Virus record (IMG/VR): IMGVR_UViG_3300040786_000030
Location: 88,281 to 152,280 of that record
DNA length: 64,000 nt
Origin: a virus
Strand: one strand, 5' to 3'
Position numbers and translations under genes: made by a program
The notes under the pieces: generated by a model
Seen by the model: the letters and a program-made list of their open reading frames with translations, nothing else
Told to the model about the DNA's origin: nothing
Database searches by the model: none
Shown: in pieces, positions 1 to 64,000 of the stretch
How positions within the stretch are numbered: position 1 is the first letter of the stretch
Layout: every line of letters starts with the position of its first letter

Positions 1-2150
1 ATTAAGAACTCAAGGTGTTGAATTAAAAGCAGCGCTTAAAACCGTAAACACAACAAATTTAGCTATGTCTAAAATTGCATCTTCAGCGGTTAAAGGTTTG
101 GCCCAATTACCAGGTATTATACAAAACTCATTTGGTAAACTTAAAGGTTATGGGTTATTTGAAATGGATAAGGCAATTAAAATGTCAGCATTACAAATGG
201 GTCTTTTAGGTAAAGAAGGTGATGAATTTAATAAGACAATGATTAGGGTCGCTGGTGATACTAACAATATTGGTGTTACTGTTGAGAAATTAAGCGCTTT
301 ACAAGCTGATTTTAATTATAATCTAGGTAGAACTCTTATGCTTAGTGATAAGAACCTTAAAGCTATGGCAGCGATGTCAGTGGCTACAGGTTTAAGTTCT
401 GAAGATGTAGTCAAATGGCTTCTGATATGGATGAACAAGGTAAGTCAGTATCAGAAACCAGTAAGTATTTAGAGGACAGTATGAATAGTAGTCACGCAAT
501 GGGTCTTAATGCTACTAAAGTTATTAAGAATATTCAATCAAATATGAAATTACTTAATAAAACTAATTTTAAAGATGGTGTTAAAGGTTTAGAAGCTATG
601 GGTAAATTAGCAACTAAATTAGGTGTTAAAATGGATTTTGCTGCTGGTATGAGTGATAAACTATGGGATATCGAAGGTGCTGTAGATATGTCTGCTCAAT
701 TGCAAGTTATGGGCGGTGCTTGCTAAACTAGCTGACCCATTCCATTTAATGTATATGGCTCGTAATGATATGAAAGGTTTAACTGAAGAAATAGCAAATG
801 CTTCAAGCATCTATGCATTTAGGTAAAGATGGTGGAATAGAAATGACTTCAATGGAAATGTCTAGACTTAAAATTGTAGCTAAAGAGGCTAATTTGGAAT
901 ATGATGACTTAGTTAAATCTGGAAAAGAACTCTTTAAAATGAATAAAGTAAAACAACAGATTGGTTTTCAAGTTGACCCAGAAACTAAAGAATTTATAGC
1001 AAATACAGCCCAATTAAATAAAAAAGTAAAGCAGAAATTGATATTAAAGGTTATACTAAATTAATGTCACAATTAACATCTGCAGATGTTAATTATTTAA
1101 AAACTAAAACATTAGAAAAGCAAGTTTAGAAGAACGAGCTAAAGCATCGCAAAATTTTGACGATAAGGTTACAAATTTTATTAATATGGTCAAAACATAT
1201 ATGTTACCAATTATTGATGGAATTAATGATGTGTTAAGTCCAATCGTAGATAAATTTATGAAAGGTGATTTTAAAGGTGAAATACGTAAAATTGGTGAAA
1301 GTATTGGTAACTCTATAATAGCTGTAAAACCAGTTTTGACGCTATTGGTAATTTTATAAACATGTTAGGACCAGGTAAAACTTTAGGGTTATTATTTGGT
1401 GGTAAAATACTATTTGATGTGGCTTTATGGGCTTTGAATGGTGTTAGTTTAGGTCAAGCATTTTAGCAACAACTAAAAGTTTTGAAATGGAATGCCTGGT
1501 GCGTCAAGTTCATGGACACCAGGTCAATCTGGAAACGGTAAAGGTTGGTCTATGGGTAAAAGAGTTGGTGCTGGTGTTGGTCTAGGCGTTGCTGGTATGG
1601 GAGCTGATTATTTAACAGATAAATACACTGAAGAAGGTAGTAACGCTAATATTGGTGGTAAAGCACTGTCTGGTGCTTTATCTGGCGCTGCTATGGGTGC
1701 AATGTTAGGTCCTTGGGGTTAGCTGGTGGTGCATTAATTGGTGGATTATATGGTGGTATAACAGCAGCAATGAAAGAACCAAAAAATAAAATAAATGGAG
1801 TTAATAACCCAACAATAAAACAACCAATTAATGATGGAATATCTAAAAGTGGTTATAGTAGAGGTATTTTAGCTGGTGGGACTATTACACCAATTAGTAA
1901 TAAAGATGATTTAATGTCTTTTAAATCTAAAGGTCTTATTGATAATGCTTTAAATAAAAATGCAAATGTTCCAAGTACAATGAAAATTGAGTTTGGTGAG
2001 ATTAAATTTGGTGGTGAATTAAAATTAACAACACCAGGTTCTCCTGGTCAAGGTATAGATTTACTTAAAACCAAGATTTCATTAGAAACATGACTACGTT
2101 GATACATTCTGAAACACAAAACAAATTAATGGTGGAAAAATAAAGGTTAA
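1..2150 (+). CDS. Tape-measure-like protein, 5' truncated and frameshifted
   Basis: ORF fragments 65-2093 join across homopolymer indels into one Ala/Gly/Met/Lys-rich helical protein with a glycine-zipper segment (GAGVGLGVAGMG...GALSGAAMGAMLGPWG). It lies directly upstream of baseplate genes. Confidence 0.7.
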
Positions 2151-2190
2151 TTAGTGTTGATTATCAGTTGATTAACTTTTATTTTTTTTT
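2142..2190 (+). terminator. Putative intrinsic terminator after tape measure gene
   Basis: Imperfect hairpin AAAGGTTAATTAG...TTGATTAACTTT followed by a long T tract. Confidence 0.5.
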
Positions 2191-2215
2191 AATTATAAAT
2201 TAATGTTTAAATAGC

Positions 2216-2246
2216 TTGACATTGTGAAATAAATTCCGTAAATTTG
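2216..2246 (+). promoter_or_regulatory. Bacteroidota-type -33/-7 promoter
   Basis: TTGAC at 2216 and TAAATTTG at 2239-2246, matching TAnnTTTG. Confidence 0.65.
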
Positions 2247-2347
2247 CTATTATAATATAATTAAATAAATAATAAAATATATAAATAAATAATATATAAA
2301 AAATAATATAGATAAATAATTATATATAATATAAATATATAATTAAT

Positions 2348-2373
2348 AAAAAGGTGCTAATAGTACCTTTTTT
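2348..2373 (+). terminator. Intrinsic terminator, possibly bidirectional
   Basis: AAAAAGGTGCT-AAT-AGTACCTTTTTT stem-loop flanked by A and T tracts. Confidence 0.7.
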
Positions 2374-2433
2374 ATTTTAAACCAATTTCAATTATAAAGA
2401 AACATTTATTTTAGTTAAATTTTTAGTATCATA

Positions 2434-2448
2434 ATATTTATATATAAA
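2434..2448 (+). promoter_or_regulatory. Putative phage late promoter (ATATTTAT motif)
   Basis: ATATTTAT-ATATAAA with the core 15 nt before ATG 2457. The same motif precedes several structural operons. Confidence 0.55.
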
Positions 2449-2456
2449 TAAATCTT

Positions 2457-5400
2457 ATGGCAATATTTTATAATACTAATAATCCAACACCATCTTCATT
2501 AAATACTATCAATAGTGTTTCAATGAATATTAGAGATTTTCTATTAACTAAAACATATCTTCAACATATCCTCAAATTGGCACAAGTATAAATGGTAGTC
2601 CTCAAATTGGTGAACCAGTATTAGATACACAATCAAATTTATTAAATACTTACCCACATCAACAACTAACAGGTGATATTCAAGCAATTCAAAACCTCGA
2701 TGTTTTAGGTAGTGTATTGAATGGTCAAGGAATTGGGTTAGGTAGTAAAGGTATTGTACCAAACTTCGATATTAGGGGTTCTTTAGCTGGAAGAATATTA
2801 GGTGCTACAGGTCTTTTAAGCGATACTAAGATAGGAACTATAGCTGGACAACAATTAGCTTTAGCTTTAGCTAATAATGCCACATTTAACGTAGAACAGA
2901 GTTTATTTGGTAAATTAAACGCTGCGGATAATTTATTAAGTTTAGTAAAGAATGGTACACTAGCTGGTTTTAGACCAGATTATAAAATAACAGTACCATC
3001 AAGCACTATTGGTGTTGTTGGTGAGTTCACTAGTAGAATGTTAGGGTTTACAGTACCTAGAAGTTATTTAAATGATTCTGGTTCTATATTTCAAAATGAA
3101 AATAAAGGTGTTGGTAATATAGAACGAGCTAATAGTATGTTACTAAACACTGGTAAGGGTCAAGTTTTATCATTATTAAAAATATAAAAAAGTAACATAG
3201 GTCCAATAAAATCAGTATTTAGAAGTGGATACGCACCAGGTTTTACAAATAATAAAGGTGTTAGACAAATTAGTGAAGAAGAAAGTAATGTTTATGCTTT
3301 TGATAAATTAGGGCAAAATATTAATCTATTAAGTAATTCTATTGATGGTATAATACCAGATTTAATGCATAATAGTGAAGATAATGTCAGTAATTATGGT
3401 TTTACTAGTCCAGAAATGAATGGTACTGGCCCTTATGGTATATTGGATATGATAATAGAAAAGTTAGTGATATCGGTTTTACTTGGACGACAAATAATGG
3501 TGATGCTGTAAATACAACAACTGATAATGATGAAATTATTGGTGATAAAAAATCGTTATTGGTAAAACACAACAATTATTCAATAGTAAAGGTTTGAAAA
3601 GTATGATATCAGTAAAAGGTGATATGAAAGCTGTATCTAATCAATTACAAACAACAAATGGTGGTGGTTTATCTAAAGGTAGTGCGGTATTAAGTGGTTC
3701 AATGTATAAAAAGATGGTACATATGTTGGTAATAATTCATCAGCTAATGATACATACTGTAGAAGTTGGACAACATTAGATAGATACGATACTGTTAATA
3801 AATTAATTAGAAATAATGGTTTAGATGAAAATTCTGTATATGGTAAGAAAAATATACCATATAGGTTTCAAACTGAGGGTAGTGTATTAGATACTAATGG
3901 ATTCCCTAAAATAGCACCATATAGAGATGACCAACCAGAAGACCCTAAAAAATTTATGTTTTCACTTGAAAATTTAGCATGGTCTGATAATATTGCTGAT
4001 TTACCTCAAAGTGAAATTGGTTCTGGTGATATCGCTAATGATAAAAAAAGGTAGGATTATGTGGTTTCCACCATACGACATCACGTTTAGTGAAAATAAT
4101 TCAGTAAATTGGGAATCTACAAATTTTATAGGTAGAGGTGAACCAATATATACGTATAATAATACTGAAAGGTCAGGTACATTAGGTTTTAAGGTAATTG
4201 TAGACCATCCTAGCAACGTAAATGCTTTTAGAGGTGATAAGGGTCCAAGTGATAATTATGTTGCCTCATACTTCGCTGGTTGTGTTGAACCAAATAAATT
4301 TTGGAGAAATAAATTAACAATTAATCAAACTAATCAATTAATTAATGAAAATACTAATACACCACAATCAGCTGTAATTACAAAGAAAAAGCTCCAGATA
4401 TAAAAATTATTTTTTATTTCCCAAATGATAATGCTATAATACCAAATAATTATGAAAATGGTTTAAGTGGACCGTTAATTACTGATTTAATAGATTACAC
4501 TAATAACCCACGTGGAGATGGATATGGTATTGATTTATATAAATCAGATGGTTTTACATCTGGTATTCATCAAAAAGTGGGTTGGTATGATAATACTAAT
4601 TTTGGTTTAAACGCTTCTAGTCAATATTCTACTGGTGTTGTTTTTAATGGTGTCACATATATGGGTTTAAGGGATGTAAGTAGTTTAATGGTGGCTTTAA
4701 ATACGTATATTAATGATGAATGTCCAAGTTGTGTTGTTAATATATCTGGATATGCTAGTGAGCAAGGTGTTGAGAGTTCAAATAATCGATTAATTAAAAG
4801 TAGAGGTGAATATATTACAAATATACTTAAAGGTGGATTATTTAAAAAACTAACAGATTCTGATAAAAATAAAAGGTTTAAAATTGTTGATGGTGGTATT
4901 ATAAAATCTGCTGGTTGTAAAGTTGGAGTTGAAGAAGATATTGACCAAAAGGCTTGTAAAGAGGCTAGAAGGGTTGAAGTAACATTTAAATTTGATGCAA
5001 ATATAGCTGCAGAATCTATAGTTAAACCAAATATTAAAATTAAAACTGAAAATAAAGTGTTAGTCAAAAATAATTAACGAGTATTATAATGAAACATTAT
5101 ATTTTGATAGGTTAAAAGAAAGTGACCCTTTGTTTTTGATTCATTTAGGGAGAAAATTAAATATTTTCACCCAGCATTTCATTCAACTACACCAGAGGGT
5201 TTAAATTCAAGACTTAACTTTTTTATTACAATGTACGAGACAAGGACCAACATCAGAATTACAAGGGCCAAATAATTTAGCATTTGGTAGAGCACCTGTA
5301 TGTATTCTTAGAATTGGTGATTTTATAATACTAAAATTGTTATTGATAATATTGGAATTACGTATGAACCTTTAGTTTGGGATTTAAACCCAGAAGGTAT

Positions 5401-6098
5401 TGGGGTACAACCAATGATAGCTGTTGTAGATATAACATTTAAATTTTTTAGGTGGTTCTGCACTTATGGGTCCAATGAATAAGTTACAAAATGCGTTATC
5501 ATTTAACTATTTTGCTAATACTCAAGTATATGACCCTAGAGCTGATTATTTATCTAAAAAAAGACCTAGCTATAAAACCAAGACTAAAGATGGTAAAGAG
5601 ATAACGGTAAATGCGAAAGAAACAATAAGTGGTTATTATATTAATGATGGTCAAAAGGTGGATTCTAGGTTAGAACTACCTAGACCAGAAATTGTTGTTG
5701 ATGATATTGACCAAATTAAAATTAATGATGAAATTTTTACTGGTTTAGAAATAACACCAACTGATGTTACTGATGTTGATAAAAAATTAATATTAATGTT
5801 AGTTTTGTCGGTATTAGAACGTATGAACCAGAAATTGCTGATGGTACTGTTTATTTAAAATTACAACACCAGTTGCGTTAACAAGTGAATATAGTTTTAA
5901 ATTAGTGATATTTGATACTAAAAATAACCCAAAAGATATTGGTATTGGTAAATTAAGTATTAGTACTACTGAACAAGTATTTGCATTTAACACAATATTA
6001 AATATTGATAATTTAGTATTACGTCTGACGTTAATACTTATCAATATAAATTAGAAATAACAAATTTAAAACCAGTTTCTGGTACTATAAGTTTATAA
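2457..6098 (+). CDS. Large baseplate/tail-initiator-type virion protein with OmpA-like peptidoglycan-binding domain (frameshifted)
   Basis: Stitched fragments. GRIMWFPPYDITFSE..NW..TNFIGRGEPIY and PVCILRIGDFYNTK are typical of large-myovirus baseplate proteins. The 4577-5077 segment has an OmpA-C-like pattern (VNISGYAS..G....N..L...R...RRVEVTF). Confidence 0.6.
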
Positions 6099-6116
6099 TA
6101 ATAAAAATAATTTAAG

Positions 6117-6437
6117 ATGGCTAAATATTATGACCGATATTCAAAATTCAGAAACAATGCTGACATGAAACCAGTACCTGGAATTACTATTCAAGAAATT
6201 GGTTCAGATAAATACAACACATATAAACAAGGAGTCACTAGACTTGACAAATTGAGTAATATGTACTATAATAACCCATATGGTGGTTGGTTAATTATGT
6301 TAGCTAACCCTGAATTTGGTGGTTTAGAATTTAATATTCCAAATCAAACAGTTATCAGAATACCATTCCCTTTCGATAGTGCAATTGAAAGATATATTAT
6401 AGAAGTTACAAATCACCAAAAATTATATGGAGAATAA
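6117..6437 (+). CDS. Small baseplate wedge protein (gp53/LysM-like)
   Basis: Intact ORF containing TRLDKLSNMYYNNPYGGWLIMLANP...VIRIP, a LysM/gp53-like signature. Confidence 0.7.
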   Translation: MAKYYDRYSKFRNNADMKPVPGITIQEIGSDKYNTYKQGVTRLDKLSNMYYNNPYGGWLIMLANPEFGGLEFNIPNQTVIRIPFPFDSAIERYIIEVTNHQKLYGE

Positions 6438-9400
6438 TAGAATAGGTTGCCGTTCTGGTAGAACAAAAATAGTAGACCCAAATAAATTTGATAATCAATC
6501 ATCATCCAATAATGTACCAGTACCATTAGAAGATTTGAATATTTCAGTAATATTACAAACGTTTAAAAGGTAGAACAGTATTAAGTGCTGGTCCCAAGAC
6601 TAGCTCTGTTGAAAGTACGGAAGATTTAACTGTTAATTTTATTAATGGTTCTAATATTAATGGTAAAAAGTATTAACAACTAATTATAGTGATTTAACGA
6701 CCATTTTTTGGTGATTCTGAAACAGAGGGGTTAGGTATTACTAATATTAGTATAGATTTTAATAGTTCTATGTCACCTATAGTCGTTATTGATTTTATAG
6801 ATGTTAGAGGTAGCGCTATTTTTCAAAATGAGGCAAACTTAAAAAATGGTACTAATAAATACAGTACTTTTTCCAATTACCATATCCATTATTTGAATTA
6901 ACGATTAAGGGTTATTATGGTAAACCAGTTAAATATTGTTTACACTTAACTAAATTTAATTCAAAATTTAATTCACAAACTGGTAATTTCGAAATAACCA
7001 CAAATTTTATGGTTACACCTTTGCTATGTTATCCGATATGCTTATTGGTTATCTTAAAGCTATACCGTATACAAAGATAGGTGCTGAAAGATATGCTATT
7101 GTTAATAATGCTAGAGCAGCTGTTAATCCACCATTACCAGAGATTTTAAACTTAAATGAGTTAATGATTAAAATCTCTAACATTAATGAAGAAATAGAAA
7201 AGTTTCAGCGGATGACCCTGATTCTGCTTTATTAGGTAATATCGATAATAAGAAAGATATACTATTAACAATAGAAAACAATGTAAGAGCACTTGGTATT
7301 GATTTAGACACTAGAGGTGATACAAATGAAAATTATGAATACATCATATCAACACCTATTAATATAAAAGAAAATAAATCAATAATAGATAAATTCACAA
7401 AAATAGTATTACCAAATATTGAATTATTTAATAAAGATAATCTTGTTGGTTTAGATGTGAGTGCATTTAAAATACCTAATTTAGATAGTCCAAATAAAAA
7501 TTGGGTTGGTATAGATAAAAATAATATAATTAGAAGTACTGATATTGGAGATGTAAACCTTTTAAAATATATAAATAATAACTCTAAAAATATTAGTTTA
7601 TTAGATAACACTAAATTTGATGCATGGGATTTAACTGGTATATATGCTACTATAAACTCGGCTAAAAATGGGTTAGAAGTTAACTATGCTTCAGCTAAAA
7701 GAGTTTAGCGATAAGTGTACAATCTAAAATTAGAGAAGTTATAGGGTTTGACCCAACAGTTAGAAATATTATTGAAGTATTTACAACAGCAGTTGAGGTT
7801 TTATGGAAACTATTTTACTGTATCTAAAAGTGCTGAAGAAGATGTTAATAAACTTAGAGAAAACAATTAGCCCCAAAATTTAAAAGTAAAAAAAATACTG
7901 ATTTAAAATACTTACTGAAATTTTCCATGGCCAGATTATAGAGAAAGTACTGAAGTTGGTTTACATGAGGCTTATACTGAAAAATATTTAGGTGCGACTA
8001 ATGTTTTAACTACACCTACTGATGTTCATGAATTAAATTTTATTGATGACTTATTACGAGCTTTTCTTATCGCACAACAAAAGTTGATGAAGCTATAAAT
8101 AACACTAATAAAGAAAATTGGATACCAGTTAGCCCTGTAGATACCCGTTTATTTAATATTGGTAAAGCACCATATTCTAGAATTGAAGGTACTAGTAAGG
8201 CTGAGGTGATAAAATTATTATTAATTAGGGTATGACTTTTTTAGGTTATACTAATAGTAATTTAACAGGTAAAGAAATTGATACTATGGCTGATAGTGAA
8301 TTTAACGATGTAATGTTAAATTTAAGTGATGATTCCTTGTCAACAGTAAAACTAGTTTAAGTACTTTAACTTTAGATGATTTTACTAGTGTTAAAAGTGA
8401 TGTTAAAATAGATGATACTATTAAAAAAGATAAATCAATAGTATCTTATGATGATAAAAATGAGGTGTATTTTTATCACTATATAACTTATAGTAATAAT
8501 GAAAAATTACCTAACACTATAGATAATTATACTATAGGCACAAGTGTTATACCTATTGATAGTGGTTTTAGTTCTGATACAAATTGGCCACTTTCTGATG
8601 AATCAGCACTGGAGTTTAAAAGTGATTATAATTTATTTTTAACTAACGTTAATGGTGGTAACCCTAATATAGGTAGTAAAGCTAATGGTGGTGTTTATTT
8701 TAAATTAATAAAACCTTCTGATTTTAATACAACAGTATCATTACCAGATACTTTTATCGCTACCACAAGTAGTAAATTTATATTAGAAAAATTAATTGGT
8801 AAAATTGGTTCAAATCCACAAGCTGAAGCTGCTGGTTTTAATGCTTTTGCTGGTAAATACGGGATTCAAGAATTTGAAAACTTAGATTATGGTGAACCTG
8901 ATTTAGATGGTCTACCATTGATGTATGTATTCTATGCTGATGGTGTTCACTCACCATCAGAAACTAGATTAAGTGGTAAATATGGAATAACTTATAATAA
9001 ATCTGGATTAGCTTATCCTAGAACAAATAATGACGTTACTGATTATGATTTTAAAGATAGATTTAAATTTGTTGATTTTAATTATATAACTAAAAACATT
9101 ATAAAGTCTAATGAACACGATAATTATACAAAAAATAGAGCGCTTTTAATGAAAGACTTAAAGGTGATGATAAAATAATGTATCCATATGTTAATCAAAT
9201 TATAAGAGCAAAAGCTAGTGTTATTTCAGTACGTAGTGAAGAATCACATAGTTTATTTGGTTCTAGATTATATTATGGTCAAGAACAAAGTGGATTACAT
9301 TACCCTACTGAAACACCTGATGAAAAATATGAAACTAATAACATAGCTAAAGCATTATTATTTTTAGGTACTTTTACCTTGGAATGGTTTACCGTTCGAG

Positions 9401-12400
9401 TTAAATGAAATCAGACACTTATTTAATATTAGTGGTTTTGTACATGCACCTAAATTATGGACTGTTTATGTTGGTGGGTTAATCTGGAGACATCAATATT
9501 ATGAAAAAATAGTGTTGACCCAATTAGGTGGTTTAATAGTAATGGTACTTCATTTGTAAAACAAATAAATGATATAATTTTTAAACCACCAGGTCATGCC
9601 TATCAATATAATAAATTATATTATGATGATAAAGGTGATATATATAAAAATTACCAATTGAATTACTATCAGGTGATAATAATGTTTTGATGTATTTATT
9701 GATGCATTTTTAGAATTTGTTAATGGACCTTGGGAAACTTTAAAGACAAATTGTGAAATAATTAAAAGTGGTAGTTTAGTTGATTTTGACGAAATAATCC
9801 ATCATTTCTATGATGAAGGTCGTTACGATGGTGATTTAGATGTGTTAGAAACTGTGATAAGAGCACAATTACCTAAACTAATTAATTATGATAAATATAA
9901 AATATTTTCACCAGTTGAAATAGGTAAAGGTAGAGAATTTTTCTTAGAATTTAATAGTGATGCTGTTGGTTATAACCCGTCTAAAGAAATTGTTAAATTA
10001 TTAACAGAGGAAATAATAATATCAAATTCTTCATATAGAACATTTATAAATGATACTAGTAATACTAATAAAATTTACCTATAACAGTAAATCCTGATTA
10101 TTTTGAAAGATATTTTAACCGTATAATTAAGAATTTCTTACCAAATATAACAGCACAAACAACAATTAAAAAAGAACAAGAACAAGAAATTTTGGTACGA
10201 GTAATGAAGAAATAATAAAATTACAATTATATAGAACATGTAAAAATATATATGATAAATGGTTAGGTGGTACAACAGATGTTGATAATTTAATATTCCA
10301 ATGTGGTGAATCTGGAACTAGAAATAATAAAGATTCTGAATTAGCAAACTTTTATCGACCAGGTGACAAACCAAGATTAATTGATAGTTTTAGGTTTGTT
10401 GATAGGGCTTTTGGTGATATAGGTGATAAATTATACGTTAACCCAATACCTGTTAATGACTATTTAATAAATAGCCCAAATACTAGTTTCTATGATGCTG
10501 TGGGTCACTTGTTAACATCAAATAATTTTAATTTCATAGCTTTACCTACATTTATTAACTATAATGATGATAAGGAATTAAACGCTATGTTTGAACCATT
10601 TGAAAATTATGATAAAGCTGTTGAAGATGGTATTTGTGGTCCATCATTTGTTTGTATGTATGTTGGACAAACATCAAAACATTTAGATTTTGGTGGTTCT
10701 AATTATAGTAATGATGGTATTGATTTTCATTGTAATAACGATGGAAACCTTATTGACGTGCCATTAGATTATTCAGCCACAGCTAATGAATATGATAATG
10801 ATGTAGCTGTTTTTAACGTTAATTATTCACAACAAAACCAAAATATATTTAAAGATATTACTTTGGACCAAAATGAATTTACCGAAACTGATGAGTCATT
10901 ACAAGTAACTGATATGATTGCAAGTAAAGGTACTGAAAATAACAGAACATTAGCTGGTCAAAATATTTATAATGTTTATTCGGTTAGAAGTTATAAAGCT
11001 GAAGTTGAAATGTTAGGTAATGCTATGATTCAACCAATGATGCATTTTCAATTAAATAATATTCCAATGTTTCATGGTGGGTATTTAATTACACGTGTTA
11101 AACATAACATAAAACCAAACCACATGACAACAAGTTTTACTGGCGTTAGGGTTAGGTACCCAAAGACTAAATTACTTGATGGTGCTGAGTTTTATATGAG
11201 CATGCTCGATTCGTTAAATCTAACAAATACAATTGGTGGTGGTGGTGGTAGTAGTAGCGTATCACCAATAGTACAAGTAATTAAACGAAATGGTGGTGTT
11301 AACGGTGATTTTGCCAAGGGTAATATTAAAATCCAATAATACCAATATTAAAACAATGGTGTACATTGGGATATTGGTGGTGATAAATTAAAAATATTAT
11401 GAAGCTCAAGCACCATTAATTGAAATGTTAAATGATTGGGTTACTTGGATGAAAAGTAATGGATTTAAGGGTAATAATGGAAATTATATTTCAGTTATTA
11501 GTGGGTATAGAACAGTAGAAACACAAGAAGAAATTAAAAATCACGCACCTAATAGTTCAGCAATACCTGGAACATCTATGCATGGTTGGGGTATTGCGGT
11601 AGATTTAATTTTTATAATAAAGATGGTAAGTTAGTTAAAAACTATATTAATAATAGCAAACCAAACTTAACTGAAGGTTATAATTTAAAAACTAATCCAG
11701 CGCTAGAGTGGTTATATGACCATTCATATCAATATGGTTGGATAATACCAGAGGGTTTAAGAAATGACTTTGGTGTTGAAGAATTTTGGCATTTGAGTAT
11801 CATGGTAAGTCAGCACTTTGTATTTTAAAACAAAGACCATTAATAAAGGGTCATTTATGTGTATTAACTAACCCTATAAAACCATCAGTAATAAACCCTC
11901 AAACCCAGGTACTCCAGCTAAAGAAGCTGATTTAAGTAACTGTAATTATGTATATGTGGGTAATGGTGATGGTTTACCAGTATCTTCACATTTATTTAAT
12001 GGTGATTTGGCACAAAATCAATTAGAGGTTAAGAATTTCTTTAAAGCTTTAGGTTTAACAAAATTACAAACAGCTGCAATTATGGGGAATATTCATTATG
12101 AAAGTGGTTATGACACATCTTCAAAATATCTAGAAAAATCGGGTCATTATAGTAGGGGACTTTTCATGTTTAACACTAGATATTATCAAGCTAGTGACTT
12201 TGGTACGACACTAGAATCACAATTAAATTATGTGTTAAAAATTGGGTATTATAAAATTGGCTTAAATATGACCCACAACAAAGTGTTATACAATTAACAT
12301 TTTATTCGCTAGAGATTTGGAAAGGTGTTATAATTGTCAAGAATTAATACCTTTGAAAATAGTGATAGCGGTAAAGGTAGAATTGGTTTTGCTATAGACA

Positions 12401-12444
12401 CCCATAATAGGTTTAATAGTGCTGGGGATAAATTATTTTGGTAA
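6427..12444 (+). CDS. About 2000 aa baseplate hub protein with C-terminal M15 (VanY-like) peptidase and phage tail lysozyme domains (frameshifted)
   Basis: Hub-like VEMLGNAMIQP..GGYLITRVKHNI. M15B motifs SGYRT, SMHGWGIAVD and EFWH. Tail-lysozyme motif TAAIMGNIHYESG. The start overlaps the end of the upstream gene. Confidence 0.65.
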
Positions 12445-12468
12445 TTTAATAATAAAATAGTATATTTG
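12437..12468 (+). promoter_or_regulatory. Bacteroidota-type promoter
   Basis: TTTG at 12437-12440 and TATATTTG at 12461-12468. ATG lies 4 nt downstream. Confidence 0.6.
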
Positions 12469-12472
12469 CAAA

Positions 12473-13107
12473 ATGATAAAAATTGCAAACATTGTTTCAG
12501 AGAATACGGTAAATGTTTCAGAAATTTTAATGTGGTAAAGACTATGGGTGAAGTAATTCATGGTCTACCTACATTAATTATTGATTATAACTATGTGGAG
12601 AAGAATTACCCTAATTTTGATATTGGGACTAATTGTTTATCTAAAGATTTATATTGGACGTTTAAAAAAACCAAGACAGGGATAAACACGCTGAAGATTT
12701 AAAATTTTTATAAATAAAATTTATGTTGACTTACTTAATAATGTACCATATTTTTTTGTTGATTTAATTAACTACCAATCAAAAACAATAATTAAAGTAA
12801 TTAAAAAATTAATAATTTTAAAAAATTATATACATATCGTAATGGTGAAATGTTATACCTTTATGGTGATAATATAATTTTGGTATTGATTTAAAATTAT
12901 TAAAATTTATGGGGATAAACACCGATAAGGTATTAAATAAAATTAAATTAAAAGTACGGTGTTTTATGATGAAATTGAGATACTTATTGAATATAAAATG
13001 TTTTGATTGAAATCGATAATCAAATCAGATACATACCTTATTTATTATCAATATTCAATGAAAAAAACATTACTATTAGCAACATTCATATTCCATAAGA
13101 GGCTTGA
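12473..13107 (+). CDS. Hypothetical protein (frameshifted, end approximate)
   Basis: Starts MIKIANIVSEN directly after a promoter, with coding-like sequence across indels. Confidence 0.5.
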
Positions 13108-13449
13108 GTGGTTCTTAAATTATTTAGAAGTTAATTTTAAAATAACAAAAGAAAAGTTTTATCTATAAAAAATTTAGATGATAATACTAAATTAATTATC
13201 ACTTTTAGGGTAGATATTAATAATGGTGAACATTTAAATATTAAAACATTATTCCCTAATGCGATATTAATACATAAAACGGTAACGCCATTTATACCAT
13301 AAACGCATTAAATAAAATGATTGATAAAATGGTTGGTGATTTGACAATTAATAATTCGGAAATTAAAATAGATTGGAGTGAATATCAAAATAAAATGATT
13401 TTAACTAATAGAGGTGAATTAACCTTTTAAATATAAGTAGGGTTTTAAC
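13058..13449 (+). CDS. Hypothetical protein (frameshifted)
   Basis: MKKTLLLATF...AIYTINALNKMI...IDWSEYQNKMIL read across indels. Confidence 0.5.
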
Positions 13450-13495
13450 TAATTGGGATATTTATATATAAATAACGTAATTTAAAATATACATT

Positions 13496-13681
13496 ATGAC
13501 AACAGAGAATGAAAATAAAAATGAAAAATAAATAAAGCTAAAAGTACATTTTAGGTAGTGAAAATACAAACCCAGATTTAGATTGTTCATCAGGTGTTTG
13601 TGTAATTAAAGGTGATAAAAGCCTTGTTGAAAGAATAAACAAAAAATAATTACTGAAGATGGTAGACAATTATTATTTTAA
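13496..13681 (+). CDS. Small hypothetical protein
   Basis: Follows the ATATTTAT motif at 13458 and ends ...KSLVERINKKIITEDGRQLLF. Confidence 0.55.
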
Positions 13682-13686
13682 TATAA

Positions 13687-14429
13687 ATGAAAAAGAAATT
13701 TAACCCAGAATTATTAAAAGAAGAACTTAAAAATTTAGACTTATTTCAGAATATACTTTTGAAACTAAGGGCTATAATTCAGATAACCCATATACTGATG
13801 ATAAATTATTATATGGTAACTCTACGATAGATGAAGTTGATGAAAATCCAGATGCTGCTGATGAAATAGGTAAAGATTTAGGTTTACCACCTGAACAAGA
13901 CATGGGTGGGATGCCAGATACAAATGGAGCACCAGAACAAAACCCTGGAAATGCTATTGATGAACCAGCTCCAGAACCAGCTCCAGAACCAGCTCCAGAA
14001 CCAGCTCCAGAAAGTGATGGTGTTGAGGTTGATGTTACTTCACTTGTTAATTCTAGTGAAGAAGCTAAAGAATCAGCCGATAGTGCTAGTGAAAAATCAG
14101 ACATGATATTACAAAAAATTATAGATTTGGAATCACGAATCAGTAATATGGATAAAATCACTAATAAAATTGAAAACCTAGAACAAGAAATAATCAAAAG
14201 AAATCCGACAGAGGTTGAAAAATTAGAAATGCGTTCATTAAATTCTTTCCCTTATAGTCAAAAAATTAACTGACTATTGGGCAGATAAAGAAGGTCAATA
14301 TGATGTTATGGGTGATAATAAGCAAGAATATATTTTAACCAAAGATGATGTTAATTCAGATTATAGTGATAATAACATAAAACAAAGTTTTACTGTTAAA
14401 ACGATGAATACGAAGAGGAAGATATTTAA
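13687..14429 (+). CDS. Acidic hypothetical protein with EPAP repeats and a coiled coil
   Basis: Includes ORF 13902-14273, extended on both sides across indels. Confidence 0.6.
13962..14012 (+). repeat. Perfect 12-bp tandem repeat (GAACCAGCTCCA)x4
   Basis: Directly visible and in frame, encoding EPAP x4. Confidence 0.95.
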
Positions 14430-14437
14430 ATAAATTT

Positions 14438-14466
14438 AACCCCTTATAATTAAGGGTTTTTATTTT
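14438..14466 (+). terminator. Intrinsic terminator
   Basis: AACCCCTTA-TAAT-TAAGGGTTTTT hairpin with T tract. Confidence 0.65.
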
Positions 14467-14487
14467 ATAAAATAAAAAAAATATGAC

Positions 14488-14591
14488 TTGTTATTTCTTA
14501 AAATTAATAGTAACTTTGTAAAAAATATCTTAAAAATTATTAAAAAAAAATGAAAATACTACTTGACTTTAATAAATAATTAGTATATTTG
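14488..14591 (+). promoter_or_regulatory. Two tandem Bacteroidota-type promoters upstream of SSB
   Basis: TTG(14488)...TAACTTTG(14511-14518) and TTGAC(14563)...TATATTTG(14584-14591). Confidence 0.65.
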
Positions 14592-14646
14592 TACAAGAAT
14601 AATAATATAATAAATAACATAATAATTAATATAATAACTGAACACA

Positions 14647-15551
14647 ATGAAAAATGGAAAATCAGCTTTAGAAGCAATGTTAGCACAATACGAAACGAAT
14701 AACAAACCAAAATATGAAAAAAACAGAAAGTTCTTTTGTTTTAATAAAACGCATATTTTACGATTTACGACTTACCTGATGGTGTAGATTCAATGACAAA
14801 AGAAATTAGACTATTACCTAATTTCAATGGTGGTTCCCATTGGTAGAATATCATGGACATACAGCACCACTAGAAGGTAAAAAATAAAACATTTGCATGT
14901 TTACAACACGAAAAGGCACAGCTTGCCCATTCTGTGAAGCTAGAGAAGAATTATTATCTAGTGGTGATGCGCAAGATAAAGAATTTGCGAAAAAATACTA
15001 CCCTAAAAAATTATATGTTGCTAAAGTAATCGATAGAGCACATGAAGACCATGGTGTTAAATATTGAGATTTAACCATGATTTCCGTAAAGAGGGTGTTT
15101 TTTGATAAAATTGTAGGTATAAGTACAAACCTTAAGAAAAACAAAGATTTATCAAATCCATTAGAAGGTCGTGATTTATCTATTTTTATTAATAGAAACC
15201 AACAAAAATTCCAGTAATTACAACATTGTCACATCAAGACCCAACAGTTTTATCTGAAGATAAAGAATTAATGGATACATGGTTAGCTGATGAAGGTACA
15301 TGGGAAAGTGTATTTCCAGTTAAATCTTATGAGTATTTAGAGATTATCGTTAGAGGTGACACACCAGTTTGGGATAGAGAAAATAAATGTTTTGTTAGTA
15401 AAGAAGCACAAGTTGAAGGTGAAGATAATTCAGAAAAACTTTAGACTCTGAATTAACACTACAAGTTGAAAATGTTAAATCTAATGTTAAAGCAGCTGAC
15501 GTTGTTTTAAAACCAGTAGTTGAAGAAGAAGAAGACGATTTACCGTTTTAA
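14647..15551 (+). CDS. Single-stranded DNA-binding protein, T4 gp32-like (frameshifted)
   Basis: EIRLLP, CPFCEA zinc motif, YVAKVIDR...GVK, EGRDL, and an acidic tail EEEEDDLPF. Confidence 0.8.
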
Positions 15552-15576
15552 TAAATAAATAAAAATAATTAACATA

Positions 15577-15605
15577 AAAAAAAGGTGAGAAATTGCCTTT
15601 TTTTT
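15577..15605 (+). terminator. Intrinsic terminator
   Basis: AAAAAAGGTGA-GAAA-TTGCCTTTTTTTT. Confidence 0.7.
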
Positions 15606-15638
15606 ATCTAAAATAACGAAAAATAATTAAGATTTAAA

Positions 15639-16735
15639 ATGTCTCAAAACCAGAAAAAAAACCAATAACAAAACCATTTGATAATTCAGATTTTAAAAAA
15701 GTCTAGGTTTAGGTAAGCAAGTAATAAAAGAAAAGAAATAACTTGGATACCGTTTAAAAGCTTTCACGATGCTGTTGGTGTACCTGGTGTGGCTAGAGGT
15801 TATACAACACAATTTAGAGGTTTTCAGATGTTGGAAAATCTACTGGTATCTACGAATCGTTAGCTGGTAATCAAAATTAGGTGATTATTCTATTATAATT
15901 GACACTGAGGGTAGTTTTAATTGGGAGCACGCTAAATTAGTTGGTTTTAATTATCAAGAAATATTTGATGAAGAAACTGGTGAGATTATAGATTATGATG
16001 GTGACGATTTTATGTATTTTGGTGGTAGAGACTTATTAAATTTATATCAAAATTTTGATTATAAAGATGCTAAAATGAAAACAACACCATTAAGATATGT
16101 TCCAGTTGTTGAAGATATTGCACGTTTAATTAATGAGATTTTAGATAAACAAGAAAAGGTGAATTCCCACATAATATTACATTTTATGGGATTCAATAGG
16201 TTCTATTGGTTGTTTTCAAGGTGCAGTATCTAATACTAATAATAATCAATGGACAGCTGGTGCGTTAAAAGAGAATTTGAATCAATATTAAATTTCAGAA
16301 TACCAGATTCTAGAAGATTATCATCAAAGTATACCAACACATTTGTTGCTGTACAAAAAATATGGTTAAGACCAAATGCTGTTGGACAACCAACAATTAT
16401 GCATAATGGTGGTGAAGGGTTTAAATATGGTGTTAGAATGATTTTTCACATGGGTGGTAAATCAACATCATCAACTAAAAAATTAGAAGCTGTAAATGCT
16501 GGTAGAAGCTATAATTTTGGTGTCACAACTGAAATACAATGTGTTAAAATCACGTTAATGGTATTGAACTAATGGGGACTATTTGTTCAACACCACATGG
16601 TTTTCTTAATCCATCAGAAAAAATGCATACGTTTCAGCAAATAAGGGTTTTATCAATGCTAAACTAGGTACTAATTTCTCTGATTTTGAAGTTGTCGAGG
16701 AAGAATTAGACACTGATGCTTACTCAAAAGATTAA
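15639..16735 (+). CDS. recA: RecA/UvsX-like recombinase (frameshifted)
   Basis: GVARGYTTQFRGFSDVGKST Walker A, then IIDTEG, WDSIGS and GGEGFKY. Confidence 0.8.
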
Positions 16736-16772
16736 AAGTAGTAAAAAAAGTATTAACCATTAAAGTTTTAAA

Positions 16773-17805
16773 ATGGGTACAAAACCACCAAAAGAGGTGA
16801 AAAAATAGAAAAAAACAAAACACATTAGTAGATGGAAATGCCCTATTTAAAACGGGCTTTTCGGTGCTAAGAATGTCTACAACAAAGATGGTCAACACAT
16901 AGGTGGACTATATCAATTTTTAACAATACTAAGAAAAATGTTAGTTGATGATTTATATCACAGAGTTTATGTATTCTGGGATGGTAATCTAAGCGGTAAA
17001 CTTAGATATGATTTTATAAACCATATAAAAGTGACCGTGGTAAAGACTTTATAAATGGAACTCACCCAATAGATGCTTCCGAACTATCTCAACGTAAAAT
17101 ACTTTGGGAATATTAACGAAATGTATATCAGACAACTAAAACATGAAATTATCGAAGGTGATGATTTTATAGCTTACTACTGTCTAACAAAAAAAGAAAA
17201 CGAAAAGATTACCATATGTACTAATGATACTGACATGGCCCAATTAATAAATGAAGATGTAAAAATTTATTACCTACATTTAAAGAATTATGTTGATAAT
17301 GTCAATTATTCTTCGTACTTTAGCCATCATCAGAGCAATGCTCTTTTAGTTAAATCAATAATAGGTGACACTGCTGATTCTATAAAAGGTATAAAGGGTG
17401 TGGGTGAATCAACACTACTAACTAACTTTCCAGAATTAAAAGAAAAGAGTTGACTATTGATGAGATAATAAAACAAGCTAAGGTTATACAAGAAAATAGA
17501 AAACAAGGTAAGAAACCACCTCTTAAAGCGTTGACAAATATCATTGAGTCTATAACGGATGGTGTACAAGGAAAAGATATATATGCAATTAATAAAAAAT
17601 TGATAAATCTTAAAGAACCTTTGATGACTAAAGATGGTATAAGGCAATTAGAAGATTTAATAGAAGGTACGTTAGATTCTTCAGGTAGAGAGTTAAAAAC
17701 GTCATGGCTATGATGAAACGTGATGGTATAGATAAAGAAATTGGTGATTACAGATACCCTGATTATCTGGTACCATTTAAACAATTAGTAACAAGAGAAA
17801 AATAG
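16773..17805 (+). CDS. 5'-3' exonuclease / flap endonuclease (Pol I N-terminal or T4 RNase H-like)
   Basis: LVDGNA, VFWDG, YKPYKSDR, EGDDFIA, TNDTDMAQL and GDTADSIKGIKGVG motifs. Confidence 0.85.
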
Positions 17806-17837
17806 AACAATTAAAAACAATTAAAAACAAAAACAAA

Positions 17838-18354
17838 ATGGTACTAAACACTAAAAAAATGGAAGAACAAGTATTTGACGAACCAAGATTCGAATTTTTA
17901 TTATATGTAAATAATAATTATTTGTCAAAGAGGTTTTAATATCCGTGATTATGATGAAAAATTCACAGATGTTGTTGAGTCTAATGAGGTTAGACAATTT
18001 CAGAGTTTGATGAAATTAAAACATTAATCGATTCACTTACTGGTATGAATAATGGTGAGTTTGGGGAGTTAGGTATGATACCTAACCATTTAAAACAAAA
18101 TCTATTACCTATCTTTGGGATAATTATAATCCATTCCAATATCAAGGTGTTGATTCTTATAAATCACCAAATAAAAGGTGATACATTCCAATTTGAGATA
18201 AAAGCTGATAATTACATTTTAGCAAAAGTGAATTTTCTAACGAATTTTTTACATTAAACCCAAAATAAACGTTGATATTAGAGAAATTATACCAGAAATC
18301 ATCAAAGAGATTAGGTATTATTTATCTTCAAAATTATTCAAAGTGTTGGTTTAA
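17838..18354 (+). CDS. Hypothetical protein (frameshifted)
   Basis: Coding-like sequence between the exonuclease and helicase (RFEFLLYVN...VDIREIIPEII). Confidence 0.5.
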
Positions 18355-18404
18355 CCAATACTTTTGTATATTATAATAACAATGTTTTAAAATAGTAGAC
18401 TATA

Positions 18405-19816
18405 ATGGCGAATATAGATAAGAATAATTTAGGTTACTTAGGGGCAGATTACCAATTACGATTAGTTGCTCAAATACTTACTGATAGAAAATTTGGTGAA
18501 TTAATAATCGACATATTGAACCTAATTACTTTCAAGATGAATATGTTAGAATAGTTGTGGCGGCAATTAAAAACGCAAAACAAGTATATGATGTGTTACC
18601 AGATATGGGTAGTCTTGAAGCTAGATTATTAGATGAAATTTCAGGTGATGTTCAAAGAAGATATGCAATTTCTCAACTTAGAAAAATACAAGAAGCAAGT
18701 TTAAATGACACTATTTGGGTTCAAGACACTGCTATGCGTTTTTGTAAACAACAAGAACTAATAAAATCAGTACAAGAGATTAATAGAATCATTAGTAAGG
18801 GTGATAATGAAACTTATGAAGAATGTGCTATAATATTAAGAAAAGCGTTAGACCATGGTGATTCTAAGGATGATGGTATGGATATCTTTCACGATATTGA
18901 ACATGTATTAGAGGATGATTTTAGAAAACCAATTAGAACTGGTATTCATGGTTTAGATGATATTATGGATGGTGGTTTAGCTAGGGTGAGTTAGCGGTTG
19001 TATTAGCACCGTTTGGTGTTGGTAAAACAACCATGTTAACTAAAATTGCTAATACAGCAATGACTGATGGGTTGAAAGTTTTACAAATTTTCTTTGAAGA
19101 TAACCCGAAAGTTATTCAAAGAAAACATTTAGCTTGTTGGTCTAAGATTAGTTTAAATGAATTGTCAACACACAGAGAAGATATTATGGATATTGTAACT
19201 GAAATGACAGCTAAAAAGGTGTGTTAAAACTTAAGAAATTTTCTAGTGATGGTACAACAATACCAGTTATTAGACAATATATTAGAAAATTAACAGCGCA
19301 AGGGTTTAAACCTGATATTTTAGTGTTAGATTATATTGACTGTGTTGAACCATCTAGAACATTTAGTGATGTAAATGTAGGTGAAGGTAGTGTGATGAGA
19401 CAATTTGAAACTTTATTACATGAATTAGATATAGCTGGATGGACAGCTGTACAAGGTAATAGAAGCTCTATTTCAGCTTCAGTTGTTGAGGCTAACAAAT
19501 GGGTGGTTCGATTAAAAAGGGCAAATTGGGCATTTTGTTGTATCTATTGCTAAAACATTAGACCAAAAGAAAATGGCACCGCTACTATGGCGATACTTAA
19601 ATCTCGTTTCGGTAAGGATGGGGTTGTATTTGAAGATATAGTTTTCAATAATGCAACGATTCAAATTGATATGGGTGAAAAAGATAGAGGTCATACACGT
19701 GTAGAGTATAAAGTCGTTGAGACACAAGAAAAAAGCGAAAGCTAATAGAATAATGGATGCTGCTAAACAAAGAAAAAAGTCTTTTAGGTGGTGTTTCAGA
19801 TGAAGAAAACAATTAA
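18405..19816 (+). CDS. dnaB: Replicative DNA helicase, DnaB/gp41 family (frameshifted)
   Basis: RTGIHGLDDIMDGGL, LAPFGVGKTT Walker A, LVLDYID, WTAVQGNR and ILKSRFG. Confidence 0.9.
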
Positions 19817-19838
19817 TAATAAAAAAAAAATAATAATA

Positions 19839-20779
19839 ATGATTGAACCTATATTAAAAGAAAACGACAATAGATTTGTAATTTTCCAATTGAACACCAA
19901 GATATTTTGACATGTACTTAACCCAAAAGCGGCTATGTGGACAGTTGAAGAAATTGATTTATCAAAGATATTGAACATTGGAATAAAAATTAAGTAATGA
20001 TGAAAGATATTTTATTAAGAACATATTAGCATTTTTGCCGCTTCAGATGGTATTGTAAATGAGAATTTAGCTATTAATTTTCTTAATGAAGTACAATATG
20101 CTGAAGCTAAATTTTTCTATGGTTTTCAAATTATGATGGAAAATATTCATAGTCATATGTATTCCTTATTGATTGACACATATGTAAAGGATATCAAAGA
20201 GAGAAATGAATGTTTCAAAGCTATTGAGTATATGCCAGTTAAGAAAAAAGCTGAATGGGCTCTTAATTGGGTTGATTCACCTAATTTTGTTGAAAGACTT
20301 ATAGCATTTGTTGCCGTTGAAGGTATTTTCTTCTCTGGTAGTTTTGTAGTATCTTTTATCTTAAGTCTAGAGGTTTAATGCCTGGATTATGTGATTCAAA
20401 TGTTTTTATTTCTAGAGATGAAGCAATGCATGCTGATTTTGCGATACATTTAATCAATAACCATATTGTTAATAAACCATCTAAAGAAAAATTAGAGAAA
20501 TATTTTTATCTGCTTTAGTAATTGAAAAGAATTTATTACTGAGTCATTACCTGTAAGTTTAATCGGTATGAATTCTGGATTAATGAAACAATACTTAGAA
20601 TTTGTTGTTGATGGTTTGTTAGTACAATTAAAATGTGAAAAGAATTTAACTCAAAGAATCCATTTGAATTTATGAATCAGATAGCATTAAAAACAAAACA
20701 GAATTTCTTTGAAGGTCGCTCAACTGAGTATAAAGCTGCAGATTTATCTGGTGCTATATCATTTGACGAAGAAATATAA
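19839..20779 (+). CDS. nrdB: Ribonucleotide reductase class Ia beta subunit (frameshifted)
   Basis: [39 protein letters not shown] and NFFE motifs. Confidence 0.95.
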
Positions 20780-20796
20780 AATATAAAAATAAAAAT

Positions 20797-23095
20797 ATGC
20801 AAGTAATAAAAGAAATGGTCAAAAAATTGACTTTAATCCGAATAAAATATTAATAAGAATAAAAAACAATCATCAGGTTAAAAGTTAACCCTGATGAGGT
20901 ATTTTAAAAGTTACACAGGGTATCGCTGACAATATGACAACAAATCAAGTTGATGATTTAATATCTGTTGTTTCTGAGTCTCTTTCAATGAACCACCCAG
21001 ATTATTCAATTTTAGCTGCTAATATATCTATTAGTAAGTTACATAAAGAAACTGAGGATTCATTTATGAAAGCAACTAAAAACTATATAATGCTGGGTTA
21101 TTAAGTGATGTTTATTTTAATAAGGTAAAAGAAAATTACGAATTTATAGAAACAGTTATTGATTATAGTCGAGATTTTAATTTTGATTATTTTGGTTGGT
21201 GTTCACTAAAAGATATTTATTTACTTAAAATTGGTGATTTAATAGCTGAGAGACCACAACAACTTTATGTTAGGGTAGCGCTTATGGTTACAAACACGCC
21301 AGAAGATTTTATAGAAAAATATAATGATTTAAGTAATCAAAGAGAATCTCCAGCAACACCAATTAAGATTAATATTGGAACTAAAATAGGTCAAATAGCT
21401 TCTTGTAATTTATCTATCGTTCCAGATGATTCAACTGATGGTTTATTAGAAATGTTAGGTAGAATATCAATTTCTTCATCTAAAGCTGAGGGTATTGGTC
21501 TAGCAGTATCAAATATTCGTTCAAAAGAAAGTAACGTTGGTAAATCTAATGGTAAAGCTGGTGGTATTTTAAAATATCTTAAAGTTGTAAATGAAGCTCT
21601 TAGATTTTGGAATCAAAGGGTAAAAGACCTGGTTCTTGTGCTGTTTATATAGAACCATGGCATAAAGATATATTTGATGTTTTAGATATGAGAAAGAAAA
21701 CTGGTGATGAAAATCTAAGGGCTAGAGATTTATTTTCAGCACTTTGGGTACCAGATAATTTTATGAGAGCAGTTGAGGATAATGGTGATTGGTACTTATT
21801 TTGTCCAAATGATATTAAAGTATCTGGTTTAAAACCATTTTATGAGATTTATGGTGCTGAATATGAGGAAGAATATAATAAAGCTGTAGAACTAGGTATT
21901 GGTACTAAAATAAAAGCGCATGACTTATGGTTAAAAATACTTGAATCACAAATCGAGAGTGGTATGCCATATATGTGTTTTAAGGATTCTGCGAATATGA
22001 AATCAAACCAAAAAAATATGGGTATGATTCACTCAAGTAATCTTTGTGCTGAAATTATGGAAGTGACCGATGCTAAAACAACAGCTATTTGTACTCTTAC
22101 AAGTATTCCACTTCAAAAGTTTATTAAAGATAATGAATATGATTATTTAGGTTTAGGTCGTGTTACTCGCTCAATAACTAAATCTCTTAACATTGCTTTG
22201 GAGATAAACGAGTATTCAACTATAGAAGGACGTAAAGGTGGTTTAGAACAAAGAGCTTTAGGAATTGGTACACAAGGATTAGCTGATGTATTTGCGTTAC
22301 TTAAAGTAGGGTTTACATCACCAGAAGCTAGATTATTAAATAAGAATATATATGAAACAATATATTTTAATGCGTTAAGAGAATCTTGTGATTTAGCAAA
22401 AGAAACTGGTTTAACATATGATGGTTATGAGGGTTCACCAATTTCTAAAGGTGTATTTCAATGGGAAATGTGGGATTTAAAGGAAAGTGATTTATCTGGG
22501 ATGCATAATTGGAAACAATTGCGTAAGGATATAATTAAATATGGTGTTAGAAATTCATTAGTTACTTGTGAACCACCAACAGCTAGTTCAGCTCGTGTTA
22601 TTGGTTCTAATGAAGCTTTTGAACCATTTACTTCAAATTTATATGTTCGTAGAGTAACTGGTGGTGAATTTGCAATGGTAAATAAACACTTAGTTAGGGA
22701 ATTAGAAGAAGCTGGAATTTGGGATAGACAAACACTTAATGAATTAATTAAAAATGATGGTAGTGTTCAGAATATACCAATTATTAGCGAAGAACTTAAA
22801 GATAGGTATAAAACTGTTTGGGAAATATCTCAAAAATCTTTAATTGAAATGTCAGCTGATAGAGGACCTTTATCGACCAATCACAAAGTCTTAACATATT
22901 CTTTTCAACACCTACAGTAGGTAAATTAACTACCGCACATACACTTGGTTGGAAGTTAGGTCTTAAAACTGGTCAGTATTATTTGAGAAGCCAATCCGTT
23001 GATAATAAAGCTAAACATTTAGCGATTGACATGGATACTGTTAAAGTCGAAAACCAATTGACAGTCAGTTTGAGTGTTTTGGTTGTTCATCATAA
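20797..23095 (+). CDS. nrdA: Ribonucleotide reductase class Ia alpha subunit with ATP cone (frameshifted)
   Basis: N-terminal ATP cone, ERPQ, YIEPWH, SSNLCAEI, PTASS, LKTGQYY and C-terminal CFGCSS. Confidence 0.95.
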
Positions 23096-23112
23096 TATAA
23101 AAATAGATAAAT

Positions 23113-23137
23113 AGGACCCATAATAGGGTCCTTTTTT
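23113..23137 (+). terminator. Intrinsic terminator after nrdA
   Basis: AGGACCC-ATAATA-GGGTCCT followed by a T tract. Confidence 0.8.
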
Positions 23138-23194
23138 ATTACCATATTTACTTATAAAAATAAAATATTATTATATTTATCTAATAAAGAAGGT

Positions 23195-23573
23195 ATGGCA
23201 AAATATATAAATATAAATTATCCATTTAAAGATAGTCCTAAAGGGTTCTTTTAGATTTAAATAGTGATGATGCATCAGCTATAAAAGCTGACCTTATGCA
23301 TTTAATACTAACCAGAAAGGGTCAGAGACTATATAGTCCAGATTTTGGTACCGATTTGTTAAAATTTATTTTGAACCTGAAGATGGGTTAACGCTTAATG
23401 GTATTAAAAGTGAAATAACTACAGTTGTTAAACGTTATCTACCAAAATTACAAATAGATGAGATAACAGTACTCCAATCAGACGAAAGCGAATATGCTGC
23501 GGTAGTAACGTTAAAATACACAATAACAGATGATGTCTTTACAACTACTGATATCGTAATAATAAATATATAA
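23195..23573 (+). CDS. Baseplate wedge subunit, gp25-like
   Basis: IKADLMHLILTRKGQRLYSPDFGTDL..FIFEP is a gp25/GPW signature. It is preceded by ATATTTAT at 23173. Confidence 0.85.
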
Positions 23574-25384
23574 TGGGAAATAATGGAATTAATTATACGT
23601 CACGAAATTTCGTAGACATACGTACAGATTTGGTTAATATGGTAAAACAATATTATCCAGATATTTTTGGTGATTTTAACGATGCGTCAGTTGGTATGAT
23701 GATACTTGAACTAAATGCTGCTGTTGGGGATATGTTATCAGTCAATACTGATAGGATGTTTCAAGAAACACAAATAGATTACGCTAAAGAAAGAAAGTCA
23801 ATATTAGCAATGGCTAGGACTTTCGGTTTAAACGTACCAGGCAAAAGGCCAAGCATAACAATAGTTGATTTCAGTGTAACTGTCCCAGTATTTGGTGATA
23901 GCTTTAACGTAGCATATGCTCCAATAATTAGAAGTGGCTCACAAGTAACAGGTGCTGGTAAAGTGTTTGAGGTTGAAACTGATATCGACTTTTCAAACCC
24001 GTTTAATATTAATGGAATTCCAAATAGAATAATAATACCAAATCTAGATTCAAATTCTAATTTGATTAATTATACGTTAACTAAGAGAGATAGTTAAAAT
24101 GGGACTTCTAAAGTGTTTAAAAGAGTAATTAGTAGTTCAGATGTTAAACCATTCTTAGAAATTATTTTACCAGAAGATAACGTTATATCTGTTGAATCGA
24201 TAATAACACTTAATGGTACTAATTACTCTAAAATTCTAATTTAGAAGATTTTACAAATTTAGATAATAGATGGTTTGAAATGGACGCACTAGCTGAAGAT
24301 AAAGTTTTATTGAAGATAACTCTATTATAAGTGATAACTCAAGTCTAAGACCAGGTAAATGGATATCTGTAACTAGAAAATTTATTAGAGAATACACTGA
24401 TTTAGGTTTTACAAAGATAATATTAGGTGGTGGGACACAAGATACTAGTAGCCTTTGTGATTTTGATACAAATATTGCTTTAGTTAATCAAATTGGTGAT
24501 TTTATTAATAATTTATCATTAGGTGTTACACCTAGCGCAAATACTACTATGTTTATTAAATATAGAGTTGGTGGTGGTTCTGATAGTAATGTTGGTCCAA
24601 ATGTTTTAACTTCATTAGGTATTGTTAATATGAACGTTAATGGACCAGATGCTACATTAAATAGTGCGGTTAAAACATCTTTAAAAGTTAATAATACATT
24701 TCCAGCTTTAGGTGGTAAAGATACCCCAAGTGTTGAAGAAATTAGAAATTTAGTTAGATATAACTTTTCATCGCAAAACAGAGCAGTAACAATAAAAGAT
24801 TACCATACAAGAATTGCTCAAATGCCAGGTAATTTTGGTGTACCTTTTAGATGTGGTGTTTTCGAACAACAAAATAAAGTTAAAGTATATGTTTTAAGTT
24901 TAGATTCAAGTTCAAAATTAACTAATTCTTCTACTAGTATCTTAAGAGATAATATATCAACTTATTTATCTGAATATAGAATGCTTAATGATTATGTTGA
25001 AGTAACAAACGGTAAAATAATAAATTTATCGTTTCAGGTAGATTTAATGATTGATAAAAAATTACCACAAGCTCAAATAATGGGTCAAGTTATTAGTGTT
25101 GTTGAACAATATATGAATATTAATAAATACCAAATGGGTGAGAATATATATTTATCTTCACTTATTGAATTAATTAACAATGTAGGTGGAGTTTTAAACG
25201 TTGTTGATTTAAGGATTTATAATAAAATTGGTCAGGGTGTGTATAGTCTTAACGAAATATCGCAACCATATATCAATTTAACGACTAGACAAGTTAATAT
25301 TTCTGATTACACCCTTTTGGTGACCCAATTAGTATGTTTGAAATACGTAGACCAAGTGTGGATATTATTGTTAGGGTTAAATAA
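23573..25384 (+). CDS. Baseplate wedge subunit, gp6/J-like (frameshifted)
   Basis: NYTSRNFVDIRTDL, YRVGGGSDSNV, GGKDTPSVEEIR and QNRAVTIKDY. Confidence 0.85.
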
Positions 25385-25428
25385 GATTTTTATTTAAAAA
25401 ATGTCTTATATTAAAAGAAAACACGTAT

Positions 25429-25778
25429 ATGGGTTGTAATTGTAAAAATGAAAATGGAAGTATTGAGGATTTGTTAAATAACAATGAACCAAGTAAAAAA
25501 ATTAAATATCGTACAAACAATAATTAAATATTCACTAAAAATATTAGGGTTTTAATTATGTTAGTGTTTTTACCAATAATTAATCTAGGAATAATCTGGA
25601 TAATTTTAGGACTTTAATTTTAAATAAAAATGTTGATTTTAAACCTTTATTAACTAAAATTGGTGGACTATTTCAATCTAAAGAATATGATGACGATGAC
25701 GACGATGATGATGAAGAATATAATGAAGATAACTTCACAATGTTAAACGTTGAAGATATAACAAAAAAAAGTAAATAA
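25429..25778 (+). CDS. Small hypothetical membrane protein with acidic tail
   Basis: MGCNCK start, a central hydrophobic stretch and a poly-Asp tract. Confidence 0.55.
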
Positions 25779-25781
25779 AAT

Positions 25782-28700
25782 ATGGCTGATACCATTAGAA
25801 TAAGAACAACACCAAACGGTGAGGATAAATATATTAAAATTAATGTAGAACAAAATTTGATTTTATTGAGGTTTTGTCGTTAAAATTATCCCAAGAAGAT
25901 GCCTATAGAAAATTCTGCTCAGATTATGGTGTAATTGTGGGTCGAGTTTCCGTTAATAATGGTTTTGGTGTACCTAATGCTATGGTTAGTGTTTTATTCC
26001 GTTAGATGATATTGATAAAAATAACCCTGAAATAAAGGGGTTATATCCATATGAGATAATAACAGACACTAATAGTAATGGTGTTAGATATAATCTTTAC
26101 CTAAAGAAGGTAATAAGGGGAATAAATGTAGTACACCAATAGGTACATTCCGAATAAACGTGAAGTTTTAGATAATGAAATTTTAACAGACATTTATAGT
26201 AAATATTATAAATTTACCACTACAACAAATCATGCTGGTGATTATATGATATTTGGTGTACCCTTAGGTAACTACACAGTACATGTAGATGTTGACATTT
26301 CTGATATTGGAATAATTTCACAAAGACCTTATGATTTAATCAGTCAAGGTACTCCTACATCAATGTTCGGTAGTTCAACTAAATTTAAAGGTAGTAAAAA
26401 AATAGATACGTTAATACAAGTTAAAACTTTTAATTCAGGCGTTAACGTACAACCATTTTAGTGACATTGAAAATTGTGATATTGGTATTAATAGATTAGA
26501 TTTTGATTTAAATTATAATATAACACCATCAGCAATTTTCATTGGTAGTATATATGGTGACCAAGATAAATATAGTATTAGTAAAATTGCCGTCCAAGAA
26601 ATAACGTTGGTAATTTATGTGACCAAGTATCTGGACCAGGCTCTGTTAATATGATTAGAAAACTTTGATGGTAAAATTGAACGTTTTGATGTTGATGGTG
26701 GTAGAGTAATAGATGATAACGGGGCATGGGCTTATCAAATACCAATGAATTTAGATTATATGATAACCAGTGAGGATGGTACCTTAATATATTCACAGGA
26801 CCCAAATATTGGTATAGCAACAAGGTCTAGTGTTAGATTTAACATTGGTATGGATGATAGTGGTGGTGATGGTAGACTTAGAACTAGGGCTAGATATTTA
26901 GTACCTAATAACCCAACAGATGTTTCACAAATTGATTATGAATTTGGGGTTAACACTAAAGAAACTAGTTTCAGAGATTTATATTGGAATAAAATTTACT
27001 CAGTTTCAAATTATATATCTAGATTTCAACCAAATAACGGTGTGGAAAATAGGAATATTACTGGTATTAAAAGTGTGGATGAATGTGCTGGTGATAAAAC
27101 ACCATTCCCATATAATAGAGTAGATACTAAGGGTAACCCTATATTTAGTATTGTATTATCATAAATATAATAGTATTAGTAATATCGATAATTAATAAAT
27201 TTATAATACCTGTAATTAACGGTATTATATCGGTATTTAATTTTTTATTTGAAAAACTTTGTGGCATTAAAATATTTAGAACAAGAATTTTCGGTTTTGC
27301 TTGTAAACTAATAATAGATTATCTTACTTGTATTCACATAGAATGTGATAAAACTAACTATGCCCCATCATGTAGTGGTAGGGTTATGATGAATTAGAAA
27401 AATTGGGATTACCAGTTAAAAAACTGGTTTAGCTGATTGTGAAGCTTTTGAAATTGCTAAAATTCTAAACTTATTTAAATTTGATTTTATAATGACTGGG
27501 TACATGGTTCACTTTCTTCTTTCTACTAAAATATAAAAGACTAAAAATAAAACTAAATTTTGTGATTATGATTGTGATTCGTCTGATAATAGATGTGATA
27601 ATAGTTATTTATTAGATAGTTGTTATGATAATAATAATTCTGAAAATAAAAGCTATTCAACAAAGATAAATGAAGGTTTAATTAAAAAAATAATAACCAA
27701 CTATATTATGCGGCTACTACACGTAATGCTACTAATAAAATGTTTGCAACTGAAATAGTAAATTTAGGTTCCGTATTTGATTGTGACTGGCAAGGTATAC
27801 CTAAAATAAGTGATTTATTAATACCTACAACATATAAAATACCCCAGATACTGAAGAATTTAATGAGACTAATACAATTGTTGAGACTTGTGGTATGGTT
27901 AAGATAAATAGTTCTAGTAGTTTATTTTTTTAGTGTTAACTGTGTGGGTATTGATGTTACTTATGGTGGTTGTTTAAATCTAAGACATATATGTGAAATG
28001 GGTGTAAATATTGATGAAACTGATTTTGATGTTGCTGGTAATGTTATACGAGCAAGTGATTGTATAATAGGTTCTAACGATATTGACAGTGATAGAGGTA
28101 AATGGTTTAGAGATGTATTTTATGGTCTAAACAAATACACATCAACACCTTGGATTGGTTTAGATAATTTGACAATACCATCAAATGGTTACGCTACAAA
28201 TTTTAACACACAAAACATATCAACATATGATTTTGCTAGTACTGTTAATAACGGGTTGATTATATTAAGGGGTATCCTACTAATGGTGCGTCAGCATTTG
28301 GTCAAACTAAAACTCATATTATTTCTATTTTGGTCTAGAGCCAGGAAAAACAGCTATCGATAAAATGAATAGTAAATTTTTCTCTGAGTGTGAGGTTATT
28401 TCTGAAAATGATGTTTTAATTGATTCATCATCAATACCAGATAGTAACTTAGATAACACAGGTTCAATTACGTTTACATTTGTTGGCGGTAACCCACCAT
28501 TTGATTATACGATAGTTGGTCCTAATAATTATTTAATTATTGGTACTAGTGTAATTAATCAAACAACAACTATAAATAATTTAGCTGCTGGTGTTTATAC
28601 AATAAGTGGTGTCGGTGTATTTGGTATTCCAATATCTGAAATCATTACAGTTTATGGACCTCAAGCGTTAGCTGCAACTGCTATAGTTTCAAAATCTTCA

Positions 28701-29676
28701 ACAACGGATATTAGTAATGATGGTGAAATAACAATCACTAATGTTATTGGTGGTGTATCACCTTATACTTATACTTTATTAGATTATGCTATACCATTAA
28801 ATCTTGGAGCTATTATAGAGGGACCTTCACTATTAAATACTCTAAAATAATACAAAACCTAGAAGTAAGACCTATTAATGGTTATACTGTAATGGTTACG
28901 GATAATGTAGGAACAAATTTTATTTCTGGTTAATAGTTACTGGTTTACCTATATTAGGTGCAACATTTGTAGTAGTTAATAATGAATGTTTTAATAGTTT
29001 TAGTGGTGAAATATCAATGACGATAAATGGTGGTCAATTACCATACACGATAGAAACAACAGGACCTGACAATTATTCAACTAGTGTGGCTAATCTTAAA
29101 CTATTAGTGAATGGTTCCTACGTGACTACAATTACTGACTCACTAAATAATTCAGTTCAATATACTAATACTATAACATCAATTGGAAATACTGAAATAA
29201 CATTAAACTTGGCATTACCAAGTGTTTTAAGGAAACAATGTAACCCATCGTATCATACTATTACAACATATGTTTCATATAATACAACACCACCATCTTT
29301 CGTTAATTTTAGTTATTTAGATATTGATGATGTATGGCAACCATTAACACAAGTTACTTATGTTAATAGTAGTACACCAGTTATATTTACCGTTCCATCT
29401 ATTAACGCTAACAATGGTCTTACTATTGCGGTTAAAGTTGGTAACTGTTATAGTGAATCACAATTTATTACTTTAGGTGATGTCGAGAAACCAATAACAA
29501 CCTTAGCTGGTAACATTTCAAAATCAGGACCATCTAGTGGTGTATATACTTATGTGGTGACTAGTAGTGGTGGTATTGGTGGTGTTTTCGGTGTTGGTAC
29601 CTTTACAAGTACTTTAGCAACATATACAGCTACACTAACTGATAGTGTTGGGTGTCAAATAACAGTAACTATATAA
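25782..29676 (+). CDS. Large virion protein with Cys-rich region and C-terminal SprB-like repeats (frameshifted)
   Basis: YGVIVGRV..NNGFGVPNA and TTTNHAGDYMIFGVPLG, followed by repeated G.I....GG.PPY.Y...L.AG.Y..T.TD units. Confidence 0.6.
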
Positions 29677-29677
29677 T

Positions 29678-31436
29678 ATGGATAGGATAAAACAAAAACT
29701 AGGGGTAGAGATATCAAAACAGTCGGTAAATAAAGACACATTTTAAAGTTAAATATTGAAAATAGTAGTAAAATATTACCAACAAATGATATTAATAAAG
29801 TGATAAATTTAGGTGATAGATTTAACGTAGAAAGACAAAGAAGTTCGTTTTATAGAATATTAGGTACAATAAACCCAATAATGTCTAATGTGTTATTTAA
29901 TTTAAACGATATTAACTTTGCTAATAAACAAACATTTGCTGGTTTTAATGATTATAGCTTTTTAGATGCGTCATACCCAAAAAATAATAATTTGTCTGAT
30001 TTAACAGATATTAATTTTTTAGATTCTATCAGTAGTAATTTAAAAGAAGTTAATGGTTGGTTTGGTTATTTTAACCCAATCAAAAGTAATGTTGGTTTAT
30101 GTGATTTTTCGATATGGAACCTAGTAGAGAACGTTTTCATTCATCCCAGATACTAAACCATTTTCAGGTAGTTTGACACCAGTTAAAATTGGGAGTTAAC
30201 AATAACATATCCAAGTAGTACAGATTCAACACATAATATTGTTAATGGTGGTTTATTAATAATTAATGCTTTATCAGTAACCTCATCAACAAGAACGATG
30301 GTAGCTTTCGGTGTCGCATGTAAACATAACTTAAGTGTTGGTACTACGGTTAAAATAACTGGTACGACTGGTTATGATGGTTCTTATGATGTCGTTAGAC
30401 TTGGATTAGATAATGGCGATTTGATTGATTATTATTTTGTTATTGATTTACCACCAACAGGAATTATAGATGGGAGTTCTAGAATGGTTAGGGTATATGG
30501 TGGTCAAGATTCTGAATATTATTTTAGGAAATTTAGAAAAATTAAAACTAGGATTACAAACGTAATAGGAATAGACGATTATGAAACATATAAATTATCT
30601 TTTAGTGAGAATTCATTCAGTGATTCAATCTCTCAATTTGTTTTTAATGAAGATATCGATATATCAGAATTAACTGATAATCTAGGTAGACCATTAACGG
30701 AATTATATTTAACCACTATCAAAACTGATAGTGATAGTTTGTTTAGTAGTGTTTCATCGGGTATTGATACACCGTTTATGGATATTTTAATTAGTAGTAA
30801 CAATACTAACCCACATTTAAGAAATGTTCCAGTAATAAATAGGATACATAATGGTACTACACCATTTACCTCACACATACCATTAGAAACGAATATTAAT
30901 ATAAATAACGTTGAATTTTATGGTGATTTAGTTGAATTTAATAAATTTGAAGTAAAAGAAACAGTGTTAATTGATGTTACACATAGGTTTAATACAAATA
31001 ATAGGGAAACTGGTGCTAATATTAGTTATGTTTCTGTTATAGGTGAATCACCAATAACTACAAATATTGATTTAGGTCCAAGACAAGAGGGTTACGTTTA
31101 TAAACCACATTCATTAATAACGATTAGGAGTTTATCTAGTTATATTGAACAAGGTGATACTAGTGTAGTGGGAATACCAGATTATGCGACTGATTTAGGT
31201 GATGGTAGATTTTATGGCGAGACATATTAGATATTGGTTTTAATGAAAATGGTAGTACTATTATTGACTATCCATTTTAAATGGTTGTCATTACATGTAT
31301 CAAAATAGTCTTTTATGTTAAAAGACAGGATGCATTTAGTCAATGGGGTTTATTTTACAGTAAATTTCCAGCTGACCCAATTGGTGAGCAAATTATAAAT
31401 AACTTTACAATTAATTCAGAAAATAATGTTTGTTAA
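29678..31436 (+). CDS. Putative virion structural protein (frameshifted)
   Basis: Stitched from ORFs 29800-30156 and 30298-31230 within the structural operon. Confidence 0.6.
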
Positions 31437-32243
31437 ATATCAAATTAATCTATCAACAGTACCTAGTGGAACTACAGCGACAACAATTAATGTACCTATT
31501 AATATGGATTTCCATTTTGTGGGTCAATCTGAAGAAATTGAAGAAAAATTTGTAGCAGTAGAAACAGAAAAAGCCATCAACCCAATAATAGATTATGAAA
31601 AGGTAAGGGTAACACCAACAGATTTAAACGGTATAATTACTAGTAAAATAAGGTATAATGTTAATTTAAATGGTAATACCAGTTACGGTTCAATTGGATT
31701 CAGCGATGAAGATATTCGATATGAAAAACAATTTTAAACAAACGTTTTAAATTTAAATTTTACGACACGGATAACCCAATGAGTCAAATATTAGTTTCTT
31801 ATATAACACTTTTTTCATATTTGAAACCTACAGATTTACATCAAAAGGTAGTACTTCTAGAAACTACGGGACAACTAAACCAGCTAATGAGATATCATTA
31901 AATTTTGATGTTGAAAACCCAGTTTTAAACTTTAATAGTTTATCTGAAGGTTATCACCTATATGATTATAAAGATGAATTAAATATTGGTGAAACTAAGT
32001 ATTTATATATGAGGGCAAGTTTTAAAAACGCTAAATCAGGTAAAAGTGACAATTTAATGATACAAAGCGAACCAGATACGATAGATAAGATAATACACAA
32101 GCTTTATACACGATATAAGCTAACAAGAACGACAACTGGGTATTACTACTCAATAGATGATAGTTATTCATCTAACGTTACATACGACAAATAACAATGG
32201 AAATGACATAACTGTTAATCTATATCAATTAAAAGTATTATAA
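31426..32243 (+). CDS. Putative virion structural protein (frameshifted)
   Basis: Stitched from ORFs 31426-31737 and 32009-32194, with overlapping start and stop codons with neighbours. Confidence 0.6.
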
Positions 32244-33033
32244 TGGAATTGATTAAACGTAAAATATTATTGGAAGATAGTATAGATAGAAACTACGATA
32301 GCTTAACTTGGGGTCAAGTTACAGCAACAACATTCTATATTAATGTTATGGTTACTCAAAATATTGATAATATGGGTATGTTTAAAGATATCACATTTAT
32401 TGAGAATATTACGGGTCAAACAATTACTAACTTAACTGAAACTGAAAGATTAACATTAAGATTACCATCTAAAACAATAGATAAGTATTATACTTTTGGT
32501 AATAGTATTATAACTGGTGCTACTGATAGTAAAATTGAAGATGTTAGGTCTTATAATGCGGTTACACCATTTATACCTAACTTTGATATAAATAAGAGTG
32601 AATATTTAAACTATAATAATATATTAGTCAATGGTGTTGATAGGGTTAAATCATTAGATGAACCAAAAATATATGTTTTTGATACTGACGATAATTTAAA
32701 TTTAGGTACTATAAACCAAACGTCTGGGTTAAAATTTTCAGATTATAGCGGTATCACTAGAAATGTTACTATTAATGATACTAATGTTAATATACCATTA
32801 ACTACTGTTAGTTATATTGGTGAGGGTTTCAATGAAACGAATACCTCACTATCTGCATCTATTAAAGAAGAATATTTATTTGGAATTATTTCTCCACCAG
32901 AAGTGGAAAACCAAGTATTTATAGATAGAGGTGTAGTATCAATAATGGATATGCATTTAAGGTTATCCGAAATAAAAGATTTAGGTCAACTAAGCCGTTA
33001 TGGTAATGGTTTTATAAAATAAATAAACAATAA
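32243..33033 (+). CDS. Putative virion structural protein
   Basis: Nearly intact 259 aa ORF, translationally coupled to the upstream gene. Confidence 0.7.
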
Positions 33034-33044
33034 AATAAAATATT

Positions 33045-33962
33045 ATGAGTCAAGGAACATACGGTACAATAAGACCAGCAGACATTACACCAGCAGATGT
33101 GGAGATATTTTACCATTTTACACCATCTAGGAGTAGTATTGGTAATACTATGTTACAAAAATTAGACCCAAATGAGGTTTTAATAAAGATGGATAACCCT
33201 AATAAAGTACAATCTAACGTAACAGGTACTGAAATTTTTGGTGGTATGTATACTTTAAAATTACCTGTAAGTGTGTTCGGAACTAAAGGTTTTATACCAT
33301 AATGATTAAACCAATAGAAATTCGTACAAAATTACTGATGTTGGTGTGTTATCAGCATATCCTGACATTAAAGGGATTGTATTTGATATTGCAACACTAC
33401 CAACTGGGTTTTAAATAATTTTGAAAATAATGGGTTAGTTGGGTATAGAATTGAGTATTTAACGCCAAATTCATCTAGTTCTGACGCTAAAGTTAATAAT
33501 TTTTTTAGAATTATAACATCTAATAATAGAGCTGAACCAGTTAATCAAAACTTAACTAATACTAACCAAAAGCTATAAGATATAGGTTTAACGACAATTC
33601 AACATTAACATATTGTACTGTAACGCCAAGTTCAACATCTAACGTTAAAGCAAATGTTTTACCATTTATAGGTCAACCAAATCAAGAGGTGATAATTACA
33701 AATACTTTTTAATCCAATTATGATTGAAGTAGAAATGGTACAACATGATATTGAAACTATTGCGTATTCTTTATTTGGAAATCAAACTAAATCCCTTGAT
33801 GATGGAATTTATACTATTTATAATTTTAATAACGATATTTATAAACAATATAACTTGTATGAAATCAAAGACGTATATAGTGGTACACCATTATTTGAGG
33901 TAAGAGAAGAAAGAGCAAGTATTGATTTTAATAAAACATTTACTAATATAACAACAATATAA
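33045..33962 (+). CDS. Putative virion structural protein (frameshifted)
   Basis: Stitched from ORFs 33045-33302 and 33720-33962. Confidence 0.65.
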
Positions 33963-33972
33963 GGAACAAATA

Positions 33973-36900
33973 ATGAGTAATTCTAAAATTAAGGTAGCTG
34001 GTTACGCAAAAGAGAACTTTTGGTAATGGTATTGAATATCGTCCATTTTCACCAGATTTAGTTGGTGTTCAAATAGCTAGTGATGGTGGTACACCCTTAT
34101 TTACTATGGGTAATTTTAGTATTACTACTAATATGGACCCAAAAGTGATAAGAATTTTGTAACTAATAATTTTTCTAACTTTACTACATTAACTGATTTA
34201 GATTTAACATTAATTAACCAAAATAATCTTTTAAGAGATAAATATGGCGTAATTCTTAATTTAAATAATAATAATTTAGATAATTACGCTCTTTTTGGTT
34301 CATTAAGTGAATTTATTAGAGTGTCGTTAGAGAATATTATAACAAAATGGCCAGCATCATTATTTGTTAATACAACAACTTTTCTACTGATGGTTATATT
34401 ATTAATGGTGATACTTATAACAATTATTCATATGATAGTTTAAGTGATTCGTCAAGTTTTAGAGTTAATACAACATTTATTAATAATAAGTTCCAATTAA
34501 ATATACTTAAAAATGGAACAATATTAGATACTTTTAATGTAAGTAACACTTTAAGAAATGTTACAGTTAATTATACTAATTACTCAGTTTTATTTAATAA
34601 CGTTGAATATAATGTTGTTGGGTTTACTGGTGCAACTTCAGATATTAATGACTATATTTACTTAAAAGTTAAGGTGACCCATTTTCTGGGCAACTATCAA
34701 CAATAGAATACCATATTAAACCTAATAAAATAAATGAAGAAATATTTTTAGTGAAATACCAAAATTTGAAAAATACTTATTAAATCGTTTAATAACGCCA
34801 AAATATACTGCAGAATTTAATTATAGTTTAAAATCTGATACTGGTATATTGTTATACAGTACAGAATCGGTTACTTGGCCAACAAGTGATGGTTATAATA
34901 TTGATTTTGATACTACAGCTTACACGGATTATGCTATTAAGTTAGTTGAAATTTCAACTAATAATGATTTATATACTAGCGATTTAATGAATAGATTTTT
35001 AGTGTCTGAATCAATATCATCTTTGATACAGCACCCGTTAATTTAGGTTATTTAGACCAAGATTCTACGGGTCAAAAAATGAATAAAACGCTACATATTT
35101 ATGGTAGAAATTTTGACGAGATAAACAAATATATAAAAGGGATTTCATTTTCAAATGTTGTTACGTATGATAAACAAGATAACACACCAGATATATATTT
35201 AAAAAATTTAGCTAGTGTTTTAGGTTGGGATTTAATTTCATCGGTTGTTGAAAATGGTTTATTATCAAGTTATGTTACATCAACAAAAGTACTTATTCTG
35301 GACATACTGTTGGATTAACAGCTATTGAGGCAGATACTGAATTATGGCGAAGATTAATTTTAAACTCACCTTGGATATGGAAATCAAAAGGTACCAGAAA
35401 ATCTATAGAGTTTATACTTAAATTTATTGGTGCTCCAATTGGGTTATTAACATTTAATGAATATATCTATAAAGGTGATGGACCAATAGATATAGATTTA
35501 TTTAAAAAAGTTTTAGTACTAAATGGTTTAGATAGTGATGATTTATCTATATACCCAATTGATTCTGATGGTTACCCATCTCCATTAAGTGACTCATCAG
35601 ACATGTATTTTCAAAATAACGGTCTTTGGTATAGAGAAACTGGTGGTAGTAATGCCACTATTGATATTTTAACTGGTAATAACCCACACTTAGGACCATA
35701 TGATGGTGGTTTTAAATATATAAATCAATTTAAATCATTAATACCTAATTTTTCAGCTGTAACTATTACTTCTGAAACTTTAACAATTAATTCAAGCAAT
35801 TTATATATAAATAATGAATCAGGTACGTTTAATAAATCGGTAGAAAATTCAATATTGATAGTGTTATTTTTACAAGTGTTAATGGTCGTAATATAAGTAC
35901 TTGTTATGATTTTAACGCTACAGTTAAAATAGACCCATTACCTACAGAAATAAGTAATAAATGTGGTTGTATTACTGGTGAAATTGATAAAATTATGAGT
36001 CTTTGTATAGTACAAAAAAGAACAGAATAATTCACAATCTACAATTTGTACGGATAAAATGATTAAGGTTACTGAAGATAATGAAAATGGTGTTTATATT
36101 TTGATTATTACCAATATAACCCAGATGGTTCGATATTCCCAAGTGGTGGGGAACCAATACCTAATACTTCAAATTATGTAACTTCTGGTTGTTGTGAATA
36201 TATAGGTGGTATACCAATGTATACTGAGATGTTTGAAAATAATGTGCTGGTTAATGCTGGTTATTTTGTCAAATTAAAGGGTTTGTTACTAATAACATAA
36301 TAATTGCTAATAATGATATGGCATCGACTGTTAATGGTAGTTCTGGTGGTCAATCATTAAATAATGTGTTATCTAACGATACGGTAAATGGTTCACCAGC
36401 AACACTAAATGATGTAACACTTACTCAGATAAGTACTACAAATTACAATGCGAATATTAACGTATTAGATGGTTCTGTTAATGTTAATAGTGGTAGTAAT
36501 GGTAGTTATACGATTGTATATGAAATATGTCAGATTGATAATATAACTAATTGCGCAACAGCAACAGTTAATGGTAATATATTTACTAGTGCAATAGTGG
36601 CTACTAATGATTCTGGTAACCCTGTTACTGGAACAACTGGTGGTGTTTCAGTTTCAAATGTATTAATAAATGATACACTTAACGGTAATCAAGCGACATT
36701 ATCAAATGTTACTTTAACACAAATAAGTACAACTAATAACGGTGTTAACCTTAATGTTAGTAATGGTTCGGTTAATGTTAATAGTGGTGTTCCAGTTGGT
36801 GATTACGTAGTTTATTATCAGATATGTGAAATAGGTAACCCTACTAATTGTAATACCGCTACAGTAACAGTACCAGTTAAACCAGAAGATGCACCATTTG

Positions 36901-38270
36901 TGGTGGAAGCTGATTATATGGTATTAACTTATGAGTTTACAGATGGTCAAGATTTAGATACGAGAACAAGAGTTGTAACACCAATTATTGGTCAAACAAC
37001 AACTTGTGAATATGTTGGATGGGATAAACGTAATTCATTCCCAATTAATAATACTTGGTCATCAACAGTAATCCCAACTGGTTATTTAGTTGATTGGGCT
37101 GGTGATAATACTGGGAATGGTTTTGAATCTGTTTTAATCAATTTAAAACAAATAAGGTTAAATAACCCGACTCAAAATGAGTTAGTTGTAGATTGTAGAG
37201 CTTTTGGTATACAACTAAAGGTAACAACCCAGTTAATGTAAAAGCAACGTTCTATCTAGGTGGTACGATGGTTAAAGGTTCACCAGCGACATTTAAATAT
37301 ACTAATACTGGTTATACTAGTACTTTTGAATATTTAGCTACAGGTGTAGAGGTAACTCAACTTAACACAGCATTTTCACAAATTAATGGTCAAAGAATAA
37401 CAACATTTAACTATAATTTTACTAATAATGTTGGTTACTTTAATAATAATGATGTATCAACACCACTACCAAGTGCGTGTGGTATTGAGTATTCATTCTC
37501 AACAGGTACAACAGCTTCAGGGTCAGCTTGTTTTGAAACTGAATTCCAACTTTAAAATATTCGCATGATGCGCCACTAGTTGTTAATTCATTAATATATA
37601 ACGATAAAAAAGAAACAACATTATTTAATGGTGGTAATTTATATTATAAATTAGGTGATAATTCTTATAGAATAACAGCTAACGGTGTTATTAGTGAAAT
37701 TTATGATTGTACTACTCGTACTTATCCATATTGTGTTGGAACAACTAGATATACAAGTCCAACGACTAGGATTTACGATTCACTGTTATGTGGTGGTAAT
37801 GGCTCTGGTGGTACTTGCGTTTTAGAAGGTACAGATATAACTTTAGCTGATGGTACTACTAAGAAAGTTGAACAATTAATTATTGGTGATGAATTAAAAT
37901 CTAAATTAGTTGATAGTTTAACTACGGATAATGTTGATACTAGTGATTGGAATACTAACGAATTAATATTAAGTGATGATATTGTAACTGTTACAAATAA
38001 CGAACCTTCAAATGTTACTTATGTAAATAGTATTAATGATGGTTTATTAGTTGTTACTGATTCACATATACATTTAGTTAAACATAATAATACATGGTCA
38101 CTAAAAGAACTATTGAATTATCGGTTGGTGATTATTTAGTTGATGAATTTGGAACCGAAATTGAAATATTTAATATTACGATATTAGAAGGTGAATTTAC
38201 AGTTTATGATTTAGGTGTTGAAGATAATGATTTATATATTGCAAATGGTGTATTAACACACAATAAATAA
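33973..38270 (+). CDS. Large baseplate/tail-associated protein with two Ig-like adhesin repeats and a C-terminal Hint domain (frameshifted)
   Basis: WRRLILNSPWIWKSKGTRKSIEF (wedge-like), tandem NDT.NG...Y.ICE..N..NC.TATV repeats, and a terminal CVLEGT...VYDLGVEDNDLYIANGVLTHNK-stop. Confidence 0.65.
37816..38270 (+). other. Hint (intein-like/BIL) autoprocessing domain
   Basis: Block A CVLEGTDITLADG..KKVEQL..GD, block B VTDSH, block F/G VYDLGVE..LYIANGVLTHN. About 150 aa with no endonuclease insert. Confidence 0.85.
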
Positions 38271-38299
38271 AAAAGATAATATTTATATAAAAAGAAAAA

Positions 38300-40404
38300 A
38301 TGAGTTGTTTAAGTTACGATACGATAATAAATAATGGTGGGTTAATTAATGAGAATATTGATGATTCAGTAAGTGTTTTTGTTAATAATTCTGGTAGTCT
38401 TGTTCCATATATATTAACAAAAAATTGTTGCGAACTATTAAAAACTGGGTATACGTTTGACATTGACACTCAAATATGTAATTGGACTACAAGTACTACA
38501 AATTCATGTTTAACAGAACCAATTAAAATAACTCTAAACCCTAGTGGTGATAATGGTGCTGTTTTCATTATTAATGATGATAGAGATTATAATTTAACTA
38601 TTAGTTTTGATTATTTGTTTAGTCTTAAATGTGAAACTATTTTAAACAAATTAAATGAACCTTATAATATAAATAATTTAAATTGTAACACACCTTTAAA
38701 CATATTTGAAGGGTTAGATGTTTCACTTAATTTAGATATTATTACATCAGCAAACACAACGGAAACTGTTTATTCTAGTAACTTATTTCCAGCTATTGGT
38801 GATGGAAACTTATATGAATATATTACAACTAATGTTGATAGTGGTTTTATGTTTGTGGTGAAGCGAGTGTTAATGAAACATTTACAGGTTGCACACCCTT
38901 TATTATGTCAACAACAGCTGATAACTCTTTTACTGCGAATCTATAATCGTAAATATATCTCAAGGGTTATACTCAGAATCTGGATTAACACCAGAGGAAT
39001 TTGCAACCTCAATACCTGAAAATTCATTTAAATCTAAATGGTTAAGATATAATTATACAATTTCAGACCAAAGTGTTATTGAGTTATTAAAAAATAAAAA
39101 ATAAAATTAAGTCTTGATGTTAATAAAACTTGTACAGATATTTGTATATTGTTAGATAATATAGAGCTTAATAGAGAATTTACAGTGGTTACAGATAACA
39201 ATATATTTATTAGTCAATCACCTGGTTTTAATTTAGAAAGAGTTATAGATAATAAAAAATCTTGGGTTGATTCTACTTTGAATAGACAATCATCAATATC
39301 AAATAATGATGGTAGTAACACTATTAGACAAACAAATTATAATATTAATGATACTAGGTTAGTTTTAAACTCAAAAGAGGTTGATTTAGATATAAGCATT
39401 GCATCAGGTATTGAACATGATGTATGGTGTTATATTGTTGATAATCCATGTCTACTAAGTGGTGTATCAACATGTAATGATTGTACCACAAACTGTTGTG
39501 GTGATAATAAATTAGATTTTGATAATTTAATGACACAACCATTAAGTAATATTTTAACGGTTGAAGATTTTAACCATTATCTAATTTCTGAATTAATTGA
39601 TGCTAAATCAAGACAAACACTTTCTGGGTATCCAACACTTAGAGCGATATATGATAGGTATTTAAATAGTGAACTATATTGTTCAACAGTTAGTGCTAAG
39701 TTTAATTATTTAAATATGGACCAATTTGCTGGTCTTATTGGTGATTATTGGGTGGATATTGTTGAACAAGTAATCCCAGCAACAACATTATGGGAAGTAC
39801 TAAAATATATTCAAATAGTGTATTCGATACACAAAAATTTAAATATAGGTCATATACTACATTACTAGGTTATAACCCATTTTATAATTCTAAAATATCT
39901 AATCCTATTAACGGTGTAAGTGGTCTTTGTAGTGTTGTAGGTGTTGAAGTAGTACAATTAACTACTAATAGTGGTAGTACAATATTTGATAAAAAAATTG
40001 TGTCAAAATATGATAATTTATGTTTAGCACAAATGAATTTTGGGTCTGAATTCATTGGTGGTGTAATAGTTGGTGATAATTATTCTAATAGTGGTGGTAT
40101 TTTTATTGGTGAAAACACATTATACGTGATACTTACTAATACAAACGAATGTGATGAAGGTTTAGGTTCAATGACAGCAACTGTTAGTGGTGGTCAAGCA
40201 CCATATAATTATTTATGGAGTAATGGTGAGACTACTAGGGTAGCTGTAAGTTTAACTAATGGTGAGTCTTGGGTAACAGTAACCGATGCTAACAGAAACA
40301 CTAAAACGATAAATTTCAATAATGTAATAATATCGTGTTACCAAAAACAATATCAAAGTGGAGAAGGTTTGATTTTATGGATGGTTTTGGTTATGGTTTT
40401 ATGA
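38300..40404 (+). CDS. Cys-rich virion protein with C-terminal SprB-like repeat (frameshifted)
   Basis: Stitched ORFs including GSMTATVSGGQAPYNYLWSNG...VTVTDAN. Preceded by ATATTTAT at 38279. Confidence 0.6.
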
Positions 40405-40440
40405 ATCAATAATAATAATAAATAATATAATTAAAGAAAA

Positions 40441-42697
40441 ATGGCATATTTAACGTCGAGAATCTCAGCATCTGGGGTATCATTAAATGATTTAATACAT
40501 ATAGTTAAACCTGATGATTTAACTCAAAACCCAGCTGGTAGCTCGTATAAAATAGCTATCGGTAATTATACTAGTATATTTCCAAATACTTACACTGTTA
40601 GTAACACATTTAACCCTAGTACGTATGATTTAACAATTACTAGAACTGATGGTGTACAACTGACAACTAATTTATCTATACTATCTAGTGATATGACAAT
40701 TACTGGTGGTACATATAATAATGCTAACGGTACAGCTACATTTGTAAATAATAGTGGGTTTTCGTTTAATGTAACTGGTTTTATCACTGGTTTTACTGAT
40801 AACAACACATATGTAACAGGTGGTACATATTCAAGTGGTACAACAACCCTTAATACTAATAGTGGTACTACAGTTTTAATCACTGGTTATACTGATTCGC
40901 CATTTAGTTTAATAAATGAGGGTAGTGGACAAGGTATTGTGATTAGAGCTAGGAACCCACTAAATTATGGTGCAATTGGTGATTTAGCTTTTGATATTAG
41001 TAATTCTAGTAATGCTTCGAATACAGTTGGAGCGACAGGTACCGCCTCATTTGCTCAAGGTTCCAATACGATAGCTTCTGGTATTGCTTCAGTAGCTTTT
41101 GGTAGTAACACGATAGCTGGTGGTACTGTAAGTTTAGTTTCTGGTGTTGGTGGTGTTGAAACGGGTTACGCTAACTTTCTTACTGGTGCCTATAATGTAG
41201 TTACTGGTGGTGCTTACGCTACAGTAGTTGGTCAATTTGCTAATAGTGTGACTAATCTTATAAGTGATGTTAATAATGGTATAAATACTATGTTCGCAGT
41301 TGGTAATGGTACAGCTACAGGAGCTGGAACACCTTGTACGTAGTACAGCCTTCAGGTTTATAGAAGTGGTAGTATATTAGCACCTACATTATCAAGGACC
41401 TTAATTAATGCGGAAACTACTGGTAAAATTTTAGTAACCAAAGAATACGTAACTGGTCTTACAGGTAATGGTATTGTTACTGGTGGAACTTATACAGCTG
41501 GAACTGCTGTATTTAGAAATAATACTGGTGGTACATTTAACGTAAGTGGCTTTAGCACAGTAGCTAACGACACTGTTGTTACTGGTGGAACGTATTCTAA
41601 CGGAACCGCTGTATTTAGAAATAATACTGGCGGTACATTTAACGTAACTGGATTTAGTACTGGTGGTGGTGTTGATGTATTTGTTACAGGTGGAACTTAT
41701 ACAGCTGGAACAGCAACATTTAGAAATATTACTGGTGGAACATTTAACGTAACTGGATTTAGCACAGCCATATCATATTGGTCAGCTGGTACTGGTACAT
41801 ATGGGATATCTACAATTTTGGTGATAACGTAGCTAGTGGTCTTCGTTCAGTAGCTATTGGTTATTTAACAACTGCTAGTGGTGTATCTTCGTTCTCTCAG
41901 GGTCAAAACACTAAAGCTAATGGTGATGGGTCACATGCTCAGGGTGGCACTACAATTGCTAGTGGAATATATTCACATGCTCAGGGTAATGCTACGACTG
42001 CTAGTGGGATGTTTTCACACCTCAAGGCCAATATAGTTTAGCTAGTGGTGGTGCTTCACATGCTGAGGGTGATTCAACAATTGCTAGTGGTAATTTTTCA
42101 CATGCTGAAGGTACTCAAACTAAAGCCACTAATACTGGTAGTCATGCTGAAGGTGATACAACTGAAGCTAATGGTTCTGCTAGTCACGCTGGTGGTCTTA
42201 ATAGTAAAGCTAATGGTCAAACATCGTTTGTTCATGGTGTTAATTCACAAGCAACTGGTACTAACACAATAGTCTTTGGTTCTGGTATATCAGGTACATC
42301 ATCTGACACTATGTACGTTGATAATCTTAATATAAAACATTTACTGGTAGTTCTAGTGTTAGTACTTTAGGTGTTACTTCTACTGGTAAAGTAGTTATTG
42401 CTGAAATTATGCAAAAACAATTACTGGTAGTTACACTTTATTAAGTGCTGATAATGATTATACTATTATCGTTAATAATGGGGCTACGAATATAACAATA
42501 ACAGTACCAACCTTATTAGTAAGTAAATTTAATGCTGGTTTCATACAACAAGGTAGTGGTACAGTTAGTTTTGTTGCATCTGGTACTACGATTAGAACAC
42601 CAGTTGGTTTAAAAATTAAAGGGTTAATTATAATGCGTATATTGAAAAAGTGGGTACAACTGAAGTATTTCATTTATTAGGTAATTTAATAGTATAA
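40441..42697 (+). CDS. Tail fibre / adhesin with TGGTY repeats and YadA-head-like 14-aa repeats (frameshifted)
   Basis: Repeats VTGGTY..GT..F.N..G..FNV.GF and ASGxxSHAxGxxT, with a fibre-type C-terminal domain. Confidence 0.75.
41476..41766 (+). repeat. Three near-identical ~100 bp coding repeats
   Basis: Copies of GTTACTGGTGGAACTTAT...TTTAGAAATAATACTGGTGGTACATTTAACGTA start at about 41476, 41578 and 41683. Confidence 0.9.
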
Positions 42698-42698
42698 T

Positions 42699-42937
42699 AT
42701 GAGAAATTTTAGAAGAAATATTTTTAGTAGTGAAATTGAAAGTGGTGGTGTATCAGGTACGTCTTATCAGCTTCAAAACGGAGGACAATCTGACGCAACT
42801 TATAGCTACAGAGAACCAGGAACTAATACGCTAATTAGTACATTTTAGGTGGATTTGAAACTACTACAATTTGTGCTGTAAATGGTTCAGTATCAGCAGA
42901 AAGCGCAATCAACGTATCAGAACTTGGGTCTTGTTAA
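42699..42937 (+). CDS. Small hypothetical protein
   Basis: Runs MRNFRRNIF...LGSC across one indel, directly after the fibre gene. Confidence 0.5.
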
Positions 42938-42971
42938 TAATTAAATAAATAATGATTAAATAAAGAGATAA

Positions 42972-43212
42972 ATGGCACAATTATTAAAAAAAATAGAAGG
43001 AGAATTTCTAACCAATGTTGAAACAAAAAATTGGCTTAAAAGCTGTATTGGGCGAAATACAAGACCGAGATTTTATTAAACTAAATGGTTTAATTGCTTT
43101 ATTACAAAATTTTAGTAATATTGAGGAAACAATAGAATTATCTAAACCAATTAATTTTGGGTTAGTGAATAGTATTAACATGGCTAGAATAGAATTACAA
43201 ATTAATTACTAA
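42972..43212 (+). CDS. Small hypothetical protein
   Basis: Starts MAQLLKKIEG, and its stop overlaps the next ATG. Confidence 0.55.
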
Positions 43213-44634
43213 TGAGATATCAAGAAAGGATATATATACAAAACAATAACGATGCAGTTAGAAATAAGGACATATTAAGCTTTAATATGAGTTCTGATAT
43301 GTCAATATTTGAAGGTCCATTATTTAACGTTTCTGGTGCCTCTAAAATCGATTGTACTGGTATTACAAGTTCATATGTTATATCAACAGGTACTACAATA
43401 CCATTAACATTCGTATTCACGGCAAATACTAATAGTTTTACTGCTAATACAACATCATTTAAATATGAAGTTTATAAATTCGATAGTAATTTAACTGCAT
43501 TTACAACGATACCAGTTTATAAATCTAACTTATTAGAATATTCTGGTTTTAGCGGTACAAATAGTACTTATCAGACAATACCTGTAAATCAACTTTTATT
43601 AGATGGAGAATATTTAATAAAAGGTTATTATGAATATTCAAATACTACTGAATACCTAAATAAACTAGGTATAAAAACAGATACATTATTATTTAAAAAT
43701 GGTGTTGAGTATGGTATATATGATAAAATGTAGATTATTATTTTAATGCGATAAAGTCAGCGAGTATACCATTATTTTCGAACAATGGTTCAAACGTTCC
43801 ATTAATTAACTCATTATTCCAACAATTAATTTTCCCAGAAACAATTAGTGCAAATACTATAAATGTAACTGTTGGTTATGTTGGTGCTGTTATTTTAACT
43901 TTAAATGGTGCTGTTTTAGCGCCAACATTAGATTATACTATTGATGGTAGTGTAATCGTTTTAGCTGGAGATGTATCACCTGATGATTTATTAACGTTAG
44001 TTTATACTACGAGTAATGTTAATAATTTATCCAGTGATATACTTTACATTACAACACCTATTGCTAGTGGTTCTACAGATAATCAAGGTAGTAACACATC
44101 ATATTATAATACTACTACTGGTAAATATGAAATATATACTGATACAACACCACTAGAGGGTAATTCAATTTTAGTAATGTTAAATGGTGTTACATTGGCG
44201 AATGGTGGTGACTATTACCAATCAATTTCTAACCCTAAAAGGATAATATTAGAGGTGATTTATTAATTGAGGATATAATAACAATTGTTTATTATCCTAC
44301 TACAACGGTCATTAATGGTTTAATAACGTCAAACCCTATTGTAAGTTGGCGAATAGCTAACTCACCAGAATTAGTAAATGGTAATTTTATATTAGAAGTT
44401 AGTGATAACAATATGTTTAGTAGTTTTATATATACTGGTGTAACGGATTATGTTATCGGTCAGCTAGAATATAACGATAATTTTATTGCTAGTGGGTCAA
44501 TTGGTAGTAAATTATATTATAGGGTAAAAAATGTTAAAGATTATATCACATTTTGTGGTAATATAATTAATAGTACTGTTTACAGTGAAGTAATACCATT
44601 AACAATACAAACTAACGCCATAAATTCATACTAA
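43212..44634 (+). CDS. Beta-rich virion protein (frameshifted)
   Basis: Stitched ORFs containing two LNG..LA...DY repeats typical of phage structural modules. Confidence 0.6.
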
Positions 44635-44714
44635 AGGTTTACTATTAGATATTTATGACTAAAATATCTGGTATAAAATAAAGTATCTAATATTTATAAT
44701 AAAAACATAAAAAC

Positions 44715-46836
44715 ATGTCATACATAATTAACGGGACAAACCCATTCGTATCGATAAAATTAACTGAAAAGGGCGTGAGCAACTTAGTATGGGTCAACTT
44801 ACGTTTTCACATTGGATTGGTGATTCTGAAATTAACTATAATAGAGAAATAATTGTAGATGCTAATCCAAATGATGTTACATTATCTGCTAGTAGCAAGG
44901 TACTTAGACCATTAGATAAACAACCTAATTGTAAATATTTTATTACACCAATAGGTGCTTCAAGCCCTATCAAATTTTAGATGGTGGTAGTTTAAACGTT
45001 ATAAAAGCTGTTGTTAATAATGAAGCGACTGAAAGAGGTTTCTTTTCAGGGACGACTTATAAAACTTTAACTGGTAGTACTTATTCACCATATTCAACAA
45101 CCTTCTCAAACAGTTACTTAACTGGTGGTACGGTAATGAATGGTTTTACAGCTACAACTAAATTTAATGTTGGTGATTTATTATTAAATTAAATAATAAT
45201 AGTTTATCAGGTGCGCCAGCTGTAAATACTAATACAGTACCAAGACCTAATATTTGGTATAAAATAATTGGTGTTAATAGTACTTCAATAACTGTTGATA
45301 GAAAATTACCTAATTACTCATCACAAAATAGTTACTTATCAGAATTAATTACATATAAAAGTGGTGAGGTTTATGATACAATTGCTACTGGTAATACAAG
45401 CGCATATTGGGATAGTGGTACTTTGTCTTTTGATTCTGCATCTAATATAACGTGTCATGATGTTCCAGTTTGGAATATGAATACTGTTTGGTGTGAAAAT
45501 CTTGCTGGTATAACTGGTTTAACTACAACAAACTTATATGAAGATTACACTAAATTTGGTTCATATCAATATTTGGGTGATAAATCACCATATTTAGATT
45601 ATCCTTGTGGTTCTGACCTAACAAGTACTGCGTCAACATGTAATACTGTTGGTTTAAGTTATGATGATGAAGTATCAAAATCGATATCTATTTTACATTA
45701 TACAAATAACGCTATTTCAAGTCTATATGGGGAATTCTTATATATTGATGCTACAAATAATAAAATAGTTAAATTAATATTTCCAGATTTAATGTACCAT
45801 AGGTCTAAATTTGCTACAACAAGTGGTGTTACCATGGGTATGTCATTTATAGCTACTGGTTCAACAAAATATGTTACAAACACAAATATAGAGTATGTAG
45901 ACTTAATCGAAGACTCAACATATGTTTCAGGAACACCTTTAGTTATTGGTAGAGTATATACTCAATTAAAAACTATTGTAATTCATAATGATGAAATTAT
46001 AGCTGCTCTATCTTACAAATCAAATAGAAACTGGACATTACCAAAATTAGCAGCAACAGTAGCATCACCAAGTGGTGGTACATCTACTGGTATATTATTA
46101 GTTGATAGTACAATTTACTTAACATATTCACTTGAAAGCACAATAGATGGTTTACAAACTAGTCTACCTTGTCAAGATTATGTTAAATTAACAAATACTA
46201 CAAATGCACCTAAAGATATTGCATTTAGAATTAGTCAAACTGATTTATTACCTTTTATGCGTAAAATAGAAGGTGGTTATGATGGTCTAGGATTTTATGC
46301 TGATAAATTTAAATTATTATATCAAATTGTTAGTGATGAAAATACTCGCCCCGACCCAGGCGCTTGGAAATCTTATGATTATACATCCACAGCCATAACT
46401 GGTAATGTTGGTGAAACAATTGACCCTAAAAAATTAGAAATACAAACACCAACAATAACTGGGTTTATGTTAGATACGATTAAAGATTCTACGGCTACAA
46501 TTTTGATTTAACAAAATCATTAAATATGGCGGCAAATTCTTCACCTACAAGTTTACAATTTGGTGATGAACGTTTTTTCTATGGTAATATAAAACATATA
46601 TTGGTGCGACAATTTTCAAAACGATATTTGATATTAGAGTTAACTCTGGATTATTCAACGCAACAACAAATCCAACAAGAAGTAAAGATTTATCAACAAA
46701 CCCACCTAATATTAAAGTGAGTGAAGTTGGGATATACGATATAAATAAAAATTTAGTTTGTATTGGAAAATTAAGCAAACCAGTAGCTTTAATAACTGGT
46801 GATACGATAATGATAGAATTAGCACTAGACTTTTAA
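44715..46836 (+). CDS. Baseplate/tail-fibre attachment protein (frameshifted)
   Basis: N-terminal KLTEKGRE..GDSEINY and C-terminal VSEVGIYD..KNLVCIGKLSKPV. Preceded by two ATATTTAT motifs. Confidence 0.6.
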
Positions 46837-46839
46837 AAG

Positions 46840-48045
46840 ATGGGATATAACACAACAGCCGCAACACAAACATTAATAGCTAAGCTTACACCGCTTGGAA
46901 GACAATTATTAGTAACTTCAAATAATACTTTGATAACTAGTTTTAGTCTTGGTGATTCAGATGCTAATTATAACGCACTATTACCTTTAACTACTGGGCA
47001 AATACCAGCAGAATCTGGGGAATTATTAATCAATGGTTTACAAAGTAATAGTACTCAAGTAAACACTAGAATTAAGAGTTTATTAAAATTTGATACAAAT
47101 GGGGCATTACAAAACCAGTTGAATCACAATCAAGTCTTGTGACAAGTGAAACTATCACAAATGGTCAAACATTAATTAGTGGTGCAAATATATCACAAAT
47201 TACTGTAGCTAGGTCAAATTTTTTAACTGATAGTTATGTTAATTTATTTTATTCTTTTGGGCTTCCATTAAATAGTGTCGATGATAATAAATATACTGGT
47301 ACAACATATGTAAATGGTGGTTATTCAGATACTGCTTTAAGCGCTGTAGCTAAAACTAAGATAGTTGTTATCAGTGTTGATACTTCACAATATGGTGAGA
47401 CTATAGATGGTAAATCAATTAAAATATCGTTACCAACATCTGGTGGTACTTATAATATATATAGCACATTCCAAAATAAGGGTATACAAGCAACTGTTGA
47501 GGATGCAAACCTTAGGGAAACATCTACACTTGGTAACCCATTTGGTGATAATGTAGCTTTCTTATTCTCTGACGAGATATTAAAACCAAACGGTGGAAAT
47601 CCATTATTAAGTTGGGGTACTGGCTATGGAACTGTTAAACCTTTTAGTTTAAATAATAAATTGTTATATAATTTACAAACAAATAGTAATATTGGGGTAA
47701 GTGCTGATACAATGGTTGGTGTAGCTTACTTAGATAAGGGTTTAATAGTAATCACTGACCCGACAATAATTGCTAATTATGAATTAGCAACAGGTATGAC
47801 TTCAGGTGTAACAGTAACTCTTAGCAGTGTCTCAACCTCAGTTTTCAAAATATTACATGTATTGCTGGTAGAGGTGAATTTGGAACTTCAACTAATCCAT
47901 CTTTTGGGTTATTAGATAGTCCAAGAATTAGTGAAGTTGGGTTATATGATACTAATGGTAATATAATCGCCATAGCAAAACTGACCGACATATAGTTAAA
48001 AATATCAATGAATTCATAGCTCTTGGTATAAAAATAATGATTTAA
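46840..48045 (+). CDS. Paralogous baseplate/tail-fibre attachment protein (frameshifted)
   Basis: N-terminal KLTPLGRQ..GDSDANY and C-terminal ISEVGLYD..GNIIAIAKTD. Confidence 0.6.
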
Positions 48046-48085
48046 TATTTACATTCTATGTATTAGAATTATTTTAAATGAAAAA

Positions 48086-48714
48086 ATGGAAGATAAAAAA
48101 TATTTGTTAGCTTTAGATGTTAGTACTAGTTGTATTGGAATAGCATTATTTGAAGATTTAGGGACAAAAGGTAAATTAACACTACTTAATCATGTAGCAC
48201 CTAAAGTAAAACCATTACCAACAAGTAAGATGGAAGAATTATTTCGTAAAGTAGAAATATTTGAAAAAGAATTTTTAACAAACTGTGTCGGTTTTAATAT
48301 CACAACAGTGGTAATAGAAGAACCATTATTACAGTCTAATAATGTTAATACAGTCGCTACTTTATTAAGATTTAACGGTATGATTTCTAAATCAGTATTT
48401 GATACGTTAGGTGTTGTCCCAGATTTTATTTCATCATATGATGCTCGTAAATATAGTTTCCCAGAATTAATGAGTGTTAGGAAATTTAAAAAATGGAACT
48501 GCATTAACTGATAAACAAATAAGTAAAAATGTACCAGTATTATTTGGTAATTATCCATTTGATGCTGATAAAAATATATCCTTTGGGAAAAAGTTTCAGA
48601 ATTAGAACCACAAATTATATGGTTTTGATAAAAAAATAAACTAAAAAAGAAACATTTGATATGAGTGATGCATATGTTTGTGGTTTAGCATATTTTAATA
48701 AAAGAAATTTATAA
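48086..48714 (+). CDS. RuvC-like Holliday junction resolvase
   Basis: LLALDVSTSCIG, VVIEEP and DMSDAY acidic RNase H-fold motifs. Confidence 0.75.
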
Positions 48715-48732
48715 ATTTAAATTATTTATTCG

Positions 48733-48740
48733 TATCTTTG
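48733..48740 (+). promoter_or_regulatory. Bacteroidota -7 promoter element
   Basis: TATCTTTG 4 nt before the primase ATG. Confidence 0.55.
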
Positions 48741-48744
48741 CCGA

Positions 48745-49687
48745 ATGAATATACTTTTAGTACACATACTTGAATCTTTTTAGGTGAAACTCGAAAACAT
48801 AATGAAGACACAGGACAAATCGCATTTGATTGTCCTGTATGTTCAGGCGAAAAGGTTTAATAGATGGTGATGGTAAAGGTAATCTAGAGATTAATTACAA
48901 TAGGAATATGTTTAAATGTTGGGCTTGCCCTGACACTAACTACATGCATGGCCCTGTAATTAAATTATTAAAAAACATGGTACACCTAAAAACACTAGAG
49001 ACTACTTGCTAGTAAAACCAGATGCTGATATAATAATTTCTAAAGAAAAGAAGAAATAATCGTTGAACTTCAGAGGGTTATCAAAAACTTTCAGATTGTA
49101 CACCTAAAGACTATGGTTATGCTAACGCTATGTATTATTTAAAATCTAGGGTATAACCAATGATATAATAAAAGAATTTAATATTGGTTATACTACACGT
49201 GGACCTTTATAATAGAATAATAATCCCATCATATGATTTAAATGGTGATTTAAATTATTTTATCGCTAGATGGTACCCAAAAGAATACAATAAACTTAAA
49301 TACATCAACCCAAAAGCTGAAAAGCAAGAGATAATTTTCAATATTGGCAAATTAAATTTAGATGCTACAATATATCTTGTAGAAGGTGTAACTGACCATA
49401 TAGTAACACCTAATTCAATACCATTATTGGGTAAGGTTATATCGTCAGATTTATTAGAATTATTACACGATAAAGCTCAAGGGTTAATTGTGATTCTTTT
49501 GATGGTGATGCGTATATAGATGCAAAAATATTATACAAAAGCTAAATTTTGGTGATTTAACTGATAGAATTAGAATTTGTGTACCATCAGAAGATTATGA
49601 CCCATCAAAAATATTTGAAAAGTTTGGTAATGCTGGTATAGTAAACCTTTACGTAGTAGCCATAAATTAAACTACTTAGAATTATAA
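48745..49687 (+). CDS. dnaG: DNA primase, DnaG-like (frameshifted)
   Basis: Zinc ribbon CPVC...KCWAC, RIIIPSY, and TOPRIM motifs LVEG..D and LDGD. Confidence 0.8.
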
Positions 49688-49694
49688 TAAAATG

Positions 49695-49725
49695 TTGTTA
49701 CTTTTATAAAATAATCGTATGTTTG
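49695..49725 (+). promoter_or_regulatory. Bacteroidota-type promoter
   Basis: TTG at 49695 and TATGTTTG at 49718-49725. Confidence 0.6.
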
Positions 49726-49738
49726 CAATAAAAAACAT

Positions 49739-50517
49739 ATGAGTAAAGCAAAACTATGGGTTGGTCCAGTTTATTTAGAACCAATAGCACATAAATATAT
49801 ACATAGAGAAACGAATAAGAAATATTCATCTGTTACTACAACTCTTTCTTCAATCGAACCACATTTTGACGTGGAAGGTGTATCAGCTGCTATCGTAAAA
49901 CAACAGGATAGTGCAAAACAAGAAAGATATATTGACTAACACAAATGCAGATAATAGATTATTGGCAAATGCTTAACGATGAGGCAAATGTTTATGGTAC
50001 CATGGTACATGATATAGTAGAAAGATATTTATTGGCTGATAAGTGGTATTTCCCACCTGATACTGAAGAAGGAAAATTTGAACAAAAGTAATTGATGGGT
50101 ATAATAGCCTTGAAATTGATGAAGGTATAGCTGTTTGGCCAGAACGTATACCATTTGCTGAGCAATATGAATTAGCTGGTATGTCAGATTTAATTATCGA
50201 TATTGATGATGTATATTTTGATGTTTTGGACCATAAACCAATAGAGTATTTAATTTTATAACCCATTTGGTAATGAAACTTTATATAAACCGTTTGACCA
50301 TTTGCAAGCATGTCAATGGTCTATTTATACATTACAATTAAGTGTTTATGCTTATATGTATGAATTAGAATTCCTAAACGTAAATGTCGTCAAATAGTGG
50401 TATTATATTGGGATAAAACTAAAGATACTTTTGAGAAGATACATATTATGTTCCTCAAGCACGAAGCAAAAAAAATTAATTGAATTACATCATTATAACC
50501 TTATGAAAAATGGTTAA
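49739..50517 (+). CDS. PD-(D/E)XK (RecB/Cas4-like) exonuclease (frameshifted)
   Basis: YSSVTT, GTMVH, AGMSDL, LDHKT and YTLQLSVYA motifs. Confidence 0.8.
50451..50511 (+). repeat. Direct repeat copy 1 (recoded exonuclease C-terminus)
   Basis: TTC CTC AAG CAC, then GAAGCA...ATGAAAAAT identical to copy 2 except for one extra A in the homopolymer. Confidence 0.95.
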
Positions 50518-51165
50518 AAAAATCTTTTGATATCTCGATTAAAATAAGAACATAATGGTTGGAGATTACTGAAGTGATTTAATTTCAGTAACTCTTCTTC
50601 TGTTATTGCTGATGAACTAGGTATTATGTGGTCAATATCCCAACCATATTCTGGTGTACCGTTGTATAAACCATAATTATCCCATATCATCCACGGTTAA
50701 AACCTTGATTCAAGGTATTTTCTAAATTCTTTAATACTGCAACTTAATATTTTATTTGTTGTGTTATTTTTATCAAAACCATTTCGTTTAATAGAGTTTC
50801 TTATTAAACATCTAATATATTTGATAATTTAAAAAGAAAATCGGTTTTACTACGTTCTTTAATATATTCGTTATAGTAATTAGGTCTTTTTTTCTAACTA
50901 TCTTTTTTAGTTTCTTTAACTTTATTTGGATTATTTTTAAACCACTCTTTTAGAATTTTGTTAGTTTCTAAATTATTTTTAACCCACTCTTTTTACGAAT
51001 AATTTCTTTTTCTGATTTAGCTAAATCTTTTAAAATAATTTGGGTTGTTCTTAACCCAATTTGATTGTAATTTTTTATTTTTTCTTTATTTTTTTCTCTG
51101 TATTCCTTATTATATAAACGTTTGGCTTCTTTACGTTCTTCTTCGGTTAAATATTTTTTATTCAT
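50514..51165 (-). CDS. HNH endonuclease with basic helical N-terminus (frameshifted)
   Basis: Reverse strand reads ...CSIKEFRKYLESRF.PWMIWDNYG...WDIDHIIP...LNHFSNLQPLCSYFN, a free-standing HNH type common in large DNA viruses. Confidence 0.85.
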
Positions 51166-51920
51166 TTGTATCTTTATTTATTAATGTTCTTAAGTATTCA
51201 GATAATGATAAATCTAAAATTAATAATTTTTTCGTTAAATTAATATATAATTCATCATTTACTCTAAAACTTAACAAATGGTCTTTATTTAATTTTATTT
51301 CTGGTGAGTCCTCCAAATCCATCTCAATTTTAAATGTTTCAGAATCCACAATGAGTTTATATTCTTCATATTTTTAATGTTTTCTTCATCTATACTCCAG
51401 TGTAAATTATTTTAATAAAATTATTTTCATTATCGTTAAATAAATTATTAAAAATGAACTCCCTTTTGTTAGAAGATGCTATGATTAATTTAGAGTTAAA
51501 TTGACTACTTAATACTGGTATGGTATATGATATTATATCATCTAAACGATTAATAAACATGCATTATCGATAATGACATGTGTAATTGCAACCTCTTAAA
51601 CCATCTAAAGTTGAAGCTATTTTATTAAATTACCATTTTCTAATTGTAATGTAGAAACAGTATCTTTTATTTTTTTAAATCTGATATTCTACCATCAAGT
51701 CTAATTTTATTTAATAGATGTTTAGCTGAGGCTAATTTTTCTGTGAATAAAATAATTGTGTTATTACTAGTATTATTTTGTTCTAATAAAGTTTCTATGA
51801 TAAATTCTGCTAAAACAGTTGAAACACCCATCTGTCTAGAGTGTTTTATAAGTGAAAATTTATTAGTATGTAAAGATTCTAATAGTGTTGTTTGATAATT
51901 TTAATTTCATTGTAATACAT
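51158..51920 (-). CDS. Degenerate terminase-large-subunit ATPase domain fused to a ribbon-helix-helix-like C-terminus (frameshifted)
   Basis: Reverse strand reads YQ..LL, KHSRQMGVST, LRG, VIIDNA, LIIASS, LHW...F.IE, then LLSFRVNDELY..L...LSLSEYLRTLI. Confidence 0.65.
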
Positions 51921-51940
51921 TTTAAAAATTTGTTATACAA

Positions 51941-51989
51941 ATAAATATGTGTAAAATCTTGTAAAGACCAAAATTATTTGGTATATTTG
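51941..51989. promoter_or_regulatory. Divergent promoters: minus-strand ATATTTAT into the cassette, plus-strand Bacteroidota promoter toward clpP
   Basis: ATAAATAT at 51941-51948 is ATATTTAT on the minus strand, 20 nt before ATG 51920. TTG(51959)...TATATTTG(51982-51989) lies on the plus strand. Confidence 0.6.
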
Positions 51990-52000
51990 TATTTCGATAG

Positions 52001-52066
52001 TTTTTAAAACATGAAGCAAAAAAATTAATTGAATTACATCATTATAACCTTATGAAAAATAAATAA
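52001..52066 (+). repeat. Direct repeat copy 2 (displaced original exonuclease 3' end)
   Basis: TTT TTA AAA CAT GAA GCA...AAT AAA TAA, immediately followed by the clpP ATG. Confidence 0.95.
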
Positions 52067-52620
52067 ATGGATATAGATTTTAAATTAGAAGATAGAAATA
52101 TTTTTCTATCGGAACAAATAACTCAAGAGTCGGTTAAGTCTGTAATCGAAAAATAATTTTAATAAATGAATCAGATAAAGAATTAACTAAAAAAAGCTAA
52201 AAGATTTGGGTTTAAATATAAAAGTAGTCCAATTGTAATCTACATTGACTCATATGGTGGAAGTGTTTACCAATGTCTTGGGTTAATATCGGTAATGATG
52301 AATTCTAAAACTAAAATACATACAATTTGTTGGTGTAGCTATGAGTGCTGGGTTTATGATATTAATTTCTGGACATAAAAGATTTTCATATAAACATTCA
52401 ACACTATTGTATCATCAAGCTAGTAGTTTTAGTAGTGGTGAACTTAAAAAGATAGAGGAAGATGTTGAAGAAATGAAGATTACAAACACTATTAGAAATA
52501 ATAGTGTTAAGTAGAACAAATATAACTAAAGCTAGATTAACTAGAGTCTATGTTGAGAAAATAGATTGGTTTATTAGTGCGGATGAAGGTTAGAGTATAA
52601 AATAATTAATAAAATTTTAG
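52067..52620 (+). CDS. clpP: ClpP-like serine protease (frameshifted)
   Basis: DRNIFL, IYIDSYGGSV, GVAMSAG (catalytic Ser), LLYHQAS (His) and DWFISADE. Confidence 0.85.
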
Positions 52621-52624
52621 GGTA

Positions 52625-53430
52625 ATGGTAAAAAAATAGTACATCTTGCAGATATTCACATTAGAACAATGAGAATGCATTCTGAATATTTAGATAGTTT
52701 TAAAAGTTTAATGGTAGATTTAAGAGAACTTTAAAAGATTATGAGAGAGAAGAAATTAGATTGTTGTTGCTGGTGATTTGGTTCATCAGAAGATAATTGT
52801 ATCTAATGAACAAATAATGTTGGGTGCTTGGTTCTTAAGGAAATTAGAGGAAATTGCACCAGTTGTTCTTATTGCTGGTAATCATGATTTATTAGAAAAC
52901 AATAAAGACCGTATGGATTCATTGACACCAATGGTCCAATTTTTACCAGATAAAGAGATTAATTATTTTAAAGAGTCTAAGTGTTATTTAGATAATAATA
53001 TAGTATGGTGTGTTTATTCTATTTTTGAGGAAAACGCTAAACCAGATATTGAATCTGCTAGAGTACAATTTGGTGATGATAAAACATATATTGGATTATA
53101 TCATGCAGCACTACTTAACGCTAAAACCGATATTGGTTATGAAATAGACCATGGTGCTGGGTTAGAGATTTTGATGGTTGTGATATTGCTATGTTGGGTG
53201 ATATTCATAAAAGACAATCATTCAACCATAAAGGTATTATAATCGCCTACCCAAGTTCACTAATACAACAAAACTTTGGTGAAAATATCAGTGGGCATGG
53301 TTTTTATTGTGGATGTTGAGCAAAAAATTTTACTGAGCATGATGTTGAAAATAAAACACCATACTACCAATTTAAGATAAAATCAATTGATGATATTGAA
53401 ACTGGTTCTGAAAAATTAACAAATGGGTAG
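52625..53430 (+). CDS. sbcD: SbcD/Mre11/gp47-like nuclease (frameshifted)
   Basis: HLADIH, AGDLVH, AGNHD, LGDIH and YPSSLIQQNFGE. Confidence 0.85.
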
Positions 53431-53588
53431 ATATATTAAACAACCAAAATATTTTTATTTCATTTATGGTGAATTAGGTTATTTTGGCCCTTACTTAAAA
53501 AACCAGATGGTTATACTAATATTAAAAAATTTAAATTAGTTGAAATAGTTGATGAAAATAAAATAATAGAAAAATAAAATAAAATATA

Positions 53589-53834
53589 ATGACATTAAGC
53601 GAATTAAAAGGGTTTATAAATAACCTACCAGAAGAAATGGGTGAATTTACGGTTGTAAATGGTGAAGTTAGGTACTTAGATGTAGAAGACGAAAATAGTG
53701 CGGTATATCGCTTAGATAAACCAATAATAGCATTATATGTTGACGAGAAGGATGAAGAAATTTGTTTTTTCCACCAAACGCAAGATGACGTAAAAGAAAT
53801 GTTAGTAAAAGACGATAAAAATGGTACTGAATAA
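53589..53834 (+). CDS. Hypothetical protein
   Basis: Intact 81 aa ORF with genome-typical codon use. Confidence 0.7.
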   Translation: MTLSELKGFINNLPEEMGEFTVVNGEVRYLDVEDENSAVYRLDKPIIALYVDEKDEEICFFHQTQDDVKEMLVKDDKNGTE

Positions 53835-54133
53835 AAAATTAGAGAAAGAGATATTAGATTATTGTTTAGTTAATAATATTATTAATGTTGATAAATTTTA
53901 AATGATATTATTAGTCGAGGATTTACGATAGCAAATACGGTAATAATCCAAAGTTTACTAATAATGTTTTAGATAAAACCGTGTAATTGAGGAAATAAAT
54001 CCATTACCGTTAGAAGTAACTGACCCGATTAAAAGGTTAAGGAGATAAAAGAAAAGATTAATAAAGTAATTGAAACTGGTGAATTAACAAAAATACCAAA
54101 AGAATATTTTGGTAAAATATGTATGGGGAATAA
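53821..54133 (+). CDS. Hypothetical protein (frameshifted)
   Basis: MVLNKKLEKEILDYC..NNI...MYGE-stop, overlapping both neighbours. Confidence 0.5.
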
Positions 54134-56458
54134 TTTAAATGTGGTCTTACTATACCACCATATTCTAAAATTAAAGTTTATTGGGACGAAAAAGCTGAAA
54201 ATTATAGTAGAGCAGCTAAAAATAAGATAACTAATTATTTTGCCACTAAATATGGTGTGAGTAAAAATAATATAAACGTCCAATATAGGCGAGTTATGGT
54301 TAATGGTAATGGTGATACTATTGAGGTTACGGGTGCTGGTATTGAAAATATCATGGATATAAATTATCAGCGTTCATTAATGAAAGAGGTCTTGAAAAGA
54401 GACGAAAAGACCGTTGATTTTAATCGTTTAATTATGTTAGATGAAAAGTTAATGCTGAGTTAAACGTTGATTTAAATGCTCCACAACAAAGGAATTGGAC
54501 TGTTAAATGGCTTATGGTTGATAATTTCTTATCTTTGGTGAGAATAACTATTTACCATTCAGTAAACTAAAAGGGTTAACCATAGTAAATTCAATACCTG
54601 AAAATCAAGGTGGTAAAACAACGTTAACGATTGACGCTATTAAATTTTTATTACATGGTAATACCACAAAACCGATACTAATGATGAAATTTTAATACAT
54701 TTAGTGGTAAGAATGATTTAGTTGTACGTGGTATGATTGATATTGAAGGTGATGAAATAATTATTGAACGTAAGATGAAGCGTTCAGCTAAAAAAGATGG
54801 TGGTTGGAATATAACGAATAGAGTAAACTATTATAAATTATTACCTGATGGTGAGGAAGACCCATTAAACGAAGAAGATTCAGAAGCAAACAACTAAAAA
54901 AATAAGGGAAAGTGTAGGTAGTGAGAAAGATTTTGAAATGTTAGTTTTAGCTACCGAGAAAAACTTAGAGGATTTAATTGGTTTAACAACTACTGAGTCT
55001 GGTAAAGTGTTAACTAGACTTATAGGTTTAGAAATATTAGAATTAAAGGAAACAGCTGCTAGAGCTATGTATAATGAGTTTCTAGAAGAAAAATCAAATA
55101 GTTATGATGTAATTACTTTGGGTGATGAAATTGAGGATTCTGAAAAAATTATTGAAAGTACAAACTTATTTTCACATTTAACAAAAGTTAGCTGAAAATA
55201 AAACTAATATTGGTTTATTAAGTCTGGAAAATGATAGATTATTAAATAGTAAGGAAAAAATAGATGTTACAATTTTGAATTGAACCCATCTAAATTAGAT
55301 GGTGATATTAAAATATTAATTGAAAATGGTATTACTTTATCTGAAAAGTTAAAAAAATAAAGTTAGAGATTGATAATTTTGGTTTAATTGATTTTGATGA
55401 AGATAAGTTACATGGGTTAAATAAATTATATAACGAAAAATTTACTGAAAAGGCATTAAAGAAGCAGACCTTAATAGATTAAATAAAGTTATTACTGATT
55501 TAATTTCTGGTGGTATTTGTCAGTCTTGTAATAGGAAGCTAGATGATGTAGATAATACAGAACATATAAAATCTCATGAATTAGAGGTAAAAAAAATAGA
55601 AAATAATATATTTATTATTGTAACCCTATTAAATACCACTAAATTATCTATTGACCATTTAAATGAAACTAAATTATTAATTGATAATAGGTTAGATTTA
55701 GATAAAGATAGAGCTGAAGTTGAAATGGGTTCATTAAAATACAATAACTGACAAGAAAAATGATTTAAAGAAATATAACCTTAATTTAAGTGCTATTGAA
55801 TTAAATAGGAAAATCGATTCTGAGGTATCTAAAATTAAAACTGATTTGATAGTTTGTGAGTATTCTAAGACTGAAACAATTACAAGCTTAGAACGAGTTT
55901 CTAGAGATATTACATTAAATGAGGCAAACGTAATAAACAAAACTAAATTAATTGATACAATAAAGAAAGAAGAAGAAGTTGATAAAATATATAAAACATA
56001 TATTGAGTTGGTTGGTAAAAAAGGTATTAGTAAATTAGTACTTCGTTCTGTTTTACCAATAATAAATTCTGAAATGGAAAGATTATTAGAAGATGTTTGT
56101 GATTTTGCTGTTGAAATTTTTATTGATGATAAAAATAATGTACAGTTTCTGATAGTTAAAACGGTGTAACTAAAAACTTAAGTCTGGTAGTGGATTAGAA
56201 AAAACTATTGCTAGTATAGCTTTAAGGTGTGTTCTAGGTAAAATATCAACATTACCTATGCCTAACTTTATCACCTTTGACGAAGTATTAGGTAAAATAG
56301 CCCAAGTTAATTTAGAAACCTAAAACAACTTTTGATAAAATTAAAGATATGTATGAAATTGTTTTCTTTATTACGCACAATGATAGTGTTAAAGATTGGT
56401 CCACTACTATATTAACAGTTATTAAGGAAAACGATATTTCAAAATAACATTAAAATAA
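54123..56458 (+). CDS. sbcC: SbcC/Rad50/gp46-like ATPase (frameshifted)
   Basis: DNFLSFG, NQGGKTT Walker A, CQSC zinc hook, SGSGLEK signature, FDEVLG and ITHND. Confidence 0.9.
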
Positions 56459-56507
56459 CGATACTAATTAAATATATTATCGTATATTTGTTAAAAGATT
56501 ATTATAT

Positions 56508-56958
56508 ATGAAATTTAGAAATTACTGTGTTATTATTTTAGGTAACACATCTGATGCAATAAGTGAAATTGAAAAGTTAGTGATAGTAAAATAAACATCC
56601 TTGATGCTAAGGGTGTTTATATCGCAACATTACATCAAAAGTCTCACCAAAGAGATTACCAATTTTTTATTTTAAATAAAAGAAGTTTTTTTGTTTTGAT
56701 TTAAACGAAAATAATTCTGGGTTTAACATAACTAGAAAACCAGTTCATGATGGATTATTTGAATTCATAAATGAAGCTGATTTAATTGAAAAAAAAAGAA
56801 TCAGATACACCAATAATTAAAGTAAAAGAGATTAATGAAGATGATATTAATAAGATGAGTATTAATGAAAAAAAGAAATGTTCGATAAAATATTAGATAA
56901 AGGTGCTGATAAACTAACCGAAAATGATAAGAAGATAATACCTTTTGATAAAATAAAG
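56508..56958 (+). CDS. Hypothetical protein (frameshifted)
   Basis: Starts MKFRNYCVIILG after TATATTTG (56483-56490) and ends ...DKILDKGADKLTENDK. Confidence 0.5.
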
Positions 56959-56969
56959 AGTTAAAGGCA

Positions 56970-56999
56970 TTGACTTTATGAATATTTGTCGTATATTTG
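56970..56999 (+). promoter_or_regulatory. Bacteroidota-type promoter upstream of sigma gene
   Basis: TTGAC at 56970 and TATATTTG at 56992-56999. Confidence 0.65.
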
Positions 57000-57040
57000 T
57001 AATACTAACATAACAAAATAAAAAAAGAATTCAGGAATAA

Positions 57041-57858
57041 ATGAGTACTAAAAATGTAAATTATGACGTTGAAGATAGTATTGGAAAATACTTTAAAGAT
57101 GTTAGAAAATCAGTTATTTTAACTTCTAAAGAAGAAGTAGATTTAGCTAAAAGAATTAAAAGGTGATGAAAAGCTGTTGATTTATTAGTAAGTGCAAATT
57201 TAAAATTTGTTATTTCTATCGCCAAAGAATATCAAGGTCAAGGGTTATTACTTTCTGACTTAATAAGTGAAGGTAATTATGGTTTATTAAAAGCTGCTAA
57301 TAGATTTGACCATACTAGAGGTTTTAGATTTATTTCTTATGGTGTATGGTGGGTCAGACAAGCAATTTTACAAAGCTTAAACGATAACGCTAGAATGGTT
57401 AGATTACCAGCTAATGTTATTAATAAATTAAGTTATTTAAACAGGGAAATAGCTAAGTTTGAATTTATAAATGAAAGAGAACCAGTTTATGGTGAAATTT
57501 TAGATAAAGATAACGTTAAAATGGATTTACTTTATTTCCCTAAATGTGTATCGTTAAATGATGCTATAAATGAAGATGGTGATGAGTTAATTGATTTAAT
57601 AGCTGATGTTGATTCAGATGAAAATCAAGTTGATATTGATTACAAAATAAAGGAAGAATTGAATAAAACATTATCAGTATTAGATGATAGAGAAATAATT
57701 GAAAATTATTTTGGTATTAACACACTTTGAACCCATGACACTTGAAGCAATTGGTGAAATATTCATTAACAAAGGAAAGAATTAGACAAATAAAAGAAAA
57801 GGCAATTAGAAAATTAAGGCATAACTCGAATGGTTTATTCACATTAATGAATCATTAA
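57041..57858 (+). CDS. RNA polymerase sigma-70 factor, RpoD/SigA family lacking region 1.1 (frameshifted)
   Basis: ANLKFVISIAKEYQ, DLISEGNYGL, RGFRFISYGVWWVRQAI, RMVRLP and TLEAIG...TKERIRQIKEKAIRKL. Confidence 0.92.
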
Positions 57859-57861
57859 ATT

Positions 57862-57887
57862 AAAATGGGCCTAATGCCCATTTTTTT
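57862..57887 (+). terminator. Intrinsic terminator after sigma gene
   Basis: AAAATGGGC-CTAAT-GCCCATTTTTTT. Confidence 0.8.
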
Positions 57888-57892
57888 ATATT

Positions 57893-59011
57893 ATGAAGAT
57901 AGAATTTAGATACGTAGTTTTAATAATGGCACTTTCAGTAGCTGGATGTGCCGCATATTTTCAGTTTGGGGTCTTAGTCAATTATTTGCTGGGGCTGCTT
58001 TATCTGTTATTTTAATGGCATCTGTATTAGAGGTTGCCAAGTTAGTGATAACAACAGCCCTACACTTATTGGGACAAATTAGCTAAATCACTTAGAGGTT
58101 ATTTAATATTTAGTATTATAACTCTTATGTTAATAACTTCAGCTGGTATATATGGTTTCCTATCCAATGCTTACCAAAGACTGCAAATAAATTAGAAATA
58201 CATGATGGTGAAGTGGGATTATTAGATGGTAAAAATTAATATATCAAAAATATTGATAGTAACGATAAAATAATAGCAACTAAAATAACCGCTTAAATCA
58301 GTTAAGTGGTCTTAGGACTAACCAAGAGGTTAGAATAGATGGCTCCAAATCAAATAGAGATAAAACTGCGATTAGAAATGATATTAAATCGTCTAATAAT
58401 GAAATACAATCACTATCAATTGAAATTAGTGAGTTAAATACTAAAAATAGTGTACTATCAGATTCTATTGGTAAATATGAAATGTTAATATTAGGTGTTA
58501 AAAGTAATAGTACTGTTTCTGGTGAGGTCGGACCGTTAAAATACATTGCAGAACTTTCAGGTGTATCAATGGGTAGAGTTGTTAGTACTTGATATTATTA
58601 TTAATTTTGTCTTTGACCCATTAGCTATTGCGTTAATATTAGTTACCAATAGAATTTTGAATTAGATGGTAAAAAAACACCATTTGAACCAAATTTAGTT
58701 GGTGTAACAGAAGTTATTCCGCAAGTTATGCCGCAAGTTATGCCACAAGTTATGCCGCAAGTTATAGATGATGCTGTAAATGATGGTGTAACAGAAGTTA
58801 TGCTGCAAGTTATGCCGCAAGTTATGCCGCAAGTTATAGATGAGGGTACAAATGAGGGTACAATTGAGGGTACAATTGAGGGGTAAGTGATATTCCACCA
58901 ACTAGAAAAGTAGGATTAGATTAGAGGATATCAAAGAAAAACCCAAATTATAGAGGTTATTCAGTACCAATACCAGCCGCTAGACCAAATAACGGAATTT
59001 CTAGAGTTTAA
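57893..59011 (+). CDS. Multi-pass membrane protein with coiled coil and repeat-rich tail (frameshifted)
   Basis: AAYFSVWGL, LEVAKLV, ITSAGIYGFLS, EVGPLKYIA and VFDPLAI, a pattern common in large myoviruses. Confidence 0.7.
58701..58885 (+). repeat. Nested 12-bp tandem repeats, (CCGCAAGTTATG)n and (TGAGGGTACAAT)n
   Basis: Two blocks of PQVM repeats, each preceded by GGTGTAACAGAAGTTAT, followed by EGTI repeats. Confidence 0.9.
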
Positions 59012-59023
59012 ATAATATTAATT

Positions 59024-59618
59024 ATGAAAATAGATGATAGATTTTATTACCTATTGGTAATTTTATTAAAGTTGAGAGTATTAAAAAAAAGATAATAATA
59101 GGTGATACTTTTAATCATGATATGCAACATGTTATTAGTTGGACGCATAGGTATAATGGTGAATATAAAAAAACAGCACCATTTACTATAGGTAAAGATG
59201 GTGTAATTTATAAACACTTTAACCTAAATATCAATCATTATATTTTAACGATTTAGATTTAGATAAGAACAGTATTCTTATTTTATTAGAAAATGATGGT
59301 TGGTTAATTAAAATGAAGAACAAAATAATTTTATTTCATGGTTAGGGTATATTTATAATGGGAAGATATTTTTAATCGAGGATGGAAGGGTTATAATTAT
59401 TGGTGTGGTTATAGTGAAAAACAAATGGTTTCATTAATTTTTTTAGTTAGAAAGTTAAGTAAAGAGTTTTCATACCATTAAACGCTATGAGACATAATAC
59501 TAAAGTTGAAGAAATAGATGATTCTATTGGTATTGTTTATAAAAGTAACTTAAAAGTTATTATACTGATTTAAACCCATCTTTTGATTTTGAATATTTTG
59601 CAAATAATATTAATATAA
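59024..59618 (+). CDS. Amidase_2/PGRP-fold protein, apparently degenerate (frameshifted)
   Basis: FTIGKDGVIY, I.LEN.G, YSEKQMVSL..L and TDLNPSFDF. The expected Zn-binding His residues are not seen. Confidence 0.6.
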
Positions 59619-59632
59619 AAAATAGAGTAATT

Positions 59633-60205
59633 ATGAAAGAACGTATCGATGAATATGATATGGCTAAAAAAATGATGAGCATTCTTAGAGGTGGTTACAA
59701 ACCATTACTTAATGAATTCATAAATGCGCCTGATTTAAACACAGACCAAACACAAGGTAGTGTTAATGACAACCCAGCTATGGGTGATGACCAAAATAAT
59801 ACTAATAATCAAAACAATAATCAAAATATGGCAAAGCGCCTAGTGAAGGTCGTGAATCATTAGTCCCATTAACTGATAACTATTTTGAACTTGAAAAAAA
59901 TGATGATAGATATAAAGCTTTAGTTAATAATCTAACTAATATTGTACCTCAAGCTAAAGTTACAAGTGTGTATATCTCAAAAGAGGGTGGTTTAGCTATA
60001 AATGGTAATGCACTAACTTTTGGGGTAGTGGTGGTTTATTTTTACTATGATGTATTCTGACGATACAGTTATTGTTAATAGTGAAGAAGTTCAAGGTAAG
60101 ATTGGAGCTGAAGTGCAATTATCTTTACAGAGATTTTTGACACTCTAAGGGCTGATGTTGCAAACGCAAAACAATATTTGTATGACCCAATGATTGATAA
60201 AATAA
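59633..60205 (+). CDS. Hypothetical protein (frameshifted, end approximate)
   Basis: Extends ORF 59633-59863 across indels. Confidence 0.5.
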
Positions 60206-60243
60206 ATAAAATTAAAACAAATACGATGAATTTAATAAAATAG

Positions 60244-60803
60244 GTGATTTTTGAAAAATATAGTAGTATTATATTATTACTAGTTGGGTTTTTAATTGGT
60301 TCGTTAATGACATGGAATCATAACAAACCATCAATTAAAACAACAGTTGAAACACAGTATGTAATAAAAAACCGTATAGATACTATAATTACTAAACCAA
60401 TAGTAAAATATAAGTATAAAATAAAATAGTCCGTATAACCAATAAAGACACTGTTATTAATAATTTTAAACCTATTAATTATGAGTGGACTTATGTTAAA
60501 ACGGATACAACTAAAAATAAAAAAAAGTATTATCACTGTCAGTGCTAATGGTTGGGGTAATTTGGATAGGTTAGATTATGTTATTACAACTAAAGATAGT
60601 ACAAAAATAATAACTAAGACAATTGAAAAAACTATAATAAAATACTAATACGCTATATTTATCAGGGACATACAATACTAAAAGAATTTTGGTGTTGGTG
60701 TAGATTGGACGATTAAAATAAACTGATAATTGGTAGTGTTGTTGAATATGATAGAATAGACAAAACACCAATAGCTGGAATTAAATTAGGTATTAAATTA
60801 TGA
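60244..60803 (+). CDS. N-terminally anchored envelope protein with C-terminal beta strands (frameshifted)
   Basis: Transmembrane segment IILLLVGFLIGSL, a Thr/Lys-rich stalk, and an end of LYLSG..FGVGVDW..IAGIKLGIKL. Confidence 0.55.
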
Positions 60804-61401
60804 AAGAAAAAAAATTAAATAGAATAGTTGAAAAACGTTTTGAAGATAGAAAACTTGAAACACCATTATATGACCCATACAGGTGAAGTTAATGTTGATT
60901 ATGAAAATTAACAGGTAAGTAAATCCTTTAATAGATACCCAAAACCCTCTATATTACTCAAAAAAAATTAATGATTATAGGTTTGAGAATTCAACACATT
61001 TTGATACTAGTAATTTAATTCCGATAACCTTAAATTTTAAAAAAAAATAATAGATTTTAGTTAATTTACCAACTGATTTTGAAATAGAGCCATGTCAAAT
61101 TGAATCAGTATCTGAAATTAAAATTTCATTAGATTTTTTAAATTATGTGAAATATGAAAACATTAATTTTGTAATTAGAGAGTCTGAAGATAAATCATAT
61201 TTAAATTTTATCATGGGTAAAATAATAAATAAAGAAAAATAATTTTATCGATAGATAAGGTAAATGGTAGAATATAGTAATGATACAGTATATATCGAAG
61301 GTATAGTAACAGGTGCTTCAACTAACAATTTAAATTATTCAAATGATGGTATTTACACTTTAACAATGACTTTAATGCCACTTTCCGTTAAAAGTATCTA
61401 A
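60800..61401 (+). CDS. Hypothetical protein, weak tail-tube (gp19-like) resemblance (frameshifted)
   Basis: KKNNRFLVNLP...LNYSNDGIYTLTMTLMP, with N-terminal YDPYTGE. Confidence 0.45.
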
Positions 61402-61414
61402 CACACAACTAATA

Positions 61415-61440
61415 AAGAAAGCCCAATTATGGGTTTTTTT
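61415..61440 (+). terminator. Intrinsic terminator
   Basis: AAGAAAGCCCA-ATTA-TGGGTTTTTTT. Confidence 0.75.
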
Positions 61441-61474
61441 GTTTTATCCTATATATTTATAATAAAACAAAACG

Positions 61475-61724
61475 ATGGTTAAAATGGTATTATATTAAAT
61501 GAAGAGTTAAATAAAACTGATATTTCTAAAGAAGTTAAGGTTTATATGACTAGTGATGAGTTTAAAACAAAAAATTGAAAAAATCGTCAAAGATAAATTA
61601 AAAATAATAAAGAATTAGAGGATAAAGTCGTTGAAATAACTAGCAATGTCCCTAACTCAATTATTTAAAACACTTTGGGTTAAAAGAGGTGTTTGGAAAA
61701 CTGGTTTAACAAATAAAATAGTTA
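61475..61724 (+). CDS. Small hypothetical protein (frameshifted)
   Basis: Follows ATATTTAT at 61453 and ends ...QLFKTLWVKRGVW. Confidence 0.55.
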
Positions 61725-61726
61725 AA

Positions 61727-63050
61727 ATGATAAAATTAAAATAACCGAAGAACAATATGCTAGACTAAAGAGTGCTGGGTTGATTAAAGAATCGACTAAA
61801 ACTTCTGATGAAAACCAGAACCAAAAGTTGATGACCAAATGACTAAAGAGACTAGAGAATTGATTAAATATTTTTATAGAGAGTCAAAAAAAATTTATCT
61901 GAATTTTGGGGTGAACATGATTTAACTTATGATGATATTTGTAAAGCTTTAACTAGTAAAACCTTATAGTGAAAAAAGGTGATAAATATATGGTACCTAG
62001 AACTCTTGGTTCAAATGAGGAAGCCATAAAAAGAATTGAAAATGAATTGAGGTTATTAACTAAAATGCCAGAAAATGAAAATGAGATGACAATCTCTGAA
62101 GAAACTGATGATATTGAAGAAGTAGTGGTAAACAATACTGGTTATGATATTTTCGTGTATAATGATGAATTGATAATATTAAAATCTGTAGCTGATAATA
62201 AATTCTTTTATTAGATTTAAACCATGAAAATATAATTAATTATGAAGGTGAAGAATTAAGTGAGGAAGATATTTTCAATTTTTTTAAATTCTGTTGAGGA
62301 CAAACTCCCATCAATATTAATACCTATTGATTTAAACATATTAAGTGAGTTATCTAATATGTATGATATTAATAAATACTTCACATCAAAGCTAGAAGAA
62401 CTTAAAACATTAATTAGTGGTAGTATAAATGAAGATTGGGATGATTATAAAGGTAAACTTTATAGACATAAAACACCAGAAGAAGAAAAAATAGAAAAGG
62501 CTAAGATAAAACCAATAAGAGATAAAGAATTAGCTAGTAGAAAACCAATGGCAACTAAAACACCTGAGGAAGAAACCCCAGAAGATTTAGAAGAAACTAG
62601 CGCTATGGGTGGTGGCGGTGCATTTGGTGGTAGTAGTACTGGACAATTTACTGGCCCATTAACACAACCAATTAAAGGGAAATTAAAACCGTTAGTGAAA
62701 CAACTGTAGCTGGTGCTGGAAATTTTCAATACGATGCGCCTGGATTGGTAAATATTGGTAGAAATGGTGAATATAAAAAAGGTCCTAAAACAAAGGCTGA
62801 AGTAACACCTCAAATATCTGGTGGTAGTTTTGTTGAACAACCTGAATGTTCAAACTAAATAATAATAAAGAAGCGCAAAATGGGGTTGTAGTTCTGGTGC
62901 GAGTACAGCAAAATCTAGAAAAGCTAAAGGGTCGATAACAACACCATCATTAGGTGAAAATAAAATATTTGAAGAAGTTGCTAAACAAACAGGTAAAACA
63001 ATTGAGGAAGTAATGGGAATAATCAAATCAAAAAATAATAATGATATTAA
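61727..63050 (+). CDS. Hypothetical late protein (frameshifted)
   Basis: Starts MIKLKITEEQY and incorporates ORFs 61969-62214 and 62260-62709. Confidence 0.55.
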
Positions 63051-63092
63051 CTTTAGTAAAAAGTTAGATATTTATAATAAAATCGTGTAAAG

Positions 63093-64000
63093 ATGGATAA
63101 AAATATAATTAAGAATATTTTAAATGCTAGATTCATAAATGAAGAAAGTACACCTGGAATTGATGTTACTAAGAAAGTTCAAAAGCTTCTGAAAAGATTA
63201 ATAAAACTGGTATTAGTGACATGGCTAAAGGTAATTTAGAATATGATAAAGCAATTAAAAAAACAGATAAAACACCTAAACCAGATAATAAATTTAATTA
63301 TAATGGTGATAAAGAAAAGAATACCATGATGAAATGGAAATTTTAACGGTCAAGAAATGATTCAATACGATAGAGAACCCAACGAATTGTTTAAAGCACG
63401 TGCTAAAGAATCAATAGAAGGTAGTTCTAGAATGGGTAATAAAGGTGGTCCAGGAATGGGTAACGCAGAAGCAACATGGGGCGCATCAAATGATGACTTT
63501 GGTAAAACTTAGTTAAATTAGCTGCTGATTCAGCTAAGAAAAGACAAGAAGCTGAAAGAGGTATTATTAGTTTTGGTGATGATATTGAAACGGTACCAAA
63601 AAATAATAAACCTATGTCAAACATTCAGCATTTAATGAAAACACTGAACAAGCTAGTAAAGATATTGAATCTAATAAACCTTATGGTTCAGAAGATGAGT
63701 ACGAGTTTAATAATGACGAAAATAATAAACCAAAAAATAAAGAACCAAAATAAAAGAATCAATGAAAAGACTTAAATTTAATAAAGAATTCAATGGCGTT
63801 GAAATGCCTTAAAAAATGATACCAGAATCATATAGAACGGATAATAAAGAATTCGAAATGACTGATGGTGTAGAATCATATAGAATCCGTTGGGAAGGTA
63901 CTCTTCTGAAGGTAAAGCTATAATATTAACCGCAGCAAATAAAACTATGGTTAATGAGGATATGGAGAATATGAAACGTCTTATGGGTTATAAATCACAA
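63093..64000 (+). CDS. Hypothetical late protein, 3' truncated (frameshifted)
   Basis: Follows ATATTTAT at 63068 and reads MDKNIIK...FEMTDG..SYRIRWEG. Confidence 0.55.

Follow-up and report, generated by a model that had tools for sequence, protein, structure and literature searches.

SegF, SegG and MobE are free-standing homing endonucleases of T4-type phages. Intron homing in T4 was described to proceed through one-sided illegitimate double-strand-break repair, with joins at microhomologies (Edgell et al. 2010, PMC2988022). In the WHO elements of the yeasts Torulaspora and Lachancea, the mobile unit consists of a nuclease gene and an upstream replacement 3′ end; this nuclease resembles an intein, being of the LAGLIDADG type with a zinc finger, and the yeast nuclear gene FBA1 is the host; homing occurs in meiosis and allele-specific cleavage was shown (Coughlan et al. 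2020, PMC7282813). Mobile ORFs (mORFs) of fungal mitochondria make gene hybrids, as reported for atp6 of Allomyces macrogynus and for atp6, atp9, cox2 and nad3 of Glomus (Beaudet et al. 2013, PMC3630166; Paquin et al. 1994 as cited there); these are elements of organelle genomes that encode LAGLIDADG or GIY-YIG endonucleases, often in phase with the host gene. No description of displaced gene ends beside phage homing endonuclease genes was found in the open-access literature covered, which included PMC2988022, PMC10448857 and PMC8351571.

Here we examined a 64,000-nucleotide stretch of a viral record, referred to below as the window, in which the last ~21 codons of an exonuclease gene are present twice, at 50454-50517 and at about 52003-52066, with two minus-strand genes standing between both copies. 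The features of the locus are the following:

49739..50517, plus strand: PD-(D/E)XK exonuclease gene, broken by assembly indels in the window
50454..50517, plus strand: copy 1, the replacement tail, which completes the exonuclease (LKHEAKKLIELHHYNLMKNG, then stop) and travels with the cassette
50514..51165, minus strand: HNH endonuclease gene, broken by assembly indels in the window
51158..51910 (start approximate), minus strand: terminase ATPase-fold/RHH-like gene, intact in the L013 homologue (250 aa)
51911..52002, plus strand: cassette right end with an outward promoter-like site (TTGTAA at 51959-51964, 17-nt spacer, TATATT at 51982-51987)
52003..52066 (start about), plus strand: copy 2, the displaced native exonuclease tail, whose L013 counterpart is the L012 tail
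52067..52620 (end approximate), plus strand: clpP-like gene (context), broken by assembly indels

The tail duplication flanking the minus-strand genes, which had been proposed from the letters of the window (hereafter the sequence-only reading), is real, as local alignment of the two flanks scored 92 compared to a maximum of 33 in 200 shuffles. It had also been stated there that copy 1 completes the exonuclease and that its stop interlocks with that of the HNH gene; indeed, copy 1 closes the exonuclease frame with GGT TAA, and the exonuclease stop (50515-50517) and the HNH stop (50514-50516) together form TTAA. The TAA of copy 2 (52064-52066) abuts the ATG at 52067. The two copies are identical over their middle 48 nt and differ in their starting codons. 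While the reported identity over ~48 bp held, the single homopolymer A difference did not; it is an assembly error, because contigs of run X1, which may be the sample behind the window's assembly, read one A fewer at 50468. Similarly, four of the five reported synonymous differences are left (CTC/TTA, which accounts for two, AAG/AAA and CAC/CAT), whereas the fifth came from another assembly error: X1 contigs have A instead of T at 50452, and the codon given as TTC is in fact TAC (Tyr), which all relatives share.

Intact 260-aa homologues of the exonuclease were identified in two related phages, L012 and L013. By tblastn, residues 1-260 of the L013 protein were placed on window positions 49739-50514 in two frames, and the same protein matched Pfam PDDEXK_1 (E 2.8e-5) and phrog_298 'exonuclease' (E 3e-18), with the exonuclease protein showing ≤28% identity to any phage record. 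The clpP-like gene of the window matched L007/L008 at 7207-7836 by blastn, where a 186-aa ORF matches Pfam CLP_protease (E 5e-28). No cultured close relatives were found; blastn against a phage collection gave clpP-like pieces only.

The window assembly is rich in indels, and the homologues of primase, exonuclease, SbcD and SbcC are each split over several frames. Genetic code table 4 was considered as a cause, but the frames were still broken under it; the short-read contigs identified indel errors as the cause. As a side observation, 50001-52000 is the one bin with a clearly negative AT skew. With the window full of such errors, a chimeric join or a misresolved repeat in a noisy long-read assembly could be suspected behind the duplication, the more so as the order of the pieces next to the 48-base identical core is not fixed by the X1 word graph alone, because this core exceeds the assembler's word. 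However, record 2 of X1 (1583 bases), a short-read contig, covers 50482-52042 and bridges both cassette junctions, in line with the check by spanning reads that had been proposed for them. The same architecture was found in L013 and L014, contigs of two different metagenome ids, and their structure cannot be mis-ordered, because their copies are diverged. The right junction was also the same in L160 and in contigs X2-X4, which come from three further studies and in which the cassette right end is joined to other resident tails. Such an artefact is thus largely refuted, and we consider it hardly credible. The depths of the X1 contigs (98 in the exonuclease, 35 in the cassette and 49 in clpP) hint at a mixture of filled and empty genomes, a mixture that contig depth cannot establish.

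The clearest picture was obtained from L012, in which the site is empty, and L013, in which it is filled. These are near-identical phages whose difference is a 1505-bp insert; downstream of it they share 99.86% identity (12 differences in 8841 nt), and copy 2 of L013 is identical to the L012 tail, which bears out the claim that copy 2 is the displaced original end. In the working gene, on the other hand, 18 differences were counted in the last 61 nt, compared to 15 in the preceding 722 nt, and the divergence begins exactly at the Leu codon that matches the start of copy 1 in the window. The working gene ends in a foreign tail, and the resident tail lies behind the cassette. The pair also substantiates the proposal that the cassette is a discrete, mobile unit which brings a replacement 3′ end with it and leaves the native one downstream. 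L014, which has another metagenome id, has the structure of L013, and the cassette present in both is absent from the near-identical L012 and L015, i.e. it is present or absent at a fixed site. The insertion point is identical in the window, L013 and L160, and the arrangement of a replacement end upstream and a native end downstream, the latter matching cassette-free relatives, is that of WHO elements and mORFs.

A different state was detected in L018, where a 30-aa remnant of the HNH C-terminus and the conserved right end lie between the exonuclease and SbcD genes, and copy 2 is absent. The right-end junctions of L013 and L160 read ..TGGTG|T(T/C)AA, and that of L018, at the SbcD start, reads ATTATGGTCAAAG. 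Compared to L013, the window gave 79% for the cassette and 76-77% for the flanking gene; there is no sign of a recent transfer between the window and L013 lineages, because cassette and flanking gene are about equally diverged. A raised diversity at the 3′ end of the exonuclease gene was not seen (0.22-0.24 in the last 87 columns and 0.19-0.35 elsewhere), in what is a weak test with 39 distinct, deeply diverged alleles.

Integrative elements that insert at the 3′ end of a gene likewise reconstitute that gene, and a displaced copy of its end remains. An integrase-type insertion at an att site inside the gene 3′ end, or a transposon with its target-site duplication, could therefore resemble the present locus, and the 48-nt core common to the window copies would suit it. 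Nevertheless, we regard this explanation as very improbable, since no recombinase or transposase domain was found in the cassette proteins of L013, in agreement with the absence of integrase and transposase that had been noted from the sequence, and the identical core between the L013 copies is never longer than about 8 nt. Moreover, the duplications found at other sites (see below) are 36-120 nt long and diverged, unlike target-site duplications. The cassette is not inside an intron or intein either: the exonuclease ORF is complete before it, and no Rfam match was obtained at E up to 1 in window 49000-53000 or in L013 2500-8200, so the claim that no intron structure is visible stands.

As for the genes of the cassette, the HNH homologue in L013 is intact (222 aa), and tblastn placed HNH residues 2-219 on window positions 51171-50523. 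The D-H, N and N residues are invariant in an alignment of 6 homologues; the Pfam HNH match is weak (E 0.04 and 14.5 bits, under the cut-off of 21.4), and no nuclease was retrieved for this protein when the PDB was searched with a profile. The terminase-like protein matched Pfam Terminase_6N (E 2.1e-6), its family profile matched gp17 in the PDB (E 4.5e-16), and its AF2 model (pLDDT 77) gave a Foldseek match to the gp17 ATPase 2o0h (E 9e-11, TM 0.61). It shares its fold and motif order with the T4 gp17-type large terminase ATPase (PDB 2o0h, 3cpe, 3ezk), but it comprises only 250 aa, has no nuclease domain and ends in an RHH-like C-terminus, the last 51 aa of which gave weak NikA-like and CopG matches. 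Where gp17 has IDE, the cassette family has IIDN, and Asn takes the place of the catalytic Glu in Walker B in 9/9 aligned members; of the properties of a TerL, the cassette protein thus shows the fold but neither the catalytic Glu nor the nuclease domain. This protein has a deviant Walker A (GVST, with a Lys upstream), as does the TerL-like gene of the genome itself, in which DE is retained and which is located ~120 kb away from the cassette pair. Elsewhere, the terminase-like gene was found only in L013, L014 and L041 among viral contigs and in L159 and L160 among metagenome contigs, and its family amounts to ten protein clusters in a large protein collection.

The window, L013, L160 and the remnant in L018 share a conserved right-end block made up of TTGTTATACAAAT and the promoter-like site; L041 has this block too, at a different site. 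Similar sites of the form TTGACT..GTATATTTGTA are present at window positions 14583 and 56991, and by itself GTATATTTGTA occurs in the window no more often than expected (7 matches, 7.9 expected).

Relatives of the HNH gene were found with the same kind of duplication at other gene ends, where they stand alone. Among the best 80 of 407 family loci, a significant duplication of the flank on the HNH-stop side was detected in 10 of the 77 testable ones, representing 7 distinct sites, i.e. six further sites besides the exonuclease; the host genes include primase, RuvC-like, SbcC and sigma-like genes. No flank duplication was detected in the other 67 of these 77 loci, nor in L041 or at two sites in L024. 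In addition, a GIY-YIG cassette in L013 has displaced the 5′ end of the primase gene, a mirror image of the exonuclease case.

On this basis, the element is fairly likely to be a homing-endonuclease cassette of the free-standing HNH type, one that includes the last ~21 exonuclease codons of a donor, has displaced the native copy and spreads in a WHO-like manner. In an exonuclease allele without the cassette, the HNH protein would make its cut probably close to the Tyr-Leu-Lys-His codons, at which the displaced copy starts. In a co-infected cell, a genome with the cassette would then serve as the template for repair, homology being provided on the left by the gene body and on the right by the displaced tail. 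The duplication itself probably arose once: a cassette between the exonuclease and SbcD genes, as in L018, may have become linked to a resident tail through a short microhomology between the SbcD start, ATGGT(T/C)AAA, and the tail, (C)T(T/C)AA(A/G). The outward promoter-like site would restore the transcription of the downstream gene.

HNH proteins assisting terminases are known. Perhaps, then, general or illegitimate recombination between co-infecting phages brought the cassette without any targeted cutting, and the HNH protein and its partner serve, for instance, in packaging or phage competition. Such known helpers and the terminase ATPase fold of the partner speak for this possibility, as does the hypervariable exonuclease-SbcD junction, at which the inserts among relatives include an SF1 helicase, ClpP, small ORFs, a LAGLIDADG gene and a glycosyltransferase. 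However, the HNH/partner pair is dispensable, being absent from L012 and L015, it is ~120 kb distant from the TerL-like gene, the related lone HNH genes at other gene ends have the same flank duplication, and a single insertion point is used in the window, L013 and L160; untargeted recombination is thus an unlikely source. A more elaborate form of the homing cassette can also be imagined, namely a two-part homing nuclease made from packaging-motor parts, in which the hydrolysis-dead terminase ATPase/RHH protein would guide or license the HNH protein at its target, much as terminases work with HNH helpers, or would decoy the terminase of a rival phage in co-infection, and the cassette's own gene end and promoter would make the insertion costless to the host phage. 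We put this forward as a speculation with a small chance of being correct.

The sequence-only reading had gone further and interpreted CTC AAG CAC at the start of copy 1 as a recoded cut site that gives immunity, which we find doubtful. CTC AAG is present in 3/3 cassette-bearing alleles (window, L013 and L014), compared to 3/51 cassette-free ones; the identical 48-nt middle of the window copies next to distinct codons would fit selection against conversion to a cleavable site; and WHO elements gain resistance through their replacement end (PMC7282813). Against this, L013 and L014 are one lineage, and the association between codons and cassette therefore amounts to two events and may be plain linkage. 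Among 53 relatives with an exonuclease tail, CTC AAG was found in 5, three of which (L035, L036 and L046) are cassette-free; the displaced copy of L160 carries AAG CAC, and resistance through CTC AAG is doubtful because of these occurrences. The L018 remnant allele reads ATG AAA CAT, and one of the five differences on which the interpretation was built is an assembly error. The replacement tail is not a special recoding but a foreign allele: in L013 it differs from L012 along its full length, with 3 residues changed.

The clean pair of filled and empty genomes indicates that phage homing endonuclease genes can move together with a piece of a neighbouring essential gene. As the pattern recurs in exonuclease, primase, RuvC-like, SbcC and sigma-like genes, with two nuclease families, in a freshwater phage clade, it would represent a general route for swapping gene ends between phages. 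Displaced gene ends can be read as dated scars that mark where and how often such invasions happened, and they also give rise to short spurious ORFs and to what looks like recoding in annotations. The terminase-derived partner gene is a puzzling accessory.

With T4-type free-standing endonucleases and intronless homing, the cassette shares a nuclease gene beside or between conserved genes, present or absent among relatives, and the co-conversion of flanking markers (PMC2988022); displaced gene ends, on the other hand, are not described in that review, in which a word search for duplication had no match. The likeness to WHO elements is in the endonuclease gene behind a full-length host gene with a donor-derived 3′ end, and in the recipient's old 3′ end, which is pushed downstream and serves as a homology arm (PMC7282813). 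The phage cassette differs in its predicted HNH nuclease, encoded antisense, its stop and that of the host gene being interlocked, and in its extra terminase-fold/RHH-like gene and outward promoter-like site. As with mORFs, a foreign C-terminus is inserted with an endonuclease ORF and the native C-terminus is left downstream, the native copy matching close relatives and the inserted copy being diverged, mostly synonymously (PMC3630166), whereas the phage cassette has a predicted HNH nuclease and separate antisense ORFs in a phage genome. By this comparison, the mechanism of the phage cassette appears to match the one already known from yeast WHO elements and fungal mitochondrial mobile ORFs.

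The arrangement around the end of the exonuclease gene, as read from positions 49200-52800 of the window together with an ORF listing, is as follows:

Ending at 50517, plus strand: PD-(D/E)XK exonuclease gene, completed by copy 1 of its tail
Downstream of the exonuclease gene and before copy 2, minus strand: the two cassette genes, an HNH gene and its partner gene
Ending at 52066, plus strand: copy 2, a second copy of the last ~21 codons of the exonuclease
ATG directly abutting the end of copy 2: clpP-like gene

The duplication of the exonuclease end around two minus-strand genes, noticed in the sequence-only reading, was recovered by a repeat finder and by pairwise alignment, and the two flanks in the window gave a local alignment score of 92, against a maximum of 33 among 200 shuffles. 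The stops of the exonuclease (50515-50517) and the HNH gene (50514-50516) interlock in TTAA, and the last sense codon differs between the copies (GGT vs AAA). A palindromic GC-containing hairpin (TTGGGTTGTTCTTAACCCAA) lies at 51040-51059, within the HNH coding region, and scores as terminator-like on both strands.

The window comes from a virus record of 193 kb. Mapping with intact homologues revealed that the RuvC-like, primase, exonuclease, SbcD and SbcC genes are each split across two to seven frames; such frameshift-split conserved genes occur all across 46000-57000 and probably throughout the entire window. Genetic code table 4 was rejected as the cause, as the frames were not healed under it. 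Contigs of a public run (X1), possibly the window's source sample, show many single-base indels relative to the window; 26 gaps fall in a 1.56-kb cassette piece (~1 per 60 nt in the cassette). Given this indel density and the split genes, the window is an uncorrected noisy assembly and offers no basis for judging gene integrity. Within the tails, X1 has one A fewer at 50468, which leaves seven A in both copies, and A for T at 50452, which makes the codon preceding the repeat TAC (Tyr), the same in all relatives. Thus, from the five synonymous differences and one homopolymer A initially read between the copies, the four differences at the Leu-Lys-His codons hold, whereas TTC and the extra A were corrected by X1.

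Spanning evidence for the two cassette junctions, called for in the sequence-only reading, was obtained in part: one X1 record (record 2, 50482 to 52042) bridges both, but the X1 graph alone cannot fix the order of the pieces because the 48-base identical core exceeds the assembler's word. An assembly artefact was rejected on the basis of independent contigs (relative loci L013/L014 and L160, and X2-X4 from public runs) together with the bridging X1 record. Across 50200-52300, X1 contig depths were 98 for the exonuclease body, 35 for the cassette and 49 for the clpP side, and short side branches run from copy 2 into other downstream sequence, which hints at a mixture in the X1 sample of filled and empty genomes, or of genomes that differ in some other way.

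A scan with the neighbouring SbcD fragment gave 73 loci, with an exonuclease homologue in 62 and its conserved tail in 53. The cassette was found at the same position in L013 and L014 (two metagenome ids, 99.3% alike), and L012, which does not differ from L015, represents the L013 phage without it; this pair provided the filled-versus-empty comparison proposed from the sequence. Downstream of the cassette, L013 and L012 show 99.86% identity (12 differences in 8841 nt), and the L012 tail equals copy 2 of L013 with no differences. The working tail of L013, on the other hand, differs from L012 at 18 positions in the last 61 nt, the first exactly at the Leu codon, with 15 differences in the 722 nt of exonuclease before them; three residues are changed (K to R, L to I and A to N). 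The gene-attached tail is therefore a foreign allele that arrived with the 1505-bp insert, and the tail behind the insert is, by this comparison, the resident one. Insertion at an integrase att site and duplication by a transposon were both rejected: there is no recombinase (no such domain was found in the L013 cassette proteins), L013 has no identical core, and the repeats are diverged as well as long.

The further proposal, that the element gains immunity by recoding its cut site, was left unsupported. CTC AAG occurs in 5/53 loci, two with the cassette (L013 and L014) and three without (L035, L036 and L046); the displaced copy of L160 has AAG CAC, and the remnant allele of L018 reads ATG AAA CAT. 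Counting the window, CTC AAG is present in 3/3 cassette-bearing alleles; two of these, L013 and L014, belong to a single lineage, and the association would follow from linkage no less than from selection. Exonuclease tail diversity was not raised among 39 distinct alleles. Between the window and L013, the cassette is 79% identical and the flanking gene 76-77%, so the cassette is no closer than its flank.

Both cassette genes are intact in L013. The 222-aa protein matched Pfam HNH only weakly (E 0.04, below cut-off), and a PDB profile search gave no nuclease match; in an alignment of six homologues, its D-H, N and N positions are invariant and lie after a lysine-rich, repetitive N-terminal part. 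The 250-aa protein matched Terminase_6N (E 2.1e-6) and terminase PHROGs, its family profile matched T4 gp17 (E 4.5e-16), and its AlphaFold model (pLDDT 77) matched the gp17 ATPase domain 2o0h in Foldseek (E 9e-11, TM 0.61). Its Walker A is GVST, with an invariant Lys upstream, and the residue after the Walker B Asp, a catalytic Glu in T4 gp17, is Asn in 9/9 aligned partner-family members. The TerL-like gene that belongs to the genome itself shares this deviant Walker A (RQAGVST) yet retains Asp-Glu, and therefore the Glu-to-Asn change alone argues for lost hydrolysis in the partner. This TerL-like gene lies outside the window (G000:C1:16727-17233), and its match continues into intein-start-like sequence (Cys then LTKDSLILTDKG). 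The HNH and terminase-like proteins are unlikely to act in packaging, since the pair is missing from L012 and lies ~120 kb from the TerL-like gene. The last 51 residues of the 250-aa protein gave weak NikA-like and CopG matches (E 3e-5 to 0.04, below cut-offs), which would fit a ribbon-helix-helix fold. The partner family is small and uniform (10 protein clusters, 250-254 aa in nine and 164 aa in one), and its gene was found in 5 loci altogether.

The ~90 nt from the partner gene start to copy 2, here referred to as the right end, are conserved in the window, L013, L160, the L018 remnant and L041, and include:

Within the ~90-nt right end, plus strand: promoter-like site TTGTAA-17-TATATT, facing the downstream gene

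Similar sites precede other plus-strand genes of the window, and the right-end site would presumably drive the downstream gene.

Other states of the cassette were detected. In L018, 30 aa of the HNH C-terminus (87% identical) persist as a remnant right after the exonuclease stop, together with the conserved right end; the SbcD start comes next and copy 2 is absent. This locus resembles a decayed cassette placed simply between two genes. The order in L160 is right end, copy 2, then SbcD. Both genes are present in L041 as diverged copies (40-45% identical); they lie between another gene and SbcC, and their flanks show no detectable duplication. In contigs from three further studies (X2-X4), the partner gene and right end (~95% match) are joined to yet other resident tails, and left of 51155, at the HNH gene start, all change to one common different sequence, possibly another, swapped-in HNH N-terminal module. 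The junction between exonuclease stop and SbcD start is hypervariable across L003-L064, and holds, depending on the locus, a direct overlap (ATGGTTAA), an SF1 Dda/RecD-like helicase (~460 aa), ClpP, several small unknown ORFs, a minus-strand LAGLIDADG gene (L039) or a glycosyltransferase (L052/L053).

In the viral collection, 407 loci of the HNH family were confirmed; of the best 80, which were retrieved, 77 were testable and 3 were left out for too short flanks. We aligned 300 nt after the HNH stop against 1300 nt before the HNH start, and called a duplication when the score was above all 60 shuffles with a z of at least 4. Flank duplication was found in 10 of these 77 loci (from the best 80 of 407), at 7 distinct sites. 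The duplicated gene ends were those of a primase (70 nt, 76% identical), a RuvC-like gene (120 nt), SbcC, a sigma-like gene (72 nt), a 105-aa gene and the exonuclease, and one duplication was of the 5′ end of a 92-aa gene. L013 carries a further case:

L013 3199-4337 (compare L012 5794-5905), minus strand: GIY-YIG/NUMOD3 endonuclease gene and a 79-aa gene, absent from L012

This pair sits between the RuvC-like and primase genes, and the first ~22 codons of the primase, with their upstream region, are duplicated beside the endonuclease gene. The displaced primase head shows no difference from L012 as far as the cassette, while the working head is diverged; this is the mirror of the exonuclease case, at the 5′ end. 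The same scar is therefore seen with two families of nuclease, HNH and GIY-YIG, and at 5′ as well as 3′ gene ends.

In L020 (5943-7730; also L031, L033 and L047), the exonuclease is one 595-aa ORF with a ~335-aa insert right after the catalytic D-W-K. The insert had no Rfam intron match; it has a terminal HN before Thr and two LAGLIDADG-like motifs, and is therefore probably an intein with a homing endonuclease. In L024 (8525-9705 and 11745-12838), a large ORF of 309 aa interrupts SbcD and one of 338 aa interrupts SbcC, and two HNH genes of the cassette family are also present; selfish elements have colonised this genome heavily.

We infer that the HNH protein cuts the cassette-free exonuclease allele, probably at the Tyr-Leu-Lys-His codons; the displaced copy starts there in the window, L013 and L160, being own-lineage sequence from the first base in each. 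The HNH target may instead be the exonuclease-stop/SbcD-start overlap: copy 1 of the window ends AAT GGT TAA AAAAAT, resembling the overlap of L046 and L037. Following a cut at the Tyr-Leu-Lys-His codons, repair would copy in the donor tail, both genes and the promoter-like end, and the displaced tail would serve as right-hand homology where downstream genes differ (clpP, an 89-aa ORF or SbcD). Perhaps the first duplication came about when a resident tail was joined to a cassette lying in front of SbcD, the state seen in L018; the junctions (..TGGTG|T(T/C)AA) share a 5-nt microhomology with the SbcD start (ATGGT(T/C)AAA).

One-sided homing in T4 is described as ending in illegitimate joins at microhomologies (PMC2988022). 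For WHO elements, the account in PMC7282813 has the FBA1 3′ end replaced at each homing event and the old end staying downstream as a recombination arm, with allele-specific cutting demonstrated, and fungal mitochondrial mobile ORFs are reported to bring a C-terminus of foreign origin, the native one staying behind (PMC3630166). In the openly available article texts that were searched, we found no phage description of such displaced gene ends. The class of mechanism is thus already known from yeast and fungal mitochondria; what sets the present element apart is its antisense orientation with interlocked stops, a terminase-fold/RHH-like partner in which Asn takes the place of the catalytic Glu, a promoter-like end that points outward, and a clean series of filled, empty and decayed states.

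Follow-up and report, generated by a model that had tools for sequence, protein, structure and literature searches.

A gp17-fold ATPase-like protein with a predicted RHH tail and its HNH endonuclease partner in a putative homing cassette of a T4-like phage

The window analyzed in this study, a stretch of 64,000 nucleotides from a virus record, carries on its minus strand a series of terminase-like ATPase motifs that runs into an RHH-like sequence and then directly into an HNH endonuclease gene. The locus raises the question of what a part of a packaging motor does here, and whether it serves packaging at all. The ATPase domains of terminases drive packaging and, by recent accounts, are targets of bacterial immune sensors; a widespread, conserved stand-alone copy with a DNA-binding domain and its own control site indicates that phages gave the domain a second use. 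In our main reading, to which we give roughly even odds (about 0.5), the locus is a cassette in which a gp17-fold, catalytically depleted ATPase-like/RHH protein is paired with an HNH endonuclease, and the RHH is predicted to autoregulate via two palindromes in the leader. The features of the locus are collected in Table 1.

Table 1. Features of the cassette and its edges (positions of the window).
Feature	Position	Strand	Remarks
TerL-ATPase-like/RHH gene	51158..51910	-	about 254 aa, at least 8 assembly frameshifts; ATPase-like part about 1-195, predicted RHH about 212-251
HNH (His-Me finger) endonuclease gene	50517..51165	-	start overlaps the upstream stop; frameshifted in the assembly
Current 3' end of the PD-(D/E)XK exonuclease gene (49739-50515), ending in ...KHEAKKLIELHHYNLMKNG and the stop	50450..50518	+	direct repeats, four-way alignment, filled and empty alleles, PDDEXK_1
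Remnant, a displaced duplicate of the 3' end of the exonuclease gene	52000..52067	+	other edge of the insertion of about 1549 nt
Palindrome P2 (TGTATTACA)	51911..51919	-	abuts the ATG; predicted half of the RHH operator
TATTTAT box (51947-51941), then palindrome P1 TTGTATAACAA (51940-51930)	51930..51947	-	predicted promoter core and operator
TACAAATATAC	51981..51991	-	complement GTATATTTGTA fits the general TAnnTTTG promoter box of the phage group

Reading frame, fold and catalytic residues

All the motifs listed in the earlier note (NYQTTLL, KHSRQMGVST, VIIDNA, IIASS, LHW and LLSFRVNDELY...SLSEYLRTLI) were found on the minus strand, in the frames of 51910-51158. The likely start is the ATG at 51910, which gives the MKL... 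beginning common to all intact homologues, and not position 51920. At least eight frame changes were needed for alignment with P0001, an intact homologue with 95% identity. These breaks are assembly errors and not decay, because the longest ORF of the entire 193-kb record has 444 aa, the same kind of breakage is seen in conserved genes of the window (gp46, gp47, primase and exonuclease), the breaks are corrected in a short-read contig of the same virus, and dN/dS between the window and L002 is 0.26 (in-frame codons). This contig (run X1, spanning 50482-52042) differed from the window by 26 indels and no substitutions, and with such a polished sequence, which the earlier note had called for, a single ORF was obtained. 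An extra T at 51370 and another at 51409, both of them mapped frame-change points, were present in four of four runs. Five intact homologues have 250-254 aa, and dN/dS was 0.15 for the pair L146 and L157. A 77-aa piece of the window protein, used as a query for related loci, gave no match.

The many frameshifts of the window gene could also mark a decaying terminase-gene fragment carried along by a homing endonuclease, particularly as invasions of TerL genes are frequent in this group: the phage's own TerL bears a LAGLIDADG intein, and that of L073 is split by an endonuclease gene. However, this reading is refuted by the intact homologues, by dN/dS values of 0.15-0.26 and by the short-read contig, where the frameshifts are gone; in addition, the motifs are invariant over 88 cluster representatives and the structural model is of high confidence. 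The likelihood left to a pseudogene is close to nil.

The N-terminal domain of the window protein has the T4 gp17 terminase ATPase fold, in agreement with the earlier proposal of such a fold in one ORF. Pfam assigned no family, and thus no terminase match, to the separate ATPase pieces of the window, for which PHROG 5989 'terminase large subunit' (E 3.4e-4) was the only match, while all five intact homologues passed Terminase_6N (22.6-40.6 bits; cut-off 22). A family profile built from 88 full-length cluster representatives matched the gp17 structures 3ezk, 2o0h and 3cpe with E values of 1e-39 to 3e-38 and covered gp17 residues 141-350, ending at 350. The AF2 model reached pLDDT 95 and pTM 0.85 (an earlier model from five sequences, with pLDDT 54.5, was discarded), and its best Foldseek matches were gp17 (E 3e-11, TMq 0.68-0.70), followed by the ATPase domains of P74-26, D6E and Sf6 TerL. 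The Q motif, SRQxG P-loop, Walker B Asp, motif III and linker Trp are collinear between gp17 and the window protein, and the ATPase domain (Terminase_6N in gp17) is homologous. Two parts of gp17 are missing from the window protein: the first 140 or so residues, an N-terminal extension, and the RNase H-like nuclease domain, in place of which the protein ends, at residue 254, with the predicted RHH. Its gene also lies outside the packaging module, and a real TerL is encoded elsewhere in the genome.

The claim that the Walker A lysine is replaced held only in part. The window protein and its close homologues read K-H-S-R-Q-M-G-V-S-T: His (H24) stands where the phage's own TerL uses an upstream Lys, and in the comparison with gp17 it replaces the P-loop Lys position. 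The missing lysine of GK(S/T) alone is no sign of decay, because the phage's own TerL reads T-K-P-R-Q-A-G-V-S-T and the KPRQAGVST type is found in many full-length TerLs. Asn (N118) at the position of the catalytic Glu was confirmed, the Walker B motif being IIDN[AG]. At the position that follows the Walker B Asp the 88-member family has E in 41 members and N in 34; His for Lys and D-N for D-E co-vary across the family, and Lys and Glu occur together in 38 of the 88 (about 43%), for instance in the L111 and L118 proteins. The telling change is His at the upstream Lys position together with D-N for D-E. The family has two forms, with the catalytic residues kept or lost, and the window protein represents one clade of this large unnamed family.

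The C-terminal 45 residues, where the nuclease domain would start, are predicted to form an RHH, as had been suspected. Among ten tails, nine matched NikA-like, five CopG_antitoxin and two RHH_1 (best E 3.9e-5); the window's own tail gave 17.6 bits against a cut-off of 27, and a profile of the tails found nothing significant in the PDB. In the AF2 model, helices 223-236 and 240-251 follow an extended LLSFRV segment. The tail would be a 45-residue strand-helix-helix like that of Arc/CopG/MetJ/NikA-type proteins, with sub-threshold matches to several RHH families, but it is fused behind an ATPase-like domain of 190 residues and its operator is a predicted one.

The HNH partner and the insertion

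The overlap of the two genes was found as described earlier: the TAA stop of the ATPase-like/RHH gene (51160-51158), within ATGAATAA, overlaps the HNH start, whose ATG is at 51165-51163. The HNH orthologue of L002 is intact (218-222 aa), and nine listed indels of the window HNH gene were corrected in run X1. Residues D179, H180, N197, N201 and N210 are invariant among 52 aligned HNH homologues, and the HNH protein of the window reads DIDHIIP...NLQPL...NRDIK. Its match to Pfam HNH (18.4 bits, E 0.0024) is below the cut-off of 21.4, the full-length L002 protein had no Pfam match at E 0.01, and the HNH profile gave no matches in the PDB. PHROG 1035 'endonuclease VII' was matched with E 4.7e-6 by the window piece and with E 1.5e-25 by the L111 homologue.

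The ATPase-like/RHH gene, the HNH gene and a recoded 3' end of the exonuclease gene together make up an insertion of 1.55 kb, and because this insertion is missing from near-identical phages, we regard it as a probable homing-type cassette; the mobility supposed earlier is thereby supported by filled and empty alleles. In the window, the remnant is 80-94% identical to 50450-50518 at a spacing of 1549-1550, and exonuclease residues 240-259 match 52001-52060 (tblastn). L004 and L005 are filled alleles, L006 and L007 empty ones, with flanks 99.1-99.7% identical to L004 and both cassette genes missing; in the empty alleles the exonuclease stop overlaps the start of the next gene. L004 has a recoded 57-nt exonuclease 3' end at the inner edge of the insert as well as the original one, the latter identical to the empty allele of L006, and the same 3'-end duplication is present in the window. 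The adjoining 1825 nt in L004 share 95.1% identity, whereas the flank across the insert reaches 99.7%. Contigs of run X1 are broken at the repeat, with a depth of 35 for the one that holds the cassette and of 98-100 for the flanks, a difference that is only a hint of mixed alleles. The ATPase-like/HNH pair was also found at a second site, in L062, where no duplication was seen at the insertion.

The neighbours of the cassette are primase, exonuclease, gp47 and gp46. The HNH endonuclease would cut alleles without the cassette, and repair would spread the cassette (homing); the more diverged primase-exonuclease segment would then be the co-conversion tract. Free-standing homing endonuclease genes of the T4 type (mob, seg) likewise insert between or within conserved genes, vary in presence between close relatives and have a diverged flank that fits co-conversion; translational coupling to an upstream ORF, as proposed in passages of PMC2988022, would be a further common feature. 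Unlike in mob and seg genes, the nuclease of the window cassette moves together with its upstream ORF, which encodes a TerL-ATPase/RHH fusion and has a conserved leader of its own, and the insert also provides the interrupted host gene with a recoded 3' end. The cassette may thus be a clean natural homing element which repairs the interrupted gene through the recoded end.

The leader and its predicted autoregulation

The leader of the ATPase-like/RHH gene is conserved family-wide. All 12 family loci compared have the TATTTAT box with its palindrome. Some 20 nt further on, a second palindrome follows at 9 of these 12, and it is also present at 7 of 7 further loci, against a background of 0.006 TGTAnnACA per 60 nt. 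The motif is kept at 25-45% protein identity, at seven genomic positions and with any partner gene. Box and palindrome combined occur once in the 193-kb genome; the remaining TGTAWTACA sites are single and lie within coding sequence. When the collection was scanned for the leader motif, nine family genes and two RHH-only genes were recovered, and one of the latter encodes an Arc-like repressor (E 3.8e-7).

From their conservation and position, the palindromes are predicted to be the RHH operator. In such a mechanism, the RHH dimer would bind TTGTAnnACAA and TGTAWTACA, between the TATTTAT box and the ATG, and would limit the transcription of its own gene and, via the ATGAATAA overlap, the translation of the nuclease. 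Autoregulation is the best reading of the leader, because the same leader also stands before RHH-only genes, and an RHH accompanied by a conserved site within the leader of the same gene points to regulation; of the functions considered earlier, simple regulation of the cassette is therefore the one that this predicted site favours. Arc/CopG/NikA-type RHH proteins also have palindromic sites directly before their genes, and the Arg of the RHH strand, invariant in 87 of 88 members, has its counterpart in the invariance of the TGTA/ACA arms. The two palindromes could also be read as RNA hairpins, but each site is self-complementary, with arms that do not vary and a centre that does so freely, and a dimeric protein site fits this better; the hairpin reading was set aside as the less probable one. 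On the other hand, conservation is stronger in the left part of the motif (TATTTATTTGTA) than in its right arm, which means that some of the motif may be promoter and not protein site.

An RHH that limits cassette expression would match the control of T4 homing endonucleases. According to passages of PMC2988022, I-TevI represses its own promoter via an operator, and translational coupling was proposed to limit MobE in the nrdA/mobE pair. The present cassette could thus become a testable case of homing-nuclease control by a dedicated upstream protein.

The late-type promoter suggested earlier was not found: TATAAATA does not occur on the gene strand, and the conserved box is TATTTAT. The TATTTATA class, to which this box belongs, is enriched before gene starts of related phages. 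A sigma-70 scan gave 13 sites against 17.1 expected and was uninformative. Further upstream, TACAAATATAC is conserved in the window, L002, L062 and L083 and recurs 26 times in the genome at no more than one mismatch. Its complement, GTATATTTGTA, points out of the cassette, in the direction of the plus-strand genes that follow 52067, and may be an outward promoter; TAnnTTTG was found at -30..-11 of 93 of the 428 gene starts.

Most of the protein is left unexplained by autoregulation, since a simple repressor does not need an ATPase-like body of 190 residues and RHH-only genes share the same leader. In addition, the 38 members with both Lys and Glu suggest an ATP-driven activity of which the autoregulation model makes no use. 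For the window clade, we propose that the ATPase-like domain no longer hydrolyses ATP and most likely provides the RHH with a body that grips DNA or oligomerises, instead of being a subunit of a packaging motor. This ATP-inert gripping body is the weakest step of the mechanism.

The wider family and other uses of the ATPase-like body

A nuclease, HNH or in one case GIY-YIG, lies directly downstream in only 5 of 17 loci, so that the HNH coupling expected from the window is not a trait of the family, and the 12 loci without an adjacent nuclease mean that nuclease regulation cannot be its general role. In 15 of the 17 loci the gene, with a predicted promoter of its own, runs antisense to the genes around it.

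At four independent sites (window/L002, L062, L111 and L077), from both subfamilies and with two nuclease folds, the nuclease follows with a stop/start overlap or a 5-nt gap. This recurrence would suit a split mini-terminase, with the TerL-like/RHH protein as the site-recognising, DNA-gripping subunit and the downstream HNH or GIY-YIG enzyme cutting in trans in place of the RNase H-like domain of TerL. In a real TerL, according to PMC5389665, the ATPase domain holds the DNA that the nuclease domain cleaves; the RHH is matched best by the NikA-like family, that of an accessory protein which recruits a relaxase; and the empty target matches the leader motif at 10/10 and 8/10 positions just beside the insertion point. 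However, that similarity between target and operator is not significant, being reached by 30 of 500 shuffles, and the HNH and GIY-YIG folds are unrelated, which makes a shared protein interface unlikely. The many loci with no adjacent nuclease, and a very large HNH family (4247 matches) against only five TerL-like partners in a word-limited search, also count against this arrangement, which we consider doubtful. Somewhat more speculative still is a broader version in which the TerL-ATPase/RHH proteins are terminase-derived, site-specific DNA machines that homing nucleases have repeatedly recruited for trans targeting, as a self-driving split mini-terminase: the RHH would dock at a short palindrome and the motor-domain body would grip DNA, ATP-active in about 43% of the family and locked in the rest, including the window clade.

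The self-promoted, mostly antisense and thus moron-like gene, standing without a nuclease at most loci, might instead encode a terminase mimic directed against terminase-sensing immunity of the Avs/Upx type. The ATPase-like body would be a decoy or blocker and the RHH a built-in autorepressor; effector-repressor fusions occur in anti-defence loci and operons. Passages of PMC13601566 indicate that EcAvs2 and Upx recognise the TerL ATPase domain alone, and that EcAvs2 picks up T4 Vs.8, a stand-alone TerL-ATPase-like protein. Vs.8 (NP_049732) resembles the window protein as a short TerL-type ATPase core whose gene does not lie among those for packaging, but it keeps GKS and DE, lacks both an RHH and such a leader, and is only a remote relative of the window family (hhalign probability 68%, E 4.7e-5 over 116 columns). 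Moreover, Vs.8 activates Avs2 and does not block it. PADLOC, which does not cover anti-defence genes, matched neither the TerL-like proteins nor the L002 HNH, and the L062 HNH only weakly, to PbeC. We consider a mimic improbable, although an ATPase-like body that disturbs terminase-sensing immunity, or one that targets the nuclease, would raise the interest of the family considerably.

The earlier note had proposed a packaging poison or drive. In such a scheme an inactive subunit would join or block the motor of competing genomes or of the phage's own, or would tie packaging to its own DNA, with drive or exclusion as the outcome. The fold is one that forms rings and its catalytic residues are lost, the RHH would give site-specific tethering, and the phage's own TerL is a distant relative of the window protein, so that discrimination between motors is conceivable. 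This TerL, with its intein, lies at G000:C1 ~16580-19500, 120 kb from the window gene; PF03237 gave no matches over the whole genome despite its presence, because frameshifts defeat the search. However, terS, terL and portal are unlinked to the family gene in all 17 loci, the retention of Lys and Glu in 38 members means that a poison cannot be the function of the family, and the conserved site is part of the leader of the gene itself, where a repressor would usually act. A role in packaging interference is accordingly very improbable. HNH proteins of the HK97 gp74 type, which assist terminase at cos sites, also pair an HNH with a terminase-related protein; their genes neighbour terS, terL and portal in a cos phage, and they work with a complete TerL, whereas the window genome is T4-like, its locus lies amid replication and recombination genes, and the partner has neither the nuclease domain nor the catalytic residues. 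We thus return to autoregulation by the RHH as the preferred reading.

The reuse of a packaging-motor part in this way is undescribed, and no description of a TerL-ATPase/RHH protein was found in the literature on terminases, RHH proteins, T4-like homing endonucleases or Avs decoys. Among 50,697 cultured-phage records, P0001 and P0161 matched true TerL genes only, at one place per listed record. In databases, such proteins carry the label 'terminase large subunit' (PHROG 7579; ESM Atlas clusters), which can mislead annotation and the prediction of packaging type.

Reading frame, fold and relatives of the TerL-like/RHH protein

The parent record (G000:C1; 193,180 bp, 28.6% G+C, CheckV 87%; the window is G000:C1:88281-152280) carries the TerL-like/RHH gene among genes for a primase, a PD-(D/E)XK exonuclease and homologues of gp47 and gp46, and these neighbours mark the phage as T4-like. 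All of the motifs previously listed for this gene were present when its three minus-strand frames were combined, and at least 8 frame changes were needed to read it against P0001, an intact homologue of 95% identity. The breaks are technical in origin, as indicated by the short longest ORF of the entire 193-kb record (444 aa), by the same kind of breakage in the conserved genes gp46 (7 pieces), gp47, primase and exonuclease, by a 1583-nt short-read contig from sequencing run X1, which spans 50482-52042 (1.56 kb) and differs from the window by 0 substitutions and 26 indels, by the T inserted at 51370 and 51409 (two frame-change points) in 4 of the 4 runs compared, and by a dN/dS ratio of 0.26 (dN 0.20, dS 0.76) for in-frame codons between the window and the orthologue at the related locus L002. 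The alternative of a decaying fragment or pseudogene was refuted. Single-base indels occur throughout the whole record, so that its ORF-based annotation is badly fragmented.

Features of the TerL-like/RHH cassette and its leader in the window
Feature	Position	Strand	Remark
TerL-like/RHH gene	ATG 51910 to TAA 51160-51158	minus	motifs spread over three frames
TATTTAT box	51947-51941	minus	conserved in 12/12 loci
Palindrome P1	51940-51930	minus	(T)TGTAnnACA(A) of 12/12 loci
Palindrome P2	51919-51911	minus	second palindrome, 9/12 loci
TACAAATATAC	51991-51981		more distal, conserved; reverse complement of TAnnTTTG class
Direct repeat (~68 nt) bounding insert	50450-50518 and 52000-52067		80-94% identical, spacing 1549-1550

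With the first piece (77 aa) as query, a word-indexed search recovered 5 intact homologues of 250-254 aa. All 5 exceeded the cut-off of Pfam Terminase_6N (22 bits), with scores of 22.6-40.6 bits, and matched PHROGs 7579, 2 and 5989 as well, each named terminase large subunit. HMMER, run against 1.84 billion representatives, returned 2269 matches at E<=1e-3 and 380 at E<=1e-10, headed by more than 100 proteins of 240-330 aa aligned over the entire profile including the tail, and followed by true TerLs of 500-1000 aa aligned only at positions 2-200. The profile of the family (88 aligned full-length cluster representatives) matched the gp17 structures of T4 and RB49 (E 1e-39 to 3e-38) over gp17 residues 141-350, which is the ATPase domain as far as the hinge. 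For the AlphaFold model built from the same alignment (pLDDT 95, pTM 0.85), Foldseek ranked gp17 at the top (E 3e-11, TMq 0.68-0.70; the ATPase domain by itself superposed with an rmsd of 3.4 A over 221 columns), followed by the TerL ATPase domains of P74-26, D6E, Sf6 and HK97. The last ~45 residues were modelled as an extended segment and then two helices, and tails from ten loci matched the RHH families NikA-like (9/10), CopG_antitoxin (5/10) and RHH_1 (2/10), with a best E of 3.9e-5 and with the window tail's own score under the curated cut-off. These results bear out both the TerL-ATPase fold and the RHH-like tail proposed in the earlier note; the assignment of the C-terminal domain as RHH is well supported, not proven.

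Two named proteins come closest: the gp17 ATPase domain, which is a homologue, although the window's protein lacks four of the features that define a TerL, and T4 Vs.8 (219 aa), which differs in its intact GKS and DE and in having no RHH, and whose similarity to the family is remote (hhalign probability 68%). Among 50,697 cultured-phage records no short TerL-like/RHH protein was found, the matches being true TerL genes; in PHROGs and the ESM Atlas such proteins are filed under terminase names. The full-text literature searched, with subscription journals outside its coverage, held no description of the TerL-ATPase/RHH fusion or of its leader. Homing endonuclease cassettes that carry a regulator of their own are a known kind; the TerL-ATPase-like/RHH architecture appears to be new and undescribed.

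Other short forms were also observed. Several 'short TerL' representatives of ~290-320 aa in the HMMER list were split genes outside the RHH family, like the one at L073:3378-5840 (a related locus), where an intein-like start and an independent 299-aa ORF interrupt the TerL gene past its ATPase part. At the locus L082:3423-5965, the genes for a complete 579-aa TerL and the portal are immediately preceded by one for a 253-aa TerL-ATPase-like protein without RHH (RHSRQMGIST), which occupies the usual place of a small terminase.

Two forms of the ATPase site

The missing GK(S/T) lysine had been taken as a sign of degeneracy, but on its own it is not one, since the real TerL of this phage (G000:C1 ~16580-19500, outside the window) reads T-K-P-R-Q-A-G-V-S-T and L-I-M-D-E and is also without GK; K-[SA]-R-Q-x-G-x-S with D-E kept occurs in many full-length TerLs from the HMMER search. 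This real TerL gene (KPRQAGVST, Walker B MDE) contains a LAGLIDADG-domain intein just after Walker B and is frameshifted in this assembly. Within the RHH-bearing family, the upstream-Lys position is K in 40/88 and H in 22/88 members, and the catalytic position after the Walker B Asp is E in 41/88 and N in 34/88. Residues at these two sites change together, K being paired with E in 38 members and H, Q, S or A mostly with N, which indicates that the family has two forms. The first retains the catalytic residues, and its motif III, S-T-P-N-G, is that of gp17; the second, to which the window's protein belongs, has lost them and has S-S-N-K-K.

The lost-site form is under purifying selection: the loci L146 and L157 gave a dN/dS of 0.15 (ATPase-like part 0.25, RHH 0.05). 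Of the earlier description of the protein as 'probably inactive', one part stands, in that the Lys and Glu changes make it a fair inference that proteins of the window's clade probably do not hydrolyse ATP; calling it an inactive remnant is not justified. The accompanying proposal that the protein poisons or biases packaging is very unlikely, and nothing was found in its support. Hardly more probable is a terminase mimic acting on terminase-sensing immunity, which was prompted by the reported recognition of the ATPase domain alone by EcAvs2 and Upx and by the reported triggering of EcAvs2 by T4 Vs.8, a stand-alone TerL-like ATPase (both from an excerpt of PMC13601566).

Insertion of the cassette and its nuclease partners

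The HNH ATG (51165) lies two codons ahead of the TerL-like/RHH stop, and in L002 the same pair consists of intact ORFs (250 and 218-222 aa) antisense to all neighbours. Both copies of the bounding repeat code for the last ~22 residues of the exonuclease. Among 62 related loci collected via the exonuclease (L004-L065), L006 and L007 share the primase, exonuclease, next gene and gp47 with L004 at 98-100% protein identity and are without both cassette genes; there, the exonuclease stop overlaps the start of the next gene. Base-level comparison of filled and empty alleles placed the insertion point ~57 nt ahead of the exonuclease stop. At the insert, the filled allele has a recoded exonuclease 3' end (protein sense kept, many base changes), and the old 3' end, which does not differ from that of the empty allele, sits beyond the cassette. 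On one side the alleles were 99.7% identical for 3.5 kb, and at greater distance on the opposite side 99.1% identical, whereas the 1.8 kb of primase-exonuclease adjoining the insert reached only 95.1%, a pattern that co-conversion would be expected to leave. L062 has such a pair at a different site, ahead of gp46: its TerL-like/RHH gene is 45% identical and overlaps the gene of a related HNH. On the basis of the presence/absence, the recoded 3' end, the diverged flank and this second site, we filed the pair as a putative free-standing homing-type cassette, with cleavage predicted. The X1 contigs break exactly at the repeat, and their contig-derived depth (cassette 35, flanks 98-100) would fit, without proving, the coexistence of filled and empty alleles in a single sample.

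A second two-gene insert (L002:8277-9141, equal to L004 ~3044-3908), absent from L006 and L007, lies at the far end of the diverged segment; primase-exonuclease between the inserts is 95% identical, and the sequence outside at least 99%. It contains a 79-aa ORF, with an RHH-like pattern and without significant family match, overlapping a GIY-YIG/NUMOD3/HTH endonuclease gene. At 51040-51059, inside the HNH 5' region, a terminator-like hairpin on both strands (TTGGGTT..AACCCAA and a T run) has no counterpart in L002 and adjoins an indel site; it is probably meaningless.

Downstream sequence was sufficient at 17 loci (window included, L002 and L003 counted as one; L084-L086 left out for a contig end or broken contig). 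A nuclease gene directly followed in 5/17, namely HNH in the window, L002, L062 and L111 and GIY-YIG/NUMOD3 (Pfam pass) in L077, and 12/17 had none adjoining. In L083 the gene abuts the same exonuclease gene with no nuclease; L114 and L117 have no nuclease, yet are syntenic with the HNH-bearing L111; and nuclease-linked and nuclease-free loci occur in both subfamilies. The gene is antisense to both neighbours in 15/17 loci, at seven different genomic positions. The HNH coupling therefore holds as an overlap in the window and fails as a general family trait. The lone genes, together with HNH and GIY-YIG partners, indicate that the protein can do without an adjoining nuclease in cis and that nucleases with two unrelated folds have become attached to it. 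These numbers bear on a split mini-terminase, in which the TerL-like/RHH protein would target or grip DNA for the nuclease. The four independent couplings with nuclease genes and the DNA-gripping role of the TerL ATPase domain (PMC5389665, in excerpt) would suit it, but the predominance of lone genes, the unrelated folds and a non-significant likeness between leader motif and empty target (reached in 30/500 shuffles) make it unlikely.

In runs X2-X4, from three other studies, the TerL-like gene was ~98% identical (6-14 differing letters over 300-762 bases), and the DNA past its stop (window 51155 leftwards) was unlike the 5' part of the window's HNH even at an 80% threshold; in X2 and X3, HNH 3' parts adjoin the exonuclease on other contigs. 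The N-terminal part of the nuclease seems exchangeable. The first 30 loose letters of X2-X4 extend an ORF from the same ATG, containing C-x2-C; this may be an HNH whose N-terminal module is of another, zinc-finger type, as in L062, L111 and L182.

Leader, promoters and predicted autoregulation

The DNA 5' of the ATG is more alike than the proteins among the window, L002, L062 and L083. TATTTAT was present in 12/12 loci of both subfamilies (11 exact), with (T)TGTAnnACA(A) 0-6 nt after it at -21 to -36 (background for TGTAnnACA, 0.006 per 60 nt), and 9/12 also had a second copy, TGTAWTACA, adjoining the ATG ~20 nt downstream of the first. In the 193-kb genome the full combination is present at one place, and the three additional TGTAWTACA sites are single and within coding sequence. 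When the viral collection was scanned for exact occurrences of TATTTATTTGTANNACAA, 119 loci were returned; the next ORF was a family member in 9 (7 new, with the second palindrome in 7/7) and an RHH-only protein of 49-51 aa in 2, and the other 108 look like chance matches of an A+T-rich word. As the motif precedes both TerL-like/RHH and RHH-only genes, their common denominator is the RHH and not the ATPase-like body. The TGTA/ACA arms are invariant around a variable centre, and an Arg in the RHH strand is invariant in 87/88 members; on these grounds the palindromes, placed between promoter and start codon, are a predicted operator and have the hallmarks of a site for a dimeric protein.

One of the two RHH-only genes lies at L182:2601-4378, an RHH-only counterpart of the arrangement: the leader TATTTATTTGTA..ACAA stands ahead of a 49-aa Arc-like RHH gene (PHROG 582, E 3.8e-7), and two HNH genes from the same family as the cassette's (E 6e-33 and 1e-70) come next; L069, L085 and L086 have the full TerL-like/RHH gene at that locus.

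We favour, with a probability of roughly one half, a homing-type cassette whose first gene product regulates itself. Its RHH would bind its own leader and limit its own synthesis, the ATGAATAA overlap would extend this restraint to the HNH, and the HNH would supply mobility. Such a scheme fits T4 precedent, as I-TevI acts as a repressor of its own promoter at an operator similar to its target and the stop/start overlap of MobE was proposed to limit synthesis (excerpted from PMC2988022). Autoregulation leaves the 190-residue ATPase-like body unexplained; in the window's clade it is probably a non-hydrolysing DNA-gripping or oligomerising module.

The late-type promoter claimed for the cassette did not hold up, as there is no TATAAATA on the gene strand. 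Among 428 gene starts of L004-L065, TAnnTTTG (mostly TATATTTG) occurred at -30..-11 in 93 (~9 expected), and TATTTATA at -40..-11 in 24 (~1.8 expected); the cassette's TATTTAT is assigned by its sequence to the latter, second class. TAnnTTTG is linked to Bacteroidota promoters. Shine-Dalgarno-like sequences seemed scarce at the gene starts of these 62 loci, and together with the two motifs this suggests a Bacteroidota-type host and two promoter classes. The more distal TACAAATATAC would point outward, to plus-strand genes that the antisense insert would cut off from upstream transcription.
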